A DNA stretch of 64,000 nt, taken from NCBI RefSeq assembly GCF_018350175.1, contig NC_058368.1, positions 25,422,001-25,486,000 of the forward strand. Reading direction: 5' to 3'. Below the pieces are notes generated by a model. It worked only from the letters and a program-made list of their open reading frames with translations. It made no database searches and was not told the origin of the DNA. This DNA comes from Felis catus (Eukaryota). How positions within the stretch are numbered: the first letter of the stretch is position 1; the number at the start of each line of letters is the position of its first letter. Made by a program: the position numbers and the translations under genes. This document shows positions 1 through 64,000 of the stretch, piece after piece.

Positions 1-890
1 GCTCAAAAACAAGTCTTCAGACAGCCTAAGAATGTTCTCTCCACTCACACGGTTTGTTTTATTATGCAAACCCATATATATTTTAAAAACCAGTCCAAAC
101 TTAAAAACAAGCTGAGGACATTTTGTCAATGAGGCTTACACCCAAATGGTAAAATGCGGAGACCTCCAAGCATACATCCAAATCAGAGATGAAATACGGT
201 TTCCTTTCTGCACCTACGGACGCTGCTTTTCTTGCAATCATTCATCAAGGTACAATCACTGGCTGCCTTATAAAATGCCAACTATAATAAAAGAGGCACA
301 AGATTCTGCACTTGCAGATTTACCTTTAAAGAAAATCATTTTCAAGTTTTAAAATCGTTTATTCTGCCTCTGCTATTCTAGTAACATTCACCAGATAAGA
401 AGTGAAAAATGTTTGGTCCACAAATTCGAAGAAGCAATGCCTTAAATGATCACATTTATCTGTGTGAACTCGAGTGCTTCCGCTGTATGCCTGTGCGTGT
501 GTACGTCTTTGTCTCTGACTCACTGCACTCCAACAGGATGGGGGAAGGGACCTGAATTTGGAATAAGATAACATAAAAGGGATGCTCAGTCCTCTGAGCT
601 GTAGTATCTACTAAATATTCTGACTGGAGTCTGAAGAGCAGTGAGGGACCGAGGTTGACAGAAGATAATGAGGCAACAGTGAATGATATGAGCAAGGGCA
701 ACGCTGAGACTGAGCATGGGGGATGGGACTGACTTCTCAGTGATGTCCAGAGGCAGGGCCTTTCCCTCCCCAATCCCTCCATGAGTACTGTATTTTAAAA
801 GAGGTGTCCCCGCTATAGATGTGTAGCACGTTCATGGAGAACCATTATATGATTCAGGCTTGGAACACATGTTTTCTACATAAAACCTCT

Positions 891-1013
891 CTTTTTTTTT
901 TTTTTTTTTAAGATTTTATTTTCATGTAATCTCTACATCCAGCTTGGGACTCGAACTCACAACCCCAAGATCAAGAGTCGCATGCTCCACCGACTAGGCC
1001 AGCCAGGCACCCC
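891..1013 (-). mobile_element. Short Can-SINE
   Basis: poly-T plus ...CCAGCCAGGCACCCC; TSD-like ATAAA(A)CCTCT. Confidence 0.85.
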
Positions 1014-1045
1014 ATAAACCTCTAATTTAAAAAAAAATGTTCAAT

Positions 1046-1145
1046 GGGCACTGAGGAGGGCACCTGTTGGGATGAGCACTGGGTGTTGTATGGAAACCAA
1101 TTTGACAATAAGTTACATTAAAAAAATAAAAATAAAAATAAAAAA
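1046..1145 (+). mobile_element. Very short L1 3' end
   Basis: GGGCACTGAGGAGGGCACCTGTTGGGATGAGCAC...A-tail, same 3' UTR as the L1 at 22014; TSD AAAAATGTTCA. Confidence 0.8.
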
Positions 1146-2388
1146 TGTTCATAGTGCCCAGAGCCTTCCAAAATGCACAATTACAGAGTTATACCAGATT
1201 TACCAAACCTATACTAACTCACTTAGACAGCCACATCAGTGAATTTATATTCTCTTGACTTCTACAAAGACTGCTTTTCCAGAAAAACCCTTTAATCCTA
1301 GATTTCATTATAATCCACTTGCTTATGTCAGAAGATTCATTCTGCTGCTCTGTTATTGCAGAATACTCACCTACAATATTTCCCATCAGTATTAACATGG
1401 ATACTCTCCCAAAAATACAAACACATATAAGGGTACAATCTACACACATAAGGACAATTTCAGCAAAAACTATAATGACTTGCCTGTAAATAACAAAGTA
1501 TCAATACTTGTGCCATTTTTTAAAATTCAAAACCCAGTAAGAAACATTTCTACCACCCTCCTTTTAAATTTATGTGGTGGGGGAAAAACACACATACTCC
1601 AAATACTTAACATGAATGGACTGAAATCCAGTAAACATGTACCATATGCCAATGATAAACAAAAGAGGAGCTTGACTGCTTTAACATTTCTGTATTTGCT
1701 TTTTTGGTATTTATTATTATTTTTAAAAACAAATACCTTCTGACTTTCAAACGAAAGTCACAGGCTTCAAGCATAGTAGCGTTGATGGCCCCAGCAAAAA
1801 AAATTTACTCACAGACAATTCACTTAGTTGACTCCTGGTCCTTTCAAAGATACATCTGTCTCCCCAGTTTGGACTTAGGTAAGTAAATTTGAGATGAAAG
1901 GCTGTCATATTTTAATTCTTTTTATAATGTCCTCCAATACATGTCCAGACAGATAGCAGACGCTTAATAAATGAAAGCTAATTTCAAGGCTTTTTTAAGC
2001 ATTTTTATGAAGTCCTTCGTAACCGTACTCAAGTATTAAAACAAAATGAAATAACAACGACAAAAAACCCCGATTAGGTCGAAACAGGAAAGTCAAAATA
2101 GCCATAATCTGATTTTTTCATTGCTAGCCTTAGCCAGCTGATGGATTTTGGCTAGGAGTCAATATTTGCACTCTTTCTCTTAAAAACCAAAAACCGTGTA
2201 AGCGTATCTAAAAGTCCAAACCAAAAAGCTTCCGTAATAGGAAACATGGTGATTTCCCAGACGGAATCATTAAGATTTGGGCTTACTAGTTGCTGTCTCC
2301 TGCCAGAGTTTTCACAAGAGAGTAATTCAAAAGGAAATCGAAGGAAGAATTCAAAATTACTTTAGCAAATATGCACCAAGGTCTCTAC

Positions 2389-2523
2389 CTTTGTCATGAA
2401 CTCCTCCAGCTGCTCTACAAACTGCTTGGTCTGCTGCTGAATAAACTGCTCACAGGCCGATTTCAGATGACGGTCTACATCTTTTTTAGAGTCAAGATAA
2501 TGTTCTCTTATCTCAGGAGTACC
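2389..2523 (-). CDS. COG3: COG3 exon 19 (135 nt)
   Basis: ttttaag|[24 protein letters not shown]...EEFMTK; AAG|GTAGAG. Confidence 0.96.
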
Positions 2524-5500
2524 CTTAAAAAGAAGATGACAATTTCCTCCTGTTTTTATGTGCCTAGAAATGACCAGACGTGTAAAGAATGCCGTTTATC
2601 TCCCGCCACCAATGAAACAGACTCCTTCTCACCTCCAACAAGAACTCTATCAAGGCGTTGTTGCTATTCAGCCTAAAAAATCTTGGGACAGTCATAGGGT
2701 TCAGGATTTTAAACGCTGCATCTGCGAAACAAAATTACTCATCCCGTGAACACGTACGGTTTTAAGAGAAAAGCCGAGTTACGGTTTCAGTGTGTTAATA
2801 TACACCGGTTCTCTGTTACCACAAAGCAAGAGAAGTTTCATTTCTACCAACTCACCACCATGGATGGAGGAGCGTGAGATCAGCGGCAACCACAGCTACA
2901 GTACCCACCACACAGTTATTTTCCACAAGTCAGACTTGGGACATGACTATTGATCTCAATTACTCATTTACAGAAAAAAAAAAGAAAAATGATAAATGGT
3001 AATTGATATCTTAAAATGTCACTGCTTTACTTTTAGGGTGCTAAACAGGTTTTTCAAAAAAAAAAAAAATAATTCATATACTTACCCAGCTTCGTTTGTC
3101 AGGATCCTGCCTGGCACAGAAATTTATTCATTTGAAAAGGAGAGTGAATAAACTCATGTGTCAGCCAGAAAGAAAACACCAAAAGGACATATTTACCCCT
3201 CAACCTCCAGACTAACTAGAATCTACACAAAGCACTAACTGAGGTCTCATTGATGTTCAAATGCAATAAGATACAGTGTTAGTCATGAGAGGTTAGAGGT
3301 TTAAAGAGAGCAAGTATTCTTAAGTGACAGTCAGAAAAGACATTTCTTCGCTTTGCCACACGGCAGAAAGCAGAGCACGAAATGTTTCTAACCCTGGTTT
3401 TTACCAGTACACACACAGGGGTACTACTGCCCGCACCCTGATCTGACTGAAAAAGGCCTCTTTGTCACGCTCAGCACTGAGAGTAAAGCTTTGGTAAATG
3501 GCTCTTTGTTTCTGCTGTCTTTTCTACCAGATAACCTAAAAGACTGTGATAAATAGAATCAAATCAGTTTTGTAGGATTACACAGGCTTTATAATGTTTT
3601 AGGGAAAACATACTTTAAACCAGAATTTGCTGGGGCACCTGGGTGGCTCAGTCGGTTAAGCATCTGACTTCGGCTCAGGTCATGATCTCACGGCTCATGA
3701 GTTCGAGCCCCACATCAGGCTCTGGGCTGACAGCTCAGAGCCGGGAGCCTGCTTCAGATTCTGTGTCTCCCTCTCTCTCTGCCCCACCCCCCACTTACAC
3801 TCTGTCTCCCTCTCTCAAAAATAAATAAACGTTAAAATAAAGAAATAAAGAAATAACAGTATTTGCCAAAATCTTAGGGCATTTCATTTTCTCACACTTC
3901 ACTGGGTCTATACTAGAACTAAGCAGCAACAAATATGCATTAGAAATTAAGTGAAAGACTATATACTAATTTGGATTAAGTTTAAAAAAATTAAAAATTA
4001 AACAAAAAAAGAATTAGAAATTAAGTGAAAGAAAGTAGACCAGCCCTACTTTATCCCATCACTTAAAAACAGTTAAGGACCAGCAGCCCTTGGCACCCTT
4101 CAAGGTTAGAACACTATTCCCATGCCTCTCACTGAAAGGACAGAAGGGAATCAACTAGACTGGTTAGGGGATGGGAGCCTCTGATGAGAATAAGCTCTAA
4201 AAAAATTATTCATCCTATAAAAGCCAAAAGCCAGGAAACCTGGCTGCTGTTTAAAATAAAATTAAAAAAAAAACAAAAAACAAAAAAAAACAGGGGCACT
4301 TGGGTGGCTCAGTCCGTTAAGTGTCCAACTTCAGCTCAGGCCATGATCTCACGGTTCGTGGGTTCGAGCCCCACATCGGGCTCTGTGCTGACAGCTCAGA
4401 GCCTGGAGCCTGCTTCGGATTCTGTGTCTCCCTTGCCTTCTGCCCCTCCCCTGCTCATGCTCTGTGTGCATCTCTCTCTCTCTCTCAAAAACAAATAAAT
4501 ATTTTTAAAAATTATAAAAATAAATAAATCACAAGGTATATAAATAACACACAGGCTTACTATTCAAATTCCAACAGAACCAAAAGGTATTTTCTGTGGT
4601 GAAAAGGAGAGAGCCCTAGGAAAAGAAAGAGTAAACTGTTCTAACATGGCTCATGATGAGACCACTTTGGTTCTCAGGTGAGTTAAGTCAAGCCCACTAT
4701 TTTTATAAGCGCAGTCATTAGGGAACTAAAAACCGGCTGCCTATGCAAATCCTGTATTTGGAGTTCTCCTGAACCACAGAGTACAGGAAATCATCTGTAA
4801 CTATTTTCTCAATTCCCCCAATACTCAAGAGAGAGATTCATTATATAAACAATGACTTAAGGCACTGGAGCTTAATTCTCTTGGAAATGGTTAAGAAAAG
4901 ACAAAATTTAGATAAATTTGTATGTAGGGGAAACTAGGGATATTCTTAGTACCGTATATCTTGAACCACTTAAGATCAACATCTTAGAAAATAACTATTT
5001 TGATCTTTTAGAAATGAGCTCTGTTAATCCAGTCACAGACAAATCATTAGGATGGATGAATCATCTTTCCCAAAATGATTCAATGTCTATTAACAATTCA
5101 AAACTCCTATCCACATAATTATTTAACAACTAGCTGATTTAATAATACCAATTAGGCTTATTTATGCATCTAAAGCTTATTAAGCACTTTAACATACATT
5201 TTCATGCTTAATGATCTCAATAACCTCGTGAAGTTATCATGACAAGTTGATTCTGCTCATTTTCCCTGGGACAGAAAAGCTAAAACCCCCATCCAAGATC
5301 ACACAAGAGCCAGGAAATGATGGGCCAGAAACAGAACCCAACTCTTTCAGACTCTTAGATAAGTACTCCTCCATTTTACCCAGCTGGCTTCCTGAATTTT
5401 CATGAACTGACAAACTCTACTCAGTGTTTAAAATCACGCCAATTAGCTGACACTGTAAGTAGCTGTTACACTGATTTTTCATTTTTTCACTGGTTATGGT

Positions 5501-8293
5501 AATATGTAGCAGAGTCAAAGAGAAGTAACGCTATATTACAAACTGAACTGCTCGGATACAGTTCCCTTCATAAGGAAAATATAGCAAGTTAGACGTAGTT
5601 AGGATGTTGACAGCTCAGCTTAGTACGAACAAGTAACAAGCTTAGCAAGCACAGCATGCAAAAACAATTGCAGATGAACATAAAATAAACCTATAACCTT
5701 TGCTGACACATTTGGACAGGTCAAACACACCCAACTGTGCCAGCCAGGACAATAAAGTACCTCTAGTTTTCTTGAGGTCCAGGGAAATTTCCTTAATGGT
5801 GAATTCGGTATGAAATGGAGCAATCTGTTCACGAAGGATCAAAAGGTGCTTAATTAAGAAAAGTTGTCCATCAATCTGAGTCTAAATTGTAAAACAGAAA
5901 AATGGATATCATCACAGATTAAATAAAAAACATAAAACACATGTGTTATTAATCAACATTAATCTACCTAAGTTCATGGCCCTTAACCTAACCATATGTA
6001 CCCATGGCTCCCTCGGTGTGCAGTGAACTCTCCCATATTACCCATGTTAGAACTCCCTGGAAAAAATCTTGCTGCAAACCCTTACTAACACGGCCGTCCA
6101 CTCTGTCAATCCAAGGAAGTAAATCAGACCAAAGGTTGTAAAGTCAACACATTTAGAAAAGAAATCAAATCTACTTTAATTTGGTTCAGAAACAGAAGAG
6201 ATGGAGTGACCCAACCTCGGCACGGAGTAGGAAGTCAAGTTCAAAGCATGAGCATGATTCCGACCTCAGCTTTCTAGCTTCTCGTTAGGTAACAGGGCTC
6301 TCACTGTTTGGTCAAAGTGGTTTCAATATCCCGAATATCAGAAATAATCACATTTACACAAAAATACAAAAGGAGCTTCCAAAGGCAGAAATGAGTTGGG
6401 GTTACCATTGTGGATTATCTTCCCACTGACAGAGCCTTGCCTGCCTACACCCTGAGAGTGGCTGCACCGGGCACTATCGACACTAGCCAAAGTATGGAAA
6501 GAGCCCAAATGTCCATCGGTGGATGAATGGATAAAGATGATGTGGTATATATATATACAATGGGGGATTACTCGGCAATCAAGAAGAATGAAATCTTGCT
6601 ATTTGCAACTACATGGATGGAACTAGAGGATATTATGCTAAGCAAAATTCGTCAGAGAAAGACAAATATCATGACTTCACTCATATGAGGACTTTAAGGT
6701 ACAAAGCAGATGAACATAAGGGAAGGGAAGCAAAAATAATATAAAAACAGGGACGGGGACAAAACATAAGAAACTCTTAAATATGGAGAACAGAGGGTTA
6801 TTGGAGAGGTTTGGGGATGGGGGATGGGCTAAATGGGTAAGGGGCTTAGGGAATCTACTCCTGAAATCATTGTTGCATTATATGCTAACTTGAATGTAAA
6901 TTAAAAAATAAATAAATTAAAAAAAAAGAGAGAGACAGAGAGAGCGGCCACATGGGCATCTTCCCTGTTAGGCCCTGTCCGGAACGGTCTTGATTCAAGC
7001 TTTATTGCCAAAGCTCAGACCCAATCCTGAAACAGTGAAAAATGATAACTTTCATGTCAGGAAAAAGTCTGTATATTAACAAAAGCAAGGCTGCGTTTGC
7101 TCGTTCTTGCTGCCTACTCAAGATAGAATTTTACTTTGAAAATATTTCCAACGATGTTACACTATACTAAGAAAAGAATAAAGTCCTTCAGTAAATAATA
7201 AAAATTTTAAAGGGGTTACTAAACAAAGTAACTCCTCTCTGGTTTCTCTCTCTCTTCCCTCCTTCTAAATAAACCCATCATCAATATAGAAGTACGATTT
7301 ATTGATGGAAACTCACTTTGCACTCTGGCACACAGAGCATTAAATAAGCAGGAAACATTCTGAATACTTGCTCTATTTTTCAAAAAACTAACAACTCCAA
7401 GGGGCAAAAATAGTACAATATAGATTGACTTTACTACAGCTGTTATCCAGCGAATGGTACCATGTTAGTAATTTACTGATACACTAGGTGCTCAATTTAA
7501 AAGTACAGAAGAACAATTTCTTGCCTTAAAAAGCCAACACATTAAGTGATCATTTTCTTGAAAGGCAAAAGTATAAACTCCACAATGACAACAAATTAGC
7601 TAATGCTTACCAAATAGAGGGCTTCCTCATACATACTTAAACCCCTTATAATATGTAGGAAGCAAAGCTAGATAAAATAGGACAGCCTCACAGGCCTCAC
7701 AGGGTAAGGACTGAAGAATCAAAAAGCCCTTCATACTTCCCTTTAAAAAGAGAACAGTGGTATAAGACCTAAGTCGATACACTTATTTTTAAATTAGGTC
7801 ATTTTTTTTTCTCCTGATGATCTAAGAAACACACGCCCATGCTAGATAATCTGATAAATAAGAAAAGTATAGAGAAAAGAAGGGAAAATCATCCACAGTC
7901 CCCCAAAAGCTTTCAAAAGCGTTTTCACTGAAGTCCTAATGTAGATCTGGTTTGTATCCTTTTTTTTTTGCCTTAACATATTTAAGTTGAATGTTACTGC
8001 TTCATTAAAAATTTAATGGTCGTGTAATAGTCTACTATATGGAACATGCCACAATTTATTTAACCATTTACCTAATATTAGAATGTTTTTCCTGATTTCG
8101 TGTATTAAAGGAAATGTGAGAGCTCAGACTTAGAAACACTTTTTAAAACTTAAATCTGCCTGTCTACAACTAACTTTCCATCCTCTTTCTAGCAAACAAA
8201 AATTGTAACCTTCCATTCCACGAGTGGGAGAATGAAGTTGTCACAGAGGTACAACTTTCCTAGCAAAAGAACCCCAAATTCTTTGGTGGGAAG

Positions 8294-8338
<45 letters not shown>

Positions 8339-11300
8339 CCTAATTTATCTAAAGCCTTGAAGACTCAAGCAGCCAAAAAGGTTTCCCTGAAAACACCTCC
8401 CACAGCTCCCTCCCCCTGGGTAACAGGTATTTTAACAGAGGGTTAAACAGAGCAACACTTCTGACCAGGCTGTAAAAAATTCTCAGAGGCCTTCAGCCCC
8501 AGATCCCTTCTTGATTAAAAACTAAGTCACAAAGTCATGGCAACGACTTCCAGTCATGCAACCCATGGGCCACAACTGTCTGTCTTCCAAATTGACTTAG
8601 TAGATTTCCTCTGCTCAACAATTTAAAACCATCACTGAAGGATGATTATAAATTGCTACATTCCCTTGAAAACACAGTTTTGGTCTTCCAGGGAAACAGG
8701 AATCTACTACCTTCCCAGTTTCTAAGAGTATATAGTAAGAAACTTTTATCCTACAGAATGTATAACCTAAGTATCATTTTTGGTACTTTAGCAAAATTGG
8801 CACTCTTTTATACAGCGCAGTCTTTATTTAGCACTATAACAGAATACAACTGAACCTTGAACAACATGGTTTGAACTGCAATGGTCCACTTACGCACGTG
8901 CATTTTTTAGAGTACAGTAATGTAAATGTATTTTCTCTTCCCCATGATTTTCCTAATAACATTTTCTTTTCTCTAGCTTATTTTATTCTAAGAATACAGT
9001 ACATAATACATATAACATACAAAATGTGCTAATTGACTATGTTATCAGTAAGGCTTCCAGTCAACAGAAGGCTATTTATTAGTAGTTCAGTGTTCGAGGA
9101 GTCAAAAGTTCTACATGTATCTTCACCTTCGTGGGGGGACCTGTGCCCCATAACTCCTGTGCTGTTCAAGGGTCAACTGTTCTAGCTTCTCTTAAAGGGC
9201 CTCAAAATCAAATCACATTAAACAAACATATCCTACTGCCAACACGGCTTTAAATTTCTGCGCCTATAAATAAATGCTGTATTGAACGAACAGTATTATT
9301 ATAGGTAACAAGATTTCACCTAACACTTCATCAAACCTTGTTTTTGCTGATAGACTCTGATGCTCCAAGTAGTGACTGAATGCAGGCAGACAAGGCTTCC
9401 TGGGACAATCCTTGGAACACTGCCCTCTGGTGAAATAAAAGAAAAACATTACCCTGGAGTGTTTCACAACACAGGAAAAAGAAAAAAATGGAAGCCGAGT
9501 ACAACGAACAATGAATGCTTGCTTACCCTCAATATAGCTGAATTAAGTTATATTACTGGCAATATTCCCCCTGGCATTTCCTACTCCTATTCTTATTTCT
9601 AGACCAATACATGCTTTTGTAATGTGCATCTCTCAAGACATTCATGTGACCCTTCAACATCTCCTTAGCACCTATTTCATGCTAGGCTCTGTGCTAAATG
9701 CTGGATGCACAGTGGTGGGTGGACAAGGCAGATGTGGTTCTGACTCCATGGAGACCTGACTTCAATATGTTGGAGGCTTTTTTTTTTTTTAACTCAATAA
9801 AACCAACTTTAAAACAAAGGCTCAGTCACCCAAGTTCTAAAAAATGTATCTCTATGCGGGGGGTGGAGGGAATATACACACGCCCTATGAACTATATTCT
9901 TAAGAAACAGTAGCATTTGGACAATTAATAACACAGCTGTTATATTTAATCGCTTTTTTCTTCATATGCTACTGGAGTTGTTACACAGTTTAATTTAAAG
10001 TAAAGCCACTGAATTTTAGGGATGCCTGGCTGGCTCAGTCAGAGGAGCGGGCAATTCTTAATCTCGGGGTCGTGAGTTCAAGCCCCATGTTGGGTAGAGA
10101 TTACTTAAATAAAACTTAAACAAAACAAAAAAACACTGAATCTTACATTTCAGCAGCAAGTTCCTAACAGTAAATAAATATAGACAAATAATCTGTCAAG
10201 ATTGATAATCACCCACCACTATGCATCTACATTAATCGTATCATTAAACATTCTGGAATGTATACAATAACTCTTACCTAAAATCAATGCAATGTTTAAG
10301 TTGGTGCTTACGGGAAAAAAAAGTACTGCTAATTTCAGCAAACAACGAAAATTAATCCCATGATTAGAAACACATGCAACCTTAATAGTACTTATCAAGG
10401 ATGCTGATTTTTTTTTCAACGTTTATTTATTTTTGGGACAGAGAGAGACAGAGCATGAACGGAAGAGGGGTAGAGAGAGAGGGAGACACAGAATCGTAAA
10501 TAGGCTCCAGGCTCCGAGCCATCAGCCCAGAGCTTGACGTGGGGCTCAAACTCACGGACCGCGAGACCGTGACCTGGCTGAAGTCGGACGCTTAACCGAC
10601 TGCGCCACCCAGGCGCCCCTCAAGGATGCTGATTTAAATGGAGTACAAAACTAAAGTAGATGCATTTAATAATAAATTTAATACTAAATGTACATTATGC
10701 CCATGTGACATTGGACATGTCACTTAACCTTTCTGCATGTCTTTTTGCTTATCTATAAACTAAACTAAAACAGATGACTTAACTAGTAGTTTTAAACTTA
10801 TATGTGGTCATAGGTCCCTATGAAAAGCAATAAAAGCCATAACCCTTCTCAGAAAGACACAAATATAAACATACATACACAATTTTGCCCACAATTTCAA
10901 GGTGCTCACAGAGTCCCTAAAGGCCACTAGTGAATTCTAAGGTTCTAAAGAATGCACAGGTTAAGAATTCCTAACTTAGACTCATCTTAAACCTACCTCT
11001 GTACTGAAAAATCGTATGATTTGAATTTGATACCAAACAAAATACTACATCAATATCTTAAAATAAAATTAAAATTAAAAAATTTCACGTGAAACAGCAA
11101 GCAATTTACACTAAAGATACAAGAATTTACACACATACATCTATGCATCTGTACAATTTGGAGAGACACACAAGAGTTCTTCGAACTGTAGGATACCACA
11201 TTCCATGAAGATCTGCTGGAGAAATTGTCGTCTGTGGTCTAGGATTGAGGGATTCTGTTGAACCTAAAAATCCAAATGGAAAAGACACATTTCACACACA

Positions 11301-11623
11301 TAGAGATCCGTCTTACTTGCATGGCAACTGTAACCTGTTTGTTCTCTTTAGTTATCAATACCTAGGGGCAACCATTTTTTCTAGATTTTCTTCACCTTTA
11401 ATCAAGAATGCCAAGGGGGGTGCCTGGCTACCTCAGTCAGTAGAGCATGGAACTCCTGAATTCATAAGTTCGGGCCCCATGTTGGGGGTAGAGTTTACTT
11501 AATAAAAAAAAAAAAAAGCAAGAAAGCAAGAAAGAAAAGAAAAAGAAATCTTAAAAAAATAAATGCCACAGGAACCCCCGAATCGGTGATAGCTAAGATT
11601 TAACACAGTAAGAATACACATGA

Positions 11624-11678
<55 letters not shown>

Positions 11679-14600
11679 CCTCATATATATGCTTAACTCA
11701 AATAGCTATGCCCAAACTGTGATCAATAATCTTTATGGAATAAATGAACAGTATATACACATTATACAAAAAGGAGGTAGACCTGTGTGTAGTCCCGTGG
11801 AAGCAAGTGGGAGCCTACGGAGGTGGGGGAATGACAAGAAAACAAAGCAATGTTAAACAGGAAAATTAATCAAAGCTGGTTTGCCTGACAACCTGCCTTC
11901 CATGATCTAAGCTGTATCACTTACAGGCCTCCTCAGTCTATCCATTTCCCAAGTGAAGAGAATTATCCGCCCTCTTTCCAAGACAGGTCAGACGCCAGTA
12001 AGGGTGAGGAGACAGAGGGGGGCTTGGCTGGCTTTGTAAGGAAAGCACAATCACTTCAGCTCAAGAGACCAGAGTTGAAATGAGCCACAAAAGCAGAGCT
12101 AAGATAATACTTTGGAGCAAGAGGGAAGAGTGAAATATGGACTGGGTATGAGAGGACATTAGGAAACTTTATTGAATGTTTTAGTGCAATAATGGTTTAT
12201 GGTTATGTAAGAGATGTCCTTACTTTCTGGACAGATGACGAAATACTCAAGAGTAAACTGGCAATGATGTCAATAATTTACTTTAAAGTCATCAGCAAAA
12301 GATTGGGGCACCTGGCTGGCTCAGTCAGAGAAGCAGGTGGCTCTTGATCTTGGGGTCATGAGTTTGAGCCCAGCACTGGGTGTACAGATTACATAACTAA
12401 ACTTTAAAAAAAATAAATATAAAAAATAAAATGAGCAAAAGAATATATGTATATGTAATGTGATAAAATATTAAGTCTTGAATCCAGGTGGTGGGTACTG
12501 GTATGCACTGTTCATTGTATCATTCTTTCTACTTTTCTGTATATTTGAAATCTTTTCAATAATAAAAAAAAATAAAAGTATAGCCAAGCAAAATATAATT
12601 CCTTTTTTTAAAAAAGAGCCAGAACTGCCTAGGCTTAGGAGGAGATCCGGAGATTATGGTATATAGATTTATGGGCAAAAACAAAGAGGAGAATGTCATA
12701 GGTCAGTGCTTTCATTTTATAATTCTGTAAGCTTAAGTTTTTGTTTTTCAAAAGCATGTAATACTTGTGTGATTTTATTTATTTTTCTGGTATTTTTATT
12801 TATATCCAAGTTAGTTAGCATATAGTGCAACAATGATTTCAGGAGTAGATTCCTTAAGCTCCTTACCCCTTTAGCCCATCCCCCCTCCCAAAACCTCTCC
12901 AGTAACCCTCAGTTTGTTCTCCATATTTATGAGTCTGTTTTGTCCCCCTTCCTGTTTTTATATTATTTTTGCTTCCCTTCCCTTATGTTCATCTGCTTTA
13001 TATCTTAAACTCCTCACATGAGTGGAGTCATATGATATTTGTCTTTCTCTGACGAATTTTGCTTAGCATAATACCCTTTAGTTCTGTCCACGTAGTTGCA
13101 AATGGCAAGATTTCATTCTTTTTGATTGCCGAGTAATACTCCATTGTATAGATGTACCATATCTTCTTTATCCATTCATCCATCAACGGACATTTGGGCG
13201 CTTTCCGTACTTTGGCAATTGTTGGTAGTGCTGCTATAAACATTGGGGTGCATGTGCCCCTTCAAAACAGCATACCTGTATCCCTTGGATAAATACCTAC
13301 TAGTGTAATTGCTGGGGCACAGGGTAGTTCTATTTTAATTTTTTGATGAACTTCCATACTGTTTTCCAGAGTGGCTGTACCAGCTTGAATTCCCAACAGC
13401 AGTGCAAAAGAGATCCTTTTTCTCCACATCCTCGCCAACATCTGTTGTTGCCTGAGTTGTTAATTTTAGCCACTCTGACAGGTTGAGGTGGTATCTCATT
13501 GTGGTTCTGATTTGTATTTCCTGGATGATGAGTAATGTTGAGCATTTTTTCATGTGTTGACTGGCCATCTCGATGTCTTCTTTGGCGAAGTGTCTATTCA
13601 TGTCTTTTGCCCATTTCTTCACTGGTTTGTTTTTTTTGGGTTGTTGAGTTTGATAAATTCTCTATAGGTTTTGGATACTAACCCTTTATCTGACATGTCG
13701 TTTGCAAATATCTTCTCCCATTCCATCGGCTGCTTTTTAGTTTTGCTGATTGTTTCCTTTGCTGTGCAAAAGCTTTTTATTTTGATGAGGTTGCAATAGT
13801 TCATTTCTGAATACTTGGGTGACTTTAAAAGCCCCTCTAGGGGGCCTTACTTTAAAATATCTATATGAAGTTCCTTAAAAAGAACAAACTAGACAAATTT
13901 TATCAAAGAATATTTAGGAGATTAAGTATCTATAGTTGTGCTAAGATTAGGTGTGTAAGATCCCTCCTTCAAATTAAAGAGCCAAAACATTACCCCCAAA
14001 TAAAAGTTTAGTGAAACAAATCTATTTTAAGTACTTTAAAATACTGTACTTTAAGTACTGGCTTGTTTATTTTTTCACTTTCCTGTGAAAAATAGTTAGC
14101 ATTAAAACAACCGACGCAGGGAAAGTTTACTTACCTGGCAAACCATCAAAAGGCAAGTGTCTACTAGCTGCCCCTTCTGAGGAGCAGAACAAAGCCAAAT
14201 AACAGGGCTTCTCCCTCAGCCTCCGGCAGTCTTCCTCCAGCGTCGTCTCTGAGCCCACCCTCCTCTCACCCGCTCTACGCAGAGAATAGAGCCTGTGCTT
14301 TTGAAAACACTGATAATCAGCCTCTTCACACAACGGTCCCTCACACTGGCCCAGACACCTAGTTCTACTACGTGAACACCATGTTGTTCAAAGTCCTCAC
14401 TTTGGAGGCTTCTCATTCTCACTTCCAGCACACTAAGAAACCAAGAACCGAGAAAAGTGATTATATTCTTTTTTTGCTCCCCCTGCCACCTGACTCAGTC
14501 TTGCTTTTTTCATCCCAAATTCTATCACCAGTCTAAGTACCATCAACAATCATACAGACAACCACACGGTTGCCCCTGACCTTCCGAATTCCAAAGACTT

Positions 14601-17600
14601 TCATTTCGATCCCTGCACCCCCAACCCCATAGACAGATGTTCTCAAGACTTCCTTTCAGAAGTACTTTATTCCTTTCTATAGACTTTATTACTCCAAACG
14701 ATTCCACCTCTTAATTATTAAAACCTACCATCCCACTCTGACCACAGTATCATTGTGATGTCCTATTTCTCACCTGTTCACCCAAACTACACTGCCAACC
14801 CCTCCTCCTTTGGCTTTAATCACACCTTATCCTCTCGCTCTCTTCTGACCTCTCTGGCTATTCTTCCTCAGTTCGCCCAGAATACTCCATTTCGCTCCTT
14901 AATGTCAGCGTCTGTTAAGGTTCTCTCTCAGGTTTACTTTTCTCTCTCTCTCAGAGTTCTGTTATTATCACTCTATTCTCAGCGCCGGGGTGATCCTATA
15001 CAAGCCCACAGCATCAAGCACTCCACTGTCTTTATCTCCAGATCAGTCCTCCTCTTTACAGCTCTAGAGCAGTACTGTCCAACAGACATATTAAATGGGA
15101 CATATTAAAATGCCACATTAAAAAAGGTAAAAAAAAAAAAAAAAACACAAATGGTATGAGTTTTAATATAGTTAGCCCAATATATTTAAAATATCATCAC
15201 TTTGGGGCGCCTGGGTGGCGCAGTCGGTTAAGCGTCCGACTTCAGCCAGGTCACGATCTCGCAGTCCGGGAGTTCGAGCCCCGCGTCAGGCTCTGGGCTG
15301 ATGGCTCAGAGCCTGGAGCCTGTTTCCGATTCTGTGTCTCCCTCTCTCTCTGCCCCTCCCCCGTTCAAGCTCTGTCTCTCTCTGTCCCAAAAATAAATAA
15401 ACGTTGAAAAAAAAAAATTAAAAAAAAAAATCATCACTTTAACATGTAATCAAGACAGAAATTACCAATAAGGTGCTTTCCATTCTTTATTTCATATTAA
15501 GCCTTAGAAATTTGGTATGCATTTTATATGCTAACAGCATATTCAGATGAGCCACATTTCACATGCTCAATGGCAGGCGGCTACCATATTGAACAGCACA
15601 GCTCCAGACTGATATACACATGGACCCTACCAAGTCTTCCTCGGTCCCCACATCTAGGATGTCATCAAATTCTATTGACTCAAGCTTTTAACTGTATGTC
15701 TCATCTATAAACTTCTCTCCATCCCTCATTAGTACCCTGGTTCAAATCACCTTTAACTTTCAAATGGAAAACAAAACAGTCTCCTAACTAGTCTCTACAG
15801 TTCTGCCAACAATACCTTATTTACTTTAAGGCCAGGCATGGGTAAAAGAATACAGACTCTACTGGGGGAAAGGAAAATGTACAAGACCAGGACTGGCAAG
15901 ACAGAAATGTAATCTAGTCTTTCCAGTAACTCTTGAAAAGGTTTTCTAGGACCAAGAGGTATACTAAGACATGGCACAGGTTCTATTTCAGAGGAGAAAA
16001 TTTTAGTCTCTCTTCCTATGGGGCAAGCATGATAAAATGGCTTTGCCAGGGAGGGAATACCCAGTCTGCTTGGCAGTCTGGCCTTAAGGTATCAACTGTT
16101 CATAGAATAACCCACAATACCTGATGATGCCCTGAACCTGGGAACGTGGATGCAACTGGGATCCTTGAAAGGTTCCCACTCTCACTATCCCAATCCCAGG
16201 CTGTCCTGGGCTCCATGATGAGCTGAGCTTCACTGCCCCTGTTAGAGCTAGAAGGAGAGACAACAAACCAGCTCGCTGTCTACATTAAATGCATGAGAAT
16301 CCAGGATGATTCTTGGACAATTCTGCTCCCTGCAATAAATGCACCATAGTCCAAGCTATCCCATACATTTCAATCAGTATTTTATCCCAGTCCCAGGCAC
16401 TCAATATATTTACCAAATGCAAATCGGGTGGTACAATTATGCCAATACGCTCTACTACCAAGAAGTTCAAAGTCCGCGAAACTGACACCTATCTGGCCTG
16501 CTGTATCTGCTCCTTCCCTACAAATAACCTATACCCAAACATACCAAACCGCGTGACTCCCCCAAAAGCATCCACGGTCTTCCATTCCTGCATGCCTTCT
16601 TCCGTGCTATTCTGTCTTTAACCTTACTCCACCTGGCTTCATTCTTGCCTTTATAAACAGCAGAGCTTTCAGACACAACACCTCTCACTGAATTCACTTT
16701 CTTGCACTCAAAGCTTCGTAATTTTGATGCCCTTCATCCATGATCCAAGAGTGTCCTGTGTATACCTTTGGGCATATCACCACTGAATTACATCTGTGGC
16801 TTATCAATCAACCCCCCACCCCCACCCCCGCCTGCTCAAGTGTGAGCTCCTCAAAGGCACATAAGCTGTTTCTCATTTCTCATGTCTGGAACATGACAAG
16901 GCCTCAATAAAAGTTTAAATGAATAAATAAAAGTTGGAGTTAAACATCATAACATACCAGATTTTGTTAGATTATTAGACTCTGTTTCCTCTAACTGAAC
17001 ATCTGAAAACGAAGCTTCCGAAGGTACCTTCTTCTGTTCATCTTTTAAACTTTGTGCAATTTGCTGTGTAAAGAAATCAGAAACAAAATTAAAGTGTAGT
17101 TTTCAGCTGTATTTTGCAACATGAACACGTTCTTTCCAAAAAGCTAAAAAAAAAAAAAATCTAGTTAATAAATGAATGGACTAATGAAACTAAGGCAAAA
17201 CAACCCATGGAAATGAAAAAGTTGAATTAGTATAGAGCGTCCCTATTCCCGTAAACACGTACATAGCCTTTTGTGAATCACTAATCTCAGAACCATTACC
17301 AGGTATTTGCTGAAGGGTCAAATACACGAGCCTCCTATAGGAAGCTACTTTCAACTTGATGTTTAGAAACAAACTTTAAGATTGGACACATTCTGAATGT
17401 CAGAAATGCTTTATCAAGTAACTGGCCAATTCAAACAACTCACTTTCTCTCTATGAGAGAATGGGTACAGTAAGCTATTTTTCAGATTATTAAAAATTAG
17501 CTTATGCACTGAGACTATTCAACCCTTCTTCACTGCCTAAAGAATAACATCAAACACACACAGGTCACTAACTACTAAGTAATGAAAACTTCACTAGTTT

Positions 17601-20600
17601 ACATTCCCACCTTTTTAAAAGTGGAAATACACAGAAACGGAGACTAACAGACACTTAGCTACTGACAAAAGGAATGGCCAGAGAACTATCTAGGAGACAG
17701 ACTCTGGGCCAGTCCTCTTACTCTGCGTGCAGAAACTAGAAAGTGTAGCTAATCCCTAAATGGCACACAGATGTCACAGCAAGATCACCTTATACCCCTA
17801 TCCCCCACCAAAAGAAAAACAAAGCAAACATTTGCTGCAAGTGGTGTCCTTAAACCAAAGGGTCTACACAAGAGAGCATCAGGACACTGGCCATGTGATG
17901 ACTGAATAAACATACTAAATGTGTCACTAAATTACAATGAGGGGGGCTTTAGTAAACCTCATCACCTAATGGTCTATTAGATAGATTACGAGATTACATC
18001 TGTGTGCCATTTAAGGATTAGCTACACTTTCTGGTTTCTGCACCCAGAGTAAGAGGACTGGCCCAGAGACTGTCTCCCAAATAGTTCTCTGGCCATTCCT
18101 TTTGTCAGTAGCTAAGTGTCTGTTAGGTCTCCATTTCTGTGTATTTCCATCTTTATAAAAGTAGAAATGTAAACTAGTGAAGTTTTCGTAGTTAGTGATC
18201 TGTATATTACAGACATTGATATGTTTGTAATATAAAACTACTATAAAGAAGACAAGGAAAGGAGGGGAACAAGAGAAAGATACAATTCCCCAGATTGGGC
18301 TGAGCAACAGATCTAGTCTTTGTCATATACACTTTGTGGGCTTCAAAACCAAGGTAACTTCTGTACATGAACTATTGATTGGTTCCCTGGAATTATTAGC
18401 AGTATCCAAACACCAAAAGAATTCCTACCATGAGCCTGCAGAATAAGAAAAGGTGGGCAATAAACTAACAGCCCCAATACTACATGCCCTTCCTATATGT
18501 ATCTGATCCCTGCATGGTTGATTTTCATATTATTAAAAAAAAAAAGTATTGGGGCGCCTGGGTGGCTCAGTCGGTTGGGCGTCCGACTTCGGCTCAGGTC
18601 ATGATCTCGCACTCCGTGAGTTCGAGCCCCGCGTCAGGCTCTGTGCTGAGCGCTCAGAGCCTGGAGCCTGTTTCGGATTCTGTGTCTCCCTCTCTCTCTG
18701 ACCCTCCCCCGTTCATGCTCTGTCTCAAAAATAAATAAACATTAAAAAAAAATTAAAAAAAAAAAGTACTATGCAAACAATATAACTACCCAATATATAA
18801 ATTTAAGGAGAAATCAGGAGAAGGGATGAAAAGTTGAGGAGAATATTCTTAAAATAGGTTAGGGCATTAAACCAAGTAGCCTGGTATATTTCAAGCCTGT
18901 TAGCTTTAAAACAAACACACTTCTTACTACACACATATCAGCCTAGGCACTGAAGCGTTAGGTTAAGTGAATATGCTGGCGAGGGTGTGTGGCAACAGGA
19001 ATGGGTTAGTATACTTACGTATACTTCTTTGCTCTGTCAGCCGACAGGATCCAAGAGCAAGAACCCCCGATAGCTATGAGCACACCCAGCACCTAAACTT
19101 TGTTTGCTAATTCCTTTCTCCAATAAAAGAAGCCAGGACTCCTTGGAGAAATGGCTGACTCTAGGGCTACGACAGGAAATAGGCAAGATGCGCCTGGAGC
19201 CGAGAGATAAGGAAGTGTTCAAAAAACACACAAACAAACCTATAAGCTGGGGATCTGTCAAAGGGACCCAGGAACCAAGTGAAAGAGCTCCCAATGGTCA
19301 AAGTTGGAACTATTTGAGCAAAACAGCAGTGGACTATAATCCAAAGTACAAAATAAATACCCATGAGTCCATACTGGTATCAATAAGTGATTAAATAAAT
19401 ACATAAATGCATAAAAGGAAAAAGATTTCCCTTGCAGACAAATTCTAAATAATTTATGCAAATACTCTGCATCTCAAGGAAGCAGCATAGCTTGGGGAAA
19501 AAGAGCAACTTGCCAGTGAAGAAATCTGACGATGCTTCCTCAGCCAGGTGATCAAGTTCAGTTAACAACTTGATAAGTCATGTTGATAGCATCTAGCCTA
19601 GATATGATGTTCTAAAAAAGTTACTTTGGATTTTCCTCCCCAAAACACATACCACCAGTCTAATCATGAGAAAAACATCAAATTCCAACGGCAGGGGGTT
19701 AGGGGGAACCCTACAAAATACTTAACCAATTCTCCTCAAAAATGCTAAATTAAAATCATCAAAAACAAGGAAAGTCTGAGAAACTGTCATAGGCAAGAGA
19801 AGCCTAACATAACATGAAAAACAAATGCAATATAGTGTCATAAATAGGATAATGGGATCCTGGAATCGAAAAAGACATTACATAAAAACTAAGGGAATCC
19901 AAATAAACTATGGCCTTTAATTAATACCAATGTATCATTACCGGCTCATTAACTGTAGCAAATGTACCATACTAACATAAGATGTTAATTAACAGAGACA
20001 ATTGGATGTTGAGTACATGGGAACTCTCTGTACTACCTTCTCAATTCTTCTGTAAATCTAAAACTGTTCTAAAAAAATAAAATCTAGAGGGTATTATGCT
20101 AAGTGAAATTAGTCACTCAGAGAAAGACAAAAATCATATGACTTCACTCATATGAGGACTTTAAGAGACAAAACAGATGAACATAAGGGAAGGGGAACAA
20201 AAATAATATAAAAATGGGGAGGGGGACAAAACAGAAGAGACTCATAAATGTGGAGAACAAACTGAGGGTTACTGGAGGGGTTGTGGGAGGGGGGATGGGC
20301 TAAATGGGTAAGGGGCATTAAGGAATCTACTCCTGAAATCGTTGCTTCACTATATGCTAACTACTTTGGATGTAAACTTTAAAAAACAAAAAATAAAGTT
20401 AAAAAAATAAAATAAAATAAAATCTATTACAAAAGAAAAGAAACTCAGGATATGTGTTCTCCAGGAAAAGCAGTCTAAACAGAAACAGGATAATATCTGA
20501 GCCACATTTATAACTTAACAACAGAGATTACTACTCAGGACCAAAAAGTATGGGGATAAATATCAGATATACTTAGGAAGAAATGGACTTTAAACTATTT

Positions 20601-23600
20601 TTTCACAGACTAATAAATTTAAGTCAGTACTCCTGCTGTAAGCTAATGATAATTATGGGGCGTCTGGGTGGCTCAGTCAGTTGAGCGTCCGACTTCGGCT
20701 CAGGTCATGATCTCGCAGCTCGTGAGTTCGAGCCCCGCATCGGGCTCTATGCTGACAGCTCAGAGCCTGGAGCCTTCTTCAGATTCTGTGTCTCCCTCCC
20801 TCTCTGCCCCAACCCACTCACATTCTGTCTCTGTCTCTCTCAAAAATAAATAAACACTTAAAAAAATTTTAAAAAAAAAGCTAATGATAATTAAGGAAAG
20901 ATAGTTTACGAACCTTGCAAAAATTACACTACACTTTTAAAAATACATTAGAAACATGTAATGACTGAGCAGAATTATTTCAGGGGACATTTTCAAATTT
21001 ACTGGCAACAAAATTTCCTTTGGAACTTTTCAAATAAAATAATCAGGCTGCTACTGATAACTGTTTAGGGCACCTGGTGGCTCAGTCGGTTGTCTAACTC
21101 TTGATTTCAGCTCAAGCTATGATCTCACAGTTCATGGGATGGAGCCCGAGTCAGACTCTGCACTGACAGAGCAGAACCTGCTTGGGATTCTCTCCTTCCT
21201 TGCTCTCTGCCCCTCCCCGACTCACACACATGCTCTCTCTCTCAAGATAAACATTTAAAAAATAATAAAATAAAATGCACTTTTATTTTAAATACTTTAG
21301 ATATTCCAACGAACTAGATCATGTAATTTATTTTAATAAGTTAAAAAACAGTCATATTCTGGGGCTCCTGGGTGGCTCAGTCAGTTAACTGTCTGACTTG
21401 GCTCAGGTCATGAACCTAACGGTTGGTGGGTGCGAGCCCCACATGGGGCTCTCTGCCGTCGGCACAGAGCCCACTTCGAATCCTCTGTCCCTGCCTCTCT
21501 CCCCCTTCCCCTCTTTCTGCCCCTCCCCTGCTCATACATGCTCTCTCTCAAAAATAAAAAATAAACATTAAAAAAAATAGTCACCTTCTTATAGGTAAGG
21601 GAAACTGAAAGGACAACCCCCTTCATATTAAATTTTAATACAGAAAAGCGGAAACATCAAAACTCACATTTATTAACAAGCCAATGTCTTATTTTTAAAG
21701 AAAAATAAATAACCCAGATTCATAGAACAGACTGGTGGTGTTGGGGAGGGGAGGAAGGTGGTCAAAGAGCACAAACTCCCAGAACAAGATAAATAAGTCC
21801 TGGGGATCTAATACACAGTAATGGTGACTACAGTTAACAATATTGTATTGTACATTTGAAAGTTGCTAAGAGAATAGATTTTTTAAGGTCTCACTATGTA
21901 CGTACACACAAAAATGTAACTATGTGAAGTGATAGCTGTTAACTGATTTACTCTGATAAACATTTCACATTATATACATACATTAAACCACTACCTTGTA
22001 CACCCTAAACTTATTTTTTTTCAATATATGAAATTTATTGTCAAATTGGTTTCCATACAACACCCAGTGCTCATCCCAAAAGGTGCCCTCCTCAATACCC
22101 ATCACCCACCCTCCCCTCCCTCCCACCCATCAACCCTCAGTTTGTTCTCAGTTTTTAAGAGTCTCTTATGCTTTGGCTCTCTCCCACTCTAACCTCTTTT
22201 TTTTTTTCCTTCCCCTCCCCCATGGGTTTCTGTTAAGTTTCTCAGGATCCACATAAGATGGTATCTGTCTTTCTCTGTATGGCTTATTTCACTTAGCATC
22301 ACACTCTCCAGTTCCATCCACGTTGCTACAAAGGGCCAAATTTCATTCTTTCTCATTGCCACGTAGTACTCCATTGTGTATATAAACCACAATTTCTTTG
22401 TCCATTCATCAGCTGATGGACATTTAGGCTCTTTCCATACTTTGGCTATTGTTGAGAGTGCTGCTATAAACATTGGGGTTTAAGTACCCCTATGCATCAG
22501 TACTCCTGTATCCCTTGGGTAAATTCCTAGCAGTGCTACTGCTGGGTCATAGGGTAGGTCTATTTTTAATTTTTTGAGGAACCTCCACACTGTTTTCCAG
22601 AGCGGCTGCACCAGTTTGCATTCCCACCAACAGTGCAAGAGGGTTCCCGTTTCTCCACATCCTCTCCAGCATCTATAGTCTCCTGATTTGTTACACCCTA
22701 AACTTATACAATGTTATATGTCAATTCTATCTCAATACAGCTGGGAAGAAACTAAAATTTAAAAAATAATAATAATAATAATTTTGGGGCACCTGGGTGA
22801 CTCGGTCGGTTAAGAATCCAACTCTTGATTTTGGCTCAGGTCATGATCTCACAGTTTGTGAGTTTGAGTCCCATGTCCGGCTCTGTGCTGCCAGCGCAGA
22901 GCCCGCTTGGGATTTTTTCTCTCTCTGCCCCTCCCCTGCTCACACTCTCTATCTCAAAATAAATTTAAAAACTTAAAAAAATTACAAAAAAAATTTTTTC
23001 AACTGATCAGTTATATATTTCATCATTGCTTATTAAATAAATTAAAGACTTTTAAAAACAGTCAAATATTATTTTTAAATATTTCAAGGTTATAAAATAA
23101 CAGCCAATGTCTACTGTTGACTAGTAGGTCAAGTGCTTTCTACCCATTATCTCTACTCTCACAACAAACCTCCACAGTCAGTACTGTTAAACCTACTTCA
23201 CAAATAATAACATATTCACAGAAACTAGGTAACAGATACTGATCAGAACAGCTAGAATTTGAACCTAGATCTGTCGGACTCTACAGTTTCCCTATGCCAT
23301 GCAAATGGCAACCTTACATGGGCAAAATCTGAGTCTAAAGAGATTAGCTCTCAGTTTAAAATCTTCAGATCTATAGTTAGAATCAAAGGTCTAAGTTTGA
23401 AAGTAATCTGATTGTGTATCTCGGTCGGATATAATCTAAGGACCAAAAGAAGTACAAAAAACCTTGAATTTAATAAGTTTCTTGTTAGTTATGGTATTAG
23501 TGGTGTAACTCAAACTATTTTTAGTATGTGTAACTTGGAGCAAATGAGTAAATAATGGAAGGTATATAGGAAGCCACAATTGCTTTTGTAAGAGAAGGGA

Positions 23601-26600
23601 GAAACAAATATGGAATGGGGAAAAGTGAAGAAGAACCCTACAGAAATGGATGTGAATTGGAGGTTTCAGTATAAATTCATGATATTCAAAGTTGTATTTT
23701 TTTCTACCTCTGGCCTGTAAAAGGGGTTAGGAATAATGACATCCACCACTAGCAATGAAAACACCTAGCACTCAGAGCCTGAGTTCTAAATATGACTGTC
23801 CTCCCGTTAAGAAAACCAAAACTTCCTGGAGAAACAGGTGACTCCAGGTCTAGGGCAAGAAATGTAAAACGTAAGTACCTGGGTCATCTTGTGCAAGAAA
23901 GCAAAGAATCTAGTTTGACCGAGATAAAAAGAAAGAAGACTGAAATTACCAGAATCACATATAAAGAGGGAGCAGTAATACTGACCTTACAGAAATAAAA
24001 AATGTAAATGTAACAACAACGAACAACTGTATAACAACAAATTAGGTAACTTACATGAAATGGAAAATTTCCTAGAAAAAGACAAACTACTAAAACTGAT
24101 TCAAGAAGAAACAGACAATATGAATAAACCCATAATAAGTGAAAAGACTGAATAAAAAAATTACCCACAAAGAAAAGTCAAGCCCAGATTGCTTCACCAC
24201 TGAATTCCACCAAACATTTAAATTAACACCAATATTCTTCACAAACTCTTCCAAAAACAGAAGAGGGAATACTTCCCAACTCAACTGACAAAGCCAGTAT
24301 TATCCTGATTATCAAAACCAGACAACAATATCAAGAGAAGAGAGAACCACCATATCTCTTATGAATATGGATACAAAAATCTTTACCAAAGTACTAGCAA
24401 ACAGAGTCCAGAAACATATAAAAAGAATTACACACCACAACAAATGGGGTTTAACTCAGGAATGAATGCAAGGTTGGTTTAACTTCAAAAATTGATTAAT
24501 GGAATAAAATCACTAGATCATCCCAATACTTGCAGAAAAAGCATCTGACAAAAAGCAACACCATTTCATGATAAAAACACTCAAGAAACTGGGAACAGAT
24601 AGGGACTTCCTCGGGGCGCCTGGGTGGCTTAGTCAGTCGAGCATCAGACTCTTGATTTCAGCTCAGGTCACGATGTCAGAGTCGTGGGAATGAGGCCCCC
24701 ATCAGGCTTCACCTGAGTATAGGGCCTACTTAAAATTCTCTCTCTCTCCCTCTGCCCCTCCCCTGCTGGCGCTTTCTCTCTCTCTAAAAAAAAAAAGAAA
24801 TGGGAACTTCCTCAACCTGATAAAGGGCATGTATGAATAACTCACAGGTAACATCATACTAAATGGTGAAAAGACTGGCTGCTTTCCCTGAATATCAGGA
24901 ATAAGACAAGGATATATGGTCTCACCATTTCTTTTTTTTTTTTTAATGCTTATTTACTTATTTTGATAGAGAGTGAACACAAGCAGAGGAGGGGCAGAAA
25001 GAGAGAGAGAGAGAATCCCAAGCAGGCTCTGTGCTGCCAGCACAGAGTCCGACGCGGGACTCAATCCCACAAACCGTGAGATTATGACCTGAGCCAAAAT
25101 CAAGAGTCAGATACTTAACTGACTGAGCCCCCCAGGTGCCCCATCATCTCACCATTTCAATTCAACATTGTATCGGACATTCTAGCTAGGGCAATTAGGC
25201 AAGGGAAATACATAAAAGGCATTAAGATTGGAAAAAAAGAAGTAAAACTATTTCTATTTGCCGACGACATGATCTTAGGTACATAAATACATGTATATAT
25301 ATTTACACACACATATAGAAAATCCTATGGAATCCACTAAAAAACTATTAGAGTAAGCTAGTCCAACAAGGTTACAGGATACAAGATCAATACATAAAAA
25401 TGAAATATATTTCTACACACATGCAATGAACAATCAAAAAATGGAATTAAGAAAATAGGTCTGGTGGGTCGTGGGTGGCTCAGTTGGTTAATCAACTCTG
25501 GATTTCAGCTCAGGTCATGATCTTATGAGTTCAAGCCCCACGTTGAGCTCTGTGCTGATAGCGTGGAGCCTGTTTGGGATCCCCTCTTTCCCTCTCTCTC
25601 TCTGCCCCTCCTCCACTTGCATGCACACTCTCTCTCTCCAAAACAAGAAAATAAACATTTAAAAAAAAAAAAAATAGTTCCGGGAAGGCTGGGTGGCTCC
25701 GTTGGTTAAGCATCTGAGTCTTGATTTGGGCTCAAGTCCTGATACCAGGGTCATGAGATTGAGCCCCACGTTGGCTCCACACTGAGTGGAGCCTGCTTAA
25801 GATTCTTTCTCTCCATCTCTCTCTGCCTCTACCCCGCTCTCTCTCCAAAAAGAAAAAAGAAAAAAAAAAAAAACATTCCATTTACATTAGCATCAAAAAG
25901 AATAAAATACTTAGGAATAAATTTAACAAAATAAGTGTAAAAGCTATACTCTGAAAACCGTAAAATATCACTGAAAGAAATTTAAAAAGATCCAAATAAT
26001 TTCAAAATATCCCATGTTCATGAATTAGAAGACTTAACACTGTTAATACGGCAATGGTCCTCAAATTAATCGACAGATACAAGGCAATGCCTAACCAAAT
26101 CCCAGCTGATTTCTTTGTAGAAATTGACAAGTTGATTCTAAAACTCATATAGAAATGCAATGGACCAAAAACAGTCAAAACAATCTGAAAAGGGAAGAAA
26201 GCAAGAGAATTCATACTTCCTGATTTCAAAATTTATTACAAAATAATCAAATCAGTATGATACATAAAAATAGATATAAAGATCAACTGAGAGTTCAGAA
26301 ATAAAACAAAAAAATCTATGAGCAACTGACTTCAGTAAGGGGGCCAATAGGAAAGAAAAGCCTTTCAACACATGATGGTGGGACACCTGGACAGAATGCT
26401 GGGACAACAAATGATGCAAGGATAACATGCAAATCACAACCACAGTGAAATACCACTTCATACCCACCAAGATGGCTGAAATCAAAAAGTCAAATACTAA
26501 CAAGAGCTGGCAAGTAAGTGAAGAAATCAGAACCCCTATGCACCGCTTGTGGGAATGGAAACTGGTGCAGCCATTTTGGAAACAACCTAGCAATTCTTCA

Positions 26601-27382
26601 AATGATTAAACGTGGAATTACTATACTACTCAGCAACTCCACTCCTAGCGGTATACAGGAGAGAAATGAAACGCGTGCCCACATAAAAATGTGCACACGA
26701 ATGTTTGTAGCAGCATTACTTAGAACACCCAACAGGTAGAAGCAACCCACGTGTCCATCAGCGAAAGAATGGATAAATAAAAGGTGGTCTGTACATACCA
26801 TGGAATATTATCCAGCCATAAAAGGCTTGAAGTACTAATACGTAACATGGATAGCCTGTGAAAACACACTAAGTGCAAGACATCACAAAAGACCATATAT
26901 TATATAATTCTATTCATGTGAAATGTCTAGAACAGAGCAATCTACAGACAGAAATTAGTGTTTGCCTCAGGCTGGGGGACGAGGGTGATGGATAAAGGGT
27001 ACAGGGGTTTTTTTTGAGATGATAAAAATGGTCTAAAATCGACTAGTGGTGTCGAATGCACTTATCCATGAATGTATTAAAAACTGATTAAATTATAAAC
27101 TCAAAATGGGTGAACTGTAAGGCTTATAAACTGTAATTCGATAAAACTGTTTAAGAAAAAAGTCCTCAAGGATTATGGAGACATGTTAAAAGAACAAAGA
27201 AGCTATTTCAAGGGGCCTCCACTAGTCAGATCTGGGACAATTCTGAGCTTAAAAAAAAATAATGACAATAGATACTATGACTTTTTAAAAAAAATCCACT
27301 AGTGTACAAGGGACAGGAGTAGGAAAAAGGGAAGGAGAGAAATTAATTTTTTTTTATTTTTTTTAAATGTTTGTTTATTTTT

Positions 27383-27430
<48 letters not shown>

Positions 27431-30400
27431 TAGCATGAGTGGGGGAGGGGCAGAGAGGGAGACACAGAATCGGAAACAGACTCCAGGCTCCAAGCTGTCA
27501 GCACAGAGCCCGACGCGGGGCTCGAACTCCCAGACCGCGAGATCGTGACCTGGCTGAAGTCGGACGCTTAACCGACTGAGCCACCCAGGCGCCCTGAGAA
27601 ATTAATTCTTTACAGCAGACTGCCAACTAACATATGTGGAAGAAATGGCCGATATGAAAATTGCCATCTTGCTACTCCCAACGTAATAACTGGTTCAGAC
27701 ACAGATCATTAATGGTTGCAATAACCAGAAAAGATGCTGGGGAACTCACATAATCTCTAAATATCATTTCATCATTACTAATTACAAAGGAGGTAATGCA
27801 CTTTTATAATGAAGTCAGCAATTACGACATTATCCAATGGTGGAACATGCTGACATTATGTGCCTTTGATGTGATAAAGTACACATCAACCTTGTAGTAT
27901 TCGTGCAAAAAAAAAAAAAAGAAAAGAAGTGTAATCTGAATCTAAATATGAGGAAAACAATCAGACAAATCCAGAATGTGGCACATTCCACAATAAAACT
28001 AGCTTGGTCTCTTCAAAAAAGTCAATGTCATAAAAACAAAAACAAAAACAAAAAAGCAGGTGGGGGGAGACAATAACCTTGACTAGACCCCACTCTCTAA
28101 ATTTTTTGATCTTGTTAGGAAAGACATTTGAAGGACAACTGGGGAAATCTGAAAATATACTACATACAGTATATGTAAAAATGGCATGTGATTATGTGAA
28201 GAATGTTTTCTTTTTTTAACATTTCTTTAATGTTTATTTATTTTGAGAGAGAGCATATACATGCATGCTCACCGAGTAGGGGAGGGGCAGAAAGAAAAGG
28301 AGAGAGAGAATCCCAAGCAGGCTGTCAGTGCAAATCGTGACCTGAGGCTTGATCTCACAAACTGTGAGATCATGACCTGAGCCGAAAGACAACTGAGCCA
28401 CCCAGGCACCCCAAAAATGTTTTTATTCTTAAGAGAGTAAGAATTGAAGAATTCAGAAATGAAGACTCGTGATACCTATAATTTACTTTCAAACAGTTCA
28501 GTAATGAAATATCCACACAAAAAGCTAAAGTAAATGGGACAAAAACAGTAAATCTGAAAAAATTCTAGGTTCAACTGACTATTCAATGACACTAAAGCAT
28601 TATAATACTGCTTTTTTTTTTTTAATTTTTTTTAACGTTTATTTATTTTTGAGACAGAGAGAGACAGAGCATGAACGGGGGAGGGGCAGAGAGAGAGGGA
28701 GACACAGAATCCAAAACAGGTTCCAGGCTCTGAGCTGTCAGCACAGAGCCCGACGTGGGGCTCGAACCCACGGACCGTGAGATCATGACCCGAGCCGAAG
28801 TCGGACGCTTAACCGACCGAGCCACCCAGGCACCCCATAATACTGCTTTTAAAAAGGTGTGATAATTGGGGGCGCCTGGGTGGCTCAGCCGGTTAAGCAT
28901 CCGACTTCAGCTGAGGTCATGATCTCACGGTTTGTGAGTTCCACCGCACACTGGGCTCTGTACTGATAGCTCAGAGCCTGGAACCTGATTCAGATTCTGT
29001 GTCTCCCTCTCTCTCTGCCCCTCCCTCTCTTGCTCTCTGTCTCTCTCTCAAAAAAATAAACATTAAAAAAATTTTTTTAATTACAAAATAAAAGGCGTGA
29101 TAATTTTATCACAGTTGTGTTACAATTAGAAGTGCCCTTACCAAAATAAACAAGTGGGACTATATCAAACTAAAAAGCTTCTGCGCAGCAAAAGGAACCA
29201 CAACAAAGTGAAAACATGACTTACAGAATGGCAAAAAATATTTGCAAACCATAAATCTGATAATGAGTTAATATCTAAAATATATAAAGAACTCCTACAA
29301 CTCAACAGCAAAAAAAAAACCCAAATAACCCAATTAAAAATGGGCAAAGGAACTGAATCAACGTTTTTCCAAAGAGGATATACAAATGGCCAACGGGTAA
29401 ATGAAAAGATGGTCAACATCAATAACCATCAGAGAAATGCAAATTAAAACCACAATGAGATAATATCTCACGCCTGTTAGAATGACCATCATCAAAAAGA
29501 TAAGAGATAGGGGCGCCTGGGTGGCGCAGTCGGTTAAGCGTCCGACTTCAGCCAGGTCACGATCTCACGGTCCGGGAGTTTGAGCCCCGCATCAGGCTCT
29601 GGGCTGATGGCTCAGAGCCTGGAGCCTGTTTCCGATTCTGTGTCTCCCTCTCTCTCTGCCCCTCCCCCGTTCATGCTCTGTCTCTCTCTGTACCAAAAAT
29701 AAATAAACGTCGAAAAAAAAAAATTAAAAAAAAAAAAAAAGATAAGAGATAACAAATGCTGGTGAGGATGTGGAGAAAAGGGAGCCCTTGTGCTCTGTTT
29801 GTAGGATTGTAAATTGATGCGGCCACTATGGAAAACAGTATGGAGGATCTTCATTAAAAATAGAAGTACTATACGATCCAGCAATTCCACTTCTGGGTAT
29901 TTATCCAAAGGAAATGAAAACACTAACCCAAAAGGATATCTGCACTCCCATGTTCACTACATCGTGACTCATAATAGCTAAGACATGGAAACAACCTAAG
30001 TGTCCACCAGTGGATAAATTGATAAAGCAGTTGTGATATAGATATACAGTGGAATATTATTCAGCCATTAAAAAAAAGGAAATCCTACCATTTACAACAT
30101 GGATAGACCCTGAAGACATTATGCTAAGTGAAATAAGTTAAAGACAAATGTTGTATCATCTCACTTTTATGTGAAATCTAAAAAATAAAAACAAAAAAGG
30201 TACAAACTCTCAACTACAAGATAACTAAGTACTAGGAATATGATGTATGACATGACTACATAACTACAGTTAACAGTACTACATGATAGACAGGAAAGTT
30301 GTTGAGAGGTAGATCCTGAGAGGTCTCATCACAAAGAGAAATTTCTGGGTTTTTTTTTTTTTTTTAATGTTTATTTATTTTGAGAGACAGAGCGTGACAC

Positions 30401-33400
30401 ACGAGCAAAGGAAGGCGGGGGGAGAAAGAATCCCAAAAAGGCTCTATGCTGTCAGCGCAGAGCCTGATGCAAGAAGGCTCAATCTCACAACCTGAGCTGA
30501 AATCAAGAATTAGACACTTAACCGACTGAGCCACACAGAAGCCCCTACAGAAATTTCTTTTTATTGCTATCCATATGAGATGATGAATGTTAACTAAACC
30601 TACTGTGTAATCATCTTATAATGTATGTAAATCAAATCATCATGCTATATGCCTTAGGCTTATACATTGATATATGCTGATTATTTTTAATGGAACTGGA
30701 AAAAAAGACTTCACTGCAAACAGTAATACATGCCCTTACCTTTTAAAGTTACCTACTGAAGTATTTACTGATGAAATGTTTGGAATTTGTTCAAAAATAA
30801 CTAATGATGAGGAGGGGGAGTAATGGAGGTCTAAGTGAAACAAGACTGGCCATGTGGAAGCTGGGATAATACTATGTAAGAGTTCATTGTATTACTCTAC
30901 TTTTTGCTTATATTTGAAACCTACATTAAGAAAGTTCTAGATTCTGGGCTCCCTAGGTGGCTCAATCAGTTGAACGTCTGACTCTTGATGTCAGCTCAGG
31001 TCATGATCTCGTAGTAGTGGGATCGAGCCATGCAGGAAGTAGAGTCTGCTTGGGTTTCTCTCTCCCCCTCTACCACTCGTGTACACAGGCCCTCTCTCCC
31101 TCTCTCAAAAAAAAAAATAATAATAATAATAATACAGGTTCTAGATTCTAATTCTATTTTAGCACTAATACCCTCAGCATTATTTAAACTCTGTCAAGCA
31201 CTGAAAGAAAATATTCATATGCAACTAAATCAGTGAAATAAATGATCAGTGAAATAAATCTAAGTCTTCAAACCATAAACTGGACATCAACACTGTATAA
31301 TTGAGGAGACGTCCTCCAGGGTTTTTATGAGACGGAATGACATGTGGATGGTTATGTGACCATCAACTACAGTAGCTCCTACATTATCAACCCTCTTCTG
31401 TGCCATTTATTAAAAAAAGAGAGAGAGAAATAACAAGGAGTACAAATTCAATTTAAAACTTGAGAACACATTATTTCCTAGAAAGGGGAGGGAAGTGAAT
31501 TATAAAACACAACCTGAAGGAAAAACAACCTAACAGATCATTTCTGTTCAATTTTTGTTTTATTTTATTTCCTATGATTTTATGGCCAAGTTTATCTTGA
31601 TTTTACATCTTGAGTGAGAATTAAAAAGAAAAATCCTATCTTCACTCGTACAAAACATCCAAAAGGTATGTGGGACTGAGGGACAGATCAAGGAAGGGGC
31701 CCCTACCTCCATCATCACCAACTTATCAGGATACGCCAGGTCTCCCGGAGCAGGTTTGTAGCCCGTGATGTCCGTCTGAATGTAGATGTGGGTTCTGTAG
31801 ACTAGCCGCTCTTGTACGTCTTCCAGCATCTGCTTTACTCCAGCTGCAAATGCTCCCAGTTGTTCAGCTGATAAAAAAGTGTAATCATCCATCCTTTTTA
31901 TATTTGGAAAAATGCTTTCTTTAAACAAGCGAAAATATTGCTAAATTGCCTAGTAATAGCAGGAACCGTTTTTGCCTCGGGGACTGTGGCTGCATTCTAT
32001 TTCAGTATGATTCAAAGACCTCAGAAAAATTTAATAAATTTCTTTCAATTTCCTCATATTGAAAGCTGGGAAATAAATTTGCCCTTATACCCTCTTCCTG
32101 GGACTCTGTGATATTTCTATTATTAACATGAATAATAAAATCTGAATTTTAAGGTGTTTTGTGCTTTTTAAAAGTTATCTCATACAGCTTTGGACTAATC
32201 CTGAGAGAGGGCTAGAGCAGCTTAGTAGCTGGGGTATCATTCCTATTCTACAGATAAATTGAGTCCCACAGACAGTAAATGACTTGTTCATGTTACTACA
32301 AAGAAAACGGAGTAGAAATTTAAAATGAAATATGAGTTCATATAGAATTTCTTCATTCCTAAGATGCCAAGAGTGTTAAACCAGTAATGCAGTAACCAGT
32401 GATGCAGTAACAGCTTTCCTAGGGGTGGGGCGCTGGAGACACTACACAATAACATAAATACTCCATTTAACTCAGAGGCATTAATATATGAGAAAATATA
32501 CACCTTAGAATGAACTAAATGCAGTAGAATAAGAAACTCTGGAAGCATAACAAACCTATAGTGTCTCCTGAGCAAAGTCAAAGTGAAGACAGTAATTTCT
32601 GCCAGTAAAATAACCACTTGAAGGTTTTTTGGTTTTTTTTAAGGTACCTAAGTACCATTAGGAAAATGACAATCAAATCAAATACAGTATGAAAGAACGT
32701 ATCAGATGGTTAAAGTAGAGCTTTCCAGAGCATTGCTTTTATTTGTAATTTCAAAAAAGATAAGTTATTCATATGTATGTACGCTAAAATAATTTGTTTT
32801 TAAATCAAGAGTGAGCAATATAGTCAATGACTTCATGTATTCTAGTAAAAATGTATTAGAAACACCTAATCCAAAACCAACAATTCTCTCCGGATTTCTG
32901 ATACCAGAAAGAAAGGTAACTGTAATTATTTTATTACTAATTTTTCCCAGATTTTAAATTCTTTCCCCATTTAATTTGTACCTTTAGTCAAAAAGTAAGG
33001 TGCATCTTGATTTAAAAAGGGACAAGGCATCAAGCCAGGCTATAAAAACATTAAATTTATACAGGTGAGTGGGGTAGAAGATAGGGAGTTTTCAAATTCA
33101 CTGAGCCACAGATACAATTAAAAAGACTTTTGAAATTTTCTAAATTATCATTTACCATTGTTCTGTACATGATCTTCAAGCACCTCATTTTTAAGGATCC
33201 CACAAAGTTCTGATAGAGTCTCTAAGTGAATAACATGAATGATCAAGGGCCTGAAGACATCATACAACGACACACACAGTTTCTCCAAAAGTTCACTACA
33301 ATGAAAGAATAAAACATGGTTATAAGTAATAATCTTTTCAGGATTTTCTAACAGTATAAATGGCATCATTGATTTCTTCCAGCCAATAAAAATTAAAATC

Positions 33401-34389
33401 TACTGGAAAACAGTGTATAGGAACATTACATAATGAGAAGCGAAAGGGTAAAAATAATACTGCAGTTTTGTTTTTGCTTTAAAAGCTCAAATCAGGGGCA
33501 CCTGGGCTCAGTCGGTTGAGCATCCGACTTCAGCTCAGGTCATGATGCACGCAGGGTCTGTGAGTTCGAGCTCCACGTCGGGCTCTGTGCTGACAGCTCA
33601 GAGCCTGGAGCCTGCTGCAGATTCTCTCCCTCTCTCTCTGCTCCTCCCCCACTCACCCTCTGTCTCTCAAAAATGAACAAATATTAAAAAAATTTTCTTA
33701 ATAAAAATAAAAATAAAAATAAAAGCTCAAATCAATAAGGAGTCTTCAGCAGCCACTCAAATTAGCTGCCCCCAGCCAAATGTCAATTTATTACAACTTT
33801 ATTTCAGCAATACTTTGATATATATGTCCTTTGTCCACAATAACAAATATTCCCAGTAAGTATCCTTTTATTTATTTTTTTTTTTTAATTTTTTTTTCCC
33901 AACGTTTATTTATTTTTGGGACAGAGAGAGACAGAGCATGAACGGGGGAGGGGCAGAGAGAGAAGGAAACACAGAATCGGAAGCAGGCTCCAGGCTCTGA
34001 GCCATCAGCCCAGAGCCTGACGCGGGGCTCGAACTCACGGACCGCGAGATCGTGACCTGGCTGAAGTCGGACGCTTAACCGACTGCGCCACACAGGCGCC
34101 CCGTAAGTATCCTTTTAAATTCTACATCATTTGTGAATCAAATATAACATTTTCCCTAGGAAAGATGAATTCAGAATTCTTAAATACTTAGATAAACAAA
34201 CCTCAAAGTACTTTGGACATAGGGGCACCTGGGTGGCTCAGTCAGTTAAGTGCCCGACTTCAGGTCAGGTCATGATCTCACGGTTTGTGAATTTGAGCCC
34301 TGTGTCGGGCTCTGTGTTGACAGTTCAGAGCCTGGAGCCTGCTTCAGATTCTGTGTCTCCCTCTCTCTCTGCCCCTTCACCACTTGTAT

Positions 34390-34444
<55 letters not shown>

Positions 34445-37400
34445 AATAAATAAACATTAAAATTTTTTTTTAAAAAGTACTTTGGACATACAAGTATATT
34501 TTTGACAATTTTAAACATTTGATGGTCTATATTCTCCATATTGTCAATAGTGCTCTCCTATACATAGCATTTCATCAGAAATGATCAACCTAATCAATAC
34601 CATGAGATAAACTTGTCTCTTCCTCAGTACAAGAGTTACAATGTTAGAACCTTTTTAAGAGTCAAAATCGCCAATAGGAAAAAACCAAAAGTGACTAACA
34701 CGGGCAGAAAGACACTTTCAGAAAAATAAGGAAAAGGTATTAAATACTGTATGTATTTTTAAGTGTCTTTCATTGGTTAGAACCACAGAATTTTTTAACT
34801 AGAAGGAATTATCATACTTAGTGGAGATAAAGGGATATAGATTGCCAAGACTTAGTTCCCAATACAGGATTCTTTTTTTTTTTAATTTTTTTTTTTTTAA
34901 CGTTTATTTATTTTTGAGACAGAGAGAGACAGAGCATGAACGGGGGAGGGTCAGACAGAGGGAGACACAGAATCCAAAACAGGCTCCAGGCTCCGAGCTG
35001 TCAGCACAGAGCCCGACACGGGGCTCGAACTCACGGACTGCGAGATCATGACCTGAGCCGAAGTCGGCCGCTTAACCAACTGAGCCACCCAGGCGCCCCC
35101 CAATACAGGATTCTTACTATCATCCCATATTGTCTCCATAAATATATTATAAATATAAAGGCATGTTGGCCTTTAAATTGCATTTATTTTTCAAAAAGGT
35201 ACTGTCCCACCCAAGAGTATTCTGTTCACACACCCACAAAAGTTAAAATATTCTGCAGTTAATTTTATTCATTTTTAAAATTTTTTTTTAATGTTTACTT
35301 ATTTTTGAGAGAGAGAGAGACTGGGGTGAGCAGGGAGGAGCAGAGAGAGGGAGATACAAAATCCGAAGGAGGCTCCAGGCTCTGAGCTGTCAGCACAGAG
35401 CCCGATGTGGGGCGTGAACTCATGAACTGCAAGATCATGACCTGAGCCAAAGTCAGACACTTAACCGACTGCGCCACCCAGGTGCCTCTGCAGTTAATTT
35501 TTAAATAGTCATATAATATAATAAGCCATGATGGTTATTAGCAAATTAAATCTTAAAACAAGAGGTAGGGGAAACTGGGTGGCTCAGCTGGTGAAGCATC
35601 CAACTCTTGATTTCAGCTCAGGTCATGATCTCACAGTTTGTGAGATCAAACCTCACGTCAGGCTCTGAGCTGACAGCATGGAGCTTGGGATTCAAGCTGC
35701 TTGGGATTCTCACTCATTCTCTCTCGCTCGCTCTCTCTCTCTCTCTGCCCCATGCACACGTGTGTGCACTCTCTCTCATCCTCTCTCTCTCCAAAACAAA
35801 AAACAAAGCAAACAAAAAAAAAACACCAAGAGTTAGATTTTGTGCACCACCTACTCTAATTTTGATGTTGGTTTTGTGAAAAATTCATTGTAAAGCTGGT
35901 GCTCATCCTGGCACACGTGAACCATAAAGGCACAGCCACTGCGAATCTGCAGGAAATAAACACACATCACCTACAGTTAAAGACACACAATGATTCCAGC
36001 ACTTAGAAATAAAGCAAGTATCTTATTTGCAATGTGATTATGCATATATATTCATAAAAGTTATGCAAGAACAGAAAATGGTTGGTTTCCAAAGATTTAC
36101 TGCCGAACATAAACATGGCTCATTTTTATTTTCTTTTGTCTTCTAAACTTTTGACAATGAAAATTACTTTTCTAGTTGAAAAGGGGGTATTTAATAAAAA
36201 AATCTTTATATATCTTTCTATAGTATGAATTAAAGTCACAAAACAAAAAAGCATTCTGCAGCAAAAGTGAAAACTAAATGGTCACTATAAATCCACAAAC
36301 TGTGGTACTCCATCTTTAAAGGAATACTTGTTTGTGAATCTTCATTCTTCAAAAAATACATCAAAATGAGAATATTTTGACAAGTTGACTGCTAACTACT
36401 ACACCAGATTTCTCTTACCTGAAAGAAAAATTCTCTAAGTCTGTTGATATGGGAACCAAAACTTATTTACCCACTTGTAGCTTCTAGAATACCAAAACAT
36501 CTCAGGGGAAGGTTTAAACACCGAACAAAACTAGTAGAAACTTACCAAGGCACAATGATCTCTGTTGTTCTGGCTGGTTAACTCTGTTACAGTACAAGTG
36601 ATACTAGGGCCTAAAAGAAGCTCCCGCTGGTCAAGGTAACACTGATGGATGTCATTCAGCAGTTGCTGGTACCTGATGAAAAGCAGATGGGATTGGCATA
36701 CAAACTTCTGAGTTCAGGTATGTAAATTAAATCTGATCTTAAATCCCAGAAGTGGTTTCCAAACCCCTAAAGCTGTAAGGTCACTTCTCATTTGCCCACA
36801 TTAAATACCACAAATATTTACGTATAAAAAGAAAAAACAAACCATAATGAACTGTGGTTCAAAAGCTGGAACTTTTAAAGAAAGATTTATCTCCCAAGAG
36901 TAGAGAAAGATCTTACATCTGTTGAAATTAAAAGCAAATTCTGCTTGGTGCGCCTGGGTGGCTTAGTCGGTTAAGCATCCAACTTTGGCTCAGGTCATGA
37001 TCTCATGGTTCATGAGTTCAAGCCCCGCATTCGGCTCTTTGCTGACAGTGAGGAGCCTGCCTGGGATTCTCTCTCTCCCTCTCTCTCTTTCTGCCCGCCC
37101 CCCTCTCAAAATAAACAAACAAACTTAAAAAAAGAAAAGAAAAGAAAATCCTGCTATGGGAAAAAGAGATGCCTTGCAAACTCACTAAGACACATCTACA
37201 ACCTTACTCCCCCAAATAAGTAATGTGCTGCAAGGTTTACATAGCATGGAAGGTAACTGCTCAGAAAATATGAAGGACATAATAAACTTGGAAAAAGAGC
37301 ACATCAAGAAGAAGGTCATTTGGAAAGTAAAGAAATTCTAGGTACTCACTCAGGTATTTTTTCAGATCGCTGTTCTATTTGTTCAATGATAGTCTGCAAA

Positions 37401-40400
37401 ATAAAAATATATTAAAAATACATTTGTTTTAGTTATACTTTTAATTACTTCCTCATTTTAACGAATACACGCTAATGTCAGGAAATCTGTAAATTCAAAA
37501 ACGCTGAAATATAAGAATCACCTATAATACCACAAAATAACCACATTTAATATTTTAAGATACTCTTTCAGTTTTTTTGTATACTATAGTTACTATATGT
37601 TTCTTTAAAAAAAACTAGAATTATATATTCAGCTTTATAATCTGCCTTCAAAAAATTAACACTTCAAAACATATCCTACTCAACAATCAGATGAAAATGT
37701 ATGGAAAGCCTTAGCATAGTGCCTGGTATCTAGTAAACACTCAACGAATCACTATTATTATTATTTAAAACATTACTTTCACAGCCCCCACGGCAAATGT
37801 ACCATAAATCAAACATTCTGTTCGACATCTACATTGTATCCTGAGAAGAAAAGCCCAGTGGTTAGGAGTGAAACTAGAGGGTCTGGGCGCCAGCTGCCCA
37901 GGAGTCGTCTGAGTCCAGCAGAGCTGGCTCCCGTCTCTTGACTTTCCACCTCCCACCGGGTAAAACTGCTACAATAACAGAAAGTACTTCCCAGTCGGGA
38001 CACCCAACACTGGCTCAAAAGAGATACTTTTAGGGGCTTTTGCTCCATTCTCCTAAAACGTTTCTGAGAAAGGAACTGATTTATATCCCTATCAGCAGAA
38101 TTGTCTGCCTGACCAAATCCTCAAAAGCACTGACTGTTAATCTGCCATTTTCTTGACCAAAAAAAATGCCAGCTAACCTTAAACTGCACATATTCTCCAC
38201 GGAGGCTATACAAGCACTCATATTTATTAATCGTTTGCATTTTCTTTGAGTAATCTGGCCACTTAGAGTAGATATTTATCTTTCTTACTGACTTACAAGC
38301 ACTCCTAGTATATTGAAAATATTAACCCTCTCACACTTATTTGTTGGAAACATTCTAGTTTGCTTTTCTGTGGCTGTTTAAAATTCAGAAAATTTTTTTT
38401 TAATGTTTATTGTTGAGAGAGAGACAGAACACAAGTTGGAGAGGGGCAGAGAGAGAGGGAGACACAGAATCTGAAGCAGGCTCCAGGCTCTGAGCTGTCA
38501 GCACAGAGCCCAAAACAGGGCTTGAACTCACAAACCAGTCATGACCTGAGCCAAAGTCGGACACTTAACCAATTGAGCCACCCAGGTGCCCCTGGAAAAT
38601 GTAATTTTTATATCACAAATCGTTTACTCCATAATTTTTTCCTAGTAATTTCTGCTAGTTATTTTTTTTTCTGCTTATTTTTACATTTAACTCTTTGGTT
38701 TACTGATAGCGTATTTTGGTAATGTCATAAAATGAAGACCTGACTTCTTTTTCCCCAAATAGTTAGCAAATCTTCCCAATACTATGTAGAAAACTAGAAC
38801 CCTTCCTCTTTAAGAAATTTATATACTAAGTTCTAGAATTTTCCATTCCAGTGATCCACTGATGAATTCTTGAATCAGTATCACTGTATTTTTCAAATTT
38901 TTCTTGTCTCGTTAGTCTTGCTTATTTAGTATACCAAATGAATTTTAGCATTATCCAAAAAGAAATTCCATTGGAATTTTTGCTAAGATTACATTTGACT
39001 AATAAATTATATTAGGAGGAACTGACATTTAAAAAATTAAGTCTCCTGAACCAGGAACAAGAAGTTTACTATTTATTCAGTCTTTTATGATTTTCTGTCC
39101 AGTTTTGCCATTTTCTTCCTCCTTGTATTTCCATTAAGGTTATTTGTAGATAAATATTTTATGCTGTCACTAGTATGTCAGGACTCCATCACATGTATTA
39201 ATTGGTTACCATTAGTAAATGGCAAGCAGAAAGGCCACTGAGAATTCTAAAATCATTTTATATTCACCCACCCCACGGAGCTATATATCACATCTATCTA
39301 TACCATTTCTTTTCTAATCAAATTTTTACCACTGGTATTCGACTACTAAGCAAAAGCAACCAATCGGGCACAATCTAAACCTCTTACCATCAATGAACCA
39401 CCCTTCTCCTGTATCTTCTATAAATAAGACCAAGTTTCTCTTATTTCAAAAAACAAAAAACCCCTTTCAACTAACTCTGGGAGGGAAACAAGAAAGGGAC
39501 TGAGTCAGTCAGCAAAAGTAGACTACTCTTTCTAGTATCTTCACAAGGAACAGGAAAAAGATACATGTACCAGCTGGTCAACTGTATCTTGGCTATGTTA
39601 TTAAATATGTAAATACTGACACACAGACCTACTTTCTACACCCTCCATTTCTAATCACTCCATCAAGACAAATATTTAGCACGTAAGTACCAGCCACTGT
39701 GCTAAGGAGAATAAGTAAGGCACATGTTCCCAACCTCAAGAATATACTACCAACAGCTTAATCAACCCCTATTTCTCATGGACTAGTGCAAAATCTTCCT
39801 TGTTGATCAGGCCTCCCTGTCTCAAATCTTGCTTCGCCATAATCCGTCTTCGAAGAGCATCCTTAAGCTAAAGAAATGGCAAATCTGACCAAATCATTCT
39901 GTCTAAAATACTTCACCAGGGGGGCCTGGGTGGCTCAGCTGGTCAAGCGTCTGACTTCAGCTCACAGGCCATGGGTTTGAGCTGCGAATCATGCTCTGAG
40001 CTGACAGTGCAGAGCCTACTTGAGGTTCTCTCTCTCTCCCTCTCTCTGCCCTCCCCTCACTTGCACACATTCACATGCTCTCTCGCTCTCTCCCAAAATA
40101 AATAAACTTAAGAAAAATAAAATACTCCACTAGCTCTCCGCTTGTCCTGAATTGGCATGACTTGTGACGCCCCTTGTGAAACGATCTCTCCCATCTTTCC
40201 TGTCTTTTTTTTCCCCATCACACGTTACCAACGTCCTGTGTTCTGGTCACAAGTTACAGGGAGCTCTGCCAAAATAAGTGTGGCTACAACCATCCCTCTA
40301 CGTGCCGTCTTCTCTGCATGAAGCATCCTTACCAATCCCCTCAAGCCCGCTATAAATCTGTGCTCCTTTCGGTCAAGTATCACTTTCACCTAGAAACCTT

Positions 40401-43400
40401 CCCTGAGCATCACGGGAAGAGCTAAGTGTCTCCTGTTCTGTGCTCTTAAGGCACCTCCAAGGTATGCTACTGTAATGTGGAAAGATAGTGCCTACCTTTC
40501 ATTTGTATTCATTTTCCTGGTTTAGCAAAAGGTCTAACATACAGCAGAGCCTCAAAAGGGCTGGCTAAATAAACTTCACAGCAATATCCTATTTACGTCA
40601 ATAGACTTACTCTGACTTTGGGAGCAGCAGCTCGAAATTTCACATAAAATAATGTGAAGGCATTGTCTGCATTGGGTACAGATGCAGGATCCTAGAGACA
40701 CGGGGAAGGGCAGGGAAGGAAGATAATTAGCAAACAAATCATCATTCAGAAAATATGACACCAACCATTTAAATGGCTACCACTGGGCCTGTATACCAAC
40801 CAAAAGCTTACAGAGAAAAATCTCAAAGACTGATTAAATATTAGTATTATTGCTACAAATGAGACATGCTTAGGTGGAACTGTCATCTCCTTCCTCTTCA
40901 TAACTAAAATTTACCCTATGCTGCATGAATTTTGGTGGTAAACAGACCTGAATTCAGATTCATACTCAGTCACTTACTGACAGCAGGATAACGGCCACAT
41001 CACTGGACCTCTCTAAGATTCAGCGCATCCATTAAACGCAGATTAGTCATAAAGGTGTTATGCAGCTCAACAGTAAAGCACTAGTTACTGGTACATTGTA
41101 GGTACTAGCACTGATTAGGTATTAATTTCCTAAACTTATTAAAAATCTTACAAAACAGAAAAATTATATAGTCTGGCCTTCATGTCAGCTACGAACAATA
41201 TGAACAGCAAAACACAACCCGAAAATCAGAGGCTTTGAACTAAAAGTTCAAGAAGATTATTTCATGTTCTTTGAAAATGCATAGTCTTTATGATTTTATT
41301 TTCTTATATGTTCAGTGACCATCTTAGCTAGGTGCATTCTTAATTTTCTAACCTAACTCTCTGCTCATTTTCCACCTAGCATCTACTATGACCTGTAATT
41401 TGTTTGTTTCCGTCTTTGCTGATTATTTCTTCTGAATTATCCATGAGGGCAGGGACCTCGCTGGTTCCTTCTCACTATTGTACAGTTCCCAGTACAATAC
41501 CAACCACTGAGAAGGCACTCGATGAAAATACATTTGTTAAACACAGAAAATTAAATTATCTACCATATGTAAAAAAAAAAAAAAAAAAAAAAAACTCAAA
41601 GCATCCATCATATGTAATCCCACCCCTAAGACAGAACTAGTTTTATCATTTTGCTGTATTTCCTTCCAATATTTTCATGAAGATAAAATGTTTTAAGTGA
41701 CAAATGGTTCGAATCTTATTGTTTACCAATAGTAATGAGTACTTCTCACATTATTAAATATTCTTTGAAAATAAGATTCTGATGAACAGATATAATACAG
41801 CCATTTTTTCTATGCTAAATAAAACTGTGATGCATAGTCTTATTTAACAAAATGTTAAAAAAAAAAAGTTTCTAGAGGTACTAAGTACTAATCTTACATT
41901 TAAGATTATGGAAGGTAAATGAATGAATACAAAAAGAAAAAGAAAAGAAAGGAACGACCTCACCAGTTAACTCACCCTTTTCAATAACTGACTGGTGAGG
42001 TTCTGTAGCGTGTTCACAGTGTATGTCTTCATGAGGTGCAAGGCTTTAGAAAGACACTGCTTAAACTTCAGCAAATATACAGGATAATCTTTAAAATGTG
42101 GCTATAAAGGAAAGGGAAAGATTTACAAAGAGGAAACAAACACTGGCACAGCCAACTACGAAAACAAACCTGTCCTTAAAGTAAAGCTATGTATGATGTT
42201 CAAAAGGTCTTATATAGATTGTAAGCTTGACGAAGACGAATACGGGCTTCTCCCCTAATTCCCCTTCAACCAAAAGTTCACTTTATGTCACTTCACTTTT
42301 ACAAAAGACCTACAGTAGTACCCGTTTTTGTTAACCAAAAGAAAGCCAATGAGGATTTTCACTTTTATGAAATGGTAACTGCTTCTTCACTTTAGGACAC
42401 TTTGATTTACAAAAGGTTTCATAGGAACATTCTGCTTTCAGATAGTGGGGAAAACCTGTACAGCTATAAATCCTTGGGGGATACAAGGAGGGTGATGAAA
42501 TCAAAGGGCCTGTTCCTTTATTTCCTCCCAAGTAACTGTTTCCAAAGAAGTATCTAGAACACCAGGAAGTCAAAAGCCTAAAAATCACCCATCCTTTTAG
42601 GTGGCTATACCTGTGTCAGCCAGGATCCCTTTCTGTTCCAGAGGTTGCCTCAGCAGCTGAAAGTACTTTTTTTTACATCACTACTGACAATGACTAAGAA
42701 TTTGCTACAGTTTTTCTTCAAGTATATTACAGATACCCTGTTTCCCTTCAGAAGAAATACCTTATAACATAGGAAGGAATATAATGTGAATGTTAAGATT
42801 TCTTAAAAACATACAGAAACAGGGGCGCCTGGATAGCTCAGTTAGTTAAACGCCCAACTCTTGATTTTGGCTTAGGTCATGATCTCACAGTTCGTGAGTT
42901 CAAGTCCTGTGTCGGGCTCCATGCTGACAGCTCAGAGCCTGTTTGGGATTCTCTCTCTCCGTCTCTCTCCCTGCCCCCTTTCCTGCTTGTGCAGGCACAC
43001 ACACGCATGCACTTGCACTCTCTCTCAAAAATAAATAAATATACTTCAAAAAAAATACAAAAATATCATGACTTACATGAGATGAGATATATGTTATACA
43101 GTCATCTAACTTGGCCAGCATAGGTATAAATCCTTCACTATTAACAGACAATGTAGGAGAATTCAGTTTCTTTAAGGAAAAAAAAATTTTTTTTAATTCA
43201 CAAAAAATATTCAGGCAAAAGTTGAAAATTATGTATTAGAATTAGCATACTTCCCTTTAGACTATAAGTTATACTAATGTCTTTACATTTTAAGAATCAT
43301 CAAAGTATCCTCAAATATAGCCCATGTGTAATAATAAAGAAAGGACAAAAAAGTAATAGTGATTTAATTTAGTTTATTCCTAATGAGCTTTAAGGGGCTC

Positions 43401-46400
43401 TTCATAAATTTGCAAATATTTACATTACTGCATTGTACAATGTTATATTAACACCTCAAGTACCTAGACTTCTCATTTGCTAGTACAACATACACAAATT
43501 TCCTACTTTCAAATAGTGGCGATTTTTTCAAGGTTAAAGGATTAACTAGCACTCATACTATGTTTAGCAGTCATACTATGAAAGTAAAACAATATATAAG
43601 CAAAATATAAGTAAACGTTTAATGATTAAATATATACAAATAAAAGCATAAACACAAGTAATATATATAATGTTTAATACTTAACATATAAAACTATACA
43701 TTAAGACATGAAACTATTTTACATACATGTTTTATATAAATATGAAAATGTAAGTAAAGAAGTGTATGCAAAATATAAGTAAAACCAGTCAACTATTTAT
43801 CTTGATAGCTTAACAATGAACAATTTCCCCTTGCATTCCATTATTAACTGGTTACTGGTTTTCTATCTCTGTAGTAAACCATAATAATTATAATTAATTT
43901 AATACTTTTAGTCATTTATATGTAGTAATTATGATTAATTTATGAGCCGGGAAGACATAGGAATGTAATTTACACAGCAGTCTTAATTGAGACTATTACT
44001 TTGATATACAAGCATGCGTTATAAGGACTATACTCCAAACTAAACAGGAGATTATTTTAAAAAATATTTTGATTGCTAAGAGTAGCACAACCACAGCAAG
44101 ATTTAAAATTTAATACTTCCTCTCACAATCTTTTCAGCTCACAAATAAAGATACTATACGTGGTAACAGACAAAGGGATTTTAATAACAGCAATACAACT
44201 TAAGAGGAACTACTGTTTAAATCATATTTGAAAAAATCTAAACTGGTAATGATACCTACATGGGGTACAAGTAGGAATATCTATCTGCAGGCAAACTATT
44301 AAGTTAAATTATCACTCAAGTCAATTTATAAATTTAAAGATTATATTCAGAAAGGAAAATACAAATAAAGTCACTAACTTTACAAAAAGTAAAAAAAAAA
44401 AAAAAAAAAACCATGCTTACTGTGTTAATAGTTTCCAATTCATTAAAATAGGAAAGCTTTTGTTGAATGTTTTCTGCCAGATCAACAAGTTCCGACTTGC
44501 ATTTTTTAAAAGAAAAAAATCAGTATAAGAACATAAGAATCAACACTCCAGTCTCAAAATTACACTGAATACATTTATACCAGACATATAGGTTTATTTT
44601 AGACATAAGATTTTAGACTAATGCTCAAAGATTTCTGCAATCGTGGACAAATTAAGTGATGATTATTACAGCAACTTACATATCTTTTATAAAATAATAA
44701 ATAATTCCCTTTTAAAAACACATAAAATATACAGAGAAGACTCAGATCAAGTGACTTACATGTTCTATCTTTAGATCATGAGTTTAAGTACAATCTAGAT
44801 TAGTTCATCTTTTCATAAACCCCACCATTACTATAATCACTTTGCTTATTTGAAAAGTGTCAATCAAGAGTGGACAGGGCAAACTAATGTATCGTCTTCA
44901 TTCTGAAACTGTACTGAGACTTAACAGCTCAAAACGTAGGCTTGCCTTGCCACATTCATGTGAGCTTATTTAGAATCCAAACAAGCTGGCAATGTCATAA
45001 CGTGCATGCTTAGCACAAGGCCTCATACAGAGCAGAGTTCAATACATAGTTGGAGAAATTAAAGAGATCAAAATTAAATTCTATCCATCTATTTAAAAAT
45101 AAAATGTTAAGTATAATCACTAGCCCTCACCCCTACTCCAAATTACCTGTTCTTTTAGGAGCTGTTCACAGGCTTCATGTAGGGTTCCTGTCTTATTGGA
45201 CACAAAAAGATACTGTTTCTGCAATGATTCCAGATGCTGAAGAGCACTGTTTACATCATTCAATATAGCATCACACTGCTCCTGAAACCCAGACAAGTAA
45301 TCCCTCATCTGTCTAGAAAACAGAACCAAAAGGGGATTGGCAATAATATTTTCCCCCAATAAGCAGAGTCAATAAACAACAAAGTCTCATTTTTCCCCAA
45401 ATGCTTGAATCTCAGGAGAAGAGTCGACCTACTCACTGAAGTTTATTATATTCAGAAAGGTGCCAAAAACTATGTTAACACCTTTTCCAAAGCTTAAGAG
45501 GAAAAAAAACCACTGAAACAATGAGCAACAAAAGGAATCAGCCTTAAAGCCACAAGCTGGCTTTTCACATTTAAGGCAATAAATCACCGACTCAACTTTC
45601 AAAGACTGGGACACTCGGGCCAACCCGGGGTATTAAGTAGGTCAATCTCTCAGGTCACTTAATGTCTTTGAGAGACGGTGTGATGTCACGGAAAGAATTT
45701 TGGACTTGGAATCAGAAGACCTGAGTCACTGAGTCATATGAGGAAAGTCGCTTAGTATTTTCAGGCTTCAGTTTGCACATTTGTAAAATAGGAATAATAT
45801 AATACCTTTCCTCACATAACTGCAATAAAGATTAACTGAAATCACACATCAAAGAGCCTAACACATTACCTAGCAGTAACAGTCACTTGGTAAATGTTAA
45901 CTAAATGCAATTATTCAATCCACAGTCCCCAAATCAGCTCGACACTATGCACCATCATTTCCCCTCTGCTATCAACATACACAAACAGGACAACATAGTT
46001 ACACCCATTCTAGGTGGGCATCCCCAAAATCTCTTGGGTCACTACTTCTAAAGAAAAGCAACAAACATCTCAGAGTTCCTGTAAAATTCCCACTTGAACT
46101 CAAACCTTCTTAGAGTTCTCTAAAAACCAATGTGTGCACCTCCTAACCTATTAATTATGATACAACTATTTGTTTAAATCACACAACTTATCTCTAGCTC
46201 TTCTTAAAGAAAATGTTGCTGTTGGAGTTTTCTTTGTATCTTAATTTCGTTTAAAGATACAGATTATGAAATGCTGCAGATGACTGTGATCTAAAAGTTA
46301 GGGGACGCCTGGGTGGCTCAGTTAAGTGCCTGACTTCGGCTCAGGTCATGATCTCGCGGTCAGTGAGTTCCAGTCCCACATCGGGCTCTGTGCTGACAGC

Positions 46401-49400
46401 TGAGAGCCTGGAGCCTGCTTCAGATTCTGGGTCTCCCTCTCTCTCTGACCCTCCCCCACTCATGCTCTGTCTCTCTCCATCTCTCAAAAATGAATAAACG
46501 TTAAAAAAAAAAAAATTTAAAGTTAGGTTAGCCAACAAACTCAAGAGCCACATACCTATATTTAGTTTCTTCATCCTGATCCATCTGAGTTTGTAGCTTT
46601 GCAAACCATGAGAAAAACTAGAAAAATAAAGAGTATTACATTGTCAACAAAACTAAAACAGACAAGATGGAAAGTGGCTACAGGCTAAACAGCAAGTCAA
46701 AAGGGTAGACACTACCTAAGTCTTACTGTTTGTGGTTCAGACATTAATAATTATTTTTAAGCCAGGAGATGATCATTTAATTCCATAGTCAATATCTACA
46801 TGCTAGAAAAGCAAAGGATGTTAAAATCATTGGCCACATCCAGAGTCAAACAAAGATAAGGGTTAAAGGTACAGTATATAAAAAATGTATATTCTTTCCT
46901 AAAAGGCTAATGCCTATTTGCTACATTGCTAAATTTGAATAGGTAACATAGGGCTTTGGGTCAGTGTTAATATTAATGTTATCTAATAAGGATTATAAAA
47001 ATATAACTTTGAAATAATATAACAGAATATATATATATTTATAATATAAATATAACTTTGAAATAATATAACAGAGTGACTTAACAACATGGGACTTCTG
47101 TATTGGCTAAACCTGGGTTTGGATTCTAGCCCTACCACCTATGTCGTGAAAAATATCTATTATTAAAAAGAGGTGGAGGGCACAGTCTATTAAGCATCCG
47201 ACTTTGGCTCCGGTCACAATTTCAAGGTTTGTGAGTTCGAGCCCTGCGTCAGGCTCCACTCTGACAGGACAGCCTGCTTGGGATTCTCTCTCTCTACCTC
47301 TCTCTCCACCCCTCCTCCAATTGTGCTTTCTCTCTCTCTCAAATAAACTTTAAAAAATAAAATTAAATAAATAAAAAGAGCTAAAGATTGACCTTATACA
47401 AGCATGAAGGATAAAAATGTTTTATAGCTTGATCATTGTGGGAGTTAAATTTGTCAAAACTCAACAAACTATATACTTAAAATGGATATATTTTATATTG
47501 TGTAAATTATAACTCAATGTACAAGTTTTTCAAAAAATTTACAGAAAAATACGCGGGTACAAATTTAGCCCAGATTTTTTTTTTTTCCAAATAGTCCAAA
47601 TACGTTCACAGACGTGGTGCAAGGTTACGCTCCACAATTCTCAAGTTGGATTTGAAGTCAAGGGTGTGCTTCATTCTCTCCAGATACTAGGCTTGCCAAG
47701 TGCCTTAGCTATCATTCACTGAACACTGACTGTGTGCCTGTCAAACACTGTATGCATTATCTAATTTTCAGAAAAATCCCATGAGATAGGTATATAATCA
47801 TCCTTGTTTTGCAGATTCGAAAACTAAAGGCCTAAGAGGATAAGTGATTTGCCTAAACTCACAAAGGTGGTAAGTGATGGAGAGGGTGACTTTCAGATCC
47901 AGGCTGGCCTAACTCAAGAGGTGGAGCTCTTTTTCACTTTGCCACACTGCCTCGACTTCCTAGATCTGCAATTCAGCAGGCTTGCTTTTTGCTTTCCTTG
48001 GTAAATGCCTCAGCTCTGATTTTTATACAGCAGAAAGAAGAGACAAAAGAAGTGGCAGAAGAAACTGCTATATATTTAGGTTTATGATTAGGAATAAATA
48101 GCCATCAGGGGAAGATTGATTACACACGCAAATTTTAAAAAGTAACTTATTTTAAAAAATAAGGGTTCATCTAAAGAGAATCTTTAGGTTCTTAAAAAAG
48201 AAATTACCTGGCAACAAGCAGAGGGGGGTGTATGTGTGTGCATGTGCGTGTATGTGCACACACACATGCGTGCTAGGGGGACCCACTGACATAAGCAGAC
48301 ACTGCGGGAGGCCAAAAGTGCATGAAACATTAAAACCTTAATGATGAGCTATCAACATCCAAAGTTGGAATATCATATCTTTATCTGTAGCGCAAATACA
48401 ATTGGGCAACAGGTTTATTTAAAACACTCACAGAGGTATCTGGGTGGCTCAGTCAGTTGAGCGTACGACTTCAGCTCAGGTCACGATCTCACAATTTGGG
48501 AGTTCAAGCCCCACACCGGGCTCACTGCTCTCAGTGCAGAACCCACTTCAGAACCCCTGTCCCCCTCTCTCCCTGCCCCTCCCTTGCTTGTTTTCCCTCT
48601 CCCTCTCTCTCAAAAATAAATGGAACATTTTAAATAAGTAAATATAAATAAGTAAAAATAAAACACTTACAAAACCACAGCTAACACAAAATCGAGAATG
48701 TTCTAGAAAGATCTGATGTTAACTATATCTTCAAAGGTTTAGAACTTTTAACAAGGACACTTTTTCATTAGCCCTGTCTTGAGATCTTTAAAATAATCAA
48801 GCATCCTTAGAAACAACAATGCCATTCACCTGCTGTGCAGTTTCAATTCTTTCTTCTTCCATTTCTAAGGAAATGAAACCCTTCAAGAGAATGTCTTCTG
48901 TAGATTCAGGTACTATTGAAGGCTCTGCAGCAGGCAGCGACTGGGATGTTAAACTGCACAAGTCTTCAAGTGGTAGCTTCAAAAAAAAAAAGAGCCACAG
49001 AGATATTTAAATAACGTGAAAATTCTCTAAACTCTTGACTGTTATTATTCCATCTCACTTGTTTTGAAAGATCATTTGAGGCTAATAACTGCCATATGAC
49101 AGTAACACTTCCAGCTAGGCTCTTTCTATTAAATGCTAGTCTCAAAACATAAACGTAATACGGTTATTGCACCGAGAGTTAGGTATGATTTTTGAGTTGC
49201 CTTTCTAATACTGGCAGTGAACCTGTGCTAATCAACACACGTTTTCTTACTTGAACCTCATGAACTGGCACCAAGGGCAAAAACCTGTATGCTGTTGAAA
49301 GTAGCTTGCCTTTCCCGGGATCTAACAAAAGAGGCTGGCCTCATTAATGCTTGCCAACAGAAAATAAATCACACCCAAGAATTAACTATCAATAAACATG

Positions 49401-50206
49401 ACCTCCTTCTGCCATTTCTACCATTGGCACACTTCGCCCACACCTTCTTGGTGGTAAATTCTGAAACTGTAACTGAGGAGAGACCATCTCAGAACTCCCT
49501 GTCGGTTTCGGAAGAGCCCCCCCAGAAGGCCTCATTTTGACACCATCAAATACTTTGACCTACAATACTTTCCAGTTCTCCACTACTAAAGATAGCCCAG
49601 GTGTTAATTTACCTATAGTCACACAGACGTACTAATTTTAGACCTCAAATAAAGGGAGTGTGGATGAAGGATGAGGTAAAAAGGCCTAATGTTTCAATTC
49701 CAGTTTTTAGTCCTTAGGGCATAACATTTAAGGCCCATCTACAGAAAATTTTGACCCAGGGCCTTAGGAAATTGCCCCTGTTTTTCCAGACACAAGAATT
49801 TCTTCTGAAGACAGGCTTTTATCTTCAAAGTTTAAAAAAAAAAAGCTAGATGAACAATGCACCATCACTAATTTAGAAATACAACCCTTTGGGGCGCCTG
49901 GGTGGCTCCGTCAGTTAAGTGTCCGACTTCGGCTCAGGTTATGATCTCACAGTTTGTGGGTTCAAGCCCCTTGTCGGCCTCTGTGCTGACAGCTCAGAGC
50001 CTGGAGCCTTTGCCTCTCTCTGCCCCTCCCTCACACTCTTGTCTCTTAAAAATGAATAAAACTTTTAAAAAAAATTAAAAAGAAAAAAATTAAAGAGAAA
50101 TACAACCCTTTAAAAACAGGCTTTAAAAATTTTTTTTTAATTTTATAGACAGAGAAATAAGTGAGTGGGGAAGGAGCAGAGGGAGGTAGGAGGAGAGTGG
50201 GGGGAG

Positions 50207-50258
<52 letters not shown>

Positions 50259-51961
50259 CTCAAGCAGGCTCCACACTCAGCACAGAGCCTAATGTGGGGT
50301 TCAATCCCACAACCCTGGGATCATGACCTGGGCCAAAATCAAGAGTCAGACATCCACTCAGGCACCCCCAAAATAGGCGTTTCTGTCCTGAGTTCAAGTG
50401 GGGCCATACCTCCTGGCATGGGGAAGCGTGTTATGGTGCAGTCTGGCTTGAACACTGCTCCTGCTCACTTATAAGCTGTGTGACGATGGGCAAATTACCT
50501 AATGCTCCTAATCCTCAATTTCTTTTCTGCAAAATAGGAACTACAATATCTGTATCCTGAAGCCACTAGGGAAAAAAGAAAACACGGGTGTGGGAAAACA
50601 GGCTTCCTGAACTGCTGGGAAGCTGCAGACAAAAAAAAAAAAAAAAAAATGTTCAGCAACGTCCTCAACCTGCCTCCTCCCCACAAATGACTCTGACTCA
50701 AGAGCCAGGAGGTCATGAGTAAACATAAATACCTCTTACTAAGGGTATCACTTGTTCATGTAGCCCTTCCTGAATGGTGACATAATCCTTCAATATAAGA
50801 GGACTATGACACACGAAGAATTAAGTTTCTCAAATCCAGTGAGAATCTATCTTGAGTCCAAAGCGTCATCAGCAACCGTGTGCTGCCACCAGGGGTTCGG
50901 AAGGTAAAAGGGCCTAATTATTTCATTTCAATTCCAGTTCTTAGTCTGGAGGCAGAGGAAGCTGTGCTAAGTCACACTACTCCTGCTCTATGGAGCCATC
51001 CCAGTTACCACAACAAGCTGCCTCCTCGGAGAGGGGGAGGTAACCCACCAGAGACAATACTACATGTATTTAGCATCATGCTTGTCACATAGTAAACACT
51101 CAATAAATCTAAGCTACTGTCATTTATCCTTTTATTATTATCCCTATTTATGAGCAATAACAGAGTAAGTAAATCTATAAATCAGAATCGATAGTGCTCT
51201 TGGGGAAAGAATAGTCCTTAGGCTATCTTTTTTTTTTAATGTTTATGTATTTATTTTGAGAAAGAGAACATGCGCACTCATGCGTTTGCATGCGTGCAAG
51301 TGAGGGAAGGGCAGAGAGAGAGAGGGAGAGAAAGAATCCTAAGCAGGCTCCAAGCTCAGTGCAGAGCCTGACACAGAGCTCAATCTCACGACCATGAGAT
51401 CATAACCGGAGCCAAATTCAGGAGTCGAGTGCTTAACCAACTGAGATACCCAGGCACCCCCATAAGCTATCTTTATAAAACTGGATTTCATTAGTAGTAA
51501 AATTTAGTTCTATTCAGACTGTGACAAAAGTCAAACATGTAATGCTATCCTCAATGTTTACACAATAGCTAAGGGGGAAGGAGAGGTGGGTCAGGCTCAG
51601 ATTTGAAAACATACCAGAAAGCACCAGGAGACTGGGCTAAGGTAAGGAAAGCTGGACAGAGTGCTGCTGCAATGTGCTCATCAGTACATTCAAGACAGCT
51701 AAAGACTCAGTGAACTTGAAGACAGTGCACTAAAATCACCCAATAGGAAACATAGAGGAAACAGAGTGAATAAATAAAAACCAAACACAATATCCAAGAA
51801 CACAGAGATGGCATCATATTATCTAGTACATGTATAAATAGAATCCCAAAAGGAGAGAGAACAGGGTAGAAAAAAAATTTTTTTGAAGATAATAGTTGAA
51901 ATATTTCCAATAAAAGATAGCAAACTACAGTTCTGAGAAGCTCAGAGAATCCCAAGCAAAA

Positions 51962-51992
<31 letters not shown>

Positions 51993-54900
51993 TTCTCTCA
52001 CACACACACACACACAAATACACATGTACACACGTGATATTCAAACTTCTAAAAATAAAGTTTAAAAAAATATGCTAGAAGACATAGGAGAAAAGACATA
52101 TTATATACAGAAGAATGAAGATAAGAATTAAAAGAATTACAACAGACTTCTCACCAGAAATTAAACAAATCTTTTAAGAAATAAAAGAAAAAAACCATCA
52201 ATCCAGAATTCTTAACCTAGTAGAGTATCTTTTTTAAATGAAAAGGGCTGTTTAAACAAAGCTGAGAAAATGCATTTCCAACAGTCTTGTACTACAAGAA
52301 ATGTTAAAGGCAGTTCTTCAAAAGCAGATGGAACATAATACCAGATGGAAAAATGATCTTAAAAACAAGCCAACAAAAAACTAAAGGCTCTAGAAATAGT
52401 TAAAATAAAAGCAAATATGGTAATTTTTTTTATTTTTAATCACTCAGAAAGATAAATGTCAAAAGCAAAAATATATCAGGCTCAGTCAGTTCAGCGACGA
52501 CTCTTGATTTTGGCTCAGGTCAAGATCTCATGGTTTGTGAGTTGAAGCCTCCAGTTGTTCAGGCTCCGCACTGACAGCACAGAACCTGCTGGGGATTCTC
52601 TCTCTTTCTCTCTCTCTCTCTCTGCTCCTCCTCTGCTCGTGTACTCTCTCTCAAAATAAATGAACGTTTAAAAAAATATTTATCTTCTAATTTACTTTAC
52701 AAAACAAAATCATATGAAAACTCTAGATACTTGAGAAGGTAGTGTAGATATTCCAGACAAAGTCTGTAGTCTAGATGTTGTGAGTAAACATGATCATGTG
52801 AATATATGAAAAAACATTCTATTTGATTACTTCATGTACAAATACTACTTTTCAAGCATGAGGACTTTTAAATACCAGACGCAGAAGGAGGCTCCCGTCC
52901 TGTTCCCTTGTACTCACTAATACAAAACCATTTTCTCTCAAACCAAGCAAGCGAGAAGCCACATTAACTGAAACAACTATTTTTTTTTTTTTAATGTTTA
53001 TTTATTTTTGAGAGACAGAGTGTAAGCGGGGCAGTGGCAGAGAGAGAGACAGAATCTGAAGCAGGCTCCAGGCTCTGAGCTGTCAGCATAGAGCCTGACG
53101 CAGGGCTCGAACTCACGAACCGTGAGGTCATGACCTGAGCCAAAGTCGGGAGCTAACTGACAGAGCCACCCAGGCGCCCCCAACTGCAACTAATTCTAAG
53201 AAACAATTTTTTAAAGAAACAAAACAAGTTACTTTTTAAAAGAGAATGAAAAACTGGCCCCATTAGGTACATTTCTTCAGCTGTCTTCTTTTCTTAAAGC
53301 ACCTGGAATAGAATGAAAAAGCAAGAAGGGGTGTGCTGGGGTCACAAACTTTCCTGTTCTAACCTCTCATTCACTCCTGCCTCTCCTGGCTAGCTCGGTC
53401 AGTAGAGCATAGACCCTGGATCTCAGAGTCGTGAGTTCGAGCTCAAGCTCCATGTTGGGCACAGACATTATTTAAAAAAATAAATAAGTAAAAAAACTGA
53501 CTCTCATTAACTCATTCACTCCTGAGTCCTCTGACACACTATACATGCTAGCTTCCAGATGGAGCATTTACCATCAGAGAGAAGAGCACAAATCTAGGTA
53601 CCTGTCAGGCCTAGAGAGCTATTGTATAGTTTATGCAAATGGTACGTTAACATATTAAATAATAATTATAATAAACAATCAACCTTGCCTGACCAGCTAA
53701 GCAGGTCCAGGAAAAAACCAAATACACCTTTCTCTCCCGAACTTTATTTCTTGTACATTTCCGGGTTGGAGAAAATCACTTTCATAATCTAAACAATTCA
53801 TTCCCTAAATGAAACCTGATGTTACTTTCTCTGCTTGAAGCAAATCATTGAAGACGTATAGATGGAATCTCAGAACCTTCAAGGCACTTAACGTTTTCTT
53901 TTCTTACCTTTGGTCTGAGTGACACCTATACCAGCATAGGATCACAAGATTCTAATCTACTCTTTCAAGTTATCAATCATGTGGGGAGAAAAGCATATGA
54001 ATAATACAGTACTTACAGCTCGCTTGCCATGTGCACTTAACATACGTGATTTCACTAAATTCTCACAATCACAACCCCTCATCAGACAGTAAGCATATTA
54101 TAATCCCCATTTTTTAAAGAAAAAAACAGGGGGTGCCTGGGTGGCTCAGTCGGTTAAGCGTCCGACTTCAGCCAGGTCACAATCTCGCGGTCCGTGAGTT
54201 CGAGCCCCGCGTTAGGCTATGGGCTGATGGCTCAGAGCCTGGAGCCTGTTTCCGATTCTGTGTCTCCCTCTCTCTCTGACCCTCGCCCGTTCATGCTCTC
54301 TCTCTGTCCCAAAAATAAATAAACGTTGAAAAAAAATTAAAAAAAAAAAGAAAAAAACAGGCTCAGAGAAGTTAAATATACTAAGCACACACAGTCTTTA
54401 GGAAAACAAGTTACAATTCATTTCAGGTAAATTTCAGGGTTAATTATTGCAGCATTTATGAAGAACTACTAAATTCAGCAGAAAGCAAAAGGCCCTCACT
54501 ACTAAAACAGATGAATCTTGGCTGCAAGAAACCAGTCTACCTAATATTCTACTTCAAATTCTTTCATCTAACACCAAAAAAAGAGAAAGATATAACGTCT
54601 TTCCAAAATATGACCAGTTCCTCTTCATAAAAGAGAAAGATATTTTCTAAAAAAGTTAACAGCTTTACGGTATTTACTGAAGCATCAGCTGGCCTTTTGC
54701 TATTCAACCAACTTGCTCAGTGCCAGCTGTTCAGGAAGTAATTTATCTTGTGAGAACTGTGAAACACTGCAGAAAATCCTTTACAGATACACTGTTTGGA
54801 GAAAATAAAAACTGAGCCATTCTTTTTTCAGCCCCAGTGTTAAGAGTGGTAACAGACAGGGGAACCTGGGTAGCTCAGTCGGTGGGTATCCGACTCTTAA

Positions 54901-55008
54901 TCTCGGCTCAGGTCATGATCTCACAGTTCCGTTCGTGTGTTGGGTTCCAAGCTGACAGTGCATGGAGCCTGCTTGGGATTCTCTCTCTCCCTCTCCCCCC
55001 CCCCCACC

Positions 55009-55067
<59 letters not shown>

Positions 55068-57244
55068 ACCCCTCCCCCACTTGTGCTTACGCTCTCTCTA
55101 GAAATAAACATTTAAAAAAAAAAGGGTGGTAACAGATACAAAAATTCAATTCCAGTCTTCCCATCAGACATAGAAACACTTTTAGTAAAGGGAAACAAGG
55201 GCTACAGAGAGCTGAAAAACAATGATCCCCCTGACAGATGCCCCAGACAGGAAAATAAAGGCCATTTCATTCTCACAGAAATCCCATACGTACACTGCAT
55301 ACACCAGAACACCTTCACTCAACCCTTGAACCTGGCAAGCTCATCTCCCACCTGTGACTTTGCATTGCTTTTTCCTCCACCCGCAAGGTTACTTCTCTAA
55401 TCTTTGCAAGGCTGGCATTTTGTTTCCCACCTTCCCACCGTGAGTTCTCGCCTTAGACTGTCACTTTCTTAGAGAGGCTTCCTTCCTTGTCTAGAGCATA
55501 CCTCAATCCCTGTCCGTCATACTATCTTGTTTTATTTTCCTTATACCATGGATCATTGTCTGAACTTACCCTGTTCTTTTCTACAAGCTCATGATCACAA
55601 TTATGTTAGCTCCAGGAAGCTAGGGAGCTTGATTTGCTTGTCTTTCTATCCTCAATTCCTAGCCCAGAACAGGCACAAAATAGATGTTAAACAACTGCAT
55701 GAGATTAATGTGGATACTATACCACATAAATATGAAAAAAAAAAAATAGGATGAAAACAAAAGATTCCATTTACTTCACTCCAAAACCTTTCTTTTGTGT
55801 TCAACGAGAATAGTAATAGTTTATGAGCTAAGACAATAAAAGCAAATTGGGTTACTTTTCTTGTGGACTATGTTCCCCACAGGTGCTGTGATGCCCAAGC
55901 ATCCTGCTTCTGTAACACGCCAAATCAACTATAACCGGACTGGAACATTTATAGAGCAAACAACTTCTGTTATCCAAAGCATAAAAGACTTTGATAGCCA
56001 AGTCAAAGAAATTTCCACCTGTTTCCTCATTTATTTCAGCATTGCATCCTACAGGTGAACAGAGAAACCCAAGAAAGAACACCTGTATTTTATGGCAGAG
56101 GACGTTAACAGTGAAAGTGAACTTTCAAAGTTCTTACTCTCTAAAACTTGAGGGTAGAAAAAAATAGTTTAAGTCTCTAAAAACAATCCACCTTTGGACA
56201 CAATCCCAAATCCTGTAAAATGAGTGCTTCCAACATAAAAAAAAATTATTATTAATAAAACAATAATCCTAAACCTGGCCCTCAAACCAGAAAAAAGTCT
56301 GTCCATCTGACAATTCGTAAGATGTTCTTTTTGATATTGTAACTACTTGAGCTGAATTACACAAGCGATAATATGCATAACAACCCAATAATAACTAGGA
56401 TTAAAAACACTGACACCACCGAAAGCCAGCATTACCTAATAATGCACTGACCCAGCTTTCAAAGAACATTCTTTTCTATTGCTCGGCTACCGGTCAGATA
56501 AATCGATCTCCCATAATCTGCACTTGATGGAGAGCTCATTGCTCTGTGTGCGCTGAATGAAACCCTCACTCGGGATCAAGTTTTTGTCTCTCCAAGTGCC
56601 CCATGGAAAAAGGAAGCTGGGTTATTCATTAAGGCGGTAAATGAATACTAATAAGGAGGCTGTCCTGAAGCAAAGCACTTCGGGGGTCGGTGCCCTCTCC
56701 TGGGAGATGGTGGGCAGCAGGATTATGCCTCAGCTGATAGCACGGATACCCGGGGCAAGACGCCCACGGCAAGGCTCCCAGCCAACCGTCCCACACCGCA
56801 GGCGGAAGGCTGGGTGCCCGCCAACACCAGCCACTGGACGCCCCCGCAGTCGTCCCCGTGCGAGAGTAGAGTTGGCGGTCGCCGGCAGAGCCAGGCCTGA
56901 CAGCCCGGGAGGGCGAGGCGCCTCTCCCACCGGAGCTGCCACCGTGGCCGGGGAGGAGGGAGAAGAGACCGCGGGCAAGAGTCTGCAAGGCCGGGGCCCA
57001 CCGGCACGCCGAAGAAGCATCCCAGCTCGCTTTCTCGCCGCCCCAGCCCAGTCCCAGCCCGTCACCTCACCTCGGCCGGCACAGGCAGGTTCTCCACCGC
57101 CGCCTTCAGCTCCAACACCGAGTCCGTCTGCCTGTCGGTCAGCGGCGCCGTCGTGTCGGGTCTCCGATCCCAGAGAGCCAGCTTCTCCCGAGCGTCCCGC
57201 TCTGCCGCCGCCTCAGGCGGCAGCAAGAGCGCCGCCTCCGCCAT
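2389..57244 (-). CDS. COG3: COG3, spliced CDS exons 1-19 (3'-partial; remaining exons are outside the window)
   Basis: 19 exons join in frame through GT-AG introns (2154 nt). The translation [30 protein letters not shown]...EQLEEFMTK matches mammalian COG3 as I recall it. Confidence 0.98.
2633..2721 (-). CDS. COG3: COG3 exon 18 (89 nt)
   Basis: ttcgcag|[40 protein letters not shown]. Confidence 0.96.
3632..3855 (+). mobile_element. SINEC_Fc-type SINE
   Basis: GGGGCACCTGGGTGGCTCAGTCGGTTAAG head, CT tract, A-tail. Confidence 0.92.
3959..4012 (+). mobile_element. Minimal L1 3'-tail insertion
   Basis: 20-bp TSD ATTAGAAATTAAGTGAAAGA (3939-3958 and 4013-4032); insert resembles the terminus of the L1 at 6470/20087. 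Confidence 0.7.
4293..4528 (+). mobile_element. SINEC_Fc-type SINE
   Basis: tRNA-like head, CT tract, A-tail. Confidence 0.92.
5761..5881 (-). CDS. COG3: COG3 exon 17 (121 nt)
   Basis: tttag|[50 protein letters not shown]. Confidence 0.96.
6470..6927 (+). mobile_element. 5'-truncated carnivore L1 (ORF2 C-terminus, 3' UTR, A-tail)
   Basis: AAAGTATGGAAAGAGCCCAAATGTCCATC motif; A-tail; diverged TSD-like GAGAGTGGCTGCACCGGGCA/GAGAGCGGCCACATGGGCA. Confidence 0.9.
8295..8335. repeat. (TG)n microsatellite
   Basis: ~20 TG units. Confidence 0.97.
8847..9179. mobile_element. Non-autonomous TcMar-Tigger element (Tigger3-like)
   Basis: Terminal inverted repeats CAACTGAACCTTGAACAAC...GCTGTTCAAGGGTCAACTG; preceded by TA. 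Confidence 0.8.
9337..9426 (-). CDS. COG3: COG3 exon 16 (90 nt)
   Basis: caccag|[42 protein letters not shown]. Confidence 0.96.
10019..10133 (+). mobile_element. Short Can-SINE
   Basis: GGGATGCCTGGCTGGCTCAG head; flanking CACTGAAT repeats. Confidence 0.8.
10408..10619 (-). mobile_element. Young SINEC_Fc SINE
   Basis: Perfect TSD TCAAGGATGCTGATTT; CpG-rich. Confidence 0.95.
11139..11263 (-). CDS. COG3: COG3 exon 15 (125 nt)
   Basis: ttttag|[52 protein letters not shown]. Confidence 0.96.
11415..11563 (+). mobile_element. Short Can-SINE
   Basis: Head plus A-rich tail; flanking AATGCCA repeats. Confidence 0.75.
11629..11676. repeat. (TG)n microsatellite
   Basis: ~23 TG units. Confidence 0.97.
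12305..12431 (+). mobile_element. Short Can-SINE
   Basis: GGGGCACCTGGCTGGCTCAG head, A-tail. Confidence 0.8.
12774..13808 (-). mobile_element. 5'-truncated carnivore L1, sense to COG3
   Basis: ORF2-like peptides ([23 protein letters not shown]); TSD AATACTTG(T/G)GTGA(T/C)TTT. Confidence 0.92.
15065..15605. mobile_element. hAT-Charlie MER3/MER33-like relic, interrupted by a SINE
   Basis: Ends CAGTACTGTCCAACAGA...GGCTACCATATTGAACAGCAC. Confidence 0.6.
15204..15430 (+). mobile_element. Young SINEC_Fc SINE
   Basis: TSD ATCATCACTTT; intact CpGs. Confidence 0.95.
16958..17063 (-). CDS. COG3: COG3 exon 14 (106 nt)
   Basis: acacag|[45 protein letters not shown]. Confidence 0.96.
17560..18203. repeat. 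Long inverted repeat (core arms 17584-17774 and 17996-18187, 221-nt spacer)
   Basis: Manual alignment of the core arms: 13 mismatches plus 1 gap in ~192 nt. Confidence 0.95.
18551..18765 (+). mobile_element. SINEC_Fc-type SINE
   Basis: Head, CT tract, A-tail. Confidence 0.92.
18850..20085 (+). mobile_element. Old L1M-type 3' UTR relic
   Basis: Degenerate L1M motifs (AAATGTACCATACTAA, GGGAACTCTCTGTACTA). Confidence 0.6.
20087..20420 (+). mobile_element. L1 3' end nested in the older L1
   Basis: GAGGGTATTATGCTAAGTGAAAT...A-tail; TSD AAAATAAAATCTA. Confidence 0.88.
20657..20879 (+). mobile_element. SINEC_Fc-type SINE
   Basis: TSD AAGCTAATGATAATTA. Confidence 0.93.
21068..21578 (+). mobile_element. 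Two Can-SINEs (21068-21275 and 21361-21578)
   Basis: Two heads, each with CT tract and A-tail. Confidence 0.88.
22014..22691 (-). mobile_element. Young 5'-truncated L1 inserted into an older L1 3' end (~21705-22770, +)
   Basis: ORF2 C-terminal peptide [20 protein letters not shown]; perfect TSD TACACCCTAAACTTA. Confidence 0.92.
22786..22993 (+). mobile_element. Can-SINE
   Basis: Head, CT tract, A-tail. Confidence 0.88.
24613..24800 (+). mobile_element. Can-SINE inside old L1
   Basis: Flanking GGGA(A)CTTCCTC repeats. Confidence 0.88.
24932..25142 (-). mobile_element. Can-SINE inside old L1
   Basis: TSD TCTCACCATTTC. Confidence 0.9.
25465..25873 (+). mobile_element. Tandem pair of Can-SINEs (25465-25674 and 25682-25873)
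   Basis: Second head starts directly after the first A-tail. Confidence 0.85.
27347..27594 (-). mobile_element. SINEC_Fc SINE with (GA)n expansion
   Basis: TSD GAGAAATTAATT. Confidence 0.93.
28206..28412 (-). mobile_element. Can-SINE
   Basis: poly-T...CCACCCAGGCACCCC. Confidence 0.85.
28612..28836 (-). mobile_element. SINEC_Fc SINE
   Basis: TSD ATAATACTGCTTTT. Confidence 0.93.
28868..29093 (+). mobile_element. SINEC_Fc SINE
   Basis: TSD AAAGG(T/C)GTGATAATT. Confidence 0.93.
29510..29740 (+). mobile_element. Young SINEC_Fc SINE inside L1
   Basis: TSD AAAAAGATAAGAGATA. Confidence 0.95.
30349..30545 (-). mobile_element. Can-SINE inside L1
   Basis: Flanking AGAAATTTCT repeats. Confidence 0.8.
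30946..31134 (+). mobile_element. Can-SINE
   Basis: Flanking GTTCTAGATTCT repeats. Confidence 0.82.
31707..31867 (-). CDS. COG3: COG3 exon 13 (161 nt)
   Basis: tttatcag|[16 protein letters not shown]...DKLVMME; GAG|GTAGGG. Confidence 0.96.
33156..33295 (-). CDS. COG3: COG3 exon 12 (140 nt)
   Basis: ttgtag|[18 protein letters not shown]...DHVQNN; G|GTAAAT. Confidence 0.96.
33495..33724 (+). mobile_element. SINEC_Fc SINE
   Basis: TSD AAAAGCTCAAATCA. Confidence 0.92.
33866..34102 (-). mobile_element. Young SINEC_Fc SINE
   Basis: TSD GTAAGTATCCTTT. Confidence 0.95.
34222..34476 (+). mobile_element. SINEC_Fc SINE with (CT)n expansion
   Basis: TSD AAAGTACTTTGGACATA. Confidence 0.94.
34873..35099 (-). 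mobile_element. SINEC_Fc SINE
   Basis: TSD CCAATACAGGATTCTT. Confidence 0.94.
35265..35487 (-). mobile_element. SINEC_Fc SINE
   Basis: TSD CTGCAGTTAATTTT. Confidence 0.92.
35568..35823 (+). mobile_element. Can-SINE ending ~30 nt from the exon 11 donor
   Basis: Head, CT tract, A-tail. Confidence 0.85.
35855..35946 (-). CDS. COG3: COG3 exon 11 (92 nt)
   Basis: cctgcag|[41 protein letters not shown]. Confidence 0.96.
36546..36672 (-). CDS. COG3: COG3 exon 10 (127 nt)
   Basis: catcag|[18 protein letters not shown]...RDHCAL; TTG|GTAAGT. Confidence 0.96.
36947..37147 (+). mobile_element. Can-SINE
   Basis: Head, CT tract, A-tail. Confidence 0.88.
37350..37393 (-). CDS. COG3: COG3 exon 9 (44 nt)
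   Basis: tttgcag|[25 protein letters not shown]. Confidence 0.95.
38393..38592 (-). mobile_element. SINEC_Fc-type SINE
   Basis: poly-T...CCACCCAGGTGCCCC. Confidence 0.9.
39919..40122 (+). mobile_element. Can-SINE
   Basis: Flanking AAAATACT(T/C)CAC repeats. Confidence 0.87.
40611..40691 (-). CDS. COG3: COG3 exon 8 (81 nt)
   Basis: tctctag|[39 protein letters not shown]. Confidence 0.96.
41976..42101 (-). CDS. COG3: COG3 exon 7 (126 nt)
   Basis: tttatag|[18 protein letters not shown]...SQLLKR; AGG|GTGAGT. Confidence 0.96.
42243..42458. mobile_element. Short TcMar-like DNA transposon relic
   Basis: TA-flanked imperfect TIRs (TACGGGCTTCTCCCC...GGGGAAAACCTGTA). Confidence 0.5.
42822..43055 (+). 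mobile_element. Can-SINE abutting the exon 6 donor
   Basis: Head, CT tract, A-tail ending ~20 nt from the GT at 43075-43076. Confidence 0.9.
43077..43169 (-). CDS. COG3: COG3 exon 6 (93 nt)
   Basis: ttaaag|[43 protein letters not shown]. Confidence 0.96.
44421..44495 (-). CDS. COG3: COG3 exon 5 (75 nt)
   Basis: gcaag|[37 protein letters not shown]. Confidence 0.95.
45147..45312 (-). CDS. COG3: COG3 exon 4 (166 nt)
   Basis: ttttctag|[15 protein letters not shown]...LLKEQ; CAG|GTAATT. Confidence 0.96.
46301..46520 (+). mobile_element. SINEC_Fc SINE near the exon 3 donor
   Basis: TSD AAAGTTAGG. Confidence 0.92.
46556..46617 (-). CDS. COG3: COG3 exon 3 (62 nt)
   Basis: ttctag|[31 protein letters not shown]. 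Confidence 0.95.
48434..48663 (+). mobile_element. Can-SINE
   Basis: Flanking TAAAACACT(C/T)ACA repeats. Confidence 0.87.
48830..48976 (-). CDS. COG3: COG3 exon 2 (147 nt)
   Basis: ttttgaag|[15 protein letters not shown]...ETAQQ; CAG|GTGAAT. Confidence 0.96.
49891..50090 (+). mobile_element. SINEC_Fc-type SINE
   Basis: TSD AGAAATACAACCCTTT. Confidence 0.92.
50129..50369 (-). mobile_element. Can-SINE with (GA)n
   Basis: poly-T...CAGGCACCCC. Confidence 0.85.
51228..51461 (-). mobile_element. Can-SINE
   Basis: Flanking GCTATCTTT repeats. Confidence 0.87.
51700..52400 (+). mobile_element. Old L1 ORF1-region relic
   Basis: GAAGCTCAGAGAATCCCAAGC and CAGACTTCTCACCAGAAA motifs. Confidence 0.55.
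52479..52677 (+). mobile_element. Can-SINE, 5'-truncated
   Basis: GGCTCAGTCAG...CT tract, A-tail. Confidence 0.82.
52980..53181 (-). mobile_element. SINEC_Fc-type SINE
   Basis: poly-T...CCACCCAGGCGCCCC. Confidence 0.9.
54129..54358 (+). mobile_element. Young SINEC_Fc SINE
   Basis: TSD AAAGAAAAAAACAGG. Confidence 0.94.
54858..55123 (+). mobile_element. Can-SINE with (CT)n(GT)n
   Basis: TSD GTGGTAACAGA. Confidence 0.88.
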
Positions 57245-57700
57245 CGCCGCCGCCCCTGCGGCCCTCAACAGCAGCGGGGTGGAGGAGACCCCCACAGACA
57301 GGCCCTGGCCACTTCCGGGGGAGCCGGGGCTTCCAGCAAGGCACCGGCGGCGGGGCGGAGCGGAATACCCTGACTCCGGAAGTGCTTCTACAGTGTGTGT
57401 GGGCGGGACCGAGGCCAGGACAGACGTGGCTCTAAACGGGGTACAAATATTTCCGGTTGGGAAGGCGTAGAGGGAGAAGAATGTGGGCCCTGACGGAAAT
57501 AGATGTGCCCCTACCGGAAGTCTCTTCCTCACCTTCAATAACTTTATTGTAATGTGTGTTCAGGTTATTGACAATTGAGCTACGTGACCCTGCCGGCAGA
57601 GGTCCTCCTGGGCTCCCGGATCTACTCGCTGCTTCTGCTCACTGCCGAGTAGTCTGGGTGGGGAATGCGGTCTCTGATTTCCGTGGAGACATGTGACAGT
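56680..57700 (-). promoter_or_regulatory. CpG-island promoter of COG3, no obvious TATA box
   Basis: GC/CpG-dense block around exon 1; ETS cores CCGGAAGT at 57311-57318 (-), 57376-57383 and 57514-57521; GC box GGGGCGGAG at 57352-57360; ACGTGGC at 57424-57430. Confidence 0.9.
57071..57244 (-). CDS. COG3: COG3 exon 1, coding part (174 nt)
   Basis: Kozak GCGGCGATGG; MAEAALL...LPVPAE; donor GAG|GTGAGG. Confidence 0.97.
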
Positions 57701-57819
57701 TTCCACCGCCTAGATCACGATCACAGTATAAAATTTTCCAACATCCAGCAAGAAAGCCAACTTCAGAAAACACATAAGAATTCAAAAGATTTCTGAATAT
57801 CAAACACCATTAATAATAC

Positions 57820-58745
57820 TAGATAACTGGAAACAACCTAAATGCCCAACATTGAAGAACTGGATTAATTCATGGCACAGACATGTAATTGAAATACTAT
57901 TCTGTCACTTAAATCATGTAGTTTTTGAGCGACAGAACAATTATGGTATTGCATATATGTAAAATAAAAGTTATATATTCTATAACATAGAATAAAATAA
58001 ATCTCTGTGAGTCCATATTGATAAATAAATGATTGAATAAATAAGCGGGGGAGAAGGGATAACTCTACAGAGGAATTCCAATCAATAAATGTAGAATGAG
58101 GGAAAATAGTAATAACTGGCAGGCAAGATCTAACAATGGATTCTAAAATTAATGCGTGAAACTTTGAGGAGAAACAGAAATTGTATCAAATGATCTCCGC
58201 AAGATATTTATTAATAGCAATGGGGGGAGGGATATTAACTTTACAGTGGAAAAACCTGGCAAGTATTACCTTAAGCAAGCCACGGAAGTCAACATCATCA
58301 CCATGAATCCTTCCCAAAAATGCAAAACTACATTCTAATCATGAAAAAACATCAGATAAACTAAAAATGAGGGATAACCTGCAAAGCAGTTTAACAGTAT
58401 TCGTCAAAGGTCTTAATGTCATAAAAGACAAGGAAAAAAACCAAGGGAATGTTACACATTGAAGGAGATGAGGGAGCCATGGCAGCTGGATACATTGTAG
58501 GAATTTGGATTCGATCCTGGGACAGAAAAAGGGAAAACTGTAGAACAAAATATAGATATTTTAATAATGTCTATAATTTAGTTAATAGTACTGCACCAAT
58601 GTTAATTTCCCAGTTTTGATTATTGTATGTGGTTATGTAAGATGATAACATTGGGGGAACCTGAATGAAAGGCACACCTGAACTCTGTACTACTTTTGCA
58701 ACATTTCTGACATCTAAAATTCTCTCAAAGTCAAGAGTTAAAACT
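57820..58745 (+). mobile_element. Old L1M-type relic(s) upstream of COG3
   Basis: CTGGAAACAACCTAAATGCCC and GAACTCTGTACTACTTTTGCAAC motifs. Confidence 0.55.
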
Positions 58746-59071
58746 CTCATGTTGTAGAAAACACCTATCTACATAAACGAAGCTGGTTGGAATTACTAAT
58801 TATGTTTTTTTCTCTCTTTTTTTTTTTAATCACTGTTTCCCCATCAAACCATTCCACCACTATTTCCTAAAGAAAGTCATCTTGTAGATATGTTGAGACA
58901 GGTTGATCTTCTTGTTGAAGTATCTAAAACACACTTTGTCTTCTTCTATCCAGACTGATCTCTAGTTCCAAAAATTCCAGAAATACGGTTCTGTTGAGTT
59001 TTGTGATGTCAATTTTTCACCAAACATCATCCTTTTATATTCATCCAAATACAAACATTTTTTCTCCCAAG

Positions 59072-59260
59072 TTTTTTTTTTTTTTTATTTTAGAGAGAGA
59101 AAGTGAGTGGGGCTGGGCCACAGAGAGAGATTTTCTCTTGAGAGAAAATTCACATTCATTGTGGAGCCCAACATGGGGCTTGATCCCACAACCCTGGGAT
59201 CATGACCTGAGCAGAAACTAAGAGTCAGACAGTCAACCAACTGAGCTACCAAAATGCCCC
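59072..59260 (-). mobile_element. Can-SINE
   Basis: Flanking TCTCCCAA repeats. Confidence 0.8.
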
Positions 59261-59376
59261 TCTCCCAAATGTGTTTCTATTGCAGATTTTCCTAAATCCA
59301 CGATCACTCTACTTTCTAACAATTATGTGTAATTCTTTAAAATACATTTAGTAACTGGTGATTCATAATACTAAAG

Positions 59377-59785
59377 TGTCAGAGGAGGTCATTGAGAAGA
59401 CATGACCACAATTGACCTGAGAACTGGACTCTGGCAATCAGAGACTCCTTGTCTCTTCTTGGAATGTAACTTCTGTCCACCGTTCACACAGTGGAGGCTG
59501 TTTTCAAGGACATGGCCTTGAGAGAGCAATATGTGTTGAGACCATCTGGACTGAATACATGCCTGAACCCAATGTAGGCTTCTATATAAACTTTTAAGAT
59601 TCTGGCAGGTGGGTGCAAAGATCTACTTGTTTCCCAGCTGACCTCTTTAATAAGACTTCCCTTGCTTATTAAACCTGCCACCTGCCAATCAAGAATGGCC
59701 TGCCACCTTCTTCGGTCTCTCATTGCCTTCCAACGGTGCGCTCCAGTTTCTAATTTCACCCAGGGAATCCTGAAGCTTCAAACTA
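59377..59785 (+). mobile_element. Solo LTR-like element
   Basis: TG start, TATATAAA at ~59583, ATTAAA poly(A)-like signal at ~59668; resembles carnivore ERV LTRs. Confidence 0.5.
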
Positions 59786-60259
59786 ACTTAAAGGGATGGA
59801 GTGCAGGTCATGGTGCCCATGGAAAAAGATTTGAGCCAAGGCTGAATGTTTAATCAGCTGCTGTGAGATCAAATGTGGGGAGAGGAAAATAGATATGCAG
59901 CATAATAATGCCTGGTCTATTCTTACACTGAAGAACTGAGAGAGCTAAAAAAGCAGTGCCTGGAAGATCCAGCAGTCACCAGCTGGCTCTGCAAGGGTGG
60001 GAGACAAGAGCGAGAAAATAGAGTAACAGCAGTCTTCGCTGGGTGTTTTAATTTTGCAGAGCACTAGCATAGAAATATATGCATTTAAACGATGCAATGG
60101 TTGTTCAAACTCTACTAGAAATGTGGTATACAATATACTGAATCCTTCTGCTTCAGACTGTAATGCTCATTTCTGTATGGACAAATATTGTCTAGTCCCC
60201 CCCCAAAAAAATTACAAGTTCCTAAAAGGAATCCGCCTTTTTAAAAATGCCAATGCCAA

Positions 60260-60485
<226 letters not shown>

Positions 60486-61103
60486 ATGAATCCACTTTTA
60501 CTCTCGTATTACAAGTCAAGTCATTTCCTGTTTTCTGCTAGAAAAACAGCAGATCAGCTTATCCCCAGAAGCACTAGCCAACAGGACAAATAAAATTGCA
60601 GATTTAATTTTCTACTATAATTCTTCCAGTGCATTTAAGAATTTCTAATTGTTTCCATAAAATCAATGAAATTGATATAGCAAAAGCTCATATTGTATAT
60701 ACCCATACATATATACATATAAGATACACATATGTATTCTGGGTGTGTGTGTGTGTGTACGAGAGACAATAAGAAGACAGGATTGCATAGACTATCTCGA
60801 GAAAAGGACAAAGATGAGGTCAGAGGAGTTTCATGCCCAAACGATCAAGGTCCCCATATCACAACAGATGACATTTTGTATTATTCAGATTTCACTTTCG
60901 ATCTCTTGATTGAAATCCTATGAGTAAGGCAGCAGAGGAGTTATTCTCTTTCATTTATAGAGATAAGCAAATGGAACACAAGATGGGGCCCAACCCACAC
61001 TACCAGCCCAGAGCCTGCTTGGCATTCTTTCTCTCTCTCCCTCTCTCTCTCTGCCCCTCCCCTGCTCTCTGTCTCTCTGTGTCAATAGATAAACAAACAT
61101 GAC

Positions 61104-61470
61104 TATATATATATACATATATATACATATATACTATATATATATACATATACATATATACATATATGTATACATATATACATATATACATATATACATA
61201 TATGTATACATATATACATGTATACATATATATGTATATATACATATATACATAGATGTATACATATATACATATATACATATATACATATATGTATACA
61301 TATATACATATATATGTATATACATACATATATATACATATACATATACATATATATACATATATACATATATATAGTCATGTTTGTTTATTTATTATTT
61401 ATATAATTTATATATTTATATAATATTTATATAAATATTTATATTAATATTTATATATTATATATATAAT
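61104..61470. repeat. AT-rich (TA/CA) low-complexity tandem array
   Basis: TATATACA-type units followed by an almost pure A/T tract. Confidence 0.95.
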
Positions 61471-63124
61471 GAAGTATTTTATCAATTCTGCTTCTATGCA
61501 ACCTACGGATTACCTAGGGGCATGAGGGAACTTTTGAAAGTGATGGAAATGTCCTGGTTTTCTCAAATGTTCTCTTGTCATCTATTGTTAAACGTTCCAT
61601 CTCTGTTGTGGCGGTGGTCTCACAACTACACACGTATGTGAGAACCGATCAAATTGTACATTTTCAACACGTGTTGTACTCGCGGTGTACTCGTTATACC
61701 ACAGCAGAATTGGGGCAAGGGAGAATGAAGCAGATCTGTGAGCAACGGCATGGACGAAGGTTCATCATCTTTTGTGGAATTAAGAAAGCCAGCAAGCTGC
61801 TGAACAAGCTGAACAGGATCCCATATTTAGCTAAAAAATTACATGCACACACAGAAAAAAAAAAAGGTCTGAAAAGATAAGCAGCAAATCGTTATTAGTT
61901 GTCGTCCCTAGGAGTTGGTCTGGCAGAGCAGGTAGAAGGGTGGCCAGAAGGGTGGAGGACAAGGGCTTCGTTATTTCAAGATTGCTTGTTGGAAAAGAAC
62001 TGTTAAAGAATGAACATAGGTTGGGGATGAGACTAAGGGAATTCTAGTTTCCGGCTCTGCTGGTCACTAGCTCTGAGTCCAGATCTCAATTTCCTAAAAC
62101 AAAACGTACGTGTTTATAGCAATACGCCACCAAGCGGCCTGTTCACACCCGCCCAAATCACACAGATAGTCCCTGCGCTGCCGAAGGTCACCTCGCTGGT
62201 GCGCAAGAGGGCAGGCCTGGGCCGGAGGACACACGCAGTCACCTGCAGCCGGGAGCTTTCAGCCGCTCCAGCCCGAGTCAAGTACATCAGGCAATGCGTG
62301 TCTTCCACTCTGCGGCGGCCTCATTTTATGCTACCTAATTCGTGTTCTGGGGGATGGTTTTAATCCATGATGTGTGCAAATGCTATTGCAGGGTTGCCAT
62401 AGAGAAACTAAGTTCACTTGCTGGACATTAAAAGACCCGTGTCGCGGTGGTTTGAGAAGCCTTTCAGGAAAGGGTGGAGGGAAAGAGACTTATGACTGCC
62501 TTCTGACATGAAGACCATGGGCGTGGACGTCACAGCAGCCAGGGAACCGAGGGGCAGACGGGGGATCTGGCAAGGAAAGAAAGAAACTGGAGGCACAGTG
62601 GGACTTCAGGGGACTGAGCAACTGCTAGAAACCCACCTCCGGCGAGTGTCCGTGAACGTGGACTTGAACCTCTGCTCGAGTTAATTCCGCCTACAGCACT
62701 CACTCAGCTGGCATTTCCACCGCCAGGGACCAGAGCGGTTGTATGTGCACAGCATGGAAATTGTTAGCACATACCAATGGGAAATCTAATATAACGGAGC
62801 CCTGGCACGAGGTCTGAAACGGGGCCCTCCTCCCCCGACACAAAGCAGGTCCCCTCCTTGCTCCCATCAGCAGGGATGGTGGGGAGGGGAGGTCTTGGTG
62901 ATCTCTGACTGACTGTTGTGGGTCGAGACAGGGTGTGGAGCTCCCAGTTTTAAAACTAACGGCCTCGCCTGTGAACTTTTGTGTGTGTGAATAAAACCAA
63001 AACGACAAAAAAAGCAAAAACACGTCTCTTCTTTTTCAAATTAAATACCTTTCATGATTACATCATGGCATAACATGCAGATACTCAACCAGCCTAATCT
63101 CCATCCTTTATTTCAAAAAAATTA

Positions 63125-63325
63125 TTTTATAGAGAGTGTGTGTGTGAGTGGGGGAAGAGAGGCAGAGAGGGAGAGGGACAGGGACAGGGAGAGAGAATGA
63201 ATCTTAAGCAGGCTCCCAGATCAGTGCAGAGGCCCACATGGGGCTCGTTCCCTCCACCCTCAGATCATGACCCCAGCAGAAATCAAGAGTCGGAGGCTTA
63301 ACCGACTGAGCCACCCAGGCGCCCC
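63125..63325 (-). mobile_element. Can-SINE
   Basis: ...ACCGACTGAGCCACCCAGGCGCCC. Confidence 0.87.
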
Positions 63326-63519
63326 TATATCCTGTATTTTTAAATTTTCATCTGCAAATTTCATTACGTGTGACTGGCATTTTGTTCAATACAACTGGCA
63401 ACCCCAAGCAAAGGAAGGAGAAGAAAAAACAATTTTTTTTCACTTTTTATATATTTATTTATACTCCCTTACTGGGATGTGAGCTTACTAGAGAAGAGCT
63501 GTGGCCATCAAGTCCAGGG

Positions 63520-64000
63520 ATGCTGCTGGTTCCGCGGTCCTGGGTCCCCGCTTCCCTTCCCTTGGCCTCTCAGCCCCAATTCTACCCCCTGGGAGTTAGT
63601 GGTTCTGGTACGTTGTGGCCGCTGCGCTCAGGGGCGCCCCCAGGTGGCGGCGGCTGCTCCGCGGGGCCCGTGCTCGAGCGCCTGGCCGGCTCACCCCCTA
63701 CACCCGCCACAGGCACAGGCGGGAGGAGCCCAGGCTGTCCCCGGACCAAGGCTGGGTCTCTGGCCCAGGGCAACCCCGCCCACGTCTGTGTGAGAAGCGC
63801 GGAGACAGCCCCGGCGCATCGGTAATGGGCTGCTTGGGGACTCCTGTCCACTCCTGGCGGATTGCAAGCGGTCACGGCCCACCTCCCCGCTGGAGAACAC
63901 AGTCTCGAGGTCTCTTCATTTATTCCACAGTTGTCGCTTGAGACCCACCACTCATCGCTGCGAGGCTTACCCCAGGGTCTGCGGTCCAGATTTTTGCCTG
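63520..64000. promoter_or_regulatory. Edge of a second CpG-rich region
   Basis: Sharp rise in GC and CpG that continues to the window end. Confidence 0.55.

Follow-up and report, generated by a model that had tools for sequence, protein, structure and literature searches.

The question raised by this locus is whether a long, nearly perfect inverted repeat inside an intron of the Felis catus gene COG3 serves the transcript in which it lies or is a by-product of mutation that has drifted along with the gene. The window, meaning the whole stretch of F. catus DNA that was analysed, is 64 kb long, and all positions are counted from its first base. COG3 proteins were retrieved with one exon translation from the window. 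When these proteins were aligned back by tblastn, 19 COG3 exons were located on the minus strand, and felid records matched at about 100% over most exons. Using tblastn together with reading of the splice junctions, intron 13 was placed at 31706-17064 on the minus strand and exon 14 at 16958-17063, starting at 17063. The acceptor of exon 14 lies 497 nt downstream of the repeat in the direction of transcription, in agreement with the first-pass annotation, which had described a stem in COG3 intron 13 about 500 nt upstream of this acceptor.

When positions 17401-18400 were compared with the 64-kb window by BLAST, one strong inverted match was found, joining 17560-17774 to 18203-17996 (E 4e-79). 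On the minus strand, the left arm (17560-17774) is the 3' arm in the pre-mRNA and the right arm (17996-18203) the 5' arm, and between them lies a spacer of 221 nt (17775-17995) that would form the loop. Identity between the arms was 89.4% by BLAST. Local alignment of the full arms gave 14 substitutions, comprising 11 transitions and 3 transversions, together with one gap of 1 nt and one of 8 nt. The arm ends were sharp, without a diverged tail past them. The core of the match (17584-17774 / 17996-18187) contained 13 mismatches and a single 1-nt gap, and for this core and the spacer the first reading of the sequence proved exact. The outward extension that it had also described is present and is set off from the core by an 8-nt indel at 17576-17583, found in the left arm only. 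Six of the 14 substitutions fell within 17606-17621 (scan p 0.010), a quasi-palindrome whose partner is 18150-18165, and beside this cluster the arms share an identical tract of 46 nt.

The copy number of the repeat was determined by searching the 2.43-Gb genome. The left arm matched only itself and the right arm, the spacer was found once, and a search with a 1.4-kb region returned no matches other than both arms. The 26-mer at the arm terminus was also unique in the genome at up to 3 mismatches. The same search recovered at least 40 relatives for MIR and SINE queries; as in any such search, absence of matches is not proof of rarity. The left arm also matched locus L034 weakly (E 0.024); this match fell on a SINE, did not recur and was dismissed as chance. 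Within 3 nt of the arm ends no target-site duplication of at least 3 nt was found, a threshold under which a decayed 2-nt TA could pass. An old SINE, which we take to be MIR, was then turned into a profile with the use of 62 of its genome copies. It found 10 relics in the window at E<0.001 and had no hit in the arms even at E<=10. When an alignment with the MIR consensus was forced, the outcome was marginal for the arms (p 0.03 and 0.08) and for the spacer (p 0.05), while true MIR relics in the same alignment reached p<0.004 in 3 of 3 cases. With the profile blank in the arms and the forced alignment no better there than in the spacer, a MIR origin was rejected, and the resemblance of the arms to a decayed MIR, suggested earlier, was not borne out. 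As the arms are single-copy, have no target-site duplication beside them and went unrecognised by the MIR profile, we regard the repeat as a local duplication and not as SINE, L1 or transposon ends, which upholds the view of a local duplication taken at first.

The opposite view, in which the arms are the terminal inverted repeats of a DNA transposon or MITE or else two MIR copies, is already largely refuted and must be considered very improbable. One arm end carries CAG...CTG followed by TA, which in our judgement loosely resembles Tc1/pogo ends, and this feature and the marginal forced alignment to MIR are what such an origin could draw on; against them stand an arm, a terminus and a spacer with no other copies in a search that returned relatives of MIR and SINE queries in abundance, the missing target-site duplication, the silent profile and the equally good score of the spacer. 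An artefact of assembly, a general risk with inverted repeats, is scarcely credible here. The arms differ at 14 sites, contigs of sequencing run X15 extend across each of the four junctions at 99% identity or more, and 98% of the sampled words were present in 14 of 24 runs (10 of the 24 were flagged as possible sources).

The junctions of the arms were analysed for traces of the event that produced the repeat. The outermost base of the right arm is also the first of a 14-bp mini-hairpin at 18203-18234, with 13 of 14 pairs matched and a 4-nt loop, and a nested 6-bp foldback ties it to the end of that arm. Hairpins of this class, defined by 13 or more of 14 pairs and a loop of no more than 10 nt, numbered 7 in the 64-kb window, six of them AT simple repeats and the remaining one, at 18203, unique. 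In 191 kb of other loci the same class was represented by 4 hairpins, two of them non-simple. At about 3 non-simple hairpins per 255 kb, we estimate the chance of one touching any of the four junctions at about 1 in 1000, for a scan that was post hoc and devised after the feature had been noticed. With a preset micro-foldback score the right-arm junctions were not significant, 7% of background windows scoring equal or higher for the inner junction and 21% for the outer one. The left-arm junctions were plain by this score (71% and 87%). At the inner right-arm junction (17966-17997), several foldbacks of 4-5 bp and a 7-nt direct repeat were present, which are suggestive only.

The presence of a unique mini-hairpin at the right arm's last base suggests that templates were switched several times in series and that the right arm is the new, inverted copy; the mini-hairpin would then be a likely junction scar, and the left arm, with its plain junctions, is probably the original sequence. 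We propose that a strand being synthesised in replication, or in the repair of a break, left its template for the opposite strand at a point about 220 nt back, that about 208 nt were then copied in reverse, and that one or more further short switches, which would have left the mini-hairpin at 18203-18234, preceded rejoining. Drift would later have spread the allele in an ancestral felid or feliform, at some 10-35 million years ago if divergence of the arms was free. Events of this type are described in the literature: inverted templated insertions occur as germline variants at about 100 per person, a quarter to a third of them complex (PMC8421209), and inverted repeats can arise in one step by template switches, with structures that may be maintained without selection (PMC5453318). 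The COG3 repeat resembles the template-switch or MMBIR-type insertions of these reports (Loytynoja and Goldman 2017, PMC5453318; PMC8421209) in that an inverted copy of nearby DNA has created a new inverted repeat, in the putative extra short switch at the junction and in the mutation cluster within a quasi-palindrome. It differs from them in scale. Most of the events published there are far shorter and lie nearer to the template, the search in PMC8421209 having been made within 100 bp, whereas the COG3 tract of 208 nt and its distance of 221 nt are above most surveyed events.

Taken as a whole, the repeat is probably the product of a neutral, lineage-restricted, one-off local templated inversion. 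Its anatomy, single-copy status, junction hairpin, mismatch pattern and presence in other runs are observed; the template-switch origin, the identity of the new arm, the age and the neutrality are our interpretation of them. The corrected divergence between the arms was 0.071, or 0.049 with the cluster at 17606-17621 counted once, which is near the 3-8% divergence of the window's five youngest SINE copies. With a rate of 1-3e-9 per site per year, the duplication would be roughly 8-35 million years old if the arms have diverged freely, and conversion between the arms would make the true age older. A pattern scan of metagenome contigs for outgroup sequence had 0 hits. We also considered an older inverted repeat whose arms have stayed similar through gene conversion or recurrent template switching, a history that needs no RNA function. 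Homogenisation of arms by template switching is possible (PMC5453318), and the uneven substitutions, with six in 16 nt beside the long identical tract, are in keeping with it. Such a history nevertheless seems unlikely, given the sharp ends without a diverged tail and a junction hairpin that is still 13/14 perfect and fits the same age as the arms. In-place inversion of the quasi-palindrome at 17606-17621 lowers the differences there from 6 to 4, and the cluster is possibly the result of one template-switch or micro-inversion event; the clustered substitutions may then not be independent.

The mismatches between the arms had been interpreted as favouring G.U pairs in the transcript, since 8 of the 10 core transitions would be G.U wobbles on the minus strand, against 2 on the plus strand. 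This count is exact, but a meaningful bias does not follow from it. The outer extension adds one further transition, of the A.C type, and the full count is 8 of 11. Against a 50:50 expectation the two-sided probability was 0.11 for 8/10 and 0.23 for 8/11. Five of the 11 transitions and 4 of the 8 G.U changes belong to the cluster at 17606-17621, and outside the cluster the split was 4/6. In mammalian genes A>G and C>T changes are faster on the coding strand (PMC2839347), and as both of them turn a pair into G.U, a transcription-linked mutation bias points in the same direction as the G.U excess. Thirty consensus-polarised SINE copies in COG3 predicted a G.U share of 0.58-0.65 for the whole element and 0.54-0.67 for the body only, and under these shares the probability of at least 8 of 11 was 0.18-0.49. 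The SINE copies within the gene showed a weak asymmetry, with 15/636 for A>G against 5/494 for T>C (p=0.11; two other filters gave p=0.004 and 0.47). In 13 unpolarised inverted SINE/L1 pairs, 123 G.U and 126 A.C mismatches were counted, and in view of this ratio the null share may be 0.5. The G.U bias is not significant under either null.

Folding of the minus strand in a context of 1,150 nt predicted 201 arm-arm pairs, 8 of them G.U, with a mean pair probability of 0.99 and a longest uninterrupted helix of 56 bp. Compared with shuffled sequences the fold had z-scores of -26 on the minus strand and -31 on the plus strand. By these predictions a 200-bp stem very probably forms in the COG3 pre-mRNA, and the long double-stranded RNA hairpin put forward in the first-pass annotation is expected to be very stable. 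Nothing found here is a sign that the hairpin does anything, and it looks ordinary.

COG3 is recoded by editing, and a connection of the stem with this editing had been proposed. The recoded adenosine at I635 is the first base of an ATT codon, and the I635V change has been reported as edited in pig, whale, human, mouse, cow and chicken (PMC8659423). In the window this adenosine maps to 5824 in exon 17, outside the duplication, 11.7 kb and three exons downstream of the stem. In the predicted fold it is a bulge against 5659-5671 in the next intron, the two together occupying 5659-5833 on the minus strand. The site is thus both remote from the stem and provided with a predicted partner of its own, and the proposed tie was not supported. 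The COG3 stem is like the editing inducer elements of Gabra3 and GluA2 (PMC5654063, PMC4053975) in being a long intronic stem in a recoded transcript. In the rows compared from the table of PMC5654063, however, inducer elements are conserved and sit 32-220 nt away from the edited sites, and COG3 is absent from the main text of that paper; the effect of Alu elements on editing is described within about 1-2 kb (PMC4053975). Closeness to a selectively edited site, by which an inducer element is judged, was not found for the COG3 stem. Inverted SINEs of the Alu type, whose intronic dsRNA undergoes non-selective editing (PMC526178, PMC7006430), offer another comparison. Inverted Alus that lie close together and resemble each other are edited most (PMC526178), and selection against intronic duplexes is only weak (PMC7006430). 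The COG3 repeat is likewise intronic, and its length, identity and spacing make intramolecular pairing favourable, but its arms are unique sequence and not SINEs. From the behaviour of Alu pairs and the weak selection on intronic duplexes, the stem is probably edited at some level, incidentally, and would then be lost with the intron without having a selected role.

Four of the 24 runs were inspected over 17100-18520, where assembled contigs of the RNA-library runs X15, X17 and X18 covered all or part of the arms at 99% identity or more; the fourth, a single-cell run examined as raw data, yielded 0 reads. No T>C changes were found over the arms in the contigs of these 3 of 3 covering runs, in material where contigs drop rare variants and libraries may hold DNA. 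Two differences were present in the flanks, 17395 G>A and 17510 T>G, which are not of the editing type, and there were no joints. In X18 the contig depth was 25-28 on both flanks and no contig extended over 17549-18117. The spacer was missing as well, and the hole, which could come from structure or editing, proves nothing.

A regulatory stem under selection, recruiting ADAR or modulating the splicing of exon 14 with its G.U pairs kept by selection, would be well served by the predicted arm-arm pairing and its 56-bp helix, by the 122 adenosines in the transcribed-strand arms, by G.U changes in the expected direction and by a donor-like motif near 17718 that is buried in the predicted stem; heavy editing or structure could also cause a gap such as that in X18. 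We consider this role improbable, given the 11.7 kb to I635 and its own predicted partner, the far shorter distances listed for inducers (PMC5654063), the reports of I635V editing from pig to chicken (PMC8659423), contigs free of T>C in all covering runs, and an exon 14 whose start was absent from 2 of 76 proteins spanning exons 13-15, neither of them felid. Very doubtful, too, is the specific proposal of a felid-specific, non-repeat stem of 200 bp, formed in one step by a template switch and since kept paired by selection through G.U wobbles, which would tune exon 14 splicing or a loading of ADAR that reaches I635 and an abutting felid alternative acceptor from 12 kb. There is also little to recommend the stem as a source of small RNAs made by Drosha and Dicer, whether hairpin endo-siRNAs or a young miRNA. 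Its long, near-perfect predicted pairing in a transcribed intron would suit such processing, and de novo miRNAs have been proposed to arise via template switching (10.1101/2023.04.19.537475). Against this, no Rfam family reached its gathering score in the window (E 0.49 for the best local match), and arms of unique sequence leave no trans target by full complementarity.

How unusual a neutral inversion of this kind would be was judged from other inverted pairs. In the window 24 pairs of at least 100 nt were found within 2.5 kb of each other, 9 of them in intron 13 (the stem and eight others). The COG3 stem had the highest identity of the 24. Two SINE pairs in the same intron had a stronger duplex energy, at -410 and -359 kcal/mol vs -353 kcal/mol for the stem. 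In 191 kb of other loci 19 of 19 inverted pairs were repeat-derived, with matches elsewhere in the window, which indicates that inverted pairs of unique sequence are uncommon, on a base rate drawn from the window and from loci picked around MIR copies. The COG3 repeat shares with the species-specific intronic long inverted repeats described by Lirex (PMC5414712) arms of >30 bp, identity of >85%, a long intron and unique sequence. It departs from the 'recombinogenic' rule of that report, its arm-to-spacer ratio of about 1 being below its mismatch percentage. No paper on the COG3 inverted repeat was found by title or abstract start, with subscription journals outside the scope.

The repeat is real, and it most likely belongs among the neutral, lineage-restricted inverted duplications of introns, which are a known kind. 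Were the long-range regulator reading true, the stem would be a new RNA regulator that can be dated and deleted; the neutral case is far more likely. If neutral, the repeat offers a clean example of a long RNA hairpin, not derived from a transposon, that was born in one step, and it is a reminder that an excess of G.U on the transcribed strand is the direction that neutral mutation already favours.

When contigs from the RNA-library runs were compared with the region around the inverted duplication in COG3 intron 13, a G>A difference was found at 17395 in runs X17 and X18 and a T>G difference at 17510 in run X15, both of which are probably polymorphisms. In run X18 contigs were absent over 17549-18117, although depth was 25-28 on either flank; such a hole by itself proves nothing.

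Two inverted pairs of young SINEs also lie in intron 13 (28612-28836 with 29510-29737, and 27420-27594 with 29511-29689; each approximately 89% identity), and the duplex predicted for either pair was stronger than that of the 17560-18203 inverted duplication. Elsewhere in the gene, exons 15-16 lie between inverted L1-like fragments at 6471-6926 and 12773-13231 (86% identity over 466 nt, 5.8 kb apart), an arrangement that can favour circular RNA. Two additional predicted exons within intron 14 (16248-16120 and 14387-14133) were present in one Prionailurus COG3 protein record, P0040, and are probably a gene-model artefact.

The adenosine recoded at I635 in COG3 exon 17 has an AG immediately 5' (window 5826-5824, minus strand). 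Among the 81 predicted COG3 proteins covering exon 17, nine lacked the 19 residues upstream of I635 and resumed at I635; all nine are among the 11 felid-named records, and none of the remaining 70 shows this gap. The distribution suggests an alternative acceptor in felids, with the edited A as the first base of the exon. A predicted exon 17-intron 17 duplex (5659-5833), in which the I635 adenosine is bulged, also spans this candidate acceptor. One literature search on the subject found nothing. Since the edited A would be the first exon base, editing of I635 would yield the preferred AG/G junction, and it is possible that editing is coupled to splicing at the candidate felid acceptor.
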